From an uncultured virus (IMG/VR IMGVR_UViG_3300048625_000025) (Duplodnaviria; Heunggongvirae; Uroviricota; Caudoviricetes): 64,000 nt of DNA. The stretch spans positions 1 to 64,000 of the IMG/VR virus record IMGVR_UViG_3300048625_000025. One strand, given 5' to 3'. Made by a program: the position numbers and the translations under genes. Under the pieces are notes generated by a model that was not told the DNA's origin, did not search any database, and saw only the letters and a program-made list of their open reading frames with translations. This document shows positions 1 to 64,000 of the stretch, piece after piece (position 1 is the first letter of the stretch; every line of letters starts with the position of its first letter).

Positions 1-40
1 CAAGTAACTGGCCGTCTGTTTTATTAACTAGGTATGACAT
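1..40 (-). CDS. N-terminal fragment of a virion structural/fibre protein (runs off the window edge)
   Basis: ATG at 40 reads MSYLVNKTDGQLL, 6 nt after the stop of the preceding minus-strand gene; not in the ORF track. Confidence 0.55.
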   Translation of the reverse strand, partial: MSYLVNKTDGQLL

Positions 41-46
41 ACGTTA

Positions 47-703
47 TTATCCGATCGCGCTTAGGTTAGTCAAGGCTTGAATACGCACTGTATAGTCGAT
101 TTGAATTTTGCGGTTAAGAGCTTTTTGTACTGGGTGGAATACCACGTGAGTAAGCATTTTTCCAGCAGTACTGAACAAACCTAGTTCATCAAAAACAAAG
201 GCTTCAGTTAAGTTCTGGCTATTGTCGAACGCTGCTTGACTTGAAGGCTCGCCGTAGTCTAATAGACATGTTACTAGAATGTCTGTAAACACTTGCCCAG
301 GAATATGACGGATTTCCATCTTATTATTAGTTGGGTCTAAGTTAGCAATGCTAGTATCGTCAACGTTTTTACTAAATGTTTGATTATACAATGCAGCGTT
401 TTGACTGTTTGTGTTAGTTGGCAAGTAGTTAATAACGCCAGTTGGGTCAACACTTGTACCACCGTTACCAAAATTCATTACGTTAATGAAGTTTCCGCTT
501 TTGTCAGCTAAACTGTAGGCCATTGCTTCACTGATATTTTCGTAGTGAATAGCGTTTGGCTTATCAATAAACACTTCCCCTGTTTCTGGGTCCGAAATTT
601 TAATGTGACCGCGGATAGTCATGTTGCCTTGTTCATCAGGCTGCTTAACTACCGCAGTAACGGCATTGTTTTCTGGTTGTACGTCTGTCATATTTTTATC
701 CAT
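47..703 (-). CDS. Baseplate/tail structural protein
   Basis: Track ORF 47..730; a TAAATA box at 709-714 (minus) suggests the real start is ATG 703 or 691. FDELGL...MLTHVVFHPVQK motif; baseplate context. Confidence 0.6.
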   Translation of the reverse strand: MDKNMTDVQPENNAVTAVVKQPDEQGNMTIRGHIKISDPETGEVFIDKPNAIHYENISEAMAYSLADKSGNFINVMNFGNGGTSVDPTGVINYLPTNTNSQNAALYNQTFSKNVDDTSIANLDPTNNKMEIRHIPGQVFTDILVTCLLDYGEPSSQAAFDNSQNLTEAFVFDELGLFSTAGKMLTHVVFHPVQKALNRKIQIDYTVRIQALTNLSAIG

Positions 704-726
704 ATCTGTATTTATTGTATTCATTA

Positions 727-3700
727 TCATGGTGTATAACTTGGGCTAGCTTTAAGGAACGTTACTTCGCTTGTGGTAGATCCCTCAAATCCTGTCCCAT
801 CTGCTACGTTAGCTGTCATGTTTAACCATGATTCAGTTGTGGTACTTCCGGGAACAATTTGTTGCATACTAGCATCAACAACGCGGCTACCAGCAACATG
901 AGTTAACGGGGCGCCTGTGCCATCAACACCACGACGGATCTGACCTAACACATTATTTACAGTATCAATTGTGTAATATGTGATCTTTTCGCCGTTAATA
1001 AACACAATACCAGGATGACCCTGTTCTGCGTTAGGTGCAGGTAATACGCTAGCATTTGTTACATGAACGTTACTATCACTTAGGGATAAGTCGGCGATCA
1101 AAGTGGTTGTATTTGCATCCGTAATACGGTGATACTGCACTTGACCGTTCATGTTTTGGAACACTCTGTGCCCAAGAGTTACGGTGTTGCCAGAAATCTT
1201 AGTAAATACTGTCATCGACAATGTGTCGTATACACGTCCAGGAATCAACTCTTCAGGAGCATGGCTGCTGAATGTGTCTACGTATGCACCACCATCGATA
1301 TTAATATCTTCTGGGCGGGTACCTAATGCACTATCAAGGTAGCTACTAGAAATTGTACCATCAATCTTGCTGGTATCAGTATAATCTAAGTAACGTAGGG
1401 TTACGTTTGCACCAACGCTTTCATTTGATACTAGGGCAGTATCTAAGATCATTGTGTTTGCGCTTACGTCAACAATACCAAATACCTTGTTATTGTTAGC
1501 TGACCCAATCACTGTAATTTGTTGGTTCAATTCGTAACCTAATTCAATGAAATCAACATTTGCATTAGTGCTAATGATACTTGAGTTTGCGCTAAAGAAT
1601 GCCACAGTTGCACCAACATTGACGTTGCTTGTAAAGCTATCAAATTTGCCACCAGTTACATTTACCCCTGGATACTCGGTGCCGTCGATTAGCATAGAGA
1701 CCACACGAGCTGGCATACCAACACCTGGCTGATAGTAGCCCATTATACGATCGTTTGCTCTGATTAGTGCGTTACCAGCATTAACAACTTCAAACAAACT
1801 AGAATCAAATGTTGCATGAGTGTTTGCATTTGCAGCCACTGGCTTGTAAATGATATTGTTGTATGTAACTAAGTTGCCACTTGCTAGCCAGATGTTACCT
1901 GTACCTGTACCAGTTGACACCGTTGCAGAATACGCTGTATTTGCAGCCCAGTCCACTACGTTGCTTGTAAAGTTAGTGCGGTCAAATTTAATAGTTGTAT
2001 CAAATGTACGCACTGTATTGTAGCTGCTGGCAGGATCTGGCTTAAAGAATACGTTCTTTAACTTAGGTACAAGAATTGCACCAGTACCGTTACCGTTAAC
2101 AGTAACAACCGGAGGAGTAGTAAAGCCTGAACCAGGACTAATAATAGTAACGCTTGCAACGTTTCCGTAAGTGACGTTAATTGTTGCATGTGCAACTACG
2201 CCTGAACCATTGCCGCCCGATACTTCGACGTTCGGAGTCAATGTATAACCAGTACCACCATTTGCGATGTCAATTTCGACTACGCTATAGGTGTGATTGT
2301 TATTCCAGTCTGCATAATTTGCAGTAGTTAACAACTCAGCGTCGGTTGTGTATGTGCCGTCTGGACTGCGGAATGTACTAGACACTGTGTCGTAGTACGA
2401 CGGCAAGTCAAAGTCTGTTGCACCTGCGTGTAGGTAATCAGTACCTCTGTATAAAGGTACGTATTCACGGATTTGTGTGCGATATGGCTTAACTTCGTTA
2501 ATGTAGTCTTCGTAGAATGTTTGGTTGTCTTTAACATAGCTAGGGTATTGCACAAGATCACGAATCTTGTGTAGTACACGGATAAAGCTGGTCTTAAAGA
2601 TCCAATCAGTGGACTTTTGTTCGCTGAAAATATAGTTCACTAATCCAAAGAATAGCTTGTTAAATTCAACCTTAATTTCCTTAGTAAAGATGTCATTGTA
2701 CACACTATCAAAGATGTAGCGAACTTCTTGGTTAGGGTTTTGGTCGAATCGAACAGTGTCAAAGTTGTCGTTGTCGAACGCCATGTTACCTGATTCCAGG
2801 TCATAGATGCTGCTTGACAACTCGATAGTTCCATCTTGGATACCCACTTGAGTTAACGATAAATCGCTAGCAACACGGTAGTACACAAATCGTCCAGCAC
2901 CATTGTCGTTCAACTTGATAGTGTCGCCTGCTGTTAAAGCTAGCTTATCAAGTTGGTAATAACGATCAATGGTGTGTGTTGGCTTTTGAGTGTAGTCAAA
3001 ATCAGTTGCATACCAATCAATCTTTGTCCAGTAGATGCTGGTGGCAAAACTTTGAATTCTTACTAAGAACCAGCTTTGAGTTGCAGAAATCCATTTAAAG
3101 ATTGTCCATAAGCCACTATGCTCACTGTCAGACTCAATTAAGATCTTATAGCCATCAGCAAGAGCTGATGTTACAATGTAATCTAATTCAATGCGCTCTG
3201 CAATCTTAGCATCCCATTCGCCTGTACCAGCAGCCGGAATTGGCGCCCCTGCTTCTAATGTAGAAATGTCTCTGCTGTCAACAATCGGGTACAATGCAAA
3301 AATACTGTTTACGTATTTTACAAAATTCTCTAGTGCTGCTAAACGATCCACGAACATAGTTTGGCGAGGACGAATATCAATACCTACCTGTGCAACCGCA
3401 GTTAGCTCCGGATCTGGTACTACTAATCCCGCACGGTCAAGCCCAGATAAACTGTCTTGCATCTTGGTAATAATACGAGTCGGAATTGGTGTCGCATCGC
3501 TGTTCTCTTCAACTAGCTGATATTCGCTATGAATAATGTTTGTGCTAGTTGCAGGGCTGTAATCAATATGCAACACTGCGTCTGTTCCTGTTAAGAACGA
3601 GTTCACGTTGTACAAACTAATTGCATTTTTAGCCAATGCAGCAACATAAGAGATCCCTTGGTCTTTTGGATTCTTAATAATTTGTTGGATTGTGCTTACA

Positions 3701-6700
3701 CTGTTTGTTCTGTTAGTTTTGATAACATCAACAGTGGTTTTATCACTTACCCAGAAATAATACAATGTCTTAAACAAGCCAGTTGCTGCATCAACAAATG
3801 TATAGCTAACAAATGCGCCGTTTGAGTCATCTCTAGGAATTCCGTTGCCGCCACTTTCAACATACTTGCTTGGCAATACGCTGCTCTCAACCCACTCGTA
3901 TACCTTAACATTGCTGCCAGGGAACATATCACCCCAGTGCTTGCTACGGTACACAATATCACCTTGTTCGTAATCAATAAAACGCATTTGATCTGTGTCC
4001 CACCATGTCTTGCCAACTTGTGCATTTGTCCAGTGGAATGTTGTATCAAACTTACTAGTAGGGCCAGTGTCGACACCAGTACCGTCGTTGTAAATTGCTG
4101 GGTCAGTTATGCTTGCATAATCAATGTCTTGTTGTGCAACACCCAACAACTTGCCTTTAACTGGATCAAAGTAATCTAGTCTAGCAGTAATGTTCTGTGT
4201 CTTTGTGTTATAGATGTACAACTTGTCAATGCTGTTTGGCTCAACACGAGTTTCATTGAAACGAATCAAGTCCCACCCTTGTGTGCCCATTGTGTTTTCA
4301 AACGCATAGATGCTACCGCCACGTGCAGTAATTGAGTAATCATTGATTGCGCCAGCAACAATGTAATTACCAACAATGTCAATTGACGCACCAAAGTTAA
4401 AGTTGTCATCAAGTGCCGGTGCCTGCAACTGTTGTACGTAAGCAAACAATGCTGGATTATCAATTGATTCAAATGGGTTGTCCATCAAATCGTAAATGTA
4501 TACCGCACCACTGTTGGCAATAGCATCCTTAAAGTTCAAGCTACCAACGTCAAATGTCGTTTCGGTTGAATCAAACGATGTTCCGTTGATAGTCTTAGCA
4601 CCTGTGCTACCAATAGCCAATGTTGTGGCATTGTCGCTAATAGCAAGAGCCGAACCAAAGAATTCGTTTTCATTGCTCATTGGGTGTGTGATAGTTTGAG
4701 TCTGAACAAAGATTGTTAGTCCCAAATCAACTAATGCTGTTCCTGTTCCAGGAGCCAGTGTAGTTCCGCTGCCCGGCAATACGTCTAGTTTATTACTCTT
4801 AGTTAACACACCAATGTTGTTAAACGAAGTAACACGAGCAGACACAATCTTCAAGTGACCGTTGTCATCAAATGCTGTAATACCGGGAATACCAGCACCG
4901 TTAATCTTACTAACAACGTGCGCCAATGTATTGCTAGTGAACTGAATTTCAACTGTGTTAACACGGATACTGTGACCTGGCGTAACTGTTGGATTAGCTA
5001 CTGTACCAATAATGGATCCGTATAGACGACCTTGGTTTGCAAAGGTGTATACTGCGCCGCTTCTGTAGTACGGCAAGTTAAAGTACGGAGCACTAAAGTA
5101 AATCTTAGTAGTGTCTGGACTAATAACTACCTTTGTACCAAAGCGTTGACCATCAGTTGCAGTACTGCTAGACAATGTTTGAATCAAGTTAAACTGGTTA
5201 GTCTCAATGTTAATCAATGTACCTGCTGTCGGAGCTACTACAAATTGAACGTTGTTACCGACGATATTGTAATCAACTCCTGCAATTTGTTCTACATTAT
5301 TTGCTGTTACTCTGCGTGTGCTACCGATTTGTCGCACAGGGATAAATGTGTTATTCGACCCGTTTGCATAGAAGCCTTCAACCATACGGTCATATACGTA
5401 GCCCTTACCAGCATTAGCAACGCTGCCGACTGTTGCAGTGTTTGCACCAATTGCAATTTGATCTCCTGCAGGGTTACATGCAACGCTAGTACCAAACCCG
5501 TTGCCCTGAATCCATGTATCGATTAACTTGTAACGAGAGTGTACTGTTACTAGGATTGGGCCAGCCGCAGGCGGGGTGGCCATGCCGTTAACTAAGAATC
5601 GGATCTTGTATGTTCCACTAACGTCGATAATTGTAAAATCAACGTTAGGAACTAACGTCGTATCACCGTTAACTAGCAGCTCACTTGGATCTGTAATTGT
5701 TTGATTAGTTAATGTAAAGTCATTATTGCTACCAGTGGCTGCAAGAGTTTGGATATTAGTAGAATCAGCAAACAATCCATAAGCATACACTTTTCCTGCG
5801 CCCGGCGCACCAATGTACAACCAGTTACCATTCTGACTAACTGCAAGACTTGCGCCAAATAAGTCGTTTGCTTGTCCAGTTGGTACCGTTATGACTTGAC
5901 TCATTGACACGCCAGTTGCTACGTCTACAGAGTATACGTACACATAACCAGTGTTTGACAAACTTCTTGGGGCTGCAATTACAAACGATCTATCGCTAGC
6001 ATCAATTACTTGTCCGAAGCCGCTAGTACCTGTGCTACCAACTACGAAATTACTGTTTTCTAACCATTCGCCATCGGTTGTCTTTAAGAAGATCGCTGCT
6101 CGACCGGTGCCGCTATTTGGAGCGCCAGCAAACATAATCTTACCATCGCTTGAAATTTTCAAACTTTGACCAAAGTTGTCTTGGCCCTGGTATTCACTGC
6201 TGTTTAGATAAATCTTAGTTGCAGATTCCCATGGGCTAGTTTTATTGTAGACTCCCCAGTTACCTGCTGCATCCAATGTATCAACCCAGACTTTGTCGTT
6301 CTGTACCCATCCGTATGGCGGAGTATGTGAGTCGATTTCTGTTGGGTTTGCCATACGACCACTTGCTAACTTAAATAAAATTCCGTTACCCGACACTGTC
6401 TGTAACTGACTTAGTAGTTTGTAGTTTTGGCGCAATCCAATTGTGAAACTGTTAATTCCATTAATGGCATACACTTGGTAGAAGCCATCAAATCTATCAT
6501 CAAATCTACGAACTGCAACAATATCACCGATTGATAAATTGTGCTCTGCACTTGTGGTCACTGTTGCGTAATTGTTGATGCTGTATGACAATCCTGTGAC
6601 CGCACACTCTGTTTCGCTTACTCGGTAAACATCCCAGTCTCCGCTAAACCCTTTTGCAGCCCAGATAGTAAATCCAGTACCAATTTTGTTTAACACGTTT

Positions 6701-9700
6701 CCAAGGTCTGCAAAATTTTGAATGTCAAAAATAGTAGCATCTACGTCATCAATGTTTACATAACCAGCAGTTGGATAGCCCACGTCATCGGCAGTTGACA
6801 CATAATCACCAAACATGTCGGGAGTGTGAGTTAAAGAACTTCTGTATACTTCTCGAGGGTAGTAATGTGCTACTCCACGCAATGGAACTTCATTATCTTT
6901 TAGAAGCTGTATCGGTGCAGGATTGTTAGTTATAATCGCTTCGTCGAGTTGCAATTCAACAAAACGATCGCTATCAGTTGCGCCGTATTCGCCGACACGC
7001 AATGCCCACTCTTCTGATACGGTAATCTCGTTGCTAATGTTAGCTAGCTGCGCTTGCGCCAATGCAAGGATCGCGTTCTTTGTACCTTTTTGCTTAATAT
7101 ACCCTTGGTAGAATTTGCTTTGTGTTTCTACATCAAGTGCTAAGTCAGTTAAGTACTGACGCTCTCTGAATCCAGTAATACCGTTGCTATAGAAGTTTAG
7201 TTCTTCATCAACTGGTTGATTGTTAATGTCGTAGATAGATTCAAATTTTGCAGCGTTAGTAGCAAAGTTAGGCAACAGACCAGTCTTGATGCTGTTCTGG
7301 TCAATTTGCTTCCACTGTTTAATATCAAACAAATCAGCCGCAACTACTTTGCCTAATGCAACATAGTAACTATTCTTGTATGAAACTAACGAACCTTTTT
7401 TGTAGTCCTTGCCTTGTTGCCATTCATCAACTTTGTTGTTGTTGTAGATGAAGCCAGCCGGGTTAAGTGCTCCAGACCAATCAGCAGTCTTGCTACCAAT
7501 TAGTTTCAAGCGGTATTGTCTGTTACCAGTGTCTGGACTATAGATAATATCGTTAAACGAAGTCTTGTTATCAAATATTAATACATGTTCGTACTGCACT
7601 AGGTGCAATTCCGCAAACGCAATAGTCTGACCTTTAGTGGTTGAGATATTAAATTTATTGTCTTCGCGGATCACTGAGAATGCACTAGGTTTAATTACAC
7701 TAAAGTTAGGATCCATTACTTTAGATCCTGTTGGCAAGTTTGTGATCTCGTCCACTACTGTGTTAGTTGACTTTACTGACAACGATTGGTTAACTGGACT
7801 CAAGATGATAACATTACCAGCTTGCCATCCTTGTTGTGCCCAAGTTAAAAATTCTCGTGCGCTCAATATCCAATCTTGCTTTGCACCTAAGTCATTATCA
7901 AATTCTGTAAATACAAAACCTTGGCTTTGTAATTGACGTTGGTAGCTTACCAAGAAGTCAACTACTTCTTGTGTTGTTTTAAATTCAAATCCGTACGGAA
8001 CACGTACACGAACTTTCTGATAGTCTTTGTATATTACGCCTCTTGCTTTACCAGCAGTAATCGTATAGGCGTTGTTATTAGATAGGCTAGGTACGATTGT
8101 AAAGTAAGGGCTGCTTAGGTTGTAGCCGCTTACTGTGTAACCATTCTGACTACGCTCAACAATAACTGCACTGTACGCAATCTTATTAGTAGGAACTGAT
8201 TTAAACAGTTCAACGCGATAGTTATCGTCAGGGATAATAATACTGTCACTAGTTGAGTTTGGGCTACCTTGTTCCGCTAGCAAGTTAATATAACGCTTGT
8301 CTGTAAAACCTGCTGCTTTGTAGCTCAACTGTACGTTTAAGTTTTTCAGGTAAGTTTTAATTTTAGCCTGCGGTTCGCCGATGCCTAAGTTCTTTAGGTA
8401 ATCGCTAATCCAGTTAACATATCCAGCAGTGCGTTGGATATTGCCATTGGAATCTACTGCACCGTTTACTTCTAAGCTAGTAGGAGTAAGGTGTTGGTTA
8501 CCTGGGCTTACTAGGTATTGTGCAATGTTATTATTGTACTTGTAACGGTCAATGTTAGCAAAGTTTGAGAAGAAGTAGGCAGGCTTTAACAGAGCCAATG
8601 TTTGCATTAAAACAAACGGATAATCGCTGCTACGGCGCCATGCAGTTTCAACTGGGCCAAAATCGCCCACTGCATAGCTCGAGTTTGCCTTCGAACTATC
8701 AAAATCTAGTACTGCAAATTTTTCAGGGCTGCGCAAATTACCGTTGTCATCTACGGGGATAATATTCAATAATCCAGGACGAGCAAACTCAGCGTAGATA
8801 CCTGCACGGTCTCCTGCATGGATATAACCTAAACTCAAGTCTGTCCATAGTACTAAGTTACCACCTGTGTATGGTGCGGCACCGTAACGGTCATCCCAGT
8901 AATCTGGCTTCTCGGTGAAACCTAACATTTCCCATGGATGTGTGTGAGGACGATCTGTATCGTAGAAATAATCAAAAATTGCTCTCCATGTGCCCGGTAA
9001 GTAATCACCTGTTAGCACATCTTTGAAATTTTTGTAGTTCCAAGTCCAAGGATTGTTACTTTGGAAATAGTTATTTGTAGTGTAGTCAAGTCTGTTGTTA
9101 CCAACCCAGCTCAAGAAATTTGAGCTTAACACTTGGTTAAATTCAGCTAGGCTGTAATCTGTTACACGGAAACGTCCAGGGAATTGGCTTCCTGCTTGCA
9201 CAACCAATGGTGTCAACTCTTGCTTAATGTTGTTGTAGATTCTACGTTCAAATTCAAGCAAGATAGCATCGCGGTAATCACCAAACGCAGGTGTAATGCT
9301 TCCGTCGTGTCCTTGGATTACATCAACTGGACCACTAGCAAATGTATCGTCGGAATAGATCATCGGAACCGATGAAGTCCACATACCCATCTTAGATGGT
9401 GTTTCAGGAATATAGTTACCGTCGGTATTGCTATATTCTACGATAGTGATAATGTCGTTGTAGTTTAAGTTGAACGAATCAACCACAGTGATAGTAGGTC
9501 TGTCACTGTTAAACACATAGTCTCGACCTTTAACTAGCAATTCTTTTGTGGTTGCACCGTTAACTGTGCGAGTCAAATATACCAGCACCGCAAGATTGCT
9601 TAACTCAGTATCATTAAAGATCTTAGTTAATTCGTATTCACGAATTCGTGGATCTAATACAGTATACAATGGCAGAGTAGTTTTGTTTTGTCCCCACGGA

Positions 9701-12700
9701 GCCATATCGCTATAGTACCAAGGGAAGTTGGAGTTCTTTACTGCATTGATTGTACCAATGATAGTATCAAGAGAACCGGCAATGTCGTTTACATCTATTT
9801 CAATTTGAGTTGATAGCTCAAGGATTTTATTCTTGAACTTGGCATATTCTTTTTGTGCGTTACGTAGTCCGTCAACAAAATTCATTGTCCCGTCAACTAA
9901 GAACAAGCTGCTGTACACCACTGGGCTAGCATGTTTTAAAATGTTGCCACCATTGGCTTTGATGTTGATGTCTCGTAGGTTGTTATTACCTGGTACTGTA
10001 CCAGTTACTGATTGAGAATTTTGACTTAACGTAATCAAGTGATTACGAATTTGTCCCAATGTCAATGATGTAAAGTTTCCGTTTAGTGAGTTATTATCTA
10101 AGTTAGATGGAACTTGGTAGTATCCTAACTTACTAACACTGCTGCTATAGATTAACAAGTCAACGCTATCACCGACTGCCAACAATGTTGGGTTAATCAA
10201 TACTGCATATCGTGCGCCAATTTGTGTTAATCCAAAGTTAGTTACATCAATTACTTTACTGTTTACAAGAACTTTAACGTTAGGAATATCCGCGCTTGGG
10301 TTCGGCAATATGTCAATTTCAAACAAGTTATTAGTTCCATCAGCAGTGTGACGAATAATCTGATATTGCTTGCTTTTCTCTGTTGTCTTTGTCCAGATGT
10401 TTGTAGTATCGTGTGTATCAATTGCAGTTGTTACATGTAGATATCCAGTGTTAATGCTCTCAACTTTAGTTGATGGACTAACTAGGTATGTAAACGTGTC
10501 AACATCAAAGTTGTTTTCGTATTGAATATCACCCACGTTGTTAAACGTACGGTAGCTTAATGGGAATCCAAGCACTAGGTCATTTGCGCCTGTGCCTGGC
10601 TTATAAGAAAATAACTTGGTACCTGCAAAGCTGGTGTTAACATAATAGTTTGTATCACCAAAGCTGTTTCCTGCTTCGTCGTACATATCAAACAACGGTG
10701 CTTGGTTTACTGCTGTTTTTTGTTGGGCAGTGTGCCAGCTTGTGCCATCATACCAGATTTCTTTTCCAGCACTTGTGCCGCCAGTCACTAATAGGTTATT
10801 ACGGGCAACAATCTCTGCATCGTCTGCCTCAACAATGTTACCGATGTATTGTTGGACGTTAATGTTTTCACTAATGTCTACAATTTTAAACACATAAATT
10901 TTACTTCTAACAGTTGGACTCGAATCGTTAGAGAAAATTACTCTATCGCCGTGTGTTAGTGTCAGTGTAATACCACTGTTGGTTACAGTTAATGTAGTGT
11001 CGTTGTCTGTGGCTTTGTTTTCAATTTGAGTGTAAGCATTGGTAATGCTAGTATCAAAAATGTCAATTGGGTTCTTGGCAACAAAACCGTAGTTAAACAA
11101 TTGAACGTCTGGTTCAAATTCAATGATAGAACGGCTTGCTCTTAGACTTTGATCTAAGACTAAGTCTTCGTTGTTGTATGCTGCGGTAGCTTTTAACACG
11201 TCAACGTGGAACCAGCGATTGCTACGGCTCCATGCGTTAACACTTAAACTGCTACGGTTAATGGTCAAATAATCGTGAGTGGACAAGTTTGGTAGCTCAG
11301 GTGCAATCAATGCCGCAACCGGAACCAATCTAATGGCAGACCCAACGCCTTCAACATAGTATTCGTTATCTGCGTACCCGTTAATTGCTGTAGTATCAAA
11401 TCTAATACGAAGTCCGTTAGTAAACACTACACCAGTTGGACTAATGTACGACTTCTGTCCTACAATGTCCGACGCTGGATCAATTACTGCACTTGCTGGG
11501 TCTACTAGAGAAATAATACCAGCTGACAATCCGCTCAATGAGTTTTGATAGAACAATGTCTTCAACGGAGCAGTTAATAATGGTACTTCTTTATAGAATC
11601 CAGTGTAGTCAAGGAAGAAGTTCTTGCTTGCATTTGTATTACCAGACTTAATGTAAACACGTTCGTTCTTGTTTACGATCTCTGCTGGCACCAAAGTGAT
11701 GATGTCAGTGTTTTGATCCACTTGTACTTGCCAAGTTTTAGAACGGTCGGCGGTTGGAACTACATCGTTATTTGTTAGTGCGCTAGTCCAGTAGTATTCG
11801 TCGATGTTACTACCAACAAAAATAATTCTCTTACCGTTAATTGCAGCAGAAACACCATCAAAGCCATTAAACTGAGAGATAAAGTCTGCAGAGGTTGCAC
11901 CATTGATGTCTCTGAATGCAATAGTAGTAGCATAGTCAACACTTTGTGACAATGGCATATCAGTGTAACGCGATTGACCGTTTGGTTGCGGTACAATAAA
12001 CTCAACTGATCCTGTTGTGGCTCCGTTGTTTGCTACGCCAAGAACTTGTCGCACGTTAATGTTTGGGTGGTCGCTGTCAAATCCACTAGTGCCGGGTTTA
12101 GCTTGGATCCAGAATTCGCCAGCCTTAACGTTAAAGGTGTACTTGCCACCGTATGCTAGTGTAATGTTTGGGTTGTTATCTGCGCCAGCTTTACTTGCGA
12201 AGTTGTATGCACCGGTAGTAGAATCAATTGTTACATCCCAAGAGTATTCAGTTGGTACACCGCTGGCACTGATCATAACAGACTCAGGGCCATTTTCAAT
12301 CCAGTAGTACTGCGAGAAGTTAATAAACTTGTCAAAGTCAAACTTACCGTCAAAGCTGTACATTTCATTAGAGAACAAACGGCTATGGTTGTCAACATTA
12401 CCACCGTAAAATTTAATCTTGTTAATTAAATCAACATAGCTGCTATAAAAATCAACAGTGTCAGTTTGTGGGTTAACGATTACAGTACTTGGCTCAAGTT
12501 GATAGTTTTGACGAGCTGCATCAATTTCGCTGATGTAGCTGTCAGTTGTTTTAAACGTCGGCGCAAACTTTCTACCAATGTATCCATTGACCTTTTTAAA
12601 ATTAGGTTCACTAATTAATTGGTCTAGGGTCGCGTTAAGAAATTTCTTGTTTGTATCGGTCTGAAAAATCTCAGGTAAAAAGTTAATTGTTTTTGTAGCT

Positions 12701-12705
12701 GCCAT
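727..12705 (-). CDS. Giant baseplate wedge protein (gp7-like) with FG-GAP-like propeller repeats
   Basis: 3992-aa ORF directly downstream of gp6; N-terminal FLPEIFQT, internal FYQGYIKQKGT wedge-type motif, repeated FGxSLAxS...GAP units. Confidence 0.65.
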   Translation of the reverse strand: MAATKTINFLPEIFQTDTNKKFLNATLDQLISEPNFKKVNGYIGRKFAPTFKTTDSYISEIDAARQNYQLEPSTVIVNPQTDTVDFYSSYVDLINKIKFYGGNVDNHSRLFSNEMYSFDGKFDFDKFINFSQYYWIENGPESVMISASGVPTEYSWDVTIDSTTGAYNFASKAGADNNPNITLAYGGKYTFNVKAGEFWIQAKPGTSGFDSDHPNINVRQVLGVANNGATTGSVEFIVPQPNGQSRYTDMPLSQSVDYATTIAFRDINGATSADFISQFNGFDGVSAAINGKRIIFVGSNIDEYYWTSALTNNDVVPTADRSKTWQVQVDQNTDIITLVPAEIVNKNERVYIKSGNTNASKNFFLDYTGFYKEVPLLTAPLKTLFYQNSLSGLSAGIISLVDPASAVIDPASDIVGQKSYISPTGVVFTNGLRIRFDTTAINGYADNEYYVEGVGSAIRLVPVAALIAPELPNLSTHDYLTINRSSLSVNAWSRSNRWFHVDVLKATAAYNNEDLVLDQSLRASRSIIEFEPDVQLFNYGFVAKNPIDIFDTSITNAYTQIENKATDNDTTLTVTNSGITLTLTHGDRVIFSNDSSPTVRSKIYVFKIVDISENINVQQYIGNIVEADDAEIVARNNLLVTGGTSAGKEIWYDGTSWHTAQQKTAVNQAPLFDMYDEAGNSFGDTNYYVNTSFAGTKLFSYKPGTGANDLVLGFPLSYRTFNNVGDIQYENNFDVDTFTYLVSPSTKVESINTGYLHVTTAIDTHDTTNIWTKTTEKSKQYQIIRHTADGTNNLFEIDILPNPSADIPNVKVLVNSKVIDVTNFGLTQIGARYAVLINPTLLAVGDSVDLLIYSSSVSKLGYYQVPSNLDNNSLNGNFTSLTLGQIRNHLITLSQNSQSVTGTVPGNNNLRDINIKANGGNILKHASPVVYSSLFLVDGTMNFVDGLRNAQKEYAKFKNKILELSTQIEIDVNDIAGSLDTIIGTINAVKNSNFPWYYSDMAPWGQNKTTLPLYTVLDPRIREYELTKIFNDTELSNLAVLVYLTRTVNGATTKELLVKGRDYVFNSDRPTITVVDSFNLNYNDIITIVEYSNTDGNYIPETPSKMGMWTSSVPMIYSDDTFASGPVDVIQGHDGSITPAFGDYRDAILLEFERRIYNNIKQELTPLVVQAGSQFPGRFRVTDYSLAEFNQVLSSNFLSWVGNNRLDYTTNNYFQSNNPWTWNYKNFKDVLTGDYLPGTWRAIFDYFYDTDRPHTHPWEMLGFTEKPDYWDDRYGAAPYTGGNLVLWTDLSLGYIHAGDRAGIYAEFARPGLLNIIPVDDNGNLRSPEKFAVLDFDSSKANSSYAVGDFGPVETAWRRSSDYPFVLMQTLALLKPAYFFSNFANIDRYKYNNNIAQYLVSPGNQHLTPTSLEVNGAVDSNGNIQRTAGYVNWISDYLKNLGIGEPQAKIKTYLKNLNVQLSYKAAGFTDKRYINLLAEQGSPNSTSDSIIIPDDNYRVELFKSVPTNKIAYSAVIVERSQNGYTVSGYNLSSPYFTIVPSLSNNNAYTITAGKARGVIYKDYQKVRVRVPYGFEFKTTQEVVDFLVSYQRQLQSQGFVFTEFDNDLGAKQDWILSAREFLTWAQQGWQAGNVIILSPVNQSLSVKSTNTVVDEITNLPTGSKVMDPNFSVIKPSAFSVIREDNKFNISTTKGQTIAFAELHLVQYEHVLIFDNKTSFNDIIYSPDTGNRQYRLKLIGSKTADWSGALNPAGFIYNNNKVDEWQQGKDYKKGSLVSYKNSYYVALGKVVAADLFDIKQWKQIDQNSIKTGLLPNFATNAAKFESIYDINNQPVDEELNFYSNGITGFRERQYLTDLALDVETQSKFYQGYIKQKGTKNAILALAQAQLANISNEITVSEEWALRVGEYGATDSDRFVELQLDEAIITNNPAPIQLLKDNEVPLRGVAHYYPREVYRSSLTHTPDMFGDYVSTADDVGYPTAGYVNIDDVDATIFDIQNFADLGNVLNKIGTGFTIWAAKGFSGDWDVYRVSETECAVTGLSYSINNYATVTTSAEHNLSIGDIVAVRRFDDRFDGFYQVYAINGINSFTIGLRQNYKLLSQLQTVSGNGILFKLASGRMANPTEIDSHTPPYGWVQNDKVWVDTLDAAGNWGVYNKTSPWESATKIYLNSSEYQGQDNFGQSLKISSDGKIMFAGAPNSGTGRAAIFLKTTDGEWLENSNFVVGSTGTSGFGQVIDASDRSFVIAAPRSLSNTGYVYVYSVDVATGVSMSQVITVPTGQANDLFGASLAVSQNGNWLYIGAPGAGKVYAYGLFADSTNIQTLAATGSNNDFTLTNQTITDPSELLVNGDTTLVPNVDFTIIDVSGTYKIRFLVNGMATPPAAGPILVTVHSRYKLIDTWIQGNGFGTSVACNPAGDQIAIGANTATVGSVANAGKGYVYDRMVEGFYANGSNNTFIPVRQIGSTRRVTANNVEQIAGVDYNIVGNNVQFVVAPTAGTLINIETNQFNLIQTLSSSTATDGQRFGTKVVISPDTTKIYFSAPYFNLPYYRSGAVYTFANQGRLYGSIIGTVANPTVTPGHSIRVNTVEIQFTSNTLAHVVSKINGAGIPGITAFDDNGHLKIVSARVTSFNNIGVLTKSNKLDVLPGSGTTLAPGTGTALVDLGLTIFVQTQTITHPMSNENEFFGSALAISDNATTLAIGSTGAKTINGTSFDSTETTFDVGSLNFKDAIANSGAVYIYDLMDNPFESIDNPALFAYVQQLQAPALDDNFNFGASIDIVGNYIVAGAINDYSITARGGSIYAFENTMGTQGWDLIRFNETRVEPNSIDKLYIYNTKTQNITARLDYFDPVKGKLLGVAQQDIDYASITDPAIYNDGTGVDTGPTSKFDTTFHWTNAQVGKTWWDTDQMRFIDYEQGDIVYRSKHWGDMFPGSNVKVYEWVESSVLPSKYVESGGNGIPRDDSNGAFVSYTFVDAATGLFKTLYYFWVSDKTTVDVIKTNRTNSVSTIQQIIKNPKDQGISYVAALAKNAISLYNVNSFLTGTDAVLHIDYSPATSTNIIHSEYQLVEENSDATPIPTRIITKMQDSLSGLDRAGLVVPDPELTAVAQVGIDIRPRQTMFVDRLAALENFVKYVNSIFALYPIVDSRDISTLEAGAPIPAAGTGEWDAKIAERIELDYIVTSALADGYKILIESDSEHSGLWTIFKWISATQSWFLVRIQSFATSIYWTKIDWYATDFDYTQKPTHTIDRYYQLDKLALTAGDTIKLNDNGAGRFVYYRVASDLSLTQVGIQDGTIELSSSIYDLESGNMAFDNDNFDTVRFDQNPNQEVRYIFDSVYNDIFTKEIKVEFNKLFFGLVNYIFSEQKSTDWIFKTSFIRVLHKIRDLVQYPSYVKDNQTFYEDYINEVKPYRTQIREYVPLYRGTDYLHAGATDFDLPSYYDTVSSTFRSPDGTYTTDAELLTTANYADWNNNHTYSVVEIDIANGGTGYTLTPNVEVSGGNGSGVVAHATINVTYGNVASVTIISPGSGFTTPPVVTVNGNGTGAILVPKLKNVFFKPDPASSYNTVRTFDTTIKFDRTNFTSNVVDWAANTAYSATVSTGTGTGNIWLASGNLVTYNNIIYKPVAANANTHATFDSSLFEVVNAGNALIRANDRIMGYYQPGVGMPARVVSMLIDGTEYPGVNVTGGKFDSFTSNVNVGATVAFFSANSSIISTNANVDFIELGYELNQQITVIGSANNNKVFGIVDVSANTMILDTALVSNESVGANVTLRYLDYTDTSKIDGTISSSYLDSALGTRPEDINIDGGAYVDTFSSHAPEELIPGRVYDTLSMTVFTKISGNTVTLGHRVFQNMNGQVQYHRITDANTTTLIADLSLSDSNVHVTNASVLPAPNAEQGHPGIVFINGEKITYYTIDTVNNVLGQIRRGVDGTGAPLTHVAGSRVVDASMQQIVPGSTTTESWLNMTANVADGTGFEGSTTSEVTFLKASPSYTP

Positions 12706-12724
12706 TATTATCTCAATTTATGTC

Positions 12725-15700
12725 TTATACAATATTTAACCCAGATGCAGTCTGGTTCAATTGTGATGCGGTGATTGCGCTGATAATTTGTACGTTATCA
12801 ACTGTAGCTGCACTAGTAATGATTTCATTTGGCTCTGCATTGATTTGATACAGGCCGCCAAATTGTCCTTGTCCCGAACTAGGAACAATGATAATACTAC
12901 TCACGTTAGGAGTTAGTTTGTTATGTAGATATGCGCTCAACTCAGAGAAGTAAAACGTTTCGCCAAAGTCCCAGTTAGTGATGTCAAAGTATGCGTTAAT
13001 GGCCGAAATCACTTGACTCTTAATGTCATTGTCGCTTACTGTAACGTTAGGGTTTTTAACGATTTTAAATGTTGCTTGTAATGCCAGTGGAGCCTTAGCA
13101 CCAAAGATTGGCTTAAACTTAGCAGAGTTATAAATGATAGTATCACTCATTGCTTTTAAGTTCTCTAGGGTACTAAAGTCAACTCGCAATTCTTCAGTGG
13201 TAGGAGCAACTGGCTGCGTGATTTTATTGCTGCTATCACGGATCCATGCTGTGTACAATGTGTTGTAAGTCTTTGTTAACAAATACAAATCCATGATGTT
13301 GTTTGGACTTGGGTCAATGCGACGGTTGTTAGGACTATTGTGACGGTATTGGAAATACAAGTCTTGGCGACCAACACGGGCAATATATTGAGTATTCTCA
13401 ATTAAGTTTCCGTTAGTTAGTACATAGAATTTGTTTTCAGTAAATGCGTAGAAGATCTGTGTCTCGTTATATAGACTTGCATTTAATGAAATTGCTGTTT
13501 TAGTTCCGTAAGTAGCAACAATCGTGCCAGCATCAACTACTACGTAATCAACGAAGCTGCTGTAACTTACCACTTGCTTGAAGTATACATATTTGTTAAA
13601 TGTATTAACTGCTGGAGCCACTAGAGTTTCAAACAATGTAGGATCATCAGGGATACCATCGTTATTTGAATCAGGGAAAGTAATCAATACTTTCTTAGTG
13701 TCTTGGTAGCCGTCGGCTTGCACAATGCTGTTATATACATACCAATTTTGATCAACTGACAGCGCCGCAGAAGAATCAGGCATGCTGTTAGTCTTCAAGA
13801 TCTTAATGTGGTCTTTAAGAATCAAGCCAGTGTTACTGTCGTAAGTTTTAACTTTAGGGTCAAAGTAGAAACGAGTTTCTAGTACACTCTCGATATAGTA
13901 ATACAAATTACGCTGAGTAATAGTGTACTGACCGTTGTTGTAAGTGAATGCCAAATACCAGCTGGTATCTACTGCTGTACCTGCAGAAGCCAGATCGTAA
14001 TCGCCTAAACTCAAGTTAGTGTTAGGAATAATGTTCCATGTTGGTTGAGCACCAGCTGTTGCAACAGAATAGCTTACGCCAAAGTTTTTGTTAGCTTGAA
14101 TCTGACTTGCAATATTTGAAATTAAAGAAGTTGTCCAGTCATTCTTGAAGACAGGAATAATAGATTCAATTATTGCATCAGTTGGAACAATCTGACTCAC
14201 TACCAATGTCGGCGATGATGTAGAATCAACCGACGCATAAATGTAAGTCTTGTCAGTGTTTAATGTAGGAGTACCTGCTTGCAACTGATTGTTCTTGTCA
14301 AAGTAAAATCCTGTAGGCGGCACAAATTTAATCAATGCACCCATTGTAATGTATTGATAGTTGCCTGTTGCACCGATACCAATGTTAGTACCTGAGTTAA
14401 AGTAACCAGTGGTTGTCCCGTTTGCAATAGAAACTTTAGTCCAATTTGCAGTTGTAGATGGAACAAACGTTGCCGCCGTGTTGTAATACAAATGCACAGA
14501 CTCTTTGGTTGCAATCATTGGTTTGGCAACGTTAAATATAGTCTTGTTAATGTCGTTAATCGTTGAATATGTAAACGATGTTGTGGTATTCTGATAGTTC
14601 TTATACACCATGCCATCTTGTGCAAAGATGTTGGTACTAGAATATTTTCCGCTACTGTCAACTACATCAAGGTAGCGACTGATACCCGAGCTAGAGCGGT
14701 TTACTGCTTTAACTTTTAAAATGTTGTTAAAGCTAGTGAACGGTAATGTATTGTAGTCTTCGCCAGTCACCATACGGTTTTGAGTATAGTACTGTTGAGG
14801 TGCTTTTGTGCGGATATCGTTAATAGACTCTTTTGCACTGCTGTTTGTAACTGTGTAGTTCAAGCTAGCAGAGATAGTTAGAGTTTCGATGCGGTTAGTA
14901 CGGCTAACGTAACTGATGCTAAACGACACAGCCTGCATTTCGTCGGGAGTAATCTTGTAGTTCAATCCGTTGCTTTGACGGTAGTACAAACGGAAGTTAC
15001 CTTGTGGTACGTTTGCAAAGGCGCCGTCACCAAATACCAAGTCAATTTGGTCGTTTGCACGAGTTGCTACTTGGAATAGGTTACGCTGACTTTCTTGGTT
15101 GTATACTACGTTCAATCCGCCAATGGCTGGAATCTGTGTCCACTTAGCGCCAGGAATGTTTGACGATGTTAATTGGTATAACCAGACGTCAATGTCGTTG
15201 ATGTTGTCAAAGTTAATGTTAGCAACACGGTTAGGCAAGCTATCAGTTAGAGAAAAGTCCAAGCTCTTTAATTCACCTTGCTTAAAGTAAACAAAGAAGC
15301 CTGTGTTATTTGATCCGTTGCCTTGGTTGTCATTACGAGACAAGATGTTAAACACACCCGTTGGCTTTGGATCTTTTTCGTAGATATAGCTTTGGTTATA
15401 GCTGGTTGCACTAACTGCCTCAAACGGCATGTTCACTCCTTCAATAGAAGATGTAAACTTGTAAACTGGTAGTACCCCAGGAACAATACTAATGCCATAC
15501 TCATCAGTTAATACGCCATTGATTGTGTTGCTTGCGCCGGGCTTGCCTACTACTTGACTGCTTAACAAGGATGCGTTAATAATAGAAGTAAATTGCTCTA
15601 ACCAGTTTTCGTTTGCAGCATCATTCCAGCTAATTAGCAAGTTAGCTAAGTTTAGGCCGTTGCTGTCAGTAATTGTTTCGGTCGTGCTTACACTGTTAAT

Positions 15701-16057
15701 TTTTAAATAACCAGTGGAAGGTAGGTTTCGTTTAGGATTGTAGCTGATTAGCTTGGCTAGCTTTAATACGCTATCACGACGTTCTGCTGTATCTAAGAAG
15801 TTTTCACGTGCGTTCAAATCTGTACGGAAAGCAAGTGACTGCCCTAGGAACGCAATCAAGTCAATTAATGCGATGTATTCGCTGCTCTCAGTGAAGTCGT
15901 TGAAATCTTCAGGATAATAAGTACGCAAATAGTCAATCATTGACTTGCGTAGCGTTTCGTAATCATAACTTTGGAAGTCCGCATTGCGGAAAGTTTGATA
16001 CAATTTTGTCCAATCCTGTTGGACAAGTAAACTCGTTTGACGTGTTGTAGTAGCCAT
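12725..16057 (-). CDS. gp6: Baseplate wedge subunit, T4 gp6-like
   Basis: DFQSYDYETLRKSMIDYL, NARENFLDTAERRDSVLKLAKLISYNPKR, FGDG, ESINDIRTKAPQQYYTQNRMVTGEDY. Confidence 0.85.
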   Translation of the reverse strand: MATTTRQTSLLVQQDWTKLYQTFRNADFQSYDYETLRKSMIDYLRTYYPEDFNDFTESSEYIALIDLIAFLGQSLAFRTDLNARENFLDTAERRDSVLKLAKLISYNPKRNLPSTGYLKINSVSTTETITDSNGLNLANLLISWNDAANENWLEQFTSIINASLLSSQVVGKPGASNTINGVLTDEYGISIVPGVLPVYKFTSSIEGVNMPFEAVSATSYNQSYIYEKDPKPTGVFNILSRNDNQGNGSNNTGFFVYFKQGELKSLDFSLTDSLPNRVANINFDNINDIDVWLYQLTSSNIPGAKWTQIPAIGGLNVVYNQESQRNLFQVATRANDQIDLVFGDGAFANVPQGNFRLYYRQSNGLNYKITPDEMQAVSFSISYVSRTNRIETLTISASLNYTVTNSSAKESINDIRTKAPQQYYTQNRMVTGEDYNTLPFTSFNNILKVKAVNRSSSGISRYLDVVDSSGKYSSTNIFAQDGMVYKNYQNTTTSFTYSTINDINKTIFNVAKPMIATKESVHLYYNTAATFVPSTTANWTKVSIANGTTTGYFNSGTNIGIGATGNYQYITMGALIKFVPPTGFYFDKNNQLQAGTPTLNTDKTYIYASVDSTSSPTLVVSQIVPTDAIIESIIPVFKNDWTTSLISNIASQIQANKNFGVSYSVATAGAQPTWNIIPNTNLSLGDYDLASAGTAVDTSWYLAFTYNNGQYTITQRNLYYYIESVLETRFYFDPKVKTYDSNTGLILKDHIKILKTNSMPDSSAALSVDQNWYVYNSIVQADGYQDTKKVLITFPDSNNDGIPDDPTLFETLVAPAVNTFNKYVYFKQVVSYSSFVDYVVVDAGTIVATYGTKTAISLNASLYNETQIFYAFTENKFYVLTNGNLIENTQYIARVGRQDLYFQYRHNSPNNRRIDPSPNNIMDLYLLTKTYNTLYTAWIRDSSNKITQPVAPTTEELRVDFSTLENLKAMSDTIIYNSAKFKPIFGAKAPLALQATFKIVKNPNVTVSDNDIKSQVISAINAYFDITNWDFGETFYFSELSAYLHNKLTPNVSSIIIVPSSGQGQFGGLYQINAEPNEIITSAATVDNVQIISAITASQLNQTASGLNIV

Positions 16058-16102
16058 ATCTATACCTTATTCAGTATTTATGGCGTGTAAAAAGTGGTAC
16101 TA

Positions 16103-16477
16103 TTAAGACATAGTTAGCGTTTGACTATTTTTATCAAACGCTAACGTCATGCTTGTTGTGGTGTTACCTGGCTTGTAAGTCAATGCTATTTGCAGTTGCA
16201 ACCCGTTGCCTAGCTCCTGGATAATAACCTCATCCACTGCAATACGCGGATCGTACCCTACAATCGTTGTTACATCATCAAGGATAACCTTTTTAGTTTC
16301 CTCAGTCAATGGTTCAAACAATATGTTCCAGATAATACTACCAAAATTTGGTTGCATTAACTTCTCCCCTTTGCGAATCATGAAATGATTTAAGAGGTTG
16401 CGTTTAACCAAGTCAAGATCTGTTAATCTAAACTTCTTGACTTGGTTAATTGTGTTAAATCCGCGATAAGTTACCAT
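16103..16477 (-). CDS. gp25: Baseplate wedge subunit, gp25-like
   Basis: 124 aa; LVKRNLLNHFMIRKGEKLMQPNFGS...LFEP...YDPRI. Confidence 0.9.
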   Translation of the reverse strand: MVTYRGFNTINQVKKFRLTDLDLVKRNLLNHFMIRKGEKLMQPNFGSIIWNILFEPLTEETKKVILDDVTTIVGYDPRIAVDEVIIQELGNGLQLQIALTYKPGNTTTSMTLAFDKNSQTLTMS

Positions 16478-16485
16478 AGTAATAT

Positions 16486-19400
16486 TTATGCTGTGCTATT
16501 GCCGGGTAAACTCTGGATAGTTGCTAAATTAGCTGGGCGTAGCTCGGGCTTTAACTGAATGTGAGGTGGATCGCCTGCAGGGTCAAATCTGTATAAGCCG
16601 TACTTGGCTAATATGCCCATGCTCTCCATTGCGATTGCATCTGCAACCCCAATGTCTGCTGCAATACCTAGACCGTGATTGCCAACTGTCTTAACTGGTC
16701 TGCTAATATTACCGTATGGGGTAACGTTAACTGTTGGGTTCCCCGGCAACTGACCGCCAGCAGCAATCCATCCATCGTAAATTGATGTCTGCTCATCCTG
16801 TGTACGCACTGTGCTGCTAATAGTAACTTTCTTGCCGGTTGCTGCTTTGTAGTCACGGGCTGCTTGTAGCAATCGATCCTTAAAGTCAACGGTTGCAACA
16901 TCAAAGTGAGCTGCATCGCCGCTGCGGTTTGTGAATGTAAACACTTCGTTGGGATCAATACCAGTGGTAGATGGAGTTATAGTCCCAACTGCTCCGCTAG
17001 CTGCGCCAGCAGTTGATATACTTAATACGTCAATCGCATATCGACCTTGATTGTATGCAGAATCTGGTGTTTGCTTCTGCTCATTGGTGATGTTATTACC
17101 CTGTTCTCTCCAGAACTTAGCTTGGTCAGGCGGACTACCGCTAAAGAATCCACGCTCACTGTCTCGTAAGAAGTATGCAACACTCATCATGCCTGCAACG
17201 GTACACACATCGTCTTCAATTTGAATACCTCGATTACTTACTAACGCTGTATAGTAATCGTTGAGAATTTTCTCCATTAGCGTGTCTTGTGTTCCTTTTG
17301 CACTAGTAAATCCCGCTGCATCACTAATACCATCTTTGCCAGTCCATGCACCAGCTTGGAATATAGCAGCACCTTTGTACTTTTTAACGTAGTCAGATTT
17401 GATGTATCCGTTGTCACGCAATAGATTAGCGTTGACTGCATAACGACCGATTCTGTTTAGGTCTGTATCTTGTGCAGCATAGTCTGAATTGGATTCTGCA
17501 AATCCAATTTCGATCATCAGTGCTTTCATTTGCGTAGGAATCAGTCCCGGAATCTTAGATTCAGTTGAAGTAATTGCGCCCGGATTTGGGGCATCTTGTT
17601 TCTTCATTGATTCGCCTGGTGCAGGACTTACTACTGACTTGCTCTTTGCAATGTCTGGCCCCGGATCTAGTTTAGTAGATCCTGTTGTTACTGGGTTTCC
17701 GCTGCCGTCGGTTAGAACGCCACCTGATCCTGTTATAACGATTCCGTTAGTGTATTTTTGTGTGTACGCAGAGAATTTAGCAACCCTGTCAGGTAGCCCG
17801 TTTGTACCACCGTTAACAATTCGAGTTACTGCGGTTACATCGCCCCAGTTGACGCCGGCGGTTCTGCTTTTCTTAAACTGGAAGAAGAAGAACAATACTA
17901 GCTTTGCTGCTGTTGCTGGATCTGCTGCTAACTGTGGCTGGTTAACCAAGTCAATGTTCAAGTAAGCTCCTGCTTGGGTATATAAGTCACGACCTGTGAT
18001 CTGAATAAACCCGCGGCCTTTGTACTTTAGTCCATCGCCCGGCTGTGTGTTGCCTAAATCTGCACGACCTTCATATTTCTGGAAGTAGCTGTCTGCTCCA
18101 AGTTCGGTTAAGAACTGGAAGTTACCGGACTCATGGGCACACTGTGCCATAATCGCTGCAATTTGTATTCTATCAGTTAGCCCATATCCAGTTAATGTAG
18201 ACTCAAGCATTGCCTCATTGCTTCCCCCACTTGGGGTAATGTTATTGATGTTAGGTGGCAATGTTTGTCCTGGCGGAGCACACACGCTAGTAGGTTTAAC
18301 TGGCTGTGGTGCCGCAGCAAACTGACTAACTGCTTTCTTTGTTGCACCTTTGCCCGGACCACGTGGCCACGGCTCGTGCGATGGAGTAATTGTAGCAATG
18401 CTTTCAAATACGTCCGCTTGGTTTGACCAAATACCCTTTTTGTCATCCCATCCGGTATCTGTTTGTTTGTTTGTTTTAATATCTGCCACTGGCGTAACTG
18501 CTGCCGGAGCTTCGGTATTAAGCAATACTTTGCTGCCTTGCAGTGCTAGTTTACCATCGCTTAACCATCCGCCATTGGCAGACTGCAAACTCAGCGCACC
18601 GTCTGCTAATACTCCAACTTTACCAGACTGGATGCCCACACTGTTGCTGGCTTTAATTGTGTAATCTTTGGCTTGGCTGTTAATCGACACATCGGCTTTC
18701 ATCTTAATAGAGCCACCGCTGTGCATGTTAATGTCTTTTCCTGCGTGAAGGTTAAACTCACCATCAGTGCGCATGTTAATGCCTGCTGCACTGAATACGT
18801 TAATATGTCCGCCACCAGTAAACTCAAGCCACACACTGCCATCACTGTTAGCAAGATACACAACGCGGTCACTGTCGTTCATTAGCAACTGATGCCCACC
18901 TGCTGTTCGTAAACGCATTAACTGATCAGCACCAGTTGATGATCCATCGTCCATAACAAAAGTGTGGCCACCCTTACGACCTGTAATCGCAGTATCTGCT
19001 TCCGTTAGTGTACCGGCTTTCAACTTAGCTTGATATTGAGGGTTATCCATCGGATCATTAAGCGGTCTACCAGGAGTACTAATACCAAATACAGTGCTAG
19101 GACTTTCTCGCTGGCTGCTAGATCCAATTGCACCACGGAGTCCGTCTCTGTCTAGTCCCTGCTGGATCAAAATGTTTGCCTGGAACTCATGCACAGGCTT
19201 AGGGTTGTTAGTCCAACCTGGTTTAATCGCACCTGTTGAGTTTTCGTTAAATTCTGCCACTGGCCAAATGCTGGTATTTGGATCGTACTTTTCTTTAAGT
19301 CCTGCGGTTGTTAAGTTGTTGTCAACTGATCCACCTGTTCCCATTGCTGGAACCATGTGATGACTTAAATTAGGGTTAATACAAGCAAACCAGAACCCTC

Positions 19401-19752
19401 TGTTAGGGTCGCCTGCAATGAATGTACAGATTACTTGGTTACCAATGTCGGGCACTACTGCCCACATGCCATAGCTATGAGATACGTCTGTAAACTTGTT
19501 GTTTTGTACGTTGTCTGGTTGGAATGTTGTTCCATAGAATGGACTAGCATAACTTACTGTGCGCCAGCTAGACGGGTCATCGCTTTTACCACCCAAGTCA
19601 GGAATCCATACTTGCAAACGTCCTGCCCTAGTAGGATCATTATTGTTTCTAATAATTCCAATGAAGGGCCCCGAGTCAATTCGTACCCCGGGAGTGTCTT
19701 CGCGGCGTACCCGCTCTGGTAATCTATTAACTAATCTTTTATCTGAACTCAT
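16486..19752 (-). CDS. gp5: gp5/VgrG-like baseplate spike with GH19 lysozyme, a second lysozyme-like domain and a C-terminal M15-type peptidase
   Basis: N-terminal DPTRAGRLQVWIP and beta-helix repeats; AQCAHESG...YKGRGFIQITGR...VNGGTNG (GH19); SSTVRT...NHGLGIAADI...DPPHIQL (M15-like). Confidence 0.8.
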   Translation of the reverse strand: MSSDKRLVNRLPERVRREDTPGVRIDSGPFIGIIRNNNDPTRAGRLQVWIPDLGGKSDDPSSWRTVSYASPFYGTTFQPDNVQNNKFTDVSHSYGMWAVVPDIGNQVICTFIAGDPNRGFWFACINPNLSHHMVPAMGTGGSVDNNLTTAGLKEKYDPNTSIWPVAEFNENSTGAIKPGWTNNPKPVHEFQANILIQQGLDRDGLRGAIGSSSQRESPSTVFGISTPGRPLNDPMDNPQYQAKLKAGTLTEADTAITGRKGGHTFVMDDGSSTGADQLMRLRTAGGHQLLMNDSDRVVYLANSDGSVWLEFTGGGHINVFSAAGINMRTDGEFNLHAGKDINMHSGGSIKMKADVSINSQAKDYTIKASNSVGIQSGKVGVLADGALSLQSANGGWLSDGKLALQGSKVLLNTEAPAAVTPVADIKTNKQTDTGWDDKKGIWSNQADVFESIATITPSHEPWPRGPGKGATKKAVSQFAAAPQPVKPTSVCAPPGQTLPPNINNITPSGGSNEAMLESTLTGYGLTDRIQIAAIMAQCAHESGNFQFLTELGADSYFQKYEGRADLGNTQPGDGLKYKGRGFIQITGRDLYTQAGAYLNIDLVNQPQLAADPATAAKLVLFFFFQFKKSRTAGVNWGDVTAVTRIVNGGTNGLPDRVAKFSAYTQKYTNGIVITGSGGVLTDGSGNPVTTGSTKLDPGPDIAKSKSVVSPAPGESMKKQDAPNPGAITSTESKIPGLIPTQMKALMIEIGFAESNSDYAAQDTDLNRIGRYAVNANLLRDNGYIKSDYVKKYKGAAIFQAGAWTGKDGISDAAGFTSAKGTQDTLMEKILNDYYTALVSNRGIQIEDDVCTVAGMMSVAYFLRDSERGFFSGSPPDQAKFWREQGNNITNEQKQTPDSAYNQGRYAIDVLSISTAGAASGAVGTITPSTTGIDPNEVFTFTNRSGDAAHFDVATVDFKDRLLQAARDYKAATGKKVTISSTVRTQDEQTSIYDGWIAAGGQLPGNPTVNVTPYGNISRPVKTVGNHGLGIAADIGVADAIAMESMGILAKYGLYRFDPAGDPPHIQLKPELRPANLATIQSLPGNSTA

Positions 19753-19764
19753 ATATATTCTCTG

Positions 19765-22572
19765 TTATGCAAACGGGTTTTGTGGCTCAGAGCTTGAATT
19801 GTCTTCAGCTAGTTGAGTGTCTACATCTATCTCAGGTGCGCCATCTAAATCATCTGCAATTGATTGCCCTTCATTGCTGGCGCTAGTTTCTTCGCTGTTG
19901 TTATCGTCGTCCTGCCCGGCTTCTTCGTCTGGCGTGTCAAACAATTCATCAACATCAATTGGCTCGTCTTCTTGTTCTTCATTCTGTTTGCGCATCGCTT
20001 CAAACGGATCTTCATCGTCAGTCTGCTGATTGATTAAACGTGGGTCTGTTTGAGCAAAGTCTCTACGTGCTTTTTCTGCTTTTGATTGAGCACGCTCTTG
20101 TTCGTTAGGAGTGTCTTGATCAAATACGCGAATGCAATCAAGTGTCTGTATAAATTGGCCTTTAGAGAACTCGCTCTCCACTGTTAAAATTTTGTAATAG
20201 CCACTGAAACCAGCATTTGTGTATCTAGTATCTTTTCTAGTTAGACCGGTTTTATCATCCATGTCTACTGGAGTTGTAAAATTAATCTTACAGAAAATCT
20301 CTACACGATCCATGTTTAATGTTCCGGGCATGATTAACGTTTTAGTATCTGCATAATCACTGTGACCGGGGTTTGCATAAACATCATCTTGTTTAATAAA
20401 ATGAGGGTCGCCAAGAATCTTTAATTTAACGTTAAGCATATCACCACGACTTGATGCTGCAATACTCTTTGTTGCATTAGCGACTAATACAGACTTTGCA
20501 GAATCGGCGTTAGTGGCTGTTGCTTGTGCATCTGCACTCACTGGTTGTGTAGTTGCCTTGGCTACTCTGTCATTGTGTGTTGGCTGATTTTTTAAATTGT
20601 CTTTGCTAGCATCACCCGAGTCTGCGTTTGCAGCGCCACTGGTTGCTTCTGTTTTCTCACGGTTAACAACTACCGTAGTATAGTAAGCTGTGTCAAAGTC
20701 CAAGGAAAACTCTAAGATATCAATGTTTTTACCAGTGTAAATGTAGTTGTATTCTTTAACTGCACCTTTAGGTTTTGCAACTGGTAAGTTGGGACTCTTG
20801 CTATTATAGTAATCGTACTTCTTAACGTAGAAGGTAGTCAGCTTTGCGTACTCATTGCGCTTGTCGTCAAAGTCTAACAATTCAACTTTTGGTACAATTT
20901 TATAATACTTAACAGTAGTATCAGTTGGGAGAGTATTCTTGTCGCTTAGTGGGTCAACTACCTGATCTTTAATATACTTGCTGTTACGCATAACCATGTT
21001 AATAACATCAACTACGCTAGTACCGGAGCTAATGTTAAACGACATAGTATTTGGATCAAAGTCGTTAGTCGGAGTCTTGCTGCTGGTGCTAGCATCTTTT
21101 CCCTGCTCTGACGCCTTATCGGCTACAGTCATCTTAGATCTGTACAACGGCACTTTAGTAGGGTCAACAATCTCTGAATTTAACTCGGGATCAAATTCAA
21201 ATTTAATTTGGTTAGCCACAGTTACGTGCGCACCATCAACTGCACTCTGTTGCCATGCGTTATATGCACCCGGATAGCTCTTAACCGAGTAAGGTGCGTT
21301 AATTGTTTTTTCTGCTGCGGCTAGTGCTTTTTCGTCGCCGCCTAATCCAACACGCTGCCCTGGAGGTAGGATATCATTACCGTCATCGTCTTTAGTAATA
21401 CCCGCTGCTAAAATTGCATCGCTGCGAGCTTGGTTCTTTTGTTGAATTTGCTTAGCCATCTCCCCTTGTTCCATGCCATTGAAGAAGTCGCTAACTTTAG
21501 TAGCTTTGATTTCAAAGTTTGCAGGAGTGGAGTTTACAGATTCTAATAGAGCACCGTGGTTAAACGGAATTGCTTTCATTGCGTATTCTGTGCCTTTAGC
21601 AGTTACTCGAATTTTCATCTCTAGTAACTTGATAGGAATACGCTTTTGTAACTCGTGGATTTTAGTGTGTTGTTTGCCCAGGGCGTCTGAACCAAAGAAA
21701 TTAATTTCAAGCAAATATGGCTGTTGCAAATAGTTCTTGCCATTGACCTTGGGATCAGCGCATACATCAATGATTCTATCAAGCAACGTAATGCCGTACG
21801 GCTCAATGATAGTAAATGACAAATCGATAGCATTAGTGTTACGAGACTGTGAGCTCGGTCCAATAATGGTTGTCATCTTAAGATTTTCAAAATAGAAGTC
21901 GTCGTGGAAGAACTTACTACGGTTAGAATGTTCCCCGCCGCCGCTACTAATTAAACTGTACGTCGGTTGCCATGCACCTTTAAGTTCGCCATTTATTAAA
22001 CTCTTGTACGCATCCTTGCTTAATACAGACAGCGTAATGCCGTAAGTAGATGTAGCATACGAATGCAACGGATTTCTAGTAGGCGTAGGTTTTTCAATAT
22101 CAGATGATGATGCTACTGCGGTTGTGCTATCGCCTAGCTGTGTCTTAGATTCGGGACTTGCTGACTCGTTGGATGCGTCTTCGTCATCGGCTGCATGTCG
22201 AGCATTAAAATCAGCAACGTCGTCTTCAGTAGGAGAGTCGTCTGAGGAATCAATGATGTCAGATTCCTCATCACTAATCGGTTCGTCATCGCTTTGTGTG
22301 GCTGCTAACTCATTAGCAGCTTCACCGTCTGTGACCGGTGGATCTACCGGAACCGCTGGAGCCACAATTGGCTCATTAACTGGGGTCGCTACACTGTTAA
22401 CTGCGGTGCCTGCATTTTGTGATGCAGCAGAATATAACCCAAGCTGTTGTGCTGTTGCTGCTTCATCTGCTGCAAGAATTTGTTGTTGTGCGGATTTTGA
22501 TAAAGACCCAAACTCGACTTCTTGTCCAGTAACTGGATCAATTACTAGGGTGAATTTACTAAACGTTGCCAT
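19765..22572 (-). CDS. Baseplate hub protein (gp27/gpD-like) with acidic termini
   Basis: NPLHSYATSTYGITL, FTIIEPYG, LKILGDP, FSGYYKILTVESEFSKGQFIQTL; lies between gp53-like and gp5-like genes. Confidence 0.6.
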   Translation of the reverse strand: MATFSKFTLVIDPVTGQEVEFGSLSKSAQQQILAADEAATAQQLGLYSAASQNAGTAVNSVATPVNEPIVAPAVPVDPPVTDGEAANELAATQSDDEPISDEESDIIDSSDDSPTEDDVADFNARHAADDEDASNESASPESKTQLGDSTTAVASSSDIEKPTPTRNPLHSYATSTYGITLSVLSKDAYKSLINGELKGAWQPTYSLISSGGGEHSNRSKFFHDDFYFENLKMTTIIGPSSQSRNTNAIDLSFTIIEPYGITLLDRIIDVCADPKVNGKNYLQQPYLLEINFFGSDALGKQHTKIHELQKRIPIKLLEMKIRVTAKGTEYAMKAIPFNHGALLESVNSTPANFEIKATKVSDFFNGMEQGEMAKQIQQKNQARSDAILAAGITKDDDGNDILPPGQRVGLGGDEKALAAAEKTINAPYSVKSYPGAYNAWQQSAVDGAHVTVANQIKFEFDPELNSEIVDPTKVPLYRSKMTVADKASEQGKDASTSSKTPTNDFDPNTMSFNISSGTSVVDVINMVMRNSKYIKDQVVDPLSDKNTLPTDTTVKYYKIVPKVELLDFDDKRNEYAKLTTFYVKKYDYYNSKSPNLPVAKPKGAVKEYNYIYTGKNIDILEFSLDFDTAYYTTVVVNREKTEATSGAANADSGDASKDNLKNQPTHNDRVAKATTQPVSADAQATATNADSAKSVLVANATKSIAASSRGDMLNVKLKILGDPHFIKQDDVYANPGHSDYADTKTLIMPGTLNMDRVEIFCKINFTTPVDMDDKTGLTRKDTRYTNAGFSGYYKILTVESEFSKGQFIQTLDCIRVFDQDTPNEQERAQSKAEKARRDFAQTDPRLINQQTDDEDPFEAMRKQNEEQEDEPIDVDELFDTPDEEAGQDDDNNSEETSASNEGQSIADDLDGAPEIDVDTQLAEDNSSSEPQNPFA

Positions 22573-22575
22573 AGA

Positions 22576-22878
22576 TTAGATTCCTAATTCAGCAACAAGG
22601 GTTTCCTTCTTGGGAATGTAAATAGTCACACCTGGCTTAAATCCAAATACTGGATCTTTAAGAACATTGGGATTTCGTGCAATAAACACCCACCACAATG
22701 CGCTGTCACCGTACAAGTCGTATGCCAGCATGTCAGGGCGGTATTTGTAAACACGGTCAATGGTGTAAGACACATCATCAGATTTCTTAGAAATAGCACG
22801 GTATTCTAATAGGTCTAGAAATTGTCCAAATTTATTAGTTGCTGCGTAAGGGCTAGCTTTGTTGTATGTAGTTGTCAT
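22576..22878 (-). CDS. gp53: Baseplate wedge gp53-like (LysM-type)
   Basis: YRPDMLAYDLYGDSALWWVF...N...IYIP. Confidence 0.8.
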   Translation of the reverse strand: MTTTYNKASPYAATNKFGQFLDLLEYRAISKKSDDVSYTIDRVYKYRPDMLAYDLYGDSALWWVFIARNPNVLKDPVFGFKPGVTIYIPKKETLVAELGI

Positions 22879-23753
22879 TAAATGTATCCACCTTTGCCAT
22901 TGATAAGTTTGCCAGCAGCAAAATCTTCAAGATTGAAGTTGTCGTATAAATTGGCTCTAGAGTAAATTGGCTGTAAACTTATAGTCAATGTGCTATTTGT
23001 TGGTACTCGAGTAGTCATCCCCGACACTGGTCTACCTGCATCTTGTGCTACTGCTTGGCCGCCACCTGTTGGTATTGCTAGATAATCAACATCCTGAGGC
23101 ATAGTGTGCGCAAAACTAGTAACTACGCAAGGTACATTTGGAAAATAGTGGCTACCATAACCTGTTAAAAACACCATTGGTGGAGGATTGCCTACTTTGT
23201 TACCTTGCCCAAAGAACATCTTTGTTGCTGCTCTAAAGAAATAAATTGCTGCCATCAAGTACTGTCCTTCTGCAACAGTTTGAACAGTAAAGTCGCCGCT
23301 GATGCTGATTGCTTGAACTTCTGAACCTTCGTAGAAGTAATTGGTATAATTACTATGTGTAAGGTTTTGTGAGCCGTAACGTGCTGCATGTGTAACACTC
23401 ACTTGAGGAGTGTAAGGGAAAATAACCCCTCCTGTTGGCGCTAGCGGATTCATAATACCCGCATCTTCTGGATTTTTGTAAAAATAGTCTGCCGACTGAG
23501 CAAGACTAATTTTCAATCTCCAGTCGGTGTCGCTAGTGGCAAATGAAACATTTGGGGCACTAGAATTCGTAGCAGATGTTTTTGCTCCGCCTTTTAGTAA
23601 TCCTGCTGCTTTTAAACGGGTTTGTGCAGGGTCAACAATGTTGAGTGCTTTTCTTATTACAGGATTGGACTCAGCAGAAGTTATTGCGTCAGCAACGCTC
23701 TCCTTAGCTGTGTTAAACATGCTAGAAACGGACGAAAATAAACTGTCTGACAT
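22878..23753 (-). CDS. Tail tube initiator / baseplate-tube junction protein (gp48/gp54-like)
   Basis: FPYTPQVSV, ISISGDFT, GNPPPMVFL...PCVVTSF; directly upstream of the gp53-like gene. Confidence 0.6.
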   Translation of the reverse strand: MSDSLFSSVSSMFNTAKESVADAITSAESNPVIRKALNIVDPAQTRLKAAGLLKGGAKTSATNSSAPNVSFATSDTDWRLKISLAQSADYFYKNPEDAGIMNPLAPTGGVIFPYTPQVSVTHAARYGSQNLTHSNYTNYFYEGSEVQAISISGDFTVQTVAEGQYLMAAIYFFRAATKMFFGQGNKVGNPPPMVFLTGYGSHYFPNVPCVVTSFAHTMPQDVDYLAIPTGGGQAVAQDAGRPVSGMTTRVPTNSTLTISLQPIYSRANLYDNFNLEDFAAGKLINGKGGYI

Positions 23754-23763
23754 ATGATTTCTC

Positions 23764-23792
23764 TTGCTATTGTAGTATTTATTTGTTATATT
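23764..23792 (+). promoter_or_regulatory. Candidate sigma70-type promoter for gp55
   Basis: TTGCTA (23764-69), 17-bp spacer ending in TGT, then TATATT (23787-92); SD AAGGA upstream of ATG 23825. Confidence 0.4.
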
Positions 23793-23824
23793 ATGTACTA
23801 TTATTATAAGGAACGTGTTAAAAC

Positions 23825-24694
23825 ATGAAACACAACTATCTCAACAACAAAGACATCCTAAAGGAAATTCATAAAAGTAAGAACACCTATTGTTGCTACA
23901 CTCAACCAGAATATGGCGATTACGACATCATCTTACCGGATTTGAAAAGACTAAACAAGGCCAATATCTTAGAAGGTCGCACTAATAGAGCAGAACGTTT
24001 AGCAAAAGCAGCACATGAACTAGCTACCGCAGATGGCACAAAGCGTAAACTAGATGAATTTGCAATCGAATTGGACACTATTGCCGAGTCGGACGTTATT
24101 TTTAGGGTAATGAGTTGGGAGCATGTACCACTTGACGATAGTAAAAAAGGCAAAAAAGTTGCTGCATGGGTAGACGAGGATGACGAAATCCTAAGCGAAT
24201 ACGACGAACCCGAAGAAGCAAAAACTACCAAATACACCAAATGTAACTTTCCTCCATTCTTGCATTATAAACTTAACGAAGCAGGCGAGCCTGTTGTAGT
24301 TGGTAGAAGCCACTGGAAAGGTACCTTAGAAGACGGCGTATATAGCAAGGATCATGGCGCAATGACCCGCAAGCTAGCGCACATGTTTATGAAATTATGC
24401 GAGCGTTACGCCACACGCTCTAACTGGAGAGGATACACATACAATGACGAAATGCGAAGCCAAGCCCTACTTCAACTCAGCCAAATCGGACTCCAGTTTG
24501 ACGAATCCAAATCGCAGAACCCTTTTGCGTATTATACTGCCGCTATCACTAACAGTTTTACTCGTGTCTTGAACATCGAAAAGCGTAACCAGAATCTGAG
24601 AGACGATATCTTAGAAATGAATAACCTAAACCCAAGTTATACTCGTCAAGGTATGGGCGGTGGCGGCGGCGGAGGGTACGATGGCGATGAGTAA
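23825..24694 (+). CDS. gp55: Late-transcription sigma factor, T4 gp55-like
   Basis: YLNNKDIL; NWRGYTYNDEM...FDESKSQNPFAYYT...F...EKR; upstream of gp47/gp46. Confidence 0.9.
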   Translation: MKHNYLNNKDILKEIHKSKNTYCCYTQPEYGDYDIILPDLKRLNKANILEGRTNRAERLAKAAHELATADGTKRKLDEFAIELDTIAESDVIFRVMSWEHVPLDDSKKGKKVAAWVDEDDEILSEYDEPEEAKTTKYTKCNFPPFLHYKLNEAGEPVVVGRSHWKGTLEDGVYSKDHGAMTRKLAHMFMKLCERYATRSNWRGYTYNDEMRSQALLQLSQIGLQFDESKSQNPFAYYTAAITNSFTRVLNIEKRNQNLRDDILEMNNLNPSYTRQGMGGGGGGGYDGDE

Positions 24695-25631
24695 CCTTAT
24701 TCCGTTATTGTATCACTCTGGTAACCATGGAAATTGGTTACTGTGGTGCTTAAATTACTTTGGAATCAAGGAATACTGCAATATGCCTATTCCGTTGGAT
24801 TTAAATAATGCATCACACAATCACATTTTTAGAAAAGAAAACAACAACGGTGTAACAATTGATGATTATTTCCAATGGAGATCTTGTATCAGGTCTGGCA
24901 CTGCTCGAAATTCGAATATTGTCTTAATGCACCCACCATTGAAATCCAACGACTATAAAAATTTTGTAGATTGCGTTGGAGAAGATTCGTTACATATGAT
25001 CTCAATAGTGTCGTCCCCTGAGCACACACTAACGCAATTAAATAACGCATTCTTTAGAGCTGCATTTGGTGGGATTTTTTGGGGGCATGTGTGCTCAATG
25101 ATTGTTGCAAATTCTTTATTGTATAAGGAAATTTATAATATCAACATCCCACGGGTGCCTTCAAAGGCTGCAAGCTCTCAAATTAAGCATCTCCCGGCAT
25201 GGATCCTCAGGGAAATACTTAGCGGACTAGACTTAGTGTCACTATCTAAAACAGCGCACCCAACTAAGTTAGATGCTTGCCCCGGAAATGTTTTTAAAAT
25301 TAGTCAAATAGATTTCTATCAAAATTTCGAAGACACAATTTGTGAGTGCATCCAATGGCTAGGTCAACCATATACGTTGCAGAACCAAGATAAGATGTCT
25401 ACAATACATACACATTGGATGTCTACGCAAACGCATATAAACAAAGATCAATTAGTTAATAACATCATCCAAAATATCGATTCCACTGTTAACTTTAACT
25501 GGGATACTTTAAGTATTTTGGACGAATCTGTAATACAACATCAACTTGGCAAAAAAGGAATTAGGTTAAAAGTGTACAATCTTAATATGCTACCCACTAA
25601 TCTAACCGATTTACGAAAAATCTGTGAATGA
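24687..25631 (+). CDS. Hypothetical protein, possibly sulfotransferase/P-loop-like
   Basis: Likely start ATG 24687 overlapping the gp55 end; N-terminal YHSGNHGNWL; AT-rich; overlaps the gp47 start (ATGA). Confidence 0.4.
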   Translation: MSNLIPLLYHSGNHGNWLLWCLNYFGIKEYCNMPIPLDLNNASHNHIFRKENNNGVTIDDYFQWRSCIRSGTARNSNIVLMHPPLKSNDYKNFVDCVGEDSLHMISIVSSPEHTLTQLNNAFFRAAFGGIFWGHVCSMIVANSLLYKEIYNINIPRVPSKAASSQIKHLPAWILREILSGLDLVSLSKTAHPTKLDACPGNVFKISQIDFYQNFEDTICECIQWLGQPYTLQNQDKMSTIHTHWMSTQTHINKDQLVNNIIQNIDSTVNFNWDTLSILDESVIQHQLGKKGIRLKVYNLNMLPTNLTDLRKICE

Positions 25632-26644
25632 GTAATTTATTTAAAAAAGCCGCAATCTTTACTGACATCCACTTTGGCTTAAAGTCAAACAGCACTCTAC
25701 ACAACGAGGACTGTTTGAACTTTGTCAAGTGGGCCACAGCCAAAGCCAAAGCAGAAGGTTGCGAAACCTGTTTGTTTTTAGGCGACTGGCATAACAACCG
25801 CGCAAGCATTAACATCCTAACACTAGGGTATAGCCTGCAAGCATTGGAGCATCTGAATGCAAATTTTGAACGTGTGTATTTTATTCCTGGTAACCATGAT
25901 TTATACTATCGCGATAAACGTGACGTTCAGAGCGTGGAGTGGGCGAAGCACCTCCCTAATATTCAAATCTGCAATGATTGGTTTAGCGACGGTAATGTCA
26001 CTATTGCCCCTTGGCTTGTAGGCGACGATTATAAAAAGCTGAAGAAGATGAAGGGCCAATACATGTTTGGCCATTTTGAGCTTCCGGGTTACTTAATGAA
26101 CGCAATGGTTGCCATGCCAGATCACGGTGAGTTAACTGGCGACGACATGCAGGGCTTTGGTCATGTGTTTAGTGGACACTTCCATAAACGACAAACCCAA
26201 CGCAACATTACCTACATCGGAAATGCGTTCCCCCACAACTATGCAGACGCCGGCGACGACGATCGAGGATTAACTATCTTAGATTGGGGCAAGGATCCCG
26301 AATATCATTCGTGGCCAGATCAGCCCAAGTACCGTGTGTTCCAACTTAGTGACGTTATCACTCATACTGAAAAGATGTTGCAACCCGGTATGCACTGCCG
26401 TGTTAACTTAGACATTGATATCAGCTACGAAGAGGCAACGTTTATTAAAGAAACGTTCGTTGATACATACAAATTACGCGAGCTTACTCTTATCCCAGCT
26501 AAGGTTACTGACTTAACTGAATATGAAATTCAAGGCAATATTGAATTTGAATCAATTGATCAAATTGTTACTGGTCAACTTACTAATTTAGACAACGGCA
26601 AATTCAATAAAAACCTACTACTCGATATCTATAGAAACCTCTAA
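25628..26644 (+). CDS. gp47: Recombination endonuclease subunit (Mre11/SbcD-like)
   Basis: DIHFG, LGD, GNHD, GHFE and SGHFH metallophosphoesterase motifs. Confidence 0.93.
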   Translation: MSNLFKKAAIFTDIHFGLKSNSTLHNEDCLNFVKWATAKAKAEGCETCLFLGDWHNNRASINILTLGYSLQALEHLNANFERVYFIPGNHDLYYRDKRDVQSVEWAKHLPNIQICNDWFSDGNVTIAPWLVGDDYKKLKKMKGQYMFGHFELPGYLMNAMVAMPDHGELTGDDMQGFGHVFSGHFHKRQTQRNITYIGNAFPHNYADAGDDDRGLTILDWGKDPEYHSWPDQPKYRVFQLSDVITHTEKMLQPGMHCRVNLDIDISYEEATFIKETFVDTYKLRELTLIPAKVTDLTEYEIQGNIEFESIDQIVTGQLTNLDNGKFNKNLLLDIYRNL

Positions 26645-26679
26645 TGTTTAAGATCAAAGATTTAACTGTAAAGAGGTAA
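26644..26679 (+). pseudogene. Remnant 5' end of gp46 (MFKIKDLTVKR*)
   Basis: TAATG overlap with the gp47 stop; near-identical to the gp46 start at 27288 (MTFKIKDLTVKN). Confidence 0.75.
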
Positions 26680-26700
26680 ATACCCCAAAGGAGTATTTCT

Positions 26701-27291
26701 ATGGCTAACGCAAGAATCTACACAACAAAAGAAATAGAATTAATTAGTAACCCATTATTGGCCGCAGCCGAAATAGGAAAATTGCTAAACATACACCCGC
26801 AAACAGTATATCGATTTAGAAAGCAACAAGGAATCATTATCCCAATCGGAGCTAAACCTGGAAAACCAAATATTAAAAAAATACGGCAAGTTACCCGTAG
26901 TTGCATTTGTAAAGATTGTTCAACTTCGTTTACCGTTAACCAAGCCTCCAAAAAAAGATTTTGTTCTCCACGATGCCAGATGCTTACACAAAATCCATCG
27001 TATAAGGGGATGCTTAGGCCAATTCGTAATCCAAATATCGAAGAATATACTAGGTATGCAAGAAAAGTACACGGACTTAGTCAGAAGATGTATGAAAAAC
27101 ATAAAGATGCAATTAACCCTAATAACTACCCAAGGACATTATGCGGTGTAGAAGGTGGATGGCAATTAGACCATATAACCCCTATTAAAGAGTGCTTCGA
27201 AAAAGGGCAGAGTCCGCATGAAGCAGCACAAATCAGCAATCTCAGAATGCTACCATGGAAAGATAATTTAATGAGGCAATATAAAGAATGA
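26701..27291 (+). CDS. Free-standing HNH homing endonuclease with N-terminal HTH/zinc finger
   Basis: HTH-like EIGKLLNIHPQTVYR; CKDC...FCSPRC; WQLDHITP...NLRMLPWKDN; own TAAATA (26677-82) and AAGGAG SD. Confidence 0.8.
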   Translation: MANARIYTTKEIELISNPLLAAAEIGKLLNIHPQTVYRFRKQQGIIIPIGAKPGKPNIKKIRQVTRSCICKDCSTSFTVNQASKKRFCSPRCQMLTQNPSYKGMLRPIRNPNIEEYTRYARKVHGLSQKMYEKHKDAINPNNYPRTLCGVEGGWQLDHITPIKECFEKGQSPHEAAQISNLRMLPWKDNLMRQYKE

Positions 27292-29060
27292 CTTTCAAGA
27301 TCAAAGATTTAACCGTGAAGAATTTCATGAGCGTAGGAAATGCCACGCAAGCCGTCAACTTTGACCGCAATGACTTGACGCTAGTACTTGGTGAAAACTT
27401 AGACTTAGGCGGCGACGATACTGGCGCACGTAATGGCACAGGTAAAACAACCATCATCAATGCACTAAGCTTCGCCTTGTACGGTAATGCACTTACTAAC
27501 ATCAAGAAAGATAACTTGATCAATAAGACCAATGGCAAAGGCATGTTGGTTACCATTGATTTTGAAAAGGATGGTATTGACTATCGCATTGAGCGCGGGC
27601 GCAAGCCTGGCATTATGAAGTTCTTTGTGTCAGGTACTGAAAAAGAAATTACCGATGAGGCCCAAGGCGACAGCCGCGAAACTCAAGCAGAGATTGAGCG
27701 TATGTTAGGTATGAGCCACGATATGTTTAAGCATATCCTTGCACTCAACACCTACACTGAACCATTCCTTGCACTCAAAGCCAATGATCAACGCACTATT
27801 ATTGAGCAGTTGTTGGGCATTACCTTGTTAAGCGAGAAGGCAGAGTCATTGAAAGAACTGTCTAAAGCCACTAAAGATGCAATCACACAAGAAGAATATC
27901 GCATCAAAGCAGTAGGCGATGCTAACAAGCGTATCGAAGAACAGATTGGTAGTCTGCGTAGACGCCAGAAAATGTGGACAGAGCACCACGATCGTGATGT
28001 GCTACAGTTCCAACGTGCCTTTGATGAGTTAAGCACGTTAGACATCGAAGCTGAATTGCAAGCGCACAAAGAACTTAGCGAGTACAATCAGAAAGTCAAA
28101 GACATTAATGAGCTAAACAAAGCCCTTAAACGTGCAGAGTTAGATCAGGACCGTGAACGTAAGCTCTACGCTCGCATTGAGCAAGAAGTTGCTGCATTAC
28201 ATGAACACAAGTGTCATGCGTGTGGCCACGAGCTGCATGATGAAAATCACGAAACACAATTAGCAGCCAAACTAAAAGAATTAGAAACTGTTACCGTTGA
28301 CTTTGAAGCTCTAGGTTTTCAAATTGTAGAACTAAAGAATGCCTTAGCCGAATTTGGCGAAGCTGGTGCGCAACCAAAAGTCTATTACGATCGCGAAAGC
28401 GATGCGTTTGAACACCGTAGCAGTATGGCTAGCGTACTTGCCCAATTGTCTGCAAAGGAAAAGGAAGCCGATCCTTATGCAGAGCAAATTAAAGAAATGA
28501 GTGAGCAAGCGTTAGAAGAAATCTCATACGATGTAATGAACGAACTTGTGAGTTTGAAAGAGCACCAAGAGTTCTTGCTTAAATTGTTAACTAATAAAGA
28601 CAGCTTTATCCGTAAGCGCATTATCGATCAAAACTTGAGCTACTTAAATGCACGTTTAGGACAATACTTAGATCGCATTGGCTTGCCGCATACTGTAAAA
28701 TTCAACAACGACTTATCAGTTAGCATTACCGAACTAGGGCGCGATCTAGACTTTGACAACTTGTCACGTGGCGAACGTAACAGATTGATTTTGTCATTGA
28801 GCTGGGCGTTCCGTGATGTTTGGGAAAGTTTATATCAACCCATTAACCTGTTGTTCATTGACGAGCTAGTAGACAGCGGCATGGACACCAGTGGTGTTGA
28901 AAATGCACTAAGCATCCTTAAGAAGATGAGTCGTGAAAGCAACAAGAGCATTTGGCTTGTGTCGCACAAAGATGAGTTAGCGGGCCGAGTTAACAACACA
29001 TTACACGTTGTTAAGGAAAACGGCTACACCAGTTATAATACAGACATAGACATTGTTTAA
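27288..29060 (+). CDS. gp46: Recombination ATPase (Rad50/SbcC-like)
   Basis: KNFMSVG, Walker A NGTGKTT, zinc hook CHAC, signature LSRGE, Walker B LFIDE, SH. Confidence 0.93.
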   Translation: MTFKIKDLTVKNFMSVGNATQAVNFDRNDLTLVLGENLDLGGDDTGARNGTGKTTIINALSFALYGNALTNIKKDNLINKTNGKGMLVTIDFEKDGIDYRIERGRKPGIMKFFVSGTEKEITDEAQGDSRETQAEIERMLGMSHDMFKHILALNTYTEPFLALKANDQRTIIEQLLGITLLSEKAESLKELSKATKDAITQEEYRIKAVGDANKRIEEQIGSLRRRQKMWTEHHDRDVLQFQRAFDELSTLDIEAELQAHKELSEYNQKVKDINELNKALKRAELDQDRERKLYARIEQEVAALHEHKCHACGHELHDENHETQLAAKLKELETVTVDFEALGFQIVELKNALAEFGEAGAQPKVYYDRESDAFEHRSSMASVLAQLSAKEKEADPYAEQIKEMSEQALEEISYDVMNELVSLKEHQEFLLKLLTNKDSFIRKRIIDQNLSYLNARLGQYLDRIGLPHTVKFNNDLSVSITELGRDLDFDNLSRGERNRLILSLSWAFRDVWESLYQPINLLFIDELVDSGMDTSGVENALSILKKMSRESNKSIWLVSHKDELAGRVNNTLHVVKENGYTSYNTDIDIV

Positions 29061-30003
29061 CCTACAAGACATTCATATCGAGATCAGCAGCAAGTGTACA
29101 CTAAAATGTCCACGCTGCCCTCGTACTGAATTAAAGCCCGAACAACTGAATAGAGAAATAACGCTACATGAATTCATGTTGGCGTTTCCTCCGTCTATGC
29201 TAACTAACATGAAGACATTCTTGTTCTGCGGCGATGTAGGCGATCCAATCTATGCAACAGAGTTCCTAGAAATCGTTGAGTATCTAAAACTCAATCGCAT
29301 ACAAGTTAAGATTGTAACCAATGGTAGCTACAAGAGCGTAGACTGGTGGGATCGACTAGGGCACATGCTAACAGAGCATGATGCAGTTACATTTAGCGTA
29401 GACGGGTGGGATCAAGCGAGCAATGAACTATATCGAGTCAATAGCAATTTTGACAGTATCATTGCTGGTATCAAGAGTCTACGTGCAGCGTCGCCGTGTA
29501 GGATCATTTGGAGTTACATTATTTTTAACTTCAACGAGCACCACACCAGGGAGATCAAAGAAGTTGCACGGGCTGCGGGAGTCGACGAGTTCAATGAGGT
29601 GCATAGTACCAAGTTTGACGGTCGCTATGCAGTTAACGGGGTCGATCCATTATGCCCTGAGATTGTTATTAATGTGCCTAACTATCAAAAGAAAAAAGGC
29701 GCACTCAGTGCCCGTGGCATGGTAATTGATATCCAGTATCAAAAGGATGTGCATAGTTGGGCCAAGTGCTTGAACTGGAAAAAGGAAATGTTCATTAACG
29801 TTAACGGACTAGTGTTTCCCTGTCCTTGGTTCAACAGCGGATATCAGCAAAACGATTTTGTCGAAAAGTATCGCGATCGTTTAAGTATCAAGACACGACC
29901 CTTGTCTGACATCCTTGCGGATCCATTATGGGAAGAGTTTTTAACTAGATTAGAACTGTTCCCGTTAGAAGTTTGTAATATAAAGTGTAGAAATGATCGA
30001 TAA
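29053..30003 (+). CDS. Radical SAM protein with C-terminal SPASM/twitch-like Cys motifs
   Basis: CTLKCPRC, GDVGDP, TNGS, FSVDG, KC...INVNGLVFPCPW...C; TTG start overlapping gp46. Confidence 0.85.
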   Translation: MFNLQDIHIEISSKCTLKCPRCPRTELKPEQLNREITLHEFMLAFPPSMLTNMKTFLFCGDVGDPIYATEFLEIVEYLKLNRIQVKIVTNGSYKSVDWWDRLGHMLTEHDAVTFSVDGWDQASNELYRVNSNFDSIIAGIKSLRAASPCRIIWSYIIFNFNEHHTREIKEVARAAGVDEFNEVHSTKFDGRYAVNGVDPLCPEIVINVPNYQKKKGALSARGMVIDIQYQKDVHSWAKCLNWKKEMFINVNGLVFPCPWFNSGYQQNDFVEKYRDRLSIKTRPLSDILADPLWEEFLTRLELFPLEVCNIKCRNDR

Positions 30004-31225
30004 AGTATTTTGTAATGTGCCATGGAAGGAAGTGCATATCAATGCAGATGGCACTTATCATACCTGTGGAGCACAGCCCAACCGTGTATATGGGACGCCT
30101 GCGGCTGCACAGTACAATGTACATATCATGACTATACCCGAGTGGGTTGCTAGTGAACACCAACATGCTGCCCGTGTTAACAAATTGTCGGGCATCAATG
30201 AGCCCCTGTGCGCTATGTGTTATCATGAAGATGCAATGGGGTCTAGTAGCAAACGAGTTAAAGAAAATCACAAAGACGGAATTGATCCCGTTAACTTCTA
30301 CAAAACATTTGATCAACGCAAGTACGAAAATATTGCACCACGTATTAACAGCTTTCATATCAGCTTAGGTAACGAATGTAATCTTGCTTGCAGAATGTGT
30401 ACGCCAATGGCTAGCAGTAAGATTGCAGTCCAAGAAATTAAAGCAGGGACCTTTAGAGGTGCTGCCCGTATGAACTGGACTGAAGATCAACAAGCATGGG
30501 ATCATGTAACTGACTACATCTGCGGGTCAAAAGACTTGGAGTTTGTACACTTAATAGGTGGAGAACCCTTACTTAACCCTCGCTTTGAACAGCTAATTGA
30601 CCGCCTGCTACTTGCGGGCAAGAACAACATATATCTAGGATTTACTACCAACGGAACGGTGTTTAATCAATCACTGATGCAGAAACTAAACGCATTCAGA
30701 CACGTAGACGTTGGTGTTAGTATTGAATGCACCGGGGAACTTAACGATTTGATTCGACAGGGTTCGAGTACGCAAACAGTATTAGACAATATTGATTTAT
30801 ACCTAAAGCATCGCAAACAAGGACACGTCTATGTTACAGTACGTGCAGTACCTAGCGCACTGAGTGTACACACATTAGACGATTTATACCGCTGGTGTGT
30901 ATCAAGAGAAGTTGATGTAATGACTAACATGTTAGTTCGTCCAGCATATCAACAGATACAACACTTACCACAAGATATTAAAAAACGGTTGCTTGAACAA
31001 TATAGCAAATGGGAGCATAGCGAACCTGCACCAGCAGATAGCAACCCACGCGACCCTACATGGTTCAAGCAACACATAGACAACGAAATTAAGGCAATCA
31101 TCAAGGCACTAGAGCTACCAGGCGATCCTGTTTTAACGCAGGAATTGTACGAGAAGCTAACATTATGGCAATGGCTTAAACAGCCCCAAATAACAAATTA
31201 TTTTACTACTAGCATCAAGGCATAA
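29993..31225 (+). CDS. Radical SAM protein with N-terminal twitch/SPASM-like domain
   Basis: FCNVPW...INADG...C and CAMC; CNLACRMC; GGEP; TTNGT. Confidence 0.85.
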   Translation: MIDKVFCNVPWKEVHINADGTYHTCGAQPNRVYGTPAAAQYNVHIMTIPEWVASEHQHAARVNKLSGINEPLCAMCYHEDAMGSSSKRVKENHKDGIDPVNFYKTFDQRKYENIAPRINSFHISLGNECNLACRMCTPMASSKIAVQEIKAGTFRGAARMNWTEDQQAWDHVTDYICGSKDLEFVHLIGGEPLLNPRFEQLIDRLLLAGKNNIYLGFTTNGTVFNQSLMQKLNAFRHVDVGVSIECTGELNDLIRQGSSTQTVLDNIDLYLKHRKQGHVYVTVRAVPSALSVHTLDDLYRWCVSREVDVMTNMLVRPAYQQIQHLPQDIKKRLLEQYSKWEHSEPAPADSNPRDPTWFKQHIDNEIKAIIKALELPGDPVLTQELYEKLTLWQWLKQPQITNYFTTSIKA

Positions 31226-31258
31226 CTATAGAACACATGGCACTAAAACTAATCTAAC

Positions 31259-31687
31259 ATGACCTGGATATATCAAGGCGCACCCGTCGAAGAATTACCC
31301 GAAGACTGTGTTGGGTTTGTTTACTTAATTACAAATAATCTATCTGGCCGAAAGTACATAGGCAAAAAACTAGCCAAGTTCTCTAAGACAACTGTAAAAA
31401 CAGTGAAATTAAAGAATGGCACGAAAAAGAAAAAGAAAATCCGCTCAAAGATCGATAGCGATTGGAGAGAATATTATGGTTCAAGCACAGAGTTAACCTC
31501 AGACATTACAAAATTAGGCACCGAAAACTTTTCCAGAGAGATACTTCACATTTGCAAATCAAAGGCTGAATGTAGTTACATTGAAGCTAGAGAGCAATTC
31601 GAACGTAAAGTATTAGAAACAACAGATTATTATAACGGACAGATTTCTGTTCGTGTCCATGGCTCCCACATCATAAACAAAATTTAA
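31259..31687 (+). CDS. GIY-YIG nuclease, T4 endonuclease II (DenA)-like
   Basis: GFVYLITN...KYIGKK...SDWREYYGSS...E...YYN; 142 aa, single domain. Confidence 0.8.
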   Translation: MTWIYQGAPVEELPEDCVGFVYLITNNLSGRKYIGKKLAKFSKTTVKTVKLKNGTKKKKKIRSKIDSDWREYYGSSTELTSDITKLGTENFSREILHICKSKAECSYIEAREQFERKVLETTDYYNGQISVRVHGSHIINKI

Positions 31688-31692
31688 GACAC

Positions 31693-32198
31693 AAAGTCTA
31701 AGCAGGATACACAGTATAAGGCAAGCGCCAGCTAAAAGTCGGGCGCCTAGGAAAACTGGACCTCGGGTCACAGGGACGGAAGACTCCACGCTGTATGGAG
31801 CACTCAGCAACTATCCTTAACAGGACGACGATCGGATATGCCTTCATAAAACCGGTTTTGCTGTTTGAAAAGAATTTAATCAAGGCTAAAAGAAGGGAGA
31901 AAAACCCTAACGTTTATATATGTGTTAGCGTATGTATATAAACTGCCGTCGTATAAAGACGCAACTCGAGGTACCGGACGACCGCCTCTGTAATTGTTGT
32001 AACGCTAAGTGACTGTGCTACTCAGATGAAGTTCAATCATTTTTTGCCCTGCTCGGGCAAAGTGTGACCAATTAATCTAGATGAAGTATTAAATCGCTTC
32101 GCTCTGTATGTAAGCTAACAAATTAAAACTTTAACCTATGTTGTGAGCTGATAAGCGAAACAACAGATGTCGTAGACATCTTTAAACCCTTAGACTTT
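31693..32198 (+). ncRNA. Candidate large structured ncRNA (or structured DNA element) with paired termini
   Basis: The only ~500-nt gap without a credible ORF; AAAGTCTAAG (31693-702) pairs perfectly with CTTAGACTTT (32189-98); more than 10 internal stems, several with G-U pairs on the + strand. Confidence 0.6.
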
Positions 32199-32218
32199 AA
32201 TAAATGAATAACTGAGAC

Positions 32219-32449
32219 TTAGAAGAACGGAAGTCCTGATTTCTTTGTTGTTTCCATGTTATCGTTAACGATTTTATCTATAAGTTCTCTTTCCTGCTGG
32301 CTTAACAGCATGGCATCGTTGTAACTTATACCGCCGCGCATATACCAACATATACGCAGCACTTCCTCTTTCATGGCTTTTGTTTCTTTTTCATAACCCT
32401 CAATGAGGGCCATGCTGTCTTCTGCGTTGAGAATCAAAAGCCTTTGGCG
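32219..32449 (-). CDS. Tail/baseplate assembly chaperone C-terminal ORF (gp51- or gpT-like), probably reached by -1 frameshift
   Basis: WYMRGGISYNDAMLLSQQER; lies in the -1 frame of the upstream gene and is open from the slippery site at 32449-55. Confidence 0.65.
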   Translation of the reverse strand, partial: RQRLLILNAEDSMALIEGYEKETKAMKEEVLRICWYMRGGISYNDAMLLSQQERELIDKIVNDNMETTKKSGLPFF

Positions 32450-33282
32450 AAAAAATTAGAGTAATCAAACTCCACAGCTAGTTTGAATTGATGGCCACAC
32501 TCATTGCAGGTAGCGTCATGTGGCTTGATACCAGCTTCAGCTGCGATGCTTTCCATACGTGTGTTGATTTTACGCATTACACCAGCTTCTGCGTTTGCGT
32601 AGTATTCTCTAATGTGTGCAGGGTTTGTAACCACAATCCCGTCAGCAGTGATGCTTTTAGTACATGCCACAATGTTGTCTAAGTTAAGACTAATCATTTT
32701 CTTAACATGCTTATCGTACTCTGCAATACGCAATTCTTCATCTAGGTCTGGATTAGCAAGGGCCTGGATTAATTTCTCTTCTTCTAGTTTAACACCGCCT
32801 GATTTGCTTACTTGCGAGTAAGGCATGGGCTTTAACTGAATAGTCAGCGTTTCGTCTGCTGCAATTGGGGTAACGTAGTCTGGAATTTTTACCTTAGACA
32901 ACGACTCTGCTAGATCGATATCATAGTCGTTTTCTTCTTCACATGCAGGGCACTTGCTGCTAATAGGCATGTGTTGCCCGTAGCTAGCGATGCGAATTGC
33001 AATTAGCGTAGAATCAACGTCAATGCTTGGCATAGCCCATGCATCTTTAATGTTCGGGCAGCAGCTTTCAATCACTTGCACTACGCTAGTTCCGTTAACT
33101 AGTGCGTCTGGAGTGCGTAAGATGATTTCATCTTTAGTTGTCATTGGTAACACTGGAAGTTCTCCTGTACCCGGAAGCTCTAGCGCACCGTCTGCCCAGT
33201 ACTTGCCACCGCTGGTTAACTTAATGTACATTGCAGGTTGGCGAAAGTGACGAGATAGTGGGTTGATGCTTGAATTTGGCAT
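32434..33282 (-). CDS. Baseplate hub/tail assembly chaperone, gp26-like
   Basis: Real start ATG 33282 (MPNSSINPL) after SD AGGA; PMTTKDE, DVDSTLIAIRIASYG, CPAC and CNEC zinc motifs. Confidence 0.75.
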   Translation of the reverse strand: MPNSSINPLSRHFRQPAMYIKLTSGGKYWADGALELPGTGELPVLPMTTKDEIILRTPDALVNGTSVVQVIESCCPNIKDAWAMPSIDVDSTLIAIRIASYGQHMPISSKCPACEEENDYDIDLAESLSKVKIPDYVTPIAADETLTIQLKPMPYSQVSKSGGVKLEEEKLIQALANPDLDEELRIAEYDKHVKKMISLNLDNIVACTKSITADGIVVTNPAHIREYYANAEAGVMRKINTRMESIAAEAGIKPHDATCNECGHQFKLAVEFDYSNFFAKGF

Positions 33283-33289
33283 TTTATTT

Positions 33290-33326
33290 CCTATAAATAT
33301 AATTGATACTAATGTATATTTATAGG
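33290..33326. promoter_or_regulatory. Paired face-to-face T4-type late promoters (TATAAATA on both strands)
   Basis: TATAAATA on + at 33292-99 and on - at 33317-24, inside a perfect 12-bp inverted repeat CCTATAAATATA/TATATTTATAGG. Confidence 0.8.
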
Positions 33327-33334
33327 TAAAAACC

Positions 33335-35821
33335 ATGGCTGATGTAAATCTGGACGAAGAGTTAGAAAAGTTTAAGAAGATAAGCGAAGTATATCGGCAC
33401 ACCATTGAGAAAAATATCGCAACAGAGCTTGGTAAGGGCAAAAGTGAAGCCGACGCTAAGAAGACTGCGCTGGATTTTGCTAAGAACATGGAATCAGCCA
33501 ATAAGATGTTCAAGCGATCGTATGATCAAATTGACGCTAGCTTAAAGGGCCTTAAGGAAAAGTTTAAAAGCGGAGGAATGTCAGCTGATGATCTTGAAGA
33601 ATCACTGGCTAGCTTACGCAAAGAAGTAAACAATACCGCGGACAAAGAGAAGAAAGCTGCACTAATTGCTGAGAAAGCAATACTCGAAGAAGCCAATGCT
33701 AGAAACAAATCCAGCGAAATCTTCAAGAACTCAATGGGTACACTGGCAGGCACTGTGCTTAAAGGGGTTGCAAGCTCGTTTACTAGATCTGCAACAGCAG
33801 CTCTAAGTGGTGGTGATGCACTGTCTGTGGCATCTGAGTTTATGAAAGCCAATATTGACACTGCTAACTCAGCAACACAAGTTGGTGCAAAGGCTCTTGG
33901 GGATTTTGGTGCAGCCACAGCAGGTGCTGGTGGCAAAATGGGTAAGTTTGGTATAGCTGCGTCAGTTGCTGGCGCCGCACTAGGATTCCTAAGTAATACT
34001 GTAAGTGAATTAGCTAAAGCTGGTATTGGCTTTATGCTGTCACAGACTCAAAAGCTAATCGGCGGCTTCCAAACAATGAGTGCCAGTGGTGCGATGTTTG
34101 CCGGCGGCATGAAAGAAATGATTAGAACTGCTAACTCTGCAGGACTAACACTAGAACAGTTTTCTAAGGCAGTTGGAGAGAACAAAGATGCACTGTCCCA
34201 GTTGGGAATGGGCGTAGGTGAAGGCAGTAAGAAACTAGCTAAAGCAATGGAAGCTGGTGGAGCAAGTGCCCGCAAAGGCATGATGGCTCTAGGCATGGGC
34301 ATGGAAGAGCAAGCAGGAGCTTATGCTCAAGTTATGGCTCAGATGGCCGGACCGAGCGGGAAGCTAAATGCAAGCAATGAAGAAATTGCTGCACGTACAG
34401 AAACATACGCAAAGAATTTAAAGCTATTGTCTGACTTAACTGGCGAAGATATGAAAGCCAAGCAAGAGCAGATTAGACAAGAAAATGATAACTTGGCATT
34501 CCAGCAGCAATTAGATGGAATGACAGAGCAAGAACGTATCAACATCACTGAGAGTATGAAGGGTATGAGCGAAGTTCAGCGCAAAGCCCTGCGTGAGCGT
34601 ATGATCTACGGCACTGTTATTAGCAAAGATGTTGCTATTGCAGAAGCAACTAACAGCGGACTGGCCAAGTCTAACCAAGAGTTTGCTAACCTGGCAGCAG
34701 AAGGTAGACTAAACTTAGATAACACCCTTAAGGTGCAAGGTGAGAACTCAGACGAAATCCACAAAGGTGCAATGGCTAACAAAGCATTGGCACAAGCTGG
34801 TAACGCAGGTAATGCTGATGCAGCAGCCGCAGCCCGTGATCAAATGAAAACTGATCAGCTGACACGTAAGTTGCAAACTGCGGCAACTGAAGAAGAGCGT
34901 AAGAAGATCCTTGAACAAATGAACGAAGGCAAGGGCGGCAAGCGAGAAGAAGTTGGACTACAAGAAACTCAGCAGCGTTTTGCAGTCGAAATGGAAAAGA
35001 TTGCAGCACAGAACTTGCCACAGTTTGCAAAAGCAATTGATACAACTATTAAAGACATTGAAGGTTCTGTTAAAGAGCTTGCTAAACTGGGAATTAACGC
35101 AGGCACACAGTCGCCTTTGTTAACAGCAATGGCAGGTATTGTGTCAGCATTAACTGCGATAGTACCAGTGCTGTCATTATTTGCTGCAAAAGGCGGAGCA
35201 AGTGGTGGCATTAGTGGTGGCGCAAAAGAAATGGCTAAGAGTGCTAAGAGTGGTGCAGGAGATTTCCTAAAAAGCAACAAGGGATCTATTGCTGGTATGG
35301 TGGGCGGCCTAGCCCTTGATAAGGGTGCCGACATGGCTAAAGAATCAGGGCACGAAAAACTTGGCGCCGGACTTGGTGTTGGTAGTGCAGCACTATCTGG
35401 TGCTAGTATGGGTGCCATGTTTGGCCCAATGGGTGCATTAGCTGGCGGCGTTCTTGGCGCAGGCTATGGACTATATCAAAACTGGGGCGGACTAACTGGA
35501 TCAAAACCAGACAAAGCTGCTACCCCAACTGGATCGTATGCTAACGGTGGTATTGCTAGTGGCCCAATGACTGGATATGCGTCTATGCTGCACGGCAAGG
35601 AACTAGTGCTACCAATGAAAGAAGACGGTGGCCTCAAAGAAGGGTCTGCTGGAATGAGCGAACTCTTAAAGATGTTTGGGGCAAACAGGTCAGCTACATC
35701 GGATTCGTCTAGTGAGTTAGCCTCACTGTTTAAAGAGCAACTGTCTAGAACAGAAGACTTAATTAGAATTATGGGCGATAATAGGGACATTACGGAACGT
35801 CTTATGCGTAACATGAGTTAA
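33335..35821 (+). CDS. Tape measure-like protein
   Basis: 828-aa Ala/Gly/Lys-rich helical protein with C-terminal YANGGIASGP...LHGKELVLP; adjacent to the chaperone genes. Confidence 0.7.
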   Translation: MADVNLDEELEKFKKISEVYRHTIEKNIATELGKGKSEADAKKTALDFAKNMESANKMFKRSYDQIDASLKGLKEKFKSGGMSADDLEESLASLRKEVNNTADKEKKAALIAEKAILEEANARNKSSEIFKNSMGTLAGTVLKGVASSFTRSATAALSGGDALSVASEFMKANIDTANSATQVGAKALGDFGAATAGAGGKMGKFGIAASVAGAALGFLSNTVSELAKAGIGFMLSQTQKLIGGFQTMSASGAMFAGGMKEMIRTANSAGLTLEQFSKAVGENKDALSQLGMGVGEGSKKLAKAMEAGGASARKGMMALGMGMEEQAGAYAQVMAQMAGPSGKLNASNEEIAARTETYAKNLKLLSDLTGEDMKAKQEQIRQENDNLAFQQQLDGMTEQERINITESMKGMSEVQRKALRERMIYGTVISKDVAIAEATNSGLAKSNQEFANLAAEGRLNLDNTLKVQGENSDEIHKGAMANKALAQAGNAGNADAAAAARDQMKTDQLTRKLQTAATEEERKKILEQMNEGKGGKREEVGLQETQQRFAVEMEKIAAQNLPQFAKAIDTTIKDIEGSVKELAKLGINAGTQSPLLTAMAGIVSALTAIVPVLSLFAAKGGASGGISGGAKEMAKSAKSGAGDFLKSNKGSIAGMVGGLALDKGADMAKESGHEKLGAGLGVGSAALSGASMGAMFGPMGALAGGVLGAGYGLYQNWGGLTGSKPDKAATPTGSYANGGIASGPMTGYASMLHGKELVLPMKEDGGLKEGSAGMSELLKMFGANRSATSDSSSELASLFKEQLSRTEDLIRIMGDNRDITERLMRNMS

Positions 35822-35838
35822 GCAACGGTAAATACACA

Positions 35839-36384
35839 ATGACACAAGCTATTTTCTACGTATATCGGTACTTAACTGAAGACGGAACTCCATATTATAT
35901 CGGAAAAGGTAAAGGGAACCGTATCCACGCACCCCATAAACATGTAACGGTCCCTGCCTTACACTGTAGAGAATTGATTTGTACAGATTTAACAGAGGCC
36001 GATGCTCTTCAAATTGAAATGCAGTTGATAAGAAAATATGGTAGAAAATTAGATGGCGGCGTTCTTGACAATATAAAATTAAATCAGTGGGCATGTACAT
36101 CGGGATGGCATCATAGTGCTGAGACTAAGATAAAAATATCAGAATCTAATTTAGGAAAAGTTAGATCTGCGGAAGCAATAAAAAATTATAGTAAGCCTAA
36201 GTCAATCCAACATGCAAACAAAATTAGAAAAGCTAACATTGGATTAACGAAATCAATGGAAACTAAACAAAAAATTTCAGAAACTAAAAAAGGAACGATT
36301 CCTTGGAATAAAGGGATAACCGGAACTTCCTGGTCTGATACAAGAAGAGCTGCTTATTTAAACAATAAGGCAAAGGAAATTTAA
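35839..36384 (+). CDS. Free-standing GIY-YIG homing endonuclease with NUMOD3-like repeats
   Basis: FYVYRY...PYYIGKG...R; HHSAETKIKIS and KSMETKQKISETKKG; AT-rich; TAAATA at 35829-34. Confidence 0.85.
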   Translation: MTQAIFYVYRYLTEDGTPYYIGKGKGNRIHAPHKHVTVPALHCRELICTDLTEADALQIEMQLIRKYGRKLDGGVLDNIKLNQWACTSGWHHSAETKIKISESNLGKVRSAEAIKNYSKPKSIQHANKIRKANIGLTKSMETKQKISETKKGTIPWNKGITGTSWSDTRRAAYLNNKAKEI

Positions 36385-36385
36385 T

Positions 36386-38092
36386 ATGGCCGGGTGGAAA
36401 AAGTATTTCAAGAGCGCAAACTTACCGTCAAACGTAAGCCCAATGGCCAATGGTCGTTTAGCTGATCCTGGCTATCGTAACTATCAAAGCACACTACCAG
36501 AAGTATATATCGGTCACCCTAACCGTGTTGAGCGTTACAATCAGTATGAACAAATGGACATGGACAGTGAAGTTAACGCTGCACTAGACATTTTAGCTGA
36601 GTTCTCTACACAAAAGAACATGGAAAACAACACAGCGTTTAGTATCCATTTCAAAGACAAGCCAACTGACAACGAAGTAAACATCATTAAAGAGCAGCTA
36701 CAGCAATGGGTCGCTCTAAACGAATTCAACAAACGCATCTTTAAGATTTTCCGTAATGTTATCAAGTACGGCGATCAAGTGTTTATCCGCGATCCAGAAA
36801 CATTTAAGTTATTCTGGACTGAAATGAGCAAGGTTACTAAAGTTATTGTTAACGAAGCAGAAGGCAAAAAGCCTGAACAGTATATTGTTAAAGACTTAAA
36901 CCCTAATTTCCAGAACTTAACAGTTACAGCAGTTAGCACCAGTGACACATTCACTAACCACCCACAAGTAGGCGGTCCGAGCGGTAGCTATGTGCAACCT
37001 AACAGCCCATCAAGCGGTGGTGGACGCTTTGCGCACCAACAAAACGAAGCAGTTATCAACGCAGAACATGTGGTACACATCAGTTTAACAGAAGGCTTAG
37101 ACGTATATTGGCCGTTTGGTAACAGCGTATTAGAAAACGTTTTCAAGGTGTTTAAGCAAAAAGAGTTGCTCGAAGACAGCATTATTATCTACCGTGTGCA
37201 ACGTGCTCCGGAGCGTAGAATCTTTAAGATTGACGTAGGTAATATGCCAACACATATGGCTATGGCATTCGTTGACCGTATTAAAAACGAAGTTTCACAG
37301 CGCCGAATCCCTACACAAACAGGTGGCGGTGCCAACATGATGGATGCTACGTACAATCCATTGAGCACAAACGAAGATTACTTCTTCCCTGTAACAGCAG
37401 ACGGTCGCGGATCTAGTGTTGATACACTACCCGGCGGTCAGAACTTAGGCGAAATTACAGACTTGCGTTTCTTTACTAACAAGCTATTCCGTGGGTTGCG
37501 TATTCCGTCTAGCTATTTGCCAACAGGCTTAGATGATGGAACTCAAAGTGCCAATGACGGTAAAGTCGGCACAGCAATGATCCAAGAATGGCGCTTCAAC
37601 CAGTATTGCAAGCGTTTACAGTCAATGGTAGTAGACAAACTTGACCAAGAGTTTAAGATGTTTATGCGTTGGAGAGGCATTAACATCGACGGTTCATTGT
37701 TTGATTTGGTATTCGAAGAGCCACAAAACTTTGCAAGCTACAGTCAAGCGGAAGCCGACCAAGCACGAATTGCAACGTTTACTAGCTTAGAAGCGTTCCC
37801 ATACTTCTCTAAGCGTTGGTTGATGACTCGTTACTTAGGTCTAAGCGAACAAGAGATGAATGAAAACGAACAACAGTGGAACGAAGAACAAGGCGACGTA
37901 GAAGCAGCACCAGCACCTGGCGCAGACTTACGTAGCGTTGGCGTTACACCAGGCGGTATTGCAGGAGACTTAGAGTCTGTTGCCCCTGCCCCTGAAGAAG
38001 GGCCACCCGGCGCACCCGGAGTAGGTCCAGCACCTGGAGCACCAGCAGCTGGTGGTGCAATGGCCCCGGGCGGTCCTCCCGCAGCAGCGTAA
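36386..38092 (+). CDS. gp20: Portal protein
   Basis: LLEDSIIIYRVQRAPERRIFKIDVGNMP, EDYFFP, TLPGGQNLGEITD...LRIPSS. Confidence 0.95.
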   Translation: MAGWKKYFKSANLPSNVSPMANGRLADPGYRNYQSTLPEVYIGHPNRVERYNQYEQMDMDSEVNAALDILAEFSTQKNMENNTAFSIHFKDKPTDNEVNIIKEQLQQWVALNEFNKRIFKIFRNVIKYGDQVFIRDPETFKLFWTEMSKVTKVIVNEAEGKKPEQYIVKDLNPNFQNLTVTAVSTSDTFTNHPQVGGPSGSYVQPNSPSSGGGRFAHQQNEAVINAEHVVHISLTEGLDVYWPFGNSVLENVFKVFKQKELLEDSIIIYRVQRAPERRIFKIDVGNMPTHMAMAFVDRIKNEVSQRRIPTQTGGGANMMDATYNPLSTNEDYFFPVTADGRGSSVDTLPGGQNLGEITDLRFFTNKLFRGLRIPSSYLPTGLDDGTQSANDGKVGTAMIQEWRFNQYCKRLQSMVVDKLDQEFKMFMRWRGINIDGSLFDLVFEEPQNFASYSQAEADQARIATFTSLEAFPYFSKRWLMTRYLGLSEQEMNENEQQWNEEQGDVEAAPAPGADLRSVGVTPGGIAGDLESVAPAPEEGPPGAPGVGPAPGAPAAGGAMAPGGPPAAA

Positions 38093-38122
38093 ATTCAACA
38101 TAAATAAGTAAATACACTATAT

Positions 38123-38365
38123 ATGTTTATAACTGAATTATTTGACGGCAGACAAGCAGGTTATCGTTCTGAAGAGGACGATAACAGCATCCAGCATCTT
38201 AAAGATATGCGTAAAACTAAGCTAACCTTTGCTCACCTAAACAAGCTGAGAATGGCAAACGATGTACGCAAATTCGAACACGAAGACAAATTGAAGAAAG
38301 TTACCAAGCAGTACAAAGCTCCGGCCGCTGACGCTGGAATGGGTGCTATGCCTGGTGGAATTTAA
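38123..38365 (+). CDS. Small head-module protein
   Basis: 80 aa after two TAAATA boxes (38101, 38109); RKTKLTFAHLNKLR. Confidence 0.6.
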   Translation: MFITELFDGRQAGYRSEEDDNSIQHLKDMRKTKLTFAHLNKLRMANDVRKFEHEDKLKKVTKQYKAPAADAGMGAMPGGI

Positions 38366-38466
38366 TTATTCCGACAAAACGATTCAAAAAACCCCCATTT
38401 AAAGCAGTAATCTGCGTAGATTAGTAAATATCATTACAAGCCATATTATTGAAAGGAATTTTTAAT

Positions 38467-39552
38467 ATGAACAAATACGAACAGTTGATTGAATACATCA
38501 TCAACGATCAAGAAGACAAAGCCCGCGAATTATTTCACAACATCGTTGTTGAAAAGAGCCGCGACATTTACGAAAGCCTAATGGACGAAGACCAAGTTGA
38601 TGAAAACATCGACCAGTACGACCAACAAGGTGACTTAGCTGCTGACATCCAGAACGATGAAAACGGTGGACTAGGTGAAGGCGACGAAGAAATGGACGAC
38701 ATCGAATTAGACGGTGGCGATGATATGGGCAACGACGACGGTTTCGGCGGCGACGAGTTCGGTGGTGCCGACTTAGGTGGTGACGACATGGGCGGCGAAG
38801 GCGATGTTGACGGCAAGTTCCAAGACATTAAATCTGCAATCGATGAATTGCAAGCTGAATTTGACAAGCTAATGGGCGGCGAAGGCGATGGCACTAGCGG
38901 CACTGGCTCTGATGAGTTTGGTGGCGAAGAAGGTGGCGACATGGGCGATGAGTTCGGTGGCGAGCCAGAAGTTGGCGCCGAGGAAGAAGAAGAAAGCATG
39001 TACGAAGCAAAAAGCGGTTCTGGTAACCCATTTGCTAAAAAAGGTTCTGGCGTAAGCGGTTCTGGCAAGTCTGGTAGCGGCGCAAGCGGTTCTGGCAAGT
39101 CCGGTTCTGGTAACCCATTTGCTAAAAAGGGTTCCGGCTCTGGTAAAGTAATGTCAGAAACTGAAATGATGCGTGAATACGTAGAAAAGATTTCTGCTCC
39201 TTCTAACACAGAATTTACTCCAGTAGGTACTGGCACTGGTGGCGACAAAGCTGCTGGCCTAACTAAAGGTATCGTTGCTGGTAAGAACGACATGGGTGGT
39301 ACAACTGCTAATATCGCTAAAGGCGGTAGCGAAGCTGCTCCTGATGGACAATCTCCAAAAGGTAAAGCTGGCGGGTTTGTTAAGCCTGCACAAGAAATTG
39401 AAGTTGCTAAACGCAATGTAAACAAAGTTGGTGGTAATAAAGGCGCACAAGACTTTTATGGCACCAAAGCAAAAGCTAAAACTGGCGAAGGCCAAACTAC
39501 TGACGGTTCTGTTCCTGTAAGCAAGAACAGCATCGAAGGTGGTAAGAAGTAA
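38467..39552 (+). CDS. Acidic prohead core/internal protein
   Basis: ATG 38467 after AAAGGA SD and TAAATA 38425; D/E/G-rich half then K/G/S-rich half; between portal and protease. Confidence 0.65.
   Translation: MNKYEQLIEYIINDQEDKARELFHNIVVEKSRDIYESLMDEDQVDENIDQYDQQGDLAADIQNDENGGLGEGDEEMDDIELDGGDDMGNDDGFGGDEFGGADLGGDDMGGEGDVDGKFQDIKSAIDELQAEFDKLMGGEGDGTSGTGSDEFGGEEGGDMGDEFGGEPEVGAEEEEESMYEAKSGSGNPFAKKGSGVSGSGKSGSGASGSGKSGSGNPFAKKGSGSGKVMSETEMMREYVEKISAPSNTEFTPVGTGTGGDKAAGLTKGIVAGKNDMGGTTANIAKGGSEAAPDGQSPKGKAGGFVKPAQEIEVAKRNVNKVGGNKGAQDFYGTKAKAKTGEGQTTDGSVPVSKNSIEGGKK
39010..39146 (+). repeat. Low-complexity coding repeats (SGSGNPFAKKGSG x2; SGSGKSG x2)
   Basis: GGTTCTGGTAACCCATTTGCTAAAAA occurs twice; AGCGGTTCTGGCAAGTC occurs twice. 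Confidence 0.85.
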
Positions 39553-39565
39553 TTAGGGCAATAAT

Positions 39566-40204
39566 ATGGCTTTGTACCTAAAAGAGAACTTAACTTTTGA
39601 CCGAGCAGGTCTTCAGATTATTTCCGAAGACTCTGCTGACGGGAAGGGTAAGAATCTCTATATGAAAGGGATATTCATCGAGGGAGGCGTAAAGAACGCT
39701 AACCAACGTGTTTATCCCGTTCATGAAATCGGAAAAGCTGTGGAAACCATCAATGAGCAAATCAAGGGTGGTTATTCAGTCCTGGGCGAAGTGGATCATC
39801 CAGACGACCTAAAGATCAACTTGGACCGTGTGTCCCACATGATTGAACAAATGTGGATGGACGGACCATGCGGCTACGGAAAACTAAAAGTCTTGCCAAC
39901 TCCAATGGGTAAACTTGTGGAAGCAATGATTACCAGCGGTGTTAAGCTAGGTGTTAGTTCTCGTGGTAGCGGAAACGTAAACGAAAGCAGTGGTCATGTT
40001 AGTGATTTTGAAATCATTACTGTGGACATTGTTGCCCAGCCAAGTGCTCCTCACGCCTATCCTAAAGCAATTTACGAAGGTTTGATGAACATGCGAGGCG
40101 GCAATCGAATTTTTGAGATGGCGAAAGATGCCACTCAAGATCAAAAAGTGCAAAAGCACCTGAGAGAAGCTATGACAAGCTTCATCAAAGACCTTAAGAT
40201 ATAA
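39566..40204 (+). CDS. gp21: Prohead protease
   Basis: GIF...KNANQRVYP, GEVDHP, VSH, LPTPMG, GVSSRGSG, DIVAQPSAP. Confidence 0.95.
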   Translation: MALYLKENLTFDRAGLQIISEDSADGKGKNLYMKGIFIEGGVKNANQRVYPVHEIGKAVETINEQIKGGYSVLGEVDHPDDLKINLDRVSHMIEQMWMDGPCGYGKLKVLPTPMGKLVEAMITSGVKLGVSSRGSGNVNESSGHVSDFEIITVDIVAQPSAPHAYPKAIYEGLMNMRGGNRIFEMAKDATQDQKVQKHLREAMTSFIKDLKI

Positions 40205-40218
40205 CAGGAGAAAACCTA

Positions 40219-41325
40219 ATGTTAGATGCTATCAAACCATTGCTAGACAGCGGCATTATTAACGAAAGCACTCAAACGGCTATTAACGAAGCATGGGAAG
40301 CACGTCTTTCCGAAGCTAAGGAAACAGTACGTGCAGAGCTTCGTGAAGAATTTGCACAACGCTATCAGCATGACAAACAAGTCATGGTAGAGGCTCTAGA
40401 CAAAATGGTAACAGAAAGTCTTACTGCTGAATTAGCTGAATTCCAAGAAGAAAAGCAAGCCCTTGCTGAAGACCGTGTGAAATTTAAACGTCACATGAGC
40501 GAAAGCGCAGGCAAGTTTAACTCTTTCATGGTAAGCAAGCTAAGTGAAGAAATTCAAGAGTTACGTAGTGACCGCAAGGTTTACGAAAACTCTATCGGCA
40601 AGTTAGAAAACTTTGTGATCAAGGCGTTAGCCGAAGAACTAAAAGAATTTGAACAAGACAAACAAGCAGTCGTTGAAACTAAAGTCCGCTTAATTGCTGG
40701 TGCTAAAGAGAAGATGGCAGAGCTACAACAGCAATTTATTGCACGTAGTTCTACACTTGTTAAAGAAGCTGTTGCTAAGAATTTAGAGTCAGAGTTGACT
40801 CAACTAAAAGAAGACATCCAAATTGCTCGTGAGAACATGTTCGGTCGTCGACTATTTGAAGCTTTCGCTAGTGAATTCAGCGTTACTCACTTAAATGAGA
40901 ACAAAGAAATTCAAAAGCTACAATCTGCATTGACACAAACTAAGCAACAAGTTGCTGAGTCTCGTCGTGCTGCTGAAGAAGCTGCAATGATCGTTGAATC
41001 AAAAGAAAAAGAGATTCGTGTAATCAAAGAAAGTTCGGAACGTAGCCAGTTAATGGCAAACTTGATGAAACCTTTGAGTCGAGAGAAGGCCGCAGTTATG
41101 AGCGAACTTCTAGAGAGCGTGCAAACTGCTAAGTTGCAGGGCGCATACGAAAAGTATCTTCCAGCTGTACTAAATAACAAAGCGACTGTCGCTACACCTG
41201 CTCCACAAAAGCAAGTAATGACAGAGAGCCGAGTTGAAGTTACTGGAGATAAGGCTGCTAAAATTGCTGCGGACCGAGTAGACACAAATGTGATCGACTT
41301 GAAGCGTTTAGCAGGGCTAAAATAA
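40219..41325 (+). CDS. gp22: Prohead scaffold protein
   Basis: Coiled-coil, Glu-rich protein between the protease and the major capsid gene. Confidence 0.8.
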   Translation: MLDAIKPLLDSGIINESTQTAINEAWEARLSEAKETVRAELREEFAQRYQHDKQVMVEALDKMVTESLTAELAEFQEEKQALAEDRVKFKRHMSESAGKFNSFMVSKLSEEIQELRSDRKVYENSIGKLENFVIKALAEELKEFEQDKQAVVETKVRLIAGAKEKMAELQQQFIARSSTLVKEAVAKNLESELTQLKEDIQIARENMFGRRLFEAFASEFSVTHLNENKEIQKLQSALTQTKQQVAESRRAAEEAAMIVESKEKEIRVIKESSERSQLMANLMKPLSREKAAVMSELLESVQTAKLQGAYEKYLPAVLNNKATVATPAPQKQVMTESRVEVTGDKAAKIAADRVDTNVIDLKRLAGLK

Positions 41326-41352
41326 TAAACCCTAATTAGGAGAAATGACATT

Positions 41353-42528
41353 ATGACAACCGCATTACTAGAGAGCCGTTGGGGCGAAACAAAAGACGCC
41401 CTACTAGAAGGCTTACAAGGTTCGAAGAGAACTACAATGGGCGTGATCTTAGAGAACACCCGTAAACAATTGAGCGAATCTGCAACAGCAGGTGGTACAT
41501 CCGCAGGTAGCGTGGCTACACTTAACCGTGTAATCTTGCCAGTTATCCGTCGCGTTATGCCTACAGTTATCGCTAACGAAATCGTTGGTGTTCAACCAAT
41601 GACAGGCCCAGTGGCTCAGATTCATACACTACGTGTACGTTATGCTGATGGCACAACAGGTCCAGACAGCAGCCAAAATACTGGCGCTGGTGACGAAGCA
41701 TTGAGCCCATTCAAGATTGCTACTCAGTACTCAGGTACAGGTACAACTGGTAAGGCTTCAAGCACAGCTACTTTAGAAGGCGTACCTGGTAACCGTATCA
41801 ACGTACAAATCTTGAAGCAAGTTGTTGAAGCTAAGACACGTAAATTGTCTGCACGTTGGACATTTGAAGCTGCTCAAGACGCACAAGCTATGCACGGTTT
41901 GGACGTTGAAGCAGAAGTTATGGCCGCTTTGGCACAAGAAATCACAGTTGAAATCGACCAAGAGATCCTAGGTTCTCTACGTTCATTGGCAGCTACTGAA
42001 TTCACATTCAACCAAGCTACTGTATCTGGTACAGCTACATTCGTTGGTGACGAGCACGCTGCTTTGGCAGTATTGATCAACCGCGCAAGCAACTTGATCG
42101 CTCAACGCACACGTCGTGGTGCTGGTAACTGGGCAGTTGTGTCTAGTGCTGCTTTGACAGTATTGCAATCTGCTACAACTAGCGCATTTGCACGTACTAC
42201 AGAAGGTACATTCGAAGCTCCTACAAACACTAAGTTTGTTGGTACATTGAACGGTGCAATGAAGATTTATGTTGACGGCTATGCCCAAGACGGACAATCT
42301 GTATTGGTTGGTTACAAAGGTTCGAGCGAAGCTGATGCAGCAGCGTTCTATTGCCCATACGTACCATTGATGAGCTCTGGTGTTGTTCTAGACCCAAGCA
42401 CATTCGAACCAGTAGTTGGCTTCATGACCCGTTACGGTTATGTTGAGTTGACAAACACAGCTAGCTCATTGGGCAACGCTGGTGACTACTTGGCAGAAAT
42501 CGCTGTAAGCAACTTGAGCTTCCAGTAA
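41353..42528 (+). CDS. gp23: Major capsid protein
   Basis: RRVMPTVIANEIVGVQPMTGP, EAKTRKLSARWTFEAAQD, EIDQEI, FYCPYVPL, FMTRYG. Confidence 0.96.
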   Translation: MTTALLESRWGETKDALLEGLQGSKRTTMGVILENTRKQLSESATAGGTSAGSVATLNRVILPVIRRVMPTVIANEIVGVQPMTGPVAQIHTLRVRYADGTTGPDSSQNTGAGDEALSPFKIATQYSGTGTTGKASSTATLEGVPGNRINVQILKQVVEAKTRKLSARWTFEAAQDAQAMHGLDVEAEVMAALAQEITVEIDQEILGSLRSLAATEFTFNQATVSGTATFVGDEHAALAVLINRASNLIAQRTRRGAGNWAVVSSAALTVLQSATTSAFARTTEGTFEAPTNTKFVGTLNGAMKIYVDGYAQDGQSVLVGYKGSSEADAAAFYCPYVPLMSSGVVLDPSTFEPVVGFMTRYGYVELTNTASSLGNAGDYLAEIAVSNLSFQ

Positions 42529-42565
42529 TATCTACCCACAGCATCGCAAGATGCTGTCCCCTAAG

Positions 42566-42589
42566 AAGCCCCTTAATTGGGGCTTTTTT
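42566..42589 (+). terminator. Rho-independent terminator after gp23
   Basis: AAGCCCC-TTAATT-GGGGCTT followed by a T-run; preceded by a GCAA-tetraloop hairpin at 42538-42557. Confidence 0.85.
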
Positions 42590-42621
42590 ACGTCTACACC
42601 ACTTTTTTAGTAAATACTAGC

Positions 42622-43491
42622 ATGAAACAAATTTTTCGATATTCCCCGCTGGACGCATTGTTGTTAATAAATTTAATACTTGTTGGATCTATTCCTTACT
42701 TAGTAGCATGTTACGACCCTCCTGTGTGGGCATGGTTTGTTATTAGCGTATTCCATATATGGTTTATTGTTAACGTACAAAACACCTGCTTACATCATCA
42801 CGCTCATTGCAGCGTATTTGTTTCTGCAACAATGAATAGAATATACGAATTATTTGTAAGCGCAGTCTCGGGATTACCACACCAATTATGGCGTCACGGA
42901 CATTTACTGCATCACAAGCACATTAATGATAAGCCAGTCAATGGTCGAACAAAAGACCCAGTATCAGTTTTTAAATTTAGTAAAACTAATGAGCCTACTA
43001 ATTTTTGGATATACTGCTGGCGCTCGGCACTGTACGGTGATGCTAAGTGGGCATGGGTATCTGTTGTTCCTGATATTTTAAAAGTTAAAGAATTGTATGC
43101 TCGTTTCAAACGAGAACAGTGGGCAGTTAGAATCTATTGGTTGAGTATATTTCTAATAAACCCGGTATACGGTCTATTTTTAATTCCAGTCTATTTTATG
43201 GCGTACTTTGTTAACAATGCAAACAGCTACGGCGAGCATTGGGGCGTATTAGACCGTAGAGGTGATACTACACAAGATTCGATCGGCATCTACAGTACTT
43301 GGTATAACATTTTTGGATTTGGTGCAGGATATCACCAAGAGCATCATCATAGACCGGGTGTACACTGGACGGAGATGCATAATGTTACTAAGTTGCTACA
43401 CCCTGATAGAAAGATTGTTAATGGAATACACATTCTAAACAATCCGTTTTGGAGTCACTTTAAGCTACTGTTTAAGAAAAACGCTAAATAG
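42622..43491 (+). CDS. Membrane fatty-acid desaturase-like protein
   Basis: Three His boxes (HHHAH, HLLHHKH, HQEHHH) and hydrophobic segments; ATG 42622 follows TAAATA at 42611. Confidence 0.85.
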   Translation: MKQIFRYSPLDALLLINLILVGSIPYLVACYDPPVWAWFVISVFHIWFIVNVQNTCLHHHAHCSVFVSATMNRIYELFVSAVSGLPHQLWRHGHLLHHKHINDKPVNGRTKDPVSVFKFSKTNEPTNFWIYCWRSALYGDAKWAWVSVVPDILKVKELYARFKREQWAVRIYWLSIFLINPVYGLFLIPVYFMAYFVNNANSYGEHWGVLDRRGDTTQDSIGIYSTWYNIFGFGAGYHQEHHHRPGVHWTEMHNVTKLLHPDRKIVNGIHILNNPFWSHFKLLFKKNAK

Positions 43492-43493
43492 TA

Positions 43494-43546
43494 TGTTCGC
43501 TCTTAATTGAGAGTTTATGCTGTACCATCAGCGTAGGCCTAGAACG
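43494..43546 (+). promoter_or_regulatory. Structured 5' leader (three-way junction) of a late structural gene
   Basis: Follows TAAATA 43485-90; TGTTC/GAACG closing stem around CTCTT-AATT-GAGAG and TTTATGCTG-TACCAT-CAGCGTAGG. Confidence 0.5.
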
Positions 43547-43575
43547 CTATTTTCATATTTTAAGGAGAAAACAAA

Positions 43576-44490
43576 ATGGGACGTCCTTTAGCAAAAAGAT
43601 TTTTCGGTAACCGTAACGTCGGTACCAACGGTGGTTACACAGCAGATGATGGCATCGGCGGTGAAGGCCTAGCAAGTGCAGCAGTATCGGTTGCTGGTTC
43701 GTATACTACTACATTACCAACAATTACATTTTCGGCACCACAACTACCAGGCGGCGTAACAGCAACCGGTGTTATTGTGTCTAAAGTAATTAGCGCCACA
43801 ATTTCAGGTGGTACAGGATATGGTAACGCACAAACATTTGACTTAACAGTCACTACAGCAGGCGGTTCAGCAGTTCTTAACGTAACTTCCGATGCTGGTG
43901 GTGCAGTTGTTACCGTTAACAGCGTTACAACCGCAGGCTCGTTTACTGCATTGAGCGCGGTAACTGGCGTTTCTGGTGGTACAGGTACTGGTGCAGTTCC
44001 AGTATTAACATACGGTGCATTATCAGTGACAGTTACTAACAAAGGTTCTGGCTACACAGCAGCACCAACAGTGTCGTACACAAACCGTGGTGGTATTACA
44101 GTAAACACTATTACATTAACAACTGACAGTGGTGATGTTGGTTCTGCAACAAACCAAGAAAATGCTATCCTTGCTTACGCTTACGTAACTAGTAACAGCT
44201 TAGTTGCTGATATTAACGCACAAAAAGGTAGCCACCGCTATCGCGTCACAACTAGCGAAGGTACAGCAGTATGTTCTTTAGTTGCAGCTACACCAGCAGC
44301 AGTAGGAGAAATGAGTATTACTGCTACAGACAGCAGCGGCAAGACTTACTATGTTACCAAGCTAACTAGCCACAACGCATTGTTGACACAATACGGTACA
44401 GCCGGGCATGAGTTTGATGACGGTACAATGGTACGTTGGACATTTGATGCAGCTACATTGAACACTACTGTTCAAATTGCTAACGCCTAA
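43576..44490 (+). CDS. Virion structural protein (Thr/Gly-rich, possible head decoration)
   Basis: Strong SD TAAGGAG, own promoter and terminator; MGRPL start; QKGSHRYRV. Confidence 0.6.
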   Translation: MGRPLAKRFFGNRNVGTNGGYTADDGIGGEGLASAAVSVAGSYTTTLPTITFSAPQLPGGVTATGVIVSKVISATISGGTGYGNAQTFDLTVTTAGGSAVLNVTSDAGGAVVTVNSVTTAGSFTALSAVTGVSGGTGTGAVPVLTYGALSVTVTNKGSGYTAAPTVSYTNRGGITVNTITLTTDSGDVGSATNQENAILAYAYVTSNSLVADINAQKGSHRYRVTTSEGTAVCSLVAATPAAVGEMSITATDSSGKTYYVTKLTSHNALLTQYGTAGHEFDDGTMVRWTFDAATLNTTVQIANA

Positions 44491-44503
44491 TTGTAAGCAA
44501 ACT

Positions 44504-44533
44504 AAAAATAGCACCTTCGGGTGCTATTTTTTT
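44504..44533 (+). terminator. Rho-independent terminator (possibly bidirectional)
   Basis: AAAAATAGCACC-TTCG-GGTGCTATTTTTTT. Confidence 0.92.
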
Positions 44534-44583
44534 GGCCCTAAGTAATATTTTGTTAGCATAAATATCTAATAACGGAATGACAA

Positions 44584-45201
44584 ATGTCTCAGAATACAAG
44601 ATTTAACGGCACATGGAATATTACTGGTATCGAATCTACTAGTAACGTCCAGATTAACAACCATACTTTAATTGTTAACGGCAACTTAAAGGTGCTTGGT
44701 ACGGTAGCAAACATTTCGTCAACAAACACGCAGGTTGTTGACAACATCATTACATTAAACCAGGGCGAATCTGGCGCTGGCGTAACAGCAGTTTACTCAG
44801 GAATCGAAATTGATCGCGGTATATCGCCTAAGGTAGCACTTCGTTGGAACGAAGGTACACTAATCTGGGAACTAACTAAAAACGGTGCCACATACGAACC
44901 AATTTACTCAGGTGCACCAGGTATTGCTAGTTTAGGTGATGACCCAAATCCTCAGTTAGGTGCAAACTTAGACGTACTAAGCAGAAGCATCTTTAGTTCA
45001 AACACAGAAATTATCAAACACGACACTAACGTCGCGATTCAAAACACAACAGTGGCACCAAGCGCCCACACTGGGTACAATGTTATCTATAGCCAAACAC
45101 CAAACGGCGGCCGTACTGGTATATTTGTAACAAACGACACAGTACAACAACAAGAATTAATCTCTAAGAACAAAGCACTATTTTACTCTTTGATGATGTA
45201 A
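44584..45201 (+). CDS. Virion structural protein
   Basis: DNIITLNQGE...SGIEIDRG...WNE fibre-type motif; TAAATA at 44559-64. Confidence 0.6.
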   Translation: MSQNTRFNGTWNITGIESTSNVQINNHTLIVNGNLKVLGTVANISSTNTQVVDNIITLNQGESGAGVTAVYSGIEIDRGISPKVALRWNEGTLIWELTKNGATYEPIYSGAPGIASLGDDPNPQLGANLDVLSRSIFSSNTEIIKHDTNVAIQNTTVAPSAHTGYNVIYSQTPNGGRTGIFVTNDTVQQQELISKNKALFYSLMM

Positions 45202-45211
45202 GGAAAAGAAA

Positions 45212-45514
45212 ATGATTACAAGCGTACAACTAACAACTACCGCAGCAAATATTATCTACGGTACTAGCACTCAGTCAAAGGGTATTACAGCGATGTATCT
45301 TTGCAATACCAATGGAACATCAGCAACAGCTAATGTATTCTTGGTACCAGCTGGCGGCACTGTAGCAGATTGCAGAATCTACAGCAATTTAAGCATCGCA
45401 GCATCTGATACACATATTTCAGATTTGGAGCGCATTGTATTAGATGCGGGCGACAGTATCTGGGCAAACGCAAGTGGTAACATTGTAATGACCATTAGCT
45501 CAATGGGAGCTTAA
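45212..45514 (+). CDS. Small structural protein
   Basis: 100 aa, beta-rich (LCN...IVLDAGDSI); SD AAGGA. Confidence 0.55.
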   Translation: MITSVQLTTTAANIIYGTSTQSKGITAMYLCNTNGTSATANVFLVPAGGTVADCRIYSNLSIAASDTHISDLERIVLDAGDSIWANASGNIVMTISSMGA

Positions 45515-45516
45515 TA

Positions 45517-45945
45517 ATGGCTCGATTCTTAAAGAACACACAACTTAAAGGTGGTAGCTACGCTATTCAATTACCTCTTGGTACAAGCAGCTTAGGTCCC
45601 GACTTTCCAGTTAACGGACAGATTCGTTACAATCAAACAAATAGTAAAATTGAATTCTTTTACAACAGTGCATGGAACCAAGTTGCTAAAATTGGTACAG
45701 TGGCATTAGTAGTAGATGAGTTCACAGGCGACAATGCTACAGTTAACTTTACCATGAGTCAAAGCGAAAGCAGTGCAAGTAACATCCTAGTTACAATTAG
45801 CGGAGTGTATCAAGCTCCGGTGAACAACTACACAGTGTCTGGCACACAGTTAACATTTACAAGTCCTCCTCCTGCAATTGATGCAAGTGGTAACCCAAAC
45901 AAAATTATTGTTGTACATAACATCAACAGCACAAACGCAGCTTAA
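45517..45945 (+). CDS. Structural protein with Ig-like domain
   Basis: GQIRYN...EF; FTGD...ILVTISGVYQAP...YTVSGTQLTFTSPP. Confidence 0.55.
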   Translation: MARFLKNTQLKGGSYAIQLPLGTSSLGPDFPVNGQIRYNQTNSKIEFFYNSAWNQVAKIGTVALVVDEFTGDNATVNFTMSQSESSASNILVTISGVYQAPVNNYTVSGTQLTFTSPPPAIDASGNPNKIIVVHNINSTNAA

Positions 45946-45956
45946 CGGAGAACTAG

Positions 45957-47990
45957 ATGGCAATCGGTAGAATATCAGGTTCAATGCTAGTGTCCAATTT
46001 GGACAGACAAGGCACGGATCTACAGTTCACAACAAACAGTCAGCCATTATTCTACATGAACTTTAGTCAGTTCCGTACTGGCATTAACACAAACGTAGCA
46101 ACACAAACCCTAACAATTAATGGTAACTTGAGTACCAGTGGTATTCTAATTGACGGTAATACTATTTCTGCTTTAAATGGTGGAGCTGTTACCTTTGTTG
46201 GTAACGCGAACTTAGGCCCAATTGGTAACGTTAAGATCACTGGTGGGACAAACGGGTACTTGATCTTTACAGATGGTGCAGGCAACTTGTCGTTTGGTGA
46301 TCCTAGCGTAGTGGTTGGGCAGACTATCAATGCAAACGTTATTTCATTAGGCACAAATGCAACGGGATCTTTCTCTAGTGCATTGTCATTCACTAACACA
46401 ACCAAAGTCACTGATGCGATTGCAAGCCTAAACCAATTAGTTGGTACAGTTACTGATTCAACTGGTTCAGTAATTCATGTAACGGGTAATGTAACCGCAG
46501 GCAACGTAATTAGTAACTTCTACGGCAACGTAGTGGGCAATACTGCTGGAATTCACACTGGCGACGTTAGCGGCAACATTACAGGCACAACCGCTTCGTT
46601 TACGAACGTATCTGGCACATTATTAACAGCAAACCAGCCCAACCTTACCTCAGTTGGAACCCTTGTAGCTCTTAGTGTTACCGGTAACATAGCAGCAGGC
46701 AACATTTCGGCAGCTACTATTAGCGGCAGTCTTAGCGGAACAGTACTTACTCCTGCTCAACCAAACATTACTAGTGTTGGTTCGTTAACAAGTTTGGTAG
46801 TAACAGGAAACGTTCAAGCTGGTAACGTAACTGCAACGCAATTTAACGGCGACACTTTTGGTATTCATTCTGGTAATGCTAGCGGAACAAGTGCTAGCTT
46901 TACTAACATCGCTGGCACATTGACTACCGCAGCACAACCTAACATCACAACAGTTGGTACACTAATTAGTGTAGCAGTAACTGGTAACGTAACCGCAGCC
47001 AACGTTAATGCAACCATGCACGGAAACATTGTAGGACCTACTGCACTGTTTAGTAGTAACGTAACATCCACTGGGTTTATTGCAGTTGGTGCAGGTGCTG
47101 ATAACAGAGACGCCGGCGCGATTGGTTTTGTAAACGACAGTTTTGGTTTCACAACACAAAACAACGATGCGGTGGTAATTTTAAACGAGCAAGGCGTAAC
47201 TGAACAGGTATTGTTCTTAGGTGACACAGGCTTAGGCAACAGTGGGACATTATTAGGAGTAGCAATCGGAAGCACTCCAGTATTGAACTTAACTGGGGCA
47301 GGACATCTAACAGTCACTGGGAACGTAAACGCTGGAACTTTTAACGGAATCCAGCATGGTGATGTTAATACAAACAACATCACTGGTATTAACGGTAACC
47401 TAACAATTACAGTTCCATCTAACCAAGTGGCAATCTTTGCATCAAACACTGCTATGCAAATTCCTGCTGGTCCCGACTCTGCAAGACCAGCAGGAGTTCC
47501 GGGATATACTCGGTACAATACATCTGCATCAATGCTGGAGTATTATGATGGGTCTCAATGGGTTCCGGTTACTAACAAGGTTACTAATCAGACATTCAGT
47601 GGTAACGGGGTCGACGACACATTTGCATTAACACGAACCACTACCTTGCTTGGTACATTGGTAAGCATTAACGGTACACTACAACAACCAACAGTAGCAT
47701 ACACAATTGGTTTAGCAGGGGACACTATTACCTTTGCTGAAATTCCAGTATCAACTGACGTTATTGAAATTCGTTTCTTAGGCGGTGTAACTAGCGTAAG
47801 CGGAACAGTTACTGGTGACCTAAACGTACAGGGTAACGTTACATTAAGCGGTATACTAAAAGCTCCACAAGCAACTAAGGCATCAAATGCCACTGGTACT
47901 GCTGGTCAAATTTGCTGGGATGCAAATTACATCTACATCTGCACTGCAACAAATACGTGGAAACGCACGTTGCTATCTGGCGGATACTAA
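45957..47990 (+). CDS. Fibre-like structural protein
   Basis: 677 aa; repeated (T)AAQPNITSVGTL...VTGN units; C-terminal GQICWDANYIYICTATNTWKR. Confidence 0.65.
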   Translation: MAIGRISGSMLVSNLDRQGTDLQFTTNSQPLFYMNFSQFRTGINTNVATQTLTINGNLSTSGILIDGNTISALNGGAVTFVGNANLGPIGNVKITGGTNGYLIFTDGAGNLSFGDPSVVVGQTINANVISLGTNATGSFSSALSFTNTTKVTDAIASLNQLVGTVTDSTGSVIHVTGNVTAGNVISNFYGNVVGNTAGIHTGDVSGNITGTTASFTNVSGTLLTANQPNLTSVGTLVALSVTGNIAAGNISAATISGSLSGTVLTPAQPNITSVGSLTSLVVTGNVQAGNVTATQFNGDTFGIHSGNASGTSASFTNIAGTLTTAAQPNITTVGTLISVAVTGNVTAANVNATMHGNIVGPTALFSSNVTSTGFIAVGAGADNRDAGAIGFVNDSFGFTTQNNDAVVILNEQGVTEQVLFLGDTGLGNSGTLLGVAIGSTPVLNLTGAGHLTVTGNVNAGTFNGIQHGDVNTNNITGINGNLTITVPSNQVAIFASNTAMQIPAGPDSARPAGVPGYTRYNTSASMLEYYDGSQWVPVTNKVTNQTFSGNGVDDTFALTRTTTLLGTLVSINGTLQQPTVAYTIGLAGDTITFAEIPVSTDVIEIRFLGGVTSVSGTVTGDLNVQGNVTLSGILKAPQATKASNATGTAGQICWDANYIYICTATNTWKRTLLSGGY

Positions 47991-48007
47991 TCTAAACCTA
48001 CTTAATT

Positions 48008-48041
48008 CATTCTTTGCCGTAATTGGCAAGGAATGTCTTTT
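48008..48041 (+). terminator. Terminator-like hairpin just before the TAAATA at 48045-50
   Basis: CATTCTTTGCC-GTAATT-GGCAAGGAATG then TCTTTT. Confidence 0.5.
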
Positions 48042-48071
48042 GGCTAAATATGTTATATTGGAGCGTTTGGC

Positions 48072-51000
48072 ATGGCCGTAACTAGAATTAAGAATAATCA
48101 GATCACTGATAGTACAATTACCTATACCAAGATTGCGGCCGGCACATTAGTTGGTAGTAACTTTAACCAGGATTTAACATTAAATTCTAACATTAGCATT
48201 GTTGGTAACCTAACGGTCACAGGTGTTTCTAGTTCTGTTAACAGTACAAATACATACGTTAATGACCCTATTGTAGTATTCAATAACGGATACACTGGGT
48301 CATTGGCAGGATACGATATTGGTATGCTTGTAAACCGTAACCTTGCAAGTCTAGCAGGGTACGGAAGCGTAAACACCGCTTGGGTTTGGGTCGAAGCTGA
48401 TCAAGCCTTTGAGGCAATTACTACAACTGACACTGGTACCGGCATTACAACAATCAACAATAGCGGCTTCGCTAATGTTAAGATTGGTAACCTAAATGCA
48501 GTAAGTGGATCATTCTCAGGAACAATTGAAGCATCGATCTTAAACGGCTTCCACACCGGCACCGCAGCATTTAGCACAGCAACAGCAACTAACTTCTCAA
48601 CCGGTAACGCACAAATTCTTGGCGGCAACGTACAAGGCATTGCATATCTTCAGGCATCTAGTTTTTCAACTGGTAACGCAGATATCACCGGTGGATCACT
48701 AAACGCAATTTCAATTGGCGCAACTACTCCAGCAGCTGGATTTTTTACTACTGCTACGTTAGATCAAACAGTTATTACCGGCAACGCCAGTGTTGGTGGC
48801 AACCTAAGTGTAACTGGTAACATTATTTTAGTTAGCGGTAACATTACAACTGCTAACTCTGCGTTCTTCGTTGGTAACACAGTAACCGGCTTTAACGCTC
48901 TATACGCTGGTATCCCAACTGGATACACAATCCTACCACAGGTGGTAGCTCAGTTCTCTGAAGACTACAACGGGTACGCACAACTTAACACACAAAACAT
49001 TAACGCAGGCGGTAGCGCAACCACTGACTATGTTGCTACTGCCAACAACGGCACTGATACAACATTTTACGTTGACCTTGGTATTGCAGGTGATGGATAC
49101 AATAGCTCAAGTCCCAATAACAGTTTAGGTACTGCACTATTCCAGAATGACGCATACCTATATACACAAGCAAATACGCCATCTAGTTATGGCGGTAACT
49201 TGGTACTTGGTACAACCACTGGGCAGAGATTTGTTAAATTTATAAGTGGCGGCGGTAACGTTGAGCATGTGGTAGCGACTATGGCTCAAGCTGGTACTAC
49301 TTCAACATCAACATCAACTGGTGCGCTAACTGTAGTTGGTGGCATTGGCGCAACTGGCGACATTTATGCAGCTTCATTCAATGGTAACGTTGGCGCATTA
49401 AATGCGTCCATTACTAATTTAACTAGCGGCAACGTACTAATCACAAGCGGATCGGTTACGGGTATCACCGGTGCAGCAACTACCTTAACTGCAACTAACT
49501 TTAGTTCTGGTAACGTTCAGATCACTGGCGGTAATGCTCAAGGACTTGGATTCTTACAAACCACAAACCTTAGCACAGGTAACGCTTTAATTACTGGCGG
49601 GTCAGTTACTGGTATCACTGGTGCAGCAACTACTTTCACAGCAACTAACTTTAGTTCTGGTAACGCACAAGTAACAGGCGGGTCAGTTACTGGTATCACT
49701 GGTGCAGCAACTACTTTCACAGCAACTAACTTTAGTTCTGGTAACGCACAAGTAACAGGCGGCAGCCTAATTAATTTCGATGCTCAATCAAATACATTAA
49801 CTGCAACAAACTTTAGCACAGGCAACGCTCAAATTAGTGGCGGCTTTATCCAGGGCATTAACACTATCCAGGTTGATAATTTCTCAACTGGTAACGCATT
49901 GGTTACAGGAGGCAGCTTAACTGGAGTGACTGGTCAGTTTAATACATTAACTGCGACAAACTTTAGTAGTGGAAATATTGTTGGCGTACTAACTGGTACA
50001 GCAAGCACAGCTAACGTGTCGTTATATCAGAGCGTAAACAATTCTGTAGTTAACACAGACTTCTATCCAGAGTTTACTGATCGTTACACAACTGGCAACA
50101 GCGCAGCATACGTATCGGCAGCATTTAAGATGAACCCATACACTGGCATATTCAGTGCAAGTGGCGTAAATGTTACCGCAGTAACACCATCTAACTCAAC
50201 CGGATCTGGCGCACTAATTGTAACTGGCGGCGCAGGCATTGGTGGCAATTTATATGTTGGTGCGGATGCAGTAGTTGTTGGTAACCTAACAGTTCAAGGT
50301 ACAATGACTGCTATTCAGTCGCAGACATTGGACGTAACAGATTTAAATATTACTGTGGCTAAAGGTGCAGGCAGTGCAGCAGCAGCAAACGGCGCAGGCA
50401 TTACAGTCGACGGAGCAGCAGCTAGCCTAGTGTATGCGTCAGCTACAGATAGCTGGAACTTTAACAAACAGGTAATTGGGCAGTTTACTACCAGTAACAT
50501 TCAAGCTACTGGCGGATCGATTACAGGCATCACTGGTGCAGCAACTACTTTAACCGCGACCAACTTTAGTACAGGTAATGCACAAATCAGTGGCGGTAAC
50601 TTGCAAGGTGTTGGTCACTTACAAGCAACTAATTTCGCAACCGGTAACGCATTAGTTACAGGTGGATCAATTACGGGTATCACTGGTGCAGCAACTACAT
50701 TCCATGTTGATAACTTTAGCAGTGGAAATATTGTTGGTGTACTAACTGGTACAGCAAGCACAGCTAACGTTAGCTTGTATTCTGAAGTAACAGATACAAC
50801 TAACACAGCGAACTTCTACCCAATGTTCACTGATAGATCAACCGTTGGTAACAGCTCTGCATTTGTTACTCCTGGTATCACAATGAATCCAGGAACAAAC
50901 ACAATCCAGGCATCAACCTTTGTTGGTACATTCAACGGTACTGCGGCAATTACAAGTGGGTCTATTACTGGCGTAACAGGTGCAGCAACTTATTGGCACG

Positions 51001-53078
51001 CCACTAACTTTAGTGCATCGAACGTAAGAATTCAGTCTGGTAACATTATTGTTGGTAACATATCGGTAGACCGAATTGCGGCTGGTAATATTTTCTCAGG
51101 TAACGTAAACTTTGATGGCGGAGAAATTACTGGAATTACTGGTAATGCAATTACATTCCACGTTGGTACATTCTCAGCTAACACTGCAAACATCATTGGT
51201 GGTACACTAATCGACCTTACAGATGTTGCAACTAACAATTTCTTTACATCAAATGCCTACATCACTGGCGGCTTGATTACTGGCGTTACAGTAGACGCTG
51301 ATACCCTGAGCGTAACTAACTTTAGTACAGCTAATGCAGTACTAACTGGTGGTAGCATTAACTCAATGGCCATTGGGCAAACAGACCCAAGCTCGGCTAA
51401 ATTTACAAATATTGAGGTCACTGGGGTAGCTACCACTCTTGGTAACCTAGTTGTTGCATCTACTGCCCCTTTATTGAACCCAACCGACGCTGCATTTATT
51501 ATTCCAAATGGTGGCGCAGCTATTGGTGGAGATGCGTATGTTAAAGGGACACTAAACGTAGGTGAAGCATCGTTGACTACAGCATTGTCTAACTCGTCTA
51601 TTGCGGCAGTTAATGCAGTAGGGGATTTTGCACAGATGTATATGTTGAATACCACTAGCACTGGCTCAGCAGACTTCTCTGCATATGGTGACAACGGTAC
51701 AGACACTGGTGGTTGGTCAGACTTGGGTATGACCGGTAGTGAGTTTAACGACCCTAACTATACTATCACTAAGCCAAATGATGGTTATGTAATTGTTCGA
51801 CCACAATTGGGCTTTGGTGGTAACTTAGTGCTAGCAACAAGTGAAGCTGGTACGTTTAATGATGTAGTAATTGGGGTTGGTAGCTTTGACACATCTGCAG
51901 AAGTTGCAAGATTCCATGGCAATACCAGCAACGGCGGTTACCTTCAGTTAACTCAAGGTACTGACGCAACAAGTACCTCAACTGGTGCATTGCGTGTAAG
52001 TGGCGGTGTTGGTGTAAGCGGAAACGTTTATGTAGGAGCAAACCTTTCGGTAGCAGGCACAGGCTTAGTATCCGGCAATGCAGTCCTTGGTAAGGCAGTT
52101 ACTATCAACAGCAGCCAAACAGCAGGGATGGACTTTAAGGTCGCTGGCGTAAACAGCAGCAACCTAATTTGGGCTCGCCCAGATGGCACATACGATCAAG
52201 TCTTGATTGGTAATACTGCAACAGTTAGTACCTTAGTTCGTGGAGCTAAGTTGTTTATTAACAGCAGCGACAGTATGATGTTGCCAGCAGGTACAAGCGG
52301 TCAGCGCCCTGGAAACACAGGTGGTACAGACGTACCGGGTATGTTCCGATACAACACTACACTAAACGCTATTGAGTACTTTGGTGGTAGTGAAGGTGCA
52401 TGGAGTACAGTAAGTACACAGTTCACTTTAATTAGTGACCAGCAGTTTAGCGGAACCGGATCGCAAGTAAACTTTACATTGTCGTCTAATCAGACAACCA
52501 ACAACTGTATTGTTAGCATAAACGGTATCATACAGTTACCAGTGTTAGCCTACTCAATTACTGCCAACGTCCTAACATTTACTACTGCACCGGGTGCAGG
52601 CACAGTAATTGACGTTCGCAAGCTAACAACAACTAACGAAATTACACAGTTATCTAGCTCCAATGGTCACGTTGCTATTGGCACAGATAACACATCGGGC
52701 ATTGAGTTCTATAGTGGACCAACTGGCCTAACCTTGCAGCGAACCATGGACCTAAGCGGTGCATGGGTTGGACAAGCAGCTCCAACATCAGTGACTGGTA
52801 TTAACGTAGTAACATTAGTAGATGCGTTTGCTCTTGCAGCATACCGCAGTGCAAAGTATTTGATTCAAGCTACAGTAACAGGAAAACATCAAGTTATGGA
52901 AGCATTAGTTATCCATGACGGAACAACAGCAACAATTACCACTTATGGTATTGTGCAAACAAATGGAAACGTTGGCGTCTTATCGGCTACAGTAAGTGGC
53001 GGTAATGTTAACGTAAACTTTATAGCCGCTAACGCTAACACTAATGTTCGCGTAAGCAAGGAGTATGTGTTAATTTAA
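48072..53078 (+). CDS. Long tail fibre-like protein
   Basis: 1668 aa, G/T/N-rich; 27-aa ATNFS(S/T)GNAQ(V/I)TGG repeats; TGALxVxGGxG motifs. Confidence 0.75.
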   Translation: MAVTRIKNNQITDSTITYTKIAAGTLVGSNFNQDLTLNSNISIVGNLTVTGVSSSVNSTNTYVNDPIVVFNNGYTGSLAGYDIGMLVNRNLASLAGYGSVNTAWVWVEADQAFEAITTTDTGTGITTINNSGFANVKIGNLNAVSGSFSGTIEASILNGFHTGTAAFSTATATNFSTGNAQILGGNVQGIAYLQASSFSTGNADITGGSLNAISIGATTPAAGFFTTATLDQTVITGNASVGGNLSVTGNIILVSGNITTANSAFFVGNTVTGFNALYAGIPTGYTILPQVVAQFSEDYNGYAQLNTQNINAGGSATTDYVATANNGTDTTFYVDLGIAGDGYNSSSPNNSLGTALFQNDAYLYTQANTPSSYGGNLVLGTTTGQRFVKFISGGGNVEHVVATMAQAGTTSTSTSTGALTVVGGIGATGDIYAASFNGNVGALNASITNLTSGNVLITSGSVTGITGAATTLTATNFSSGNVQITGGNAQGLGFLQTTNLSTGNALITGGSVTGITGAATTFTATNFSSGNAQVTGGSVTGITGAATTFTATNFSSGNAQVTGGSLINFDAQSNTLTATNFSTGNAQISGGFIQGINTIQVDNFSTGNALVTGGSLTGVTGQFNTLTATNFSSGNIVGVLTGTASTANVSLYQSVNNSVVNTDFYPEFTDRYTTGNSAAYVSAAFKMNPYTGIFSASGVNVTAVTPSNSTGSGALIVTGGAGIGGNLYVGADAVVVGNLTVQGTMTAIQSQTLDVTDLNITVAKGAGSAAAANGAGITVDGAAASLVYASATDSWNFNKQVIGQFTTSNIQATGGSITGITGAATTLTATNFSTGNAQISGGNLQGVGHLQATNFATGNALVTGGSITGITGAATTFHVDNFSSGNIVGVLTGTASTANVSLYSEVTDTTNTANFYPMFTDRSTVGNSSAFVTPGITMNPGTNTIQASTFVGTFNGTAAITSGSITGVTGAATYWHATNFSASNVRIQSGNIIVGNISVDRIAAGNIFSGNVNFDGGEITGITGNAITFHVGTFSANTANIIGGTLIDLTDVATNNFFTSNAYITGGLITGVTVDADTLSVTNFSTANAVLTGGSINSMAIGQTDPSSAKFTNIEVTGVATTLGNLVVASTAPLLNPTDAAFIIPNGGAAIGGDAYVKGTLNVGEASLTTALSNSSIAAVNAVGDFAQMYMLNTTSTGSADFSAYGDNGTDTGGWSDLGMTGSEFNDPNYTITKPNDGYVIVRPQLGFGGNLVLATSEAGTFNDVVIGVGSFDTSAEVARFHGNTSNGGYLQLTQGTDATSTSTGALRVSGGVGVSGNVYVGANLSVAGTGLVSGNAVLGKAVTINSSQTAGMDFKVAGVNSSNLIWARPDGTYDQVLIGNTATVSTLVRGAKLFINSSDSMMLPAGTSGQRPGNTGGTDVPGMFRYNTTLNAIEYFGGSEGAWSTVSTQFTLISDQQFSGTGSQVNFTLSSNQTTNNCIVSINGIIQLPVLAYSITANVLTFTTAPGAGTVIDVRKLTTTNEITQLSSSNGHVAIGTDNTSGIEFYSGPTGLTLQRTMDLSGAWVGQAAPTSVTGINVVTLVDAFALAAYRSAKYLIQATVTGKHQVMEALVIHDGTTATITTYGIVQTNGNVGVLSATVSGGNVNVNFIAANANTNVRVSKEYVLI
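49596..49762 (+). repeat. Perfect 81-bp tandem duplication inside the fibre gene
   Basis: Unit starting GGCGGGTCAGTTACTGGTATCACTGG at 49596 is repeated identically at 49677. Confidence 0.92.
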
Positions 53079-53120
53079 ATTTATAATTTATTTTAACCGC
53101 CAGCAGGGATATATGGAACT

Positions 53121-56100
53121 ATGGCAAACGGAAATTTTGTAGTACACAATGGGCTTACAGTTGGCCTAGCAAACATCGATGCAACAACTGGATCAATTTA
53201 CAGTGATCATCACTTGTTCACTAATGGTGCGTCTATTGTTACAAGTATTAGTAACACTGCTGATATCTCGGCTAATGCAACTGTCGGCCCAGAAGTTGGA
53301 TTAAGTTTAAACACAACTGGCGTATCAGCTGGCATTTACGGCTCTGCCACTCTTGTACCGACTATCGTTGTTGATAGCAAAGGTCGACTTACTGCGGTAA
53401 CTACAAACACAGCCGTTACTACATTTGGATTAATTGGCACTGGCGGAACAGGGTCAGTTACTAGCGGCGGATCATTATCGTTTGCGAGTACAAATGGCGT
53501 ATCGGTTGTCGCAAGTGGTAGCACGTTGACAATCTCTAATCAACAAGATTTGCGAACCACAGGATCAGTAACATTCGCAAATCTTACAATAACTAACGCA
53601 ACACTGTCTGGCGGCACACTCTCGTCGGCTGGTACAGTAACTATATCAAACAGTCAATCGAGTACCAGTACTACCACTGGCGCAATGACTGTTGCTGGCG
53701 GAGCCGGCATTGGTGGCGCACTATATACTGGTGGCCCAATCAATAATGGCGGAATACTATTTAACATTGGAAACATTGTAGCGGCCAGCGGAACAACAAG
53801 TACTAATACCACAACTGGTGCATTAGTAGTACAAGGCGGTGCAGGTATTAGTGGCGCGGTATACGCAGGGTCGGTATTCGATTCGGGCAACCGTGTGGTA
53901 AGCACTAGCAGTGGCACGGGCAACTTAACAATTAGCGGTGCAAGCATTGCATTAACAGCAACGGGCCCCGGAGCAACAACAGTTGGTAGCTCAAGTGCTA
54001 TCCCTGTTATCACAACTGATGCGTATGGTCGTGTAACATCATTAACTACTGCAAGTATTAGCACCACATTAAGTACTAGTGGCACAACTGGTACAGGCAC
54101 AGTGGCATTGGCAAGCCAATCACTTGCTATTACAGGCGGAACTGGTATTACCACAAGCGCAAGTGGACAAGCAATCACAATTACCAACGCTGGCGTAACT
54201 TCACTGGCAAGCAGCGGCGCAGGCAATGTAACAGTGTCATCATCTACTGGTGCAATTACTTTATCATTACCGGCAACAGGCCCCGGAGCAACAACAGTTG
54301 GTAGCTCAAGTGCTATCCCTGTTATTACAACCGATGCGTATGGTCGCATAACTGCTTTAAGCACAGCAAGCATTAGCACCACTCTTGATATTGCTGGTAC
54401 TACAGGTACTGGTGCAGTAGCATTGGCGAGCCAGTCACTGACATTCTCAAGCACTAATGGATTTGTTTCTGCCGTAAGCGGAACTAACGTAAGCCTTTCG
54501 AGTCCTCAAGATTTACGCACAACAGCATCACCGCAATTTGCGGGAATCACTACAAACGGTCCCGCACAAGTTAATGGTACATTGGGCGTAACTGGTATAA
54601 CCACTATCACTGACAATACTACTAGCACAGGCAGTGGTAACGGCGCATTGGTTGTAACAGGCGGCGTTGGGGTCGGAGGTACACAATACATCGGCGGTGA
54701 CCTTCACGTAGTTGGTAATGTATACACGCCGAACCTAATTGCGATCAGCACCAGTACATTAAGCACAAGTAGCCCGATGGTATACTTCCAAGGAAGTCCA
54801 TTCCCGTATAACTTTGAAACCGGGTTCTACGGTCACTTTGTTGGTGGCGCATCTAACGTGTATGCGCATACTGGTTTTGTGCGTAACCATAATAATAACC
54901 ACTGGACATTGTTTAGTAACGTGGCTAGTGAACCAACTGCAACTACTATCAATTTTACAGATCCTGGCCTTATCTACGACACACTAGATCTTGGATCAAT
55001 TAACATTCTAGATATCACTCCGAGCACAACAGTGGACTCGGGTGCATTGGTTGTAACGGGCGGTGTCGGTATCAGTGGAGCAATCAACGTAAACGGCGCA
55101 GCATACTTTGGTTACCAAGCTAGCAACACCCTATTAACTAACCCGAGTATTATTGCCACACAATCAAGTCAAGCACTAGATGCAGGACAGTTCTTTGTGC
55201 AAACAGCATTGATCAACACAAACGCTACAGGCTCGGCAGATATTGTGGCATATCCAAACAACACCACTGATGGTGTTACTGGATTTATGGACATGGGCTT
55301 CACTGGCAACTTGTTTGCAGATCCTGCATATACTATCACTAACGCCAATGATGGTTATTTGTTTGCTAGTGCCGGTGCCGATTCGGGACTAGGCGGCAAT
55401 TTGGTATTAGCAACAGATCATACGGGGGCTTATGGAGACATTGTTGTTGCAACTGGCAGTTTCTTTGCCAACGCAGAAGTTGCACGTTTCCACGGTAATG
55501 CAAGCAATGGCGGATACCTAGCACTGAAACAAGGAACAGCAGCAACTAATACCACAACCGGCGCATTACGTGTAACAGGTGGCGTTGGTGTAAGTGGCAG
55601 TTTATATGCAGGCGGAGTATATACCAACAGTTTAAACTTTGCGAACGGTAGCCCATTCACATCGACTACGTTAGCCAACACTAGCGATATTACTGCTAAC
55701 ATTCCGAGCGGTGCAAATGCAGGATTGAGCTTAACAGCAACTGGTGTAGCAGCCGGTAACTACGGATCTGCAACAAGTATTCCTACTATTGTAGTTGACA
55801 GCAAAGGTCGCGTATCTAGTATCACAACCAATGCTATCTCTAGCTCATTGACATTAACTGGTGATGTAACAGCAAGTGGATCACTAAGTGGATCAATCTC
55901 TGCAACACTAGCAGCAAGTGGGGTAACCGCTGGCGTATATGGTAGTGCAACTAGCATCCCGACTATCACCGTTGATAGCAAAGGCCGCGTGACCAGCGTA
56001 ACTAGCAACGCAGTAAGCACAACTATTTCTTTAGCTGGCACAAGTGGGTCAGGCACAGTAGCAGGTGGTGGCACATTAACTGTTGCTGGTGGCACAGGTA

Positions 56101-57164
56101 TCACTACTGCAATTTCTGGATCTACTGTAACCGTTACAAACAGCGGAGTTACTGCATTATCAAGTTCGGGCGCAGGCAATCTAACTGTTTCGGCATCCAC
56201 TGGATCAGTTGCAGTAACCTTGCCAACAACGGGCCCGGGTGCAACCACAGTGGGTAGCACAACTACTATTCCGGTTATTACAACCGATGCGTATGGTCGT
56301 GTTACTGCGTTAACTACTGCAAGCATTACCTCATCTGGATTCTCGCTAGCTGGCACAAGTGGCACAGGATCAGTCGCTGGCAGCGGCACGCTAACTTTTG
56401 CGAGTACCAATGGTGTAACTGCAACAGCAAGTGGCAGCACTATTACTATTAATGATCCGCAAGATATTAGAACAAGTGCAAGCCCAACCTTTGCTGGTGG
56501 TGCATTTACTGGAAACGTAACCCGTTCGAGCAGACCATTGATTACCAACTTCTCTGGTAATACCGCTCCGGCAAACCCAATCCAGGGCGATGAATGGTTC
56601 CGTGGTAACACTGGTACTATGTACAAATATGTTTACGATAACGTAAGTAGCACCTACAACTGGCTAAACATCAGCAGCGCATTATTTAACGCAGCTACTA
56701 CAGCAACAGCTAACACACTAGCATTGCGCGATGGATCGGCTAACTTAACAGCAGCTAACTTCATTGGTTTAGCGAGCAGCGCAAAATACGCTGACTTGGC
56801 AGAAAACTACGCAAGTGATCAATCATACGAGCCTGGTACAGTGGTTGTGTTCGGCGGCGAAGAAGAAATTACAGCAACTAACTTGTCACATGACACTAGA
56901 GTAGCAGGTGTGATTTCTACTAACCCAGCTTACTTAATGAACAGCGAAGCAATTGGTTTACCGGTTGCGTTTACCGGACGTGTTCCGTGTAAAGTAGTTG
57001 GTATCGTAAATAAAGGTGATATTCTAGTTACATCTGGTATTCCTGGTGTAGCTCAAAGAATGGAGACTGCACTATATAAACCTGGTTGCATTATTGGTAA
57101 GGCACTAGGTGAAAACAGAACTAACAACATAGCTACTATTGAAGTAGTAGTAGGGAGATTTTAA
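53121..57164 (+). CDS. Tail fibre protein with C-terminal autocleaving chaperone-like domain
   Basis: Repeats YGSATxIPTIxVDSKGR and IPVITTDAYGR; C-terminal YADLAENY...GTVV...GVIST.PAYLMN...GRVPCKV. Confidence 0.75.
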   Translation: MANGNFVVHNGLTVGLANIDATTGSIYSDHHLFTNGASIVTSISNTADISANATVGPEVGLSLNTTGVSAGIYGSATLVPTIVVDSKGRLTAVTTNTAVTTFGLIGTGGTGSVTSGGSLSFASTNGVSVVASGSTLTISNQQDLRTTGSVTFANLTITNATLSGGTLSSAGTVTISNSQSSTSTTTGAMTVAGGAGIGGALYTGGPINNGGILFNIGNIVAASGTTSTNTTTGALVVQGGAGISGAVYAGSVFDSGNRVVSTSSGTGNLTISGASIALTATGPGATTVGSSSAIPVITTDAYGRVTSLTTASISTTLSTSGTTGTGTVALASQSLAITGGTGITTSASGQAITITNAGVTSLASSGAGNVTVSSSTGAITLSLPATGPGATTVGSSSAIPVITTDAYGRITALSTASISTTLDIAGTTGTGAVALASQSLTFSSTNGFVSAVSGTNVSLSSPQDLRTTASPQFAGITTNGPAQVNGTLGVTGITTITDNTTSTGSGNGALVVTGGVGVGGTQYIGGDLHVVGNVYTPNLIAISTSTLSTSSPMVYFQGSPFPYNFETGFYGHFVGGASNVYAHTGFVRNHNNNHWTLFSNVASEPTATTINFTDPGLIYDTLDLGSINILDITPSTTVDSGALVVTGGVGISGAINVNGAAYFGYQASNTLLTNPSIIATQSSQALDAGQFFVQTALINTNATGSADIVAYPNNTTDGVTGFMDMGFTGNLFADPAYTITNANDGYLFASAGADSGLGGNLVLATDHTGAYGDIVVATGSFFANAEVARFHGNASNGGYLALKQGTAATNTTTGALRVTGGVGVSGSLYAGGVYTNSLNFANGSPFTSTTLANTSDITANIPSGANAGLSLTATGVAAGNYGSATSIPTIVVDSKGRVSSITTNAISSSLTLTGDVTASGSLSGSISATLAASGVTAGVYGSATSIPTITVDSKGRVTSVTSNAVSTTISLAGTSGSGTVAGGGTLTVAGGTGITTAISGSTVTVTNSGVTALSSSGAGNLTVSASTGSVAVTLPTTGPGATTVGSTTTIPVITTDAYGRVTALTTASITSSGFSLAGTSGTGSVAGSGTLTFASTNGVTATASGSTITINDPQDIRTSASPTFAGGAFTGNVTRSSRPLITNFSGNTAPANPIQGDEWFRGNTGTMYKYVYDNVSSTYNWLNISSALFNAATTATANTLALRDGSANLTAANFIGLASSAKYADLAENYASDQSYEPGTVVVFGGEEEITATNLSHDTRVAGVISTNPAYLMNSEAIGLPVAFTGRVPCKVVGIVNKGDILVTSGIPGVAQRMETALYKPGCIIGKALGENRTNNIATIEVVVGRF

Positions 57165-58150
57165 TGGCTTTTCCAGTAAGTCCCACAAACGGACAAACAT
57201 ACACAAACAACAACGTCACCTACGTATATGATGCAGGTATGGGCGTATGGGATCCACAAGGTTCTGTTGCTACAGCTAGCCCTGTGCAAAGCGTTGCGGG
57301 TAGAACGGGCGCAGTTACATTAACCGCAGCAGATATTGGCGCAGGCACATTCCCTGGCGCCATTTCCATGGCAAGTACTCTTACTGTGTCAGGCGCAATA
57401 AGTGGACCCGGTACTGGGTTAACTGGCACAGCAGCTGGGTTGAGCATTGGCGGAACAGCCGCGTCAGCAACATCAGCAACTACTGCAACTAACCTAAGTG
57501 GTGGCTCAGTTAGTGCAACAACAGTTACAGCCAGTGGTGCAGTAACATCAGGTGGTAACAGCGGATTCAATAATGCAGTATACTTCAGTGGGGCCAGGAA
57601 CCCAATTTGGTATTTTGGTAATGCGTCAACATACGGTATCAGTTATTTTCAAGGTACTGCGGGCATTGGTAGCGCAGACACAATTGGTATTCATCCAAAC
57701 GGCACCGCTTCGGCCGCTGGGGCGACATTGGGAATTTCAACAAACGGGGTATATTCAATTGTTCCTCTTGCAGTAACTGGTGCAATTACTGCAACCACAA
57801 CAGTTACAGCTTATTATTCCGATGAACGATTGAAGACAAAGATTAGTAAGATTGAAAATGCGCTAGATAAAGTAGATCAACTAAGTGGCTTCTTGTATGT
57901 AGAAAACGATCTAGCCAGGGAACTTGGATTTAACAATACCACACAACAGGTTGCCCTAAGTGCTCAAGCTGTTCAACGAGTACAACCAGAAGCAGTGGCG
58001 TTAGCACCATTTGACAGAGATGTAAATGGCAACAGCAAGAGTGGAGAAAACTACTTAACTGTGCAGTACGAACGACTAGTTCCTTTATTAGTAGAAGCAA
58101 TTAAAGAATTGCGTCAAGAAGTAAATACAATTAAGAAACAACTCAAATAA
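57164..58150 (+). CDS. Fibre protein with peptidase S74 intramolecular chaperone
   Basis: MAFPVSPTNGQ, VQSVAGRTGAV, YSDERLK...AQAVQRVQPEAV...YERLVPLLVEAIKEL. Confidence 0.85.
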   Translation: MAFPVSPTNGQTYTNNNVTYVYDAGMGVWDPQGSVATASPVQSVAGRTGAVTLTAADIGAGTFPGAISMASTLTVSGAISGPGTGLTGTAAGLSIGGTAASATSATTATNLSGGSVSATTVTASGAVTSGGNSGFNNAVYFSGARNPIWYFGNASTYGISYFQGTAGIGSADTIGIHPNGTASAAGATLGISTNGVYSIVPLAVTGAITATTTVTAYYSDERLKTKISKIENALDKVDQLSGFLYVENDLARELGFNNTTQQVALSAQAVQRVQPEAVALAPFDRDVNGNSKSGENYLTVQYERLVPLLVEAIKELRQEVNTIKKQLK

Positions 58151-58153
58151 ACT

Positions 58154-58813
58154 ATGGCAGTATCAATTGACAACAGCGGACTAACATTCAGCGATGGCTC
58201 TAAACAAAACGGGTCACCTACATCCAACAACGACTATGGTCAATTAGTCTCTATTACCACTTTTACAGCCAGCGGCACATATACTGCGCCAACTCCGTGT
58301 AGGAAACTATTGGTTAAAGTACATGGCGCAGGCGGTGGCGGCGCCGGACATTTTGAGAGCGGTGGCGCAGGCGGTTACGCAGAACGATTAATTCATGCAA
58401 TAAGCCCTGGACAGACATTTGCAGTTACAGTAGGTGGCGGTGGCGGCGGGGTTGGATATTACGCAGCAGGCGGCACAGGTGGTACCAGCAGTTTTGCGGG
58501 ATTGGTTACGGCCACTGGAGGCTACGGAGCAAACGCAAACTACAGTCATACTGGCGGACATGGCGGAACTGGTTCAGGCGGCCAAATAACAATCGCAGGC
58601 GGCGGCGGCGTGGGCCACACAAACGGATTCGGGGCATATGGCGCCCGAGGGGTTAGTGGATACTACGGTGGTGGCATGGGAACACGACATAGCGGTGGCG
58701 AACAAATTGGTCCAGGCGCACCAGGCGCGGGTGCCAGTGGCGGAACGACTAGTAACGCCGGCAGCGGCAAAACAGCAGCAGCCGGCATTATTGTAGTATA
58801 TGCTTACTCTTAA
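58154..58813 (+). CDS. Glycine-rich fibre-tip-like protein, paralogue 1
   Basis: FTASGTYT...GAGGGG...ESGGAGGYAE...VTVGGGG...GIIVVYAY. Confidence 0.7.
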   Translation: MAVSIDNSGLTFSDGSKQNGSPTSNNDYGQLVSITTFTASGTYTAPTPCRKLLVKVHGAGGGGAGHFESGGAGGYAERLIHAISPGQTFAVTVGGGGGGVGYYAAGGTGGTSSFAGLVTATGGYGANANYSHTGGHGGTGSGGQITIAGGGGVGHTNGFGAYGARGVSGYYGGGMGTRHSGGEQIGPGAPGAGASGGTTSNAGSGKTAAAGIIVVYAYS

Positions 58814-58821
58814 GGAATAAT

Positions 58822-59478
58822 ATGGCAATTACATTAGGTGCAAGCGGCATTACGTTTAGTGATGGATCTTCTCAAACAACAACGTACTCTGACAGAGGTC
58901 AGCCGATTAGTATTCAGATGTTTACATCAACGGGTACATATACCGTTCCGGCTAACTGTACTCGATTATTAGTGCAGGTACAAGGAGGTGGTGGCGGCAG
59001 TGCTGGCTACTGTGAAAGCGGTGGTGCTGGCGGCTACGCAGAAGGCACATACGCAGTCTCTCCGGGTGCAACATATACAGTAACAATTGGAGGTGGAGGT
59101 GGTGGCGTTGGATATTATGCAGCGGCCGGTTCAGGTGGCACAACTAGCTTTGGGTCATTGTTGTCGGCCTCGGGTGGGCACGGGGCAAATAATAACTCCA
59201 GCCATGGCGGCGGACATGGCGGTAACAGCTTTGGTGGAGCACAACTGTCAACCGTTGGCGGAACAGGTGCAGGCCACGGAAATTCAGCAAGTCATGCAGC
59301 AACAGCAGGTGGTGGCGCCAGTTTCTTTGGTGGAACTGGTGTATACAATAGGGGTTCCACAACTGCAACAAATAACGGACCAGCATGGGGATCAGGCGCA
59401 ACTGGTGGACGTACAAATGACGGCGGCGCCGGAACCACTGGCACAGCTGGAGTATGCGTAATAATCGCATACACATAA
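58822..59478 (+). CDS. Glycine-rich protein, paralogue 2
   Basis: Same architecture; GYCESGGAGGYAE. Confidence 0.7.
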   Translation: MAITLGASGITFSDGSSQTTTYSDRGQPISIQMFTSTGTYTVPANCTRLLVQVQGGGGGSAGYCESGGAGGYAEGTYAVSPGATYTVTIGGGGGGVGYYAAAGSGGTTSFGSLLSASGGHGANNNSSHGGGHGGNSFGGAQLSTVGGTGAGHGNSASHAATAGGGASFFGGTGVYNRGSTTATNNGPAWGSGATGGRTNDGGAGTTGTAGVCVIIAYT

Positions 59479-59487
59479 GGATAAAAC

Positions 59488-60207
59488 ATGGCAGTAACAT
59501 TAGGTGCAAGCGGCATTACATTTAGTAATGGAACAACGCAGACTTCACGATTAAATGGTGGCCTCGCGCTCAACGGGTCGGACCGCGGCGATTTAATTGA
59601 TATCCAGGCATTTAGGCAAAGTGGGACGTGGACTAATCCCGGCGCAACAGTAGTACATGTCAAATTAGTCGGCGGCGGCGGCGGCGGAGCCGGCTATTGC
59701 GAAAGCGGTGGCGCCGGGTGTTATGCAGAAAACGTTTTTGGCGTAAGTGGCGTAGGATCGGTTGCAGTCACAGTGGGCGGCGGCGGCAGCTATGCTGCTT
59801 ACTACTCAGCAGCAGGTCAAGGCGGTACAAGCAGCTTTGGTACATATATGAGCGCTATCGGCGGATATGGGGCTAATCAACAATACAGCCACAGCGGCGG
59901 CCATGGTGGTAATAGTGCGTCGGGTCAAGCAGTGCATGTACAAGGCGGCGGAGGTTGGGGACACACCAACAGCGTTGGTCATGGATCACTTAGCTCGCTA
60001 GGCGGCGCAAGCTATTTTGGCGGAGCACAGGCGCACATACGAAATCACAGTAACCTAGGATGGAACGTGCAACACGGTATATCCACTGGCGCCCCGGGCA
60101 CCGGTGGCCCTGGCAACGTAACAGATTGGGGATACCAGCACCCACGTGGCCACAGTGCTGGTGAATACGGACAAGCTGGATTAGTTATAGTTTACGCTTA
60201 TAGATAA
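59488..60207 (+). CDS. Glycine-rich protein, paralogue 3
   Basis: Same architecture; 5' DNA nearly identical to paralogue 2; His/Trp-richer C-terminal half. Confidence 0.7.
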   Translation: MAVTLGASGITFSNGTTQTSRLNGGLALNGSDRGDLIDIQAFRQSGTWTNPGATVVHVKLVGGGGGGAGYCESGGAGCYAENVFGVSGVGSVAVTVGGGGSYAAYYSAAGQGGTSSFGTYMSAIGGYGANQQYSHSGGHGGNSASGQAVHVQGGGGWGHTNSVGHGSLSSLGGASYFGGAQAHIRNHSNLGWNVQHGISTGAPGTGGPGNVTDWGYQHPRGHSAGEYGQAGLVIVYAYR

Positions 60208-60224
60208 TCAAAAGGAAAAATGAA

Positions 60225-60647
60225 ATGACATTACGAGCACTTTTACATAACACAGAACAAGGTCGAATTTGCGAAATTCGAGAAATTGGGGAAGAATTTG
60301 AAGTACACACAGATTTTCAATGGGTTGACGTCCCCGATGGAACAACCACACACGATTTATACAACGAAGATGGTACCATTACCAAATTTGATATTACTAA
60401 GCTGCCGGGTTTTGCAGAAACAGCTTACCAGGTTGCTAGAGGTATTGCATATACTCCAGTAGGAAACCAAATGGATATGCTTTTTAAAGAGCTACAGGCT
60501 ACAGGTACGATAAGTAATAGTGGGCCCTGGGCAACGCACATTGCTAGTGTTAAAGCAGCGATTCCGAAAGATGATCCGCAAGCAGTATACGAGTGGAACT
60601 TGCGACATTGGGAATCAATTCAAGCAGGTATGCAGGGCAATATTTAA
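60225..60647 (+). CDS. Putative tail fibre assembly chaperone
   Basis: FEVHTDFQWVDVPD...R...Y...NQMDML...W...VKAAIPK; follows the fibre-tip genes. Confidence 0.5.
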   Translation: MTLRALLHNTEQGRICEIREIGEEFEVHTDFQWVDVPDGTTTHDLYNEDGTITKFDITKLPGFAETAYQVARGIAYTPVGNQMDMLFKELQATGTISNSGPWATHIASVKAAIPKDDPQAVYEWNLRHWESIQAGMQGNI

Positions 60648-60661
60648 CCCTAAGGTGATTT

Positions 60662-61888
60662 ATGGATTTCAATAAACGGTTTTCGGTCGCACATTACGAT
60701 CGATTTCATGGTGAACACGCTGGCGTATTTTATGAAACAATGAAAAATGCCGACCCAAAGTACTTGGCAAATTTGCACGATGTGTACTTTGGAAAATTCT
60801 TCTATTATGAATACAATGGTCAACAAAAACGCTGCGGCAACCCAATGGGCGTTGAAGCAAGCGACGAGCAAATTGATTATTTGTTCAAGCTACAAGAAGA
60901 AACCGGTGTCGAAATCAGCTTAACATTTAATACAGTTGAAGTGCCTCACGAAGTTGCTTTTGATCAATCAGTAAGAGATCAATTTGTAGAATGGATTGGC
61001 GGCTATTACGATCGCGGCCTGCGTAGTTGCACAATGAGCAGCGAACATATCCTACGCATGGGTATCCTACAACAGCGTTGCCCTGACATGCGTTGGAAAA
61101 GCACAGTGAACCAAATTGTAGCTGACGCACAGCAGTTCATTGATTACGCATACTTGGGCTACAATACTATTCTATTAGATCGTAGTTTGAACCGTAACAT
61201 CCGCGAACTAAAGCGCATCAAAAGGGCACAGGATTACTTAAACAGTCTCAATCCGCAGAAGAAGTTAATGACAAGTTTGCTGGTTGCTGAGGCTTGTATC
61301 TATCACTGCCCGTTTAAGAAAGAGCATGACAGTGTTGGTGAAGTAATTGGTACTGAGTATTTTAAAAGCATTGCAGATTTAAGTTGTAATGGCTGGAGAC
61401 AACATCAAGACTTTGCAGCTCTCCCACGCAGCGGAATTAATTTAGTAGCAGGGCAAGCAGATACATTTAAAGAGTTTGCAGAGCTAGTGGATATTTTTAA
61501 ATATTCAGGGCGACTAACTGCTCCAATGTTTAAACCAGAAGATGCCAAATACATGAAAGCATGTTGGTACTACGACGATGTTAACAAGTTTAAGCAAAGT
61601 ATTAGCTTTGTGGGGAAAACTGTTTATGCAGACGACTTTAACGAAGTAATTGACAATAACGCAGGTCCAATGCACAACTGGATCCCTGGTTGGATTGACA
61701 CTCGACATACCAAAGAAGACTTTAAAACTACCTATAAGCCGTACACAGGAATTTGGGCAACTGATCCGGGTAAACGACTGGAAAAGATTTTGCGCACATG
61801 TCGCAATCAGTGCTGGGACTGTCACGAATGTGAGCGCACATTTGGTATGCAGGATGTTGATTCTGCTCTGCAAATTAGAAAGCAATAA
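60662..61888 (+). CDS. Peptidase U32-family protein (Fe-S hydroxylase-type)
   Basis: STVN, ILLDRSLNR, EACIYHCPFKKEHD, SC, DIFKYSGR, C-terminal CRNQCWDCHEC. Confidence 0.7.
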   Translation: MDFNKRFSVAHYDRFHGEHAGVFYETMKNADPKYLANLHDVYFGKFFYYEYNGQQKRCGNPMGVEASDEQIDYLFKLQEETGVEISLTFNTVEVPHEVAFDQSVRDQFVEWIGGYYDRGLRSCTMSSEHILRMGILQQRCPDMRWKSTVNQIVADAQQFIDYAYLGYNTILLDRSLNRNIRELKRIKRAQDYLNSLNPQKKLMTSLLVAEACIYHCPFKKEHDSVGEVIGTEYFKSIADLSCNGWRQHQDFAALPRSGINLVAGQADTFKEFAELVDIFKYSGRLTAPMFKPEDAKYMKACWYYDDVNKFKQSISFVGKTVYADDFNEVIDNNAGPMHNWIPGWIDTRHTKEDFKTTYKPYTGIWATDPGKRLEKILRTCRNQCWDCHECERTFGMQDVDSALQIRKQ

Positions 61889-62484
61889 TGTCTGACATAC
61901 AGATCTTTGATAAAATAATCCCACAAGGGTATGCAGATCAAATTGAATTTGATGTAACCAGTACCCCATTTCCGTGGCACTACATCAATGATGTCACTAA
62001 CAAGAGCTACGGCAATAATTCTGGCATGGTACATCTTGCGTATGACCTTGGCGCAAATCCAAGCGAGTGGTTTCCGTTCATTAAGCCAATTGTATATGCA
62101 ATCACTGAAGCAGCAGGTCACACTATCGAGCAACTGTTACGCATTAGAATTGGATATCTAAGTCAAACACTCAAAGAAGGATATGATCATAATACTCCGC
62201 ACGTGGACTTCACAATGCCACACTATACTGCATGTTACTACATCAGTGATAGCGACGGAGACACAGTGATATTTGACCAAACACTTGCAGAAATACAAGA
62301 ATCAAATATCACTGAGCAGGCACTTTATGATTTTGTGGCAAACAATAAATTTACTGTAGCCCAACGTTGCAGTCCAAAGAAAGGTCGTGTTTGCGTATTT
62401 GATGGTCTTAGATTCCATGCAAGCACTAAGCCAGCAGAGCATGACAGACGATTAGTAATCACAATAAACTACATAGCGAGATAA
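61888..62484 (+). CDS. 2OG-Fe(II) oxygenase-like protein
   Basis: PHVD...YY...SDGDT...PKKGRVCVFDG...HAS...R...IN (HxD...H...R). Confidence 0.8.
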   Translation: MSDIQIFDKIIPQGYADQIEFDVTSTPFPWHYINDVTNKSYGNNSGMVHLAYDLGANPSEWFPFIKPIVYAITEAAGHTIEQLLRIRIGYLSQTLKEGYDHNTPHVDFTMPHYTACYYISDSDGDTVIFDQTLAEIQESNITEQALYDFVANNKFTVAQRCSPKKGRVCVFDGLRFHASTKPAEHDRRLVITINYIAR

Positions 62485-62485
62485 A

Positions 62486-64000
62486 ATGCACCATAACGTA
62501 AAATCAATTACCATCGTGGGCGGTGGATCAAGTGGATGGATGACAGCGGCGGCAATAGCCAGGCTTCTACCTAACATTAAGCTAACTCTCATTGAGAGTC
62601 CTAACATTCCTATCATTGGTGTGGGCGAAAGTACCATCGGACATATTAATCAATATCTGGCATTAATTGGCATTAAGGACGAAGACTGGATGGCAGCATG
62701 TAATGCAACATATAAGACCAGTATCAAGTTCATTGACTTTAGAGAAAACCCAAAGGAGGAGCCGCACAAGTTTCATTATCCTTTTGGCATCTTAGATTTC
62801 ACAGATAAACCTCGCGGCCCAATGGAATGGTTCCTAGCAGCAGCCGACCGTGGTAATCTTGATCCCAGCAACTTTGCAGAGTTTTATCACGACAGCATAT
62901 TAATGACGGATAAGAATAAAATGACACGAAACGAGGATTACAAAATTCGTGGGTTTAATTTTAGTGAAGACACAGCATATCACATGGATGCCACCTTATT
63001 TGGCGCATGGCTTAGAGATAATCTGTGCTTGCCGAGTGGGATGACGCACTTACTAGATACAGTAACTGATGTTGTGCAGAGAGAAGATGGATCAATTGAA
63101 AAAATTGGGACAGAGAACAGTGGATATCTAGAAGCAGACTTGTTTATTGATTGCACTGGATTTAAGAGTCTGCTATTAGAGCAAACTCTCAAAGAGCCAT
63201 TCACTAGCTTCCATGACACACTGTTAAATGACAGAGCGATTGCTACAGTCATTCCGTATATTGACAAAGAAGCAGAAATGGAAAACTATACATCATGCAC
63301 TGCTATTGAGTGCGGATGGGTATGGAACATTCCGCTATGGAATCGCATCGGCACAGGCTATGTGTACAGCAGCAAACATGCCACTGAAGAAGAAGCAGAA
63401 GCGCAGTTTCGCAAACATCTAAAGAGCAATCGCATGATGTTTCCGGACGCAGAGCGAGCAGAATCATGCGAAGTGCGACACATTAAGATCAAGCACGGTG
63501 TTCATGAGCGTGCATGGGTTAAAAACGTAGTGGGCATCGGTCTTGCTAATGGCTTCATTGAGCCACTGGAAAGTACAGGACTGATGCTAACACACGAAGG
63601 CATTGTTAAATTATGCAATACTCTGTTAATGCGTAACGGCATTGTTAGTAACTACGATGTTGATTTGTTTAACTATGGATTCCAAGAACAGATTCTAGGA
63701 TTCAAAGACTTTATTAGTCAGCACTATGCACTAAGCTGTCGTAACGATACTCCGTACTGGAAAGAAGTTACAGGCGATTTAACGTATTCACGAGCGATGG
63801 GCGGGACTATTAACTTGTCTGGATTGGCACACGATGTACGATCTGCATCTGACTTGGGTATGCGTATGCACCGCACTCGAACATTTGATAACAACATGGG
63901 CGGGATTTTGTATATTGCAGCAGGGCAGGGATACAATCCCGTGGAGCCAAATTATATAAGATATGAGGATGTGAGACGTCACGAGTCGCCTGAACTTCGA
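62486..64000 (+). CDS. Flavin-dependent tryptophan halogenase-like protein (runs off the window edge)
   Basis: Absent from the ORF track; translated by hand: IVGGGSSGWMTA, GVGEST, ATYKTSIKF, FIDCTGF, GWVWNIPL (WxWxIP at 63317), FIEPLESTG. Confidence 0.9.
   Translation, partial: MHHNVKSITIVGGGSSGWMTAAAIARLLPNIKLTLIESPNIPIIGVGESTIGHINQYLALIGIKDEDWMAACNATYKTSIKFIDFRENPKEEPHKFHYPFGILDFTDKPRGPMEWFLAAADRGNLDPSNFAEFYHDSILMTDKNKMTRNEDYKIRGFNFSEDTAYHMDATLFGAWLRDNLCLPSGMTHLLDTVTDVVQREDGSIEKIGTENSGYLEADLFIDCTGFKSLLLEQTLKEPFTSFHDTLLNDRAIATVIPYIDKEAEMENYTSCTAIECGWVWNIPLWNRIGTGYVYSSKHATEEEAEAQFRKHLKSNRMMFPDAERAESCEVRHIKIKHGVHERAWVKNVVGIGLANGFIEPLESTGLMLTHEGIVKLCNTLLMRNGIVSNYDVDLFNYGFQEQILGFKDFISQHYALSCRNDTPYWKEVTGDLTYSRAMGGTINLSGLAHDVRSASDLGMRMHRTRTFDNNMGGILYIAAGQGYNPVEPNYIRYEDVRRHESPELR

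Follow-up and report, generated by a model that had tools for sequence, protein, structure and literature searches.

A candidate large RNA of uncultured phages, beside a GIY-YIG nuclease gene, with two short segments that change in step

Downstream of a small GIY-YIG nuclease gene, uncultured phages carry a deeply conserved non-coding element in which two short repeats change from lineage to lineage together, coupled by identity, not complementarity. We propose that the element encodes a single structured RNA of ~465 nt, and that Polynucleobacter-1, an orphan motif of Rfam since 2010, is a fragment of this far larger molecule, which is abundant in uncultured freshwater phages, including some with genomes of ~350 kb. 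Few large RNAs of deep conservation still lack a known function, and time and again such RNAs have opened up new biochemistry. What, then, does the whole of this RNA look like, what could oblige two of its segments to equal each other, and has the nuclease anything to do with it?

The gap and the RNA within it

The window (the whole stretch of DNA that was analysed, 64,000 nt) comes from a 76-kb IMG/VR virus record; a viral contig of 354,098 bp, rated complete, is 100% identical to it over 31000-33000 and holds a single copy of the element. A blastn search for similarity to cultured phage DNA, with 31600-32300 as query and 50,697 phage records as targets, came back empty. The original prediction had pointed to a long non-coding gap after the GIY-YIG gene, and the gap is real. 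In the list of open reading frames (ORFs), the nuclease ORF (plus strand) stops at 31687 and the next, on the minus strand, ends at 32219; there is no ORF of 30 aa or more in 31942-32218, and 531 nt without a credible ORF separate the ORF at 31259-31687 from the converging minus-strand genes that start at 32219.

The same prediction had recognized no known RNA in the gap and had called the element novel, a claim that fails for the first 147 nt. By cmscan, 31720-31866 is Polynucleobacter-1 (RF01718) over its full length, model positions 1-141 of 141, at 109.5 bits against a gathering score of 37 (E 1e-24); the element is therefore not wholly new. The remainder of the gap gave noise only against Rfam (E 0.5-10), and ARAGORN found neither a tRNA nor a tmRNA in the window. 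As far as the sections on this motif in the 2010 paper go, Polynucleobacter-1 was published with 16 representatives, one in a Polynucleobacter genome and the others metagenomic, its habitat being fresh water and the Burkholderiales, and it was rated an RNA and a possible cis-regulator with function not known (Weinberg et al. 2010, PMC2864571); a full-text literature search on 'Polynucleobacter-1' returned only that paper.

How far does the element continue past the motif? An exact 17-mer from the RF01718 motif led to ten viral loci, nine of which have RF01718, and over the stretch from the nuclease gene to ~260 nt past the Rfam model they share 66-74% identity with the window, the non-coding part being conserved to the same degree as the coding part. 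A 19-mer taken from outside the Rfam model matched at least 120 viral contigs. When profile hidden Markov models of the 5′ and 3′ parts were used, both lay directly adjacent on one strand in 149 of 159 loci; the other ten were mostly cut by contig or locus ends, and the Rfam part stood alone in none. The Rfam model spans just the 5′ third of the element, and ~320 nt of 3′ domain, equal in conservation to the 5′ part, are absent from Rfam.

We aligned 119 distinct cores of 342-415 nt (alignment A2) and curated a structure of 62 pairs in 14 helices, three of which are pseudoknots. Standard pairs fill 96.8% of the cells, against 84.8% when the columns are shuffled (none of 500 shuffles reached the observed value); 850 cells are changed on both sides, against 207 in the shuffles, and 44 pairs show both-side changes, against 31.9; sliding the partners by 1-3 columns drops the paired fraction to 33-45%. 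Helices 1-8 covary in the 119 homologues, and helices 2-8, in the RF01718 part, are 89-99.6% paired with both-side changes in all except the invariant 2-bp helix 7. The extra pseudoknot of this domain (GC87/AU30) is absent from the structure line of the Rfam match.

The domain that follows (Table 1) holds two invariant stretches, the box AAGGCUAAAAGA and GGUACCGGAC.ACCGCC, the latter enclosed by helices 31962-65/31996-99 (4 of 4 pairs covary) and 31969-72/31984-87. The loop UAGCGU (31926-31) of the 31912-31943 hairpin pairs with ACGCUA (32002-07) in a six-pair helix, all six pairs of which covary, and a pseudoknot joins GUCGU (31948-52) to ACGAC (31978-82), with such swaps among homologues as GUUGU/ACAAC to GUCAG/CUGAC. 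Both-side changes occur in 6/6, 3/5, 4/4 and 1/4 pairs across helices 9-13, for which a mutual information analysis was also run. Farther on, the hairpin 32043-49/32055-61 was followed through 177 sequences, with 32045:59 as TA88/AT37/CG32, 32046:58 as GC131/AT37 and 32049:55 as CG133/GC31.

Table 1. Features of the element and of the gene before it (positions in the window)
Feature	Position	Strand	Basis or detail
SegE-type GIY-YIG nuclease gene, 142 aa	31259..31687	+	Pfam PF19835; PHROG 447; directly upstream of the RNA
5′ domain, Rfam RF01718 Polynucleobacter-1, full length, plus extra pseudoknot 31721-22/31731-32	31720..31866	+	cmscan
3′ domain, first half: box AAGGCUAAAAGA, hairpin 31912-31943, pseudoknot, helices round GGUACCGGAC.ACCGCC	31867..32008	+	no Rfam match; helices 9-13
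Module 1: GUGAC box (32009-13), linker, repeat 1 (32019-32032)	32009..32032	+	CUC 32021-23 plus 7-mer AGAUGAA 32024-30
Hairpin UUUGCCC/GGGCAAA between the repeats	32043..32061	+	strongly compensated in 177 sequences
Module 2: GUGUGAC box (32062-68), linker, repeat 2 (32074-32087)	32062..32087	+	UCU 32076-78 plus 7-mer AGAUGAA 32079-85
Tail: AUCGCUUCGCUCU (32093-105, conserved), variable spacer, two hairpins, then UUU	32093..32181	+	single-sequence folds of 114 tails

Most of the stems drawn originally from one sequence are kept, and covary, in the 119: those at 31725-29/31742-46, 31756-62/31766-73, 31784-88/31796-800, 31805-10/31858-63 and 31830-34/31853-57, the one at 31961-32000 (now 31962-65/31996-99 with 31969-72/31984-87) and the hairpin 32043-49/32055-61, which covaries in the larger set of 177 as well. 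The long hairpin at 31912-43 stands in its inner part, which is conserved and covarying; the MAFFT alignment shifted over its outer stem, over the 31894-908 hairpin and over the tail stems, and the helix statistics cover the inner 31912-43 stem. The small TATG/CATA stem falls within a lineage-specific insertion and drops out of the shared structure.

Is this a structure of RNA or of DNA? One hairpin alternates GCAA, GAAA, GUAA and UUCG loops among homologues, and the G-U wobbles lie on the plus strand, as had been foreseen (UG70/UA32/CG17 at one pair); these alternating GNRA/UUCG loops and plus-strand wobbles argue for RNA. The comparison with dinucleotide shuffles that had been proposed as a check came out favourably, the 506-nt stretch folding better than 100 of 100 on both strands, with z of -3.13 (plus) and -3.08 (minus), so alike that energy alone picks no strand. 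With RNA-type covariation in 119 homologues, the central idea of the original prediction, a large, highly structured plus-strand phage RNA element, holds, and as far as sequence comparison can carry the matter, the data support a genuine, partly known large RNA gene in the gap.

Where would this RNA end? In the tail, a hairpin UGUUGU/ACAACA (32139-65) encloses GAGC..AGCGAAA, and a terminal hairpin AGAUGUC/GACAUCU (32165-81) precedes the UUU. When 114 tails were folded singly, one of these two hairpins was often the strongest, with differing stem sequences, and an AGCGAAA-like word occurs in 77 of them; the pairs of a tail mini-stem covary (GC160/AT17, CG161/TA12). A hairpin like the GATGTC/GACATC one that had been listed at 32166-80 was the strongest tail fold in many related loci, built of other stem sequences. 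Because the tail hairpins recur, and because the same tail is visible in bacterial copies of the RNA, we place the RNA at ~31720-32183. The 32165-81 hairpin is its probable 3′ end and may also terminate the converging minus-strand genes; a simple terminator scan scored it as a terminator on the minus strand only, with just 2-3 U following on the plus strand. A further tail pairing, 32097-103/32154-60, joins strands that are complementary but invariant and hence unsupported. The ends themselves had been thought to be closed by a perfect 10-bp pair, 31693-702/32189-98. The pair is there in the window, but it is not conserved, and the flanks of 112 related loci hold complementary runs of at least 8 in 10/112 cases against 13.9/112 in mismatched controls, so that the paired-ends model finds no support.

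Two repeats that change together

The two modules each carry a repeat, ..ACUC-AGAUGAA-GU in the first and ..AUCU-AGAUGAA-GU in the second, and the copies flank the 32043-61 hairpin. Few of the repeats' positions vary (about 3-5 of 13). At three variable positions, the repeats match each other in 118/119, 119/119 and 118/119 sequences (32024:32079 GG70/AA48/GA1; 32028:32083 GG73/AA46; 32030:32085 UU74/AA36/GG8/AU1), and by mutual information few couplings in the RNA are stronger. A tree from which the repeat columns were left out puts at least 23, 14 and 21-22 changes at the three positions, absolute counts that are rough because this is a quick tree of a short RNA on which the median column changes 11 times. 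On its well-supported branches, change is seen in 11, 7 and 10 independent lineage pairs, the direction being shared in essentially every case and opposite in none, and the concerted change has p of about 0.001, 0.016 and 0.002, with p = 1 for a control that pairs two different positions.

A strict pattern made of these parts (CUC plus the 7-mer, 25-110 nt, then UCU plus the identical 7-mer) occurs downstream of the nuclease in 64 of the 71 loci with room for it and on 0 of 80 minus strands. The core may be a different one, such as the ACAUGAA found in both repeats at a locus with another 5′ domain, and we have collected 179 distinct twin-repeat modules.

What do the repeats see? No Watson-Crick partner turned up for them in the alignment, in each RNA taken singly, in the 1.5 kb to either side or elsewhere in the window, and with that an internal or nearby complement was set aside. 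Several other ideas were tried and rejected. RNAalifold would pair repeat 1 with repeat 2, and repeat 2 could be self-complementary; judged by eye, the ACAUGAA-core loci break both. Inspection by eye also spoke against CsrA sites, box C/D or k-turn motifs, mimicry of an anticodon or a start codon and repeats of a type III antitoxin, since not every core keeps the bases required (GGA, the sheared GA, U33). A template RNA for a reverse transcriptase (retron, DRT2, telomerase-like) was dismissed since the genomes searched have no such enzyme: RVT_1 was absent from the 354-kb complete relative, the window's record and two bacterial carriers, and control genomes gave matches. Mimicry of the start region of the nuclease gene by the repeats was dropped too, since in a tabulated comparison the start regions do not track the cores. 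Segments that mutate in step predict a partner that is read twice.

A rule of identity is also what one would expect of certain DNA sites. In site-specific recombination, the crossover cores must be identical, yet they may vary, and the repeats obey this rule. Might the element, then, work as DNA, as a replication origin (the alternative given in the original prediction), a packaging site or a set of recombination sites, with the repeats as matching protein-binding or crossover sites? The element does lie at a convergent junction in the window, and one bacterial copy, in genome G055, has an integrase two genes away. Against this, the Watson-Crick and G-U covariation falls on one strand only and includes three pseudoknots, and the tetraloops are of the RNA type; cumulative GC skew climbs steadily across 24-44 kb without a turn at 32 kb; no recombinase sits next to the phage copies; and the several iterons looked for in the window were not found, the repeat word having only two copies there. 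We consider a role of this kind, the origin included, very improbable.

The nuclease and the company it keeps

The 142-aa protein scores 121.6 bits against Pfam PF19835, where the cut-off is 25, and the profile, of 123 positions, covers residues 3-129. The protein also matches PHROG 447, whose neighbours among the PHROGs are annotated as homing endonucleases. Y22, Y33-I34-G35, R93, E109 and N126 are invariant among eight relatives, and we take these Tyr, Arg, Glu and Asn positions to be the catalytic residues of the GIY-YIG fold. The Pfam search gave no second domain and no DNA-binding domain past the catalytic profile, phmmer found no relatives in the PDB and, compared with relatives that lack the RNA, a Lys-rich loop has 5-7 additional residues.

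That the RNA and this gene belong together had been no more than suggested by one locus, and the link proves to be tight from both sides. The nuclease is upstream, on the same strand, in 81 of the 81 RNA loci with room for it (57-84% identical); the two of 83 representative loci that lack it are cut off upstream. It is directly adjacent to the RNA in 75 loci and separated by one extra co-directional gene in six. From the side of the protein, the link is the 64/71 given above. The surroundings are less constant, with 15 clusters of upstream neighbours in 120 loci, and the window's downstream genes recur in 35-36 of the 83 representative loci. The next downstream ORF is on the minus strand in 45 loci and on the plus strand in 28; since it may lie on either strand, the element is not a 5′ leader.

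Which part of the RNA is the constant one? At least 585 viral contigs encode a relative of the nuclease, and the best 80 of these (70-86% identity) have the Rfam-type 5′ domain in only 28. Twenty of the other best-80 loci gave no Rfam match, and the two such loci that we read join other 5′ domains to the same 3′ module. Because the module persists with other 5′ domains, the constant part is the 3′ twin-repeat module, not Polynucleobacter-1.

Farther away, RNA and nuclease part company. The nuclease family has matches in 513 phage records, none of which reaches 60% identity and most of which are from T4-like cyanophages. Four whole records that carry the family (Melnitz, ACP17, S-SSM7 and phiN3) contain no RF01718 and, within 2.5 kb of the nuclease gene, no twin-repeat module; annotated genes follow the nuclease there, after a gap of at most about 150 nt. 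Members of the family are often mislabelled 'NAD synthetase', and one cyanophage record labels the family as a numbered T4-like gene cluster.

Conversely, RF01718 occurs in 3 of 151 sampled Burkholderiales genomes, each of 1.8-1.9 Mb and sporadically within groups (1/33 and 2/7), and these three copies have no nuclease. Their 3′ domain is diverged but present in 3/3, and the repeats are identical within each copy (AGCGAAA, GGCGAAA and GGCGAAA). One bacterial copy shares its island with an integrase and a Zorya-like operon. A divergent DUF6641 gene lies beside the RNA in both of the two bacterial loci examined; as a bacterial partner protein, we rejected it, with the module in only 2 of 24 DUF6641 loci and the family absent from the phage. 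In G097, a weak match below the threshold has a third DUF6641 gene next to it. When 185,579 species genomes were scanned for the exact pattern, only three of the 41 stretches returned were real; all three are on metagenome-assembled contigs, and one is phage-like.

Perhaps the nuclease is simply a selfish neighbour: a free-standing homing endonuclease of the Seg type beside a conserved phage RNA gene that it may cut, with the linkage kept by co-conversion and the function of the RNA unrelated. Membership of Pfam's SegE family and the annotation of the PHROG neighbours both suit this explanation, as do the appearance of the RNA-nuclease pair behind 15 different families of upstream neighbours and the genomes in which either is found alone. 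So does the outcome of our search for covariation between nuclease residues and repeat states, in which no column tracked the repeats; the best columns, which are highly variable ones, account for 27-52% of the entropy. Sporadic presence marks homing genes, whereas a nuclease-free RNA locus was seen in 0 of 81 phage loci; the protein is 57-86% identical across loci; its family reaches the 513 records noted above, with a gene-cluster number in one; and nothing like a DNA-binding domain extends past the 123-position catalytic profile. On balance, we regard homing as unlikely, though deserving of serious thought.

A second possibility is a role confined to cis, the element being a 3′ untranslated region that gives stability to the nuclease mRNA or governs how it is expressed. 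In most loci, 1-25 nt separate the nuclease stop codon from the RNA, with no promoter-like site between; as there is neither room nor signal for a promoter there, the RNA is most simply the 3′ part of the nuclease transcript, and the two are probably co-transcribed. A purely cis role makes good sense of this arrangement, but a pseudoknotted, deeply conserved structure of ~465 nt far exceeds what protection of a 3′ end needs, six loci have another gene between nuclease and RNA and the bacterial copies have no nuclease to protect. Moreover, it would leave the identical repeats without a role, and no correspondence was seen between the repeat cores and the start regions of the nuclease gene. We find it distinctly doubtful that this is all that the element does.

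A reading of the element, and its place among known systems

We return to the question of what could hold two segments equal. An identity rule without an internal partner suggests that both segments read one external partner, and this in turn favours an RNA scaffold that acts in trans. Our best reading, to which we would give an even chance, is that the RNA is co-transcribed with the nuclease, acts in trans and presents a pair of recognition segments of identical sequence. Positions 31720 to ~32183 of the window (plus strand) would be one structured RNA of ~465 nt, transcribed together with the preceding GIY-YIG gene, beginning at or a few bases past its stop codon and ending at the terminal hairpin. 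Its 5′ third would take the Polynucleobacter-1 fold, and its remainder would form a pseudoknotted domain. At the core would stand a duplicated module (GUGAC box, linker, pyrimidine triplet and a variable segment of 7 to 10 nt), its two copies flanking a hairpin, with two tail hairpins after them. A rigid scaffold of this kind would present two unpaired segments, obliged to be equal in sequence, and together these would read the same partner twice. We infer that the partner is a nucleic acid, in two copies of one sequence, although a symmetric partner would serve as well.

Several findings weigh against this reading. We found no partner in trans; the nuclease family often occurs with no such RNA close by (the 513 phage records and the four cultured phages examined); the bacterial RNA has no nuclease, and no protein residue tracks the repeats; on the plus strand, only a weak U-tail follows the terminal hairpin; the folding energy shows no plus-strand preference; and the tree is rough.

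Does the process in which the partner takes part involve the co-expressed nuclease, with the RNA as its specificity or control subunit? We tentatively give this about one chance in three; otherwise, the linkage of RNA and nuclease would be transcriptional only. Strict linkage in phage, the lack of a DNA-binding domain and the longer Lys-rich loop speak for the nuclease's participation, and against it stand the occurrence of each without the other elsewhere and the failure of any residue to follow the repeat state. A bolder version makes the twin segments programmable recognition sequences, the RNA being the dual-guide or specificity subunit of the GIY-YIG nuclease in an RNA-directed system, or else, more strangely still, it puts the two segments in parallel, base-for-base contact, an arrangement that would likewise oblige them to be identical. 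Either way, the family would amount to a new class of large RNAs whose 5′ domains can be swapped, common to freshwater phages and host mobile islands; we count this a long shot. If the larger RNA is as we describe it, RF01718 needs rebuilding. The combination of a constant 3′ module, exchangeable 5′ domains and strict linkage to a nuclease without a DNA-binding domain makes RNA-dependent control of a nuclease testable.

How does the element compare with what is already known? It shares with RF01718 the same helices, over the whole 141-position model at 109.5 bits, and the habitat agrees, the present copies being in freshwater-type viral contigs and small Burkholderiales genomes. It differs in that the motif, in place of a stand-alone 5′ leader of ~141 nt upstream of a gene, is here the 5′ third of a ~465-nt RNA that runs ~320 nt further and sits downstream of a gene, and in that related loci swap it for other 5′ domains and retain the 3′ module.

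Among the large RNAs, HEARO also adjoins a nuclease gene, and we know of no member of the group GOLLD, ROOL, OLE and HEARO with twin segments kept identical. All four are like the present element in their size of several hundred nt, their many pseudoknotted helices, their occurrence in phages and lake metagenomes and a function that is not known. The original prediction had seen a likeness of scale to ROOL and GOLLD; a relation is not borne out, with no match to the Rfam models of any of the four, in sequence or structure, in 31500-32500 at E up to 10. GOLLD, ROOL and OLE are reported to form homo-oligomers (PMC12286853).

The nuclease invites another comparison. T4 segB is a free-standing GIY-YIG homing endonuclease in a tRNA gene cluster, and here likewise, in a phage related to T4, a Seg-like GIY-YIG gene and the gene for a structured RNA are immediate neighbours. 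The present nuclease differs in that it is not sporadic (81/81), has 142 aa and no separate DNA-binding domain and belongs to a family spread over 513 phage records.

Last come the RNAs that carry guides. Of the six flanking genes that were scanned, none stood out as Cas, TnpB, IscB or IS110. CRISPR RNAs (crRNA), omega RNA, the IS110 bridge RNA and box C/D RNAs resemble our element in having a conserved scaffold with short variable segments that have no internal partner, and box C/D and bridge RNAs even hold two such segments. In the phage RNA, unlike in any of these, the two segments must equal each other, and they vary at only about 3-5 of their 13 positions.

Alternative 5' domains on a shared 3' module

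The structured RNA downstream of the SegE-type GIY-YIG nuclease gene pairs a 5' third belonging to Polynucleobacter-1 (RF01718) with a 3' twin-repeat module, two direct repeats that share an identical variable 7-mer. We find the same 3' module in two related loci, L292 and L283, where it is joined to 5' domains that are unrelated to Polynucleobacter-1 and have no counterpart in Rfam; there are, therefore, at least two further types of 5' domain. A second Rfam family besides RF01718 is present in the window itself, namely the freshwater-2 RNA, which Rfam classes as cis-regulatory.

Coordinates of neighbouring genes and of RNA elements
Feature	Location	Strand	Remarks
Two adjoining radical SAM / SPASM genes	window 29053-31225	+	316 and 410 aa; just upstream of nuclease
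72-aa ORF	window 32219-32437	-	abuts baseplate-hub-like ORF
Baseplate-hub-like ORF	window 32434-33513	-	PF12322
828-aa ORF, Ala/Gly-rich	window 33335-35821	+	no match in Pfam or PHROG searches
Freshwater-2 RNA, RF02980	window 43499-43578	+	Rfam match, 55.9 bits vs gathering score 49.9
RNA with twin-repeat module and other 5' domain	L292:1927-2320		downstream of close nuclease relative
RNA with twin-repeat module and other 5' domain	L283:1927-2400		downstream of close nuclease relative

The nuclease boundary and the flanking genes

Across 85 loci, the 8 nt immediately 5' of the RNA (equivalent to window 31711-31719) are semi-conserved as RCRGTWAA, and the nuclease stop codon often lies inside this stretch. 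In six loci (L070, L148, L018, L024, L045 and L030), one extra co-directional gene, with a product of 257-341 aa, separates the nuclease gene from the RNA; two of these six begin with what, judged by eye, is a GDSL-like GCS(Y/F)TAG motif. Of the two radical SAM / SPASM genes upstream of the nuclease, the second has an upstream counterpart at just 5 of the 83 related loci. Downstream, a TTTTTTC run on the minus strand (slip site 32449-32455) lies 13-21 nt ahead of the stop of the baseplate-hub-like ORF and, together with that ORF and the 72-aa ORF, matches the gp26/gp51 chaperone pair made by -1 frameshifting.

A bacterial copy within an island

One bacterial copy of the RNA (L281; G055:C4:64000-81000) is located within an island that also contains a phage-type integrase, a 224-aa gene and a DUF6641 gene. 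A sample of 401 Burkholderiales genomes yielded DUF6641 genes (L363-L386) in 14, most of which are small (1.6-2.1 Mb); a single genome has as many as four copies. The island also carries an operon encoding MG280, MotB_plug, EH_Signature and SNF2+Mrr proteins, which looks like a Zorya defence system.
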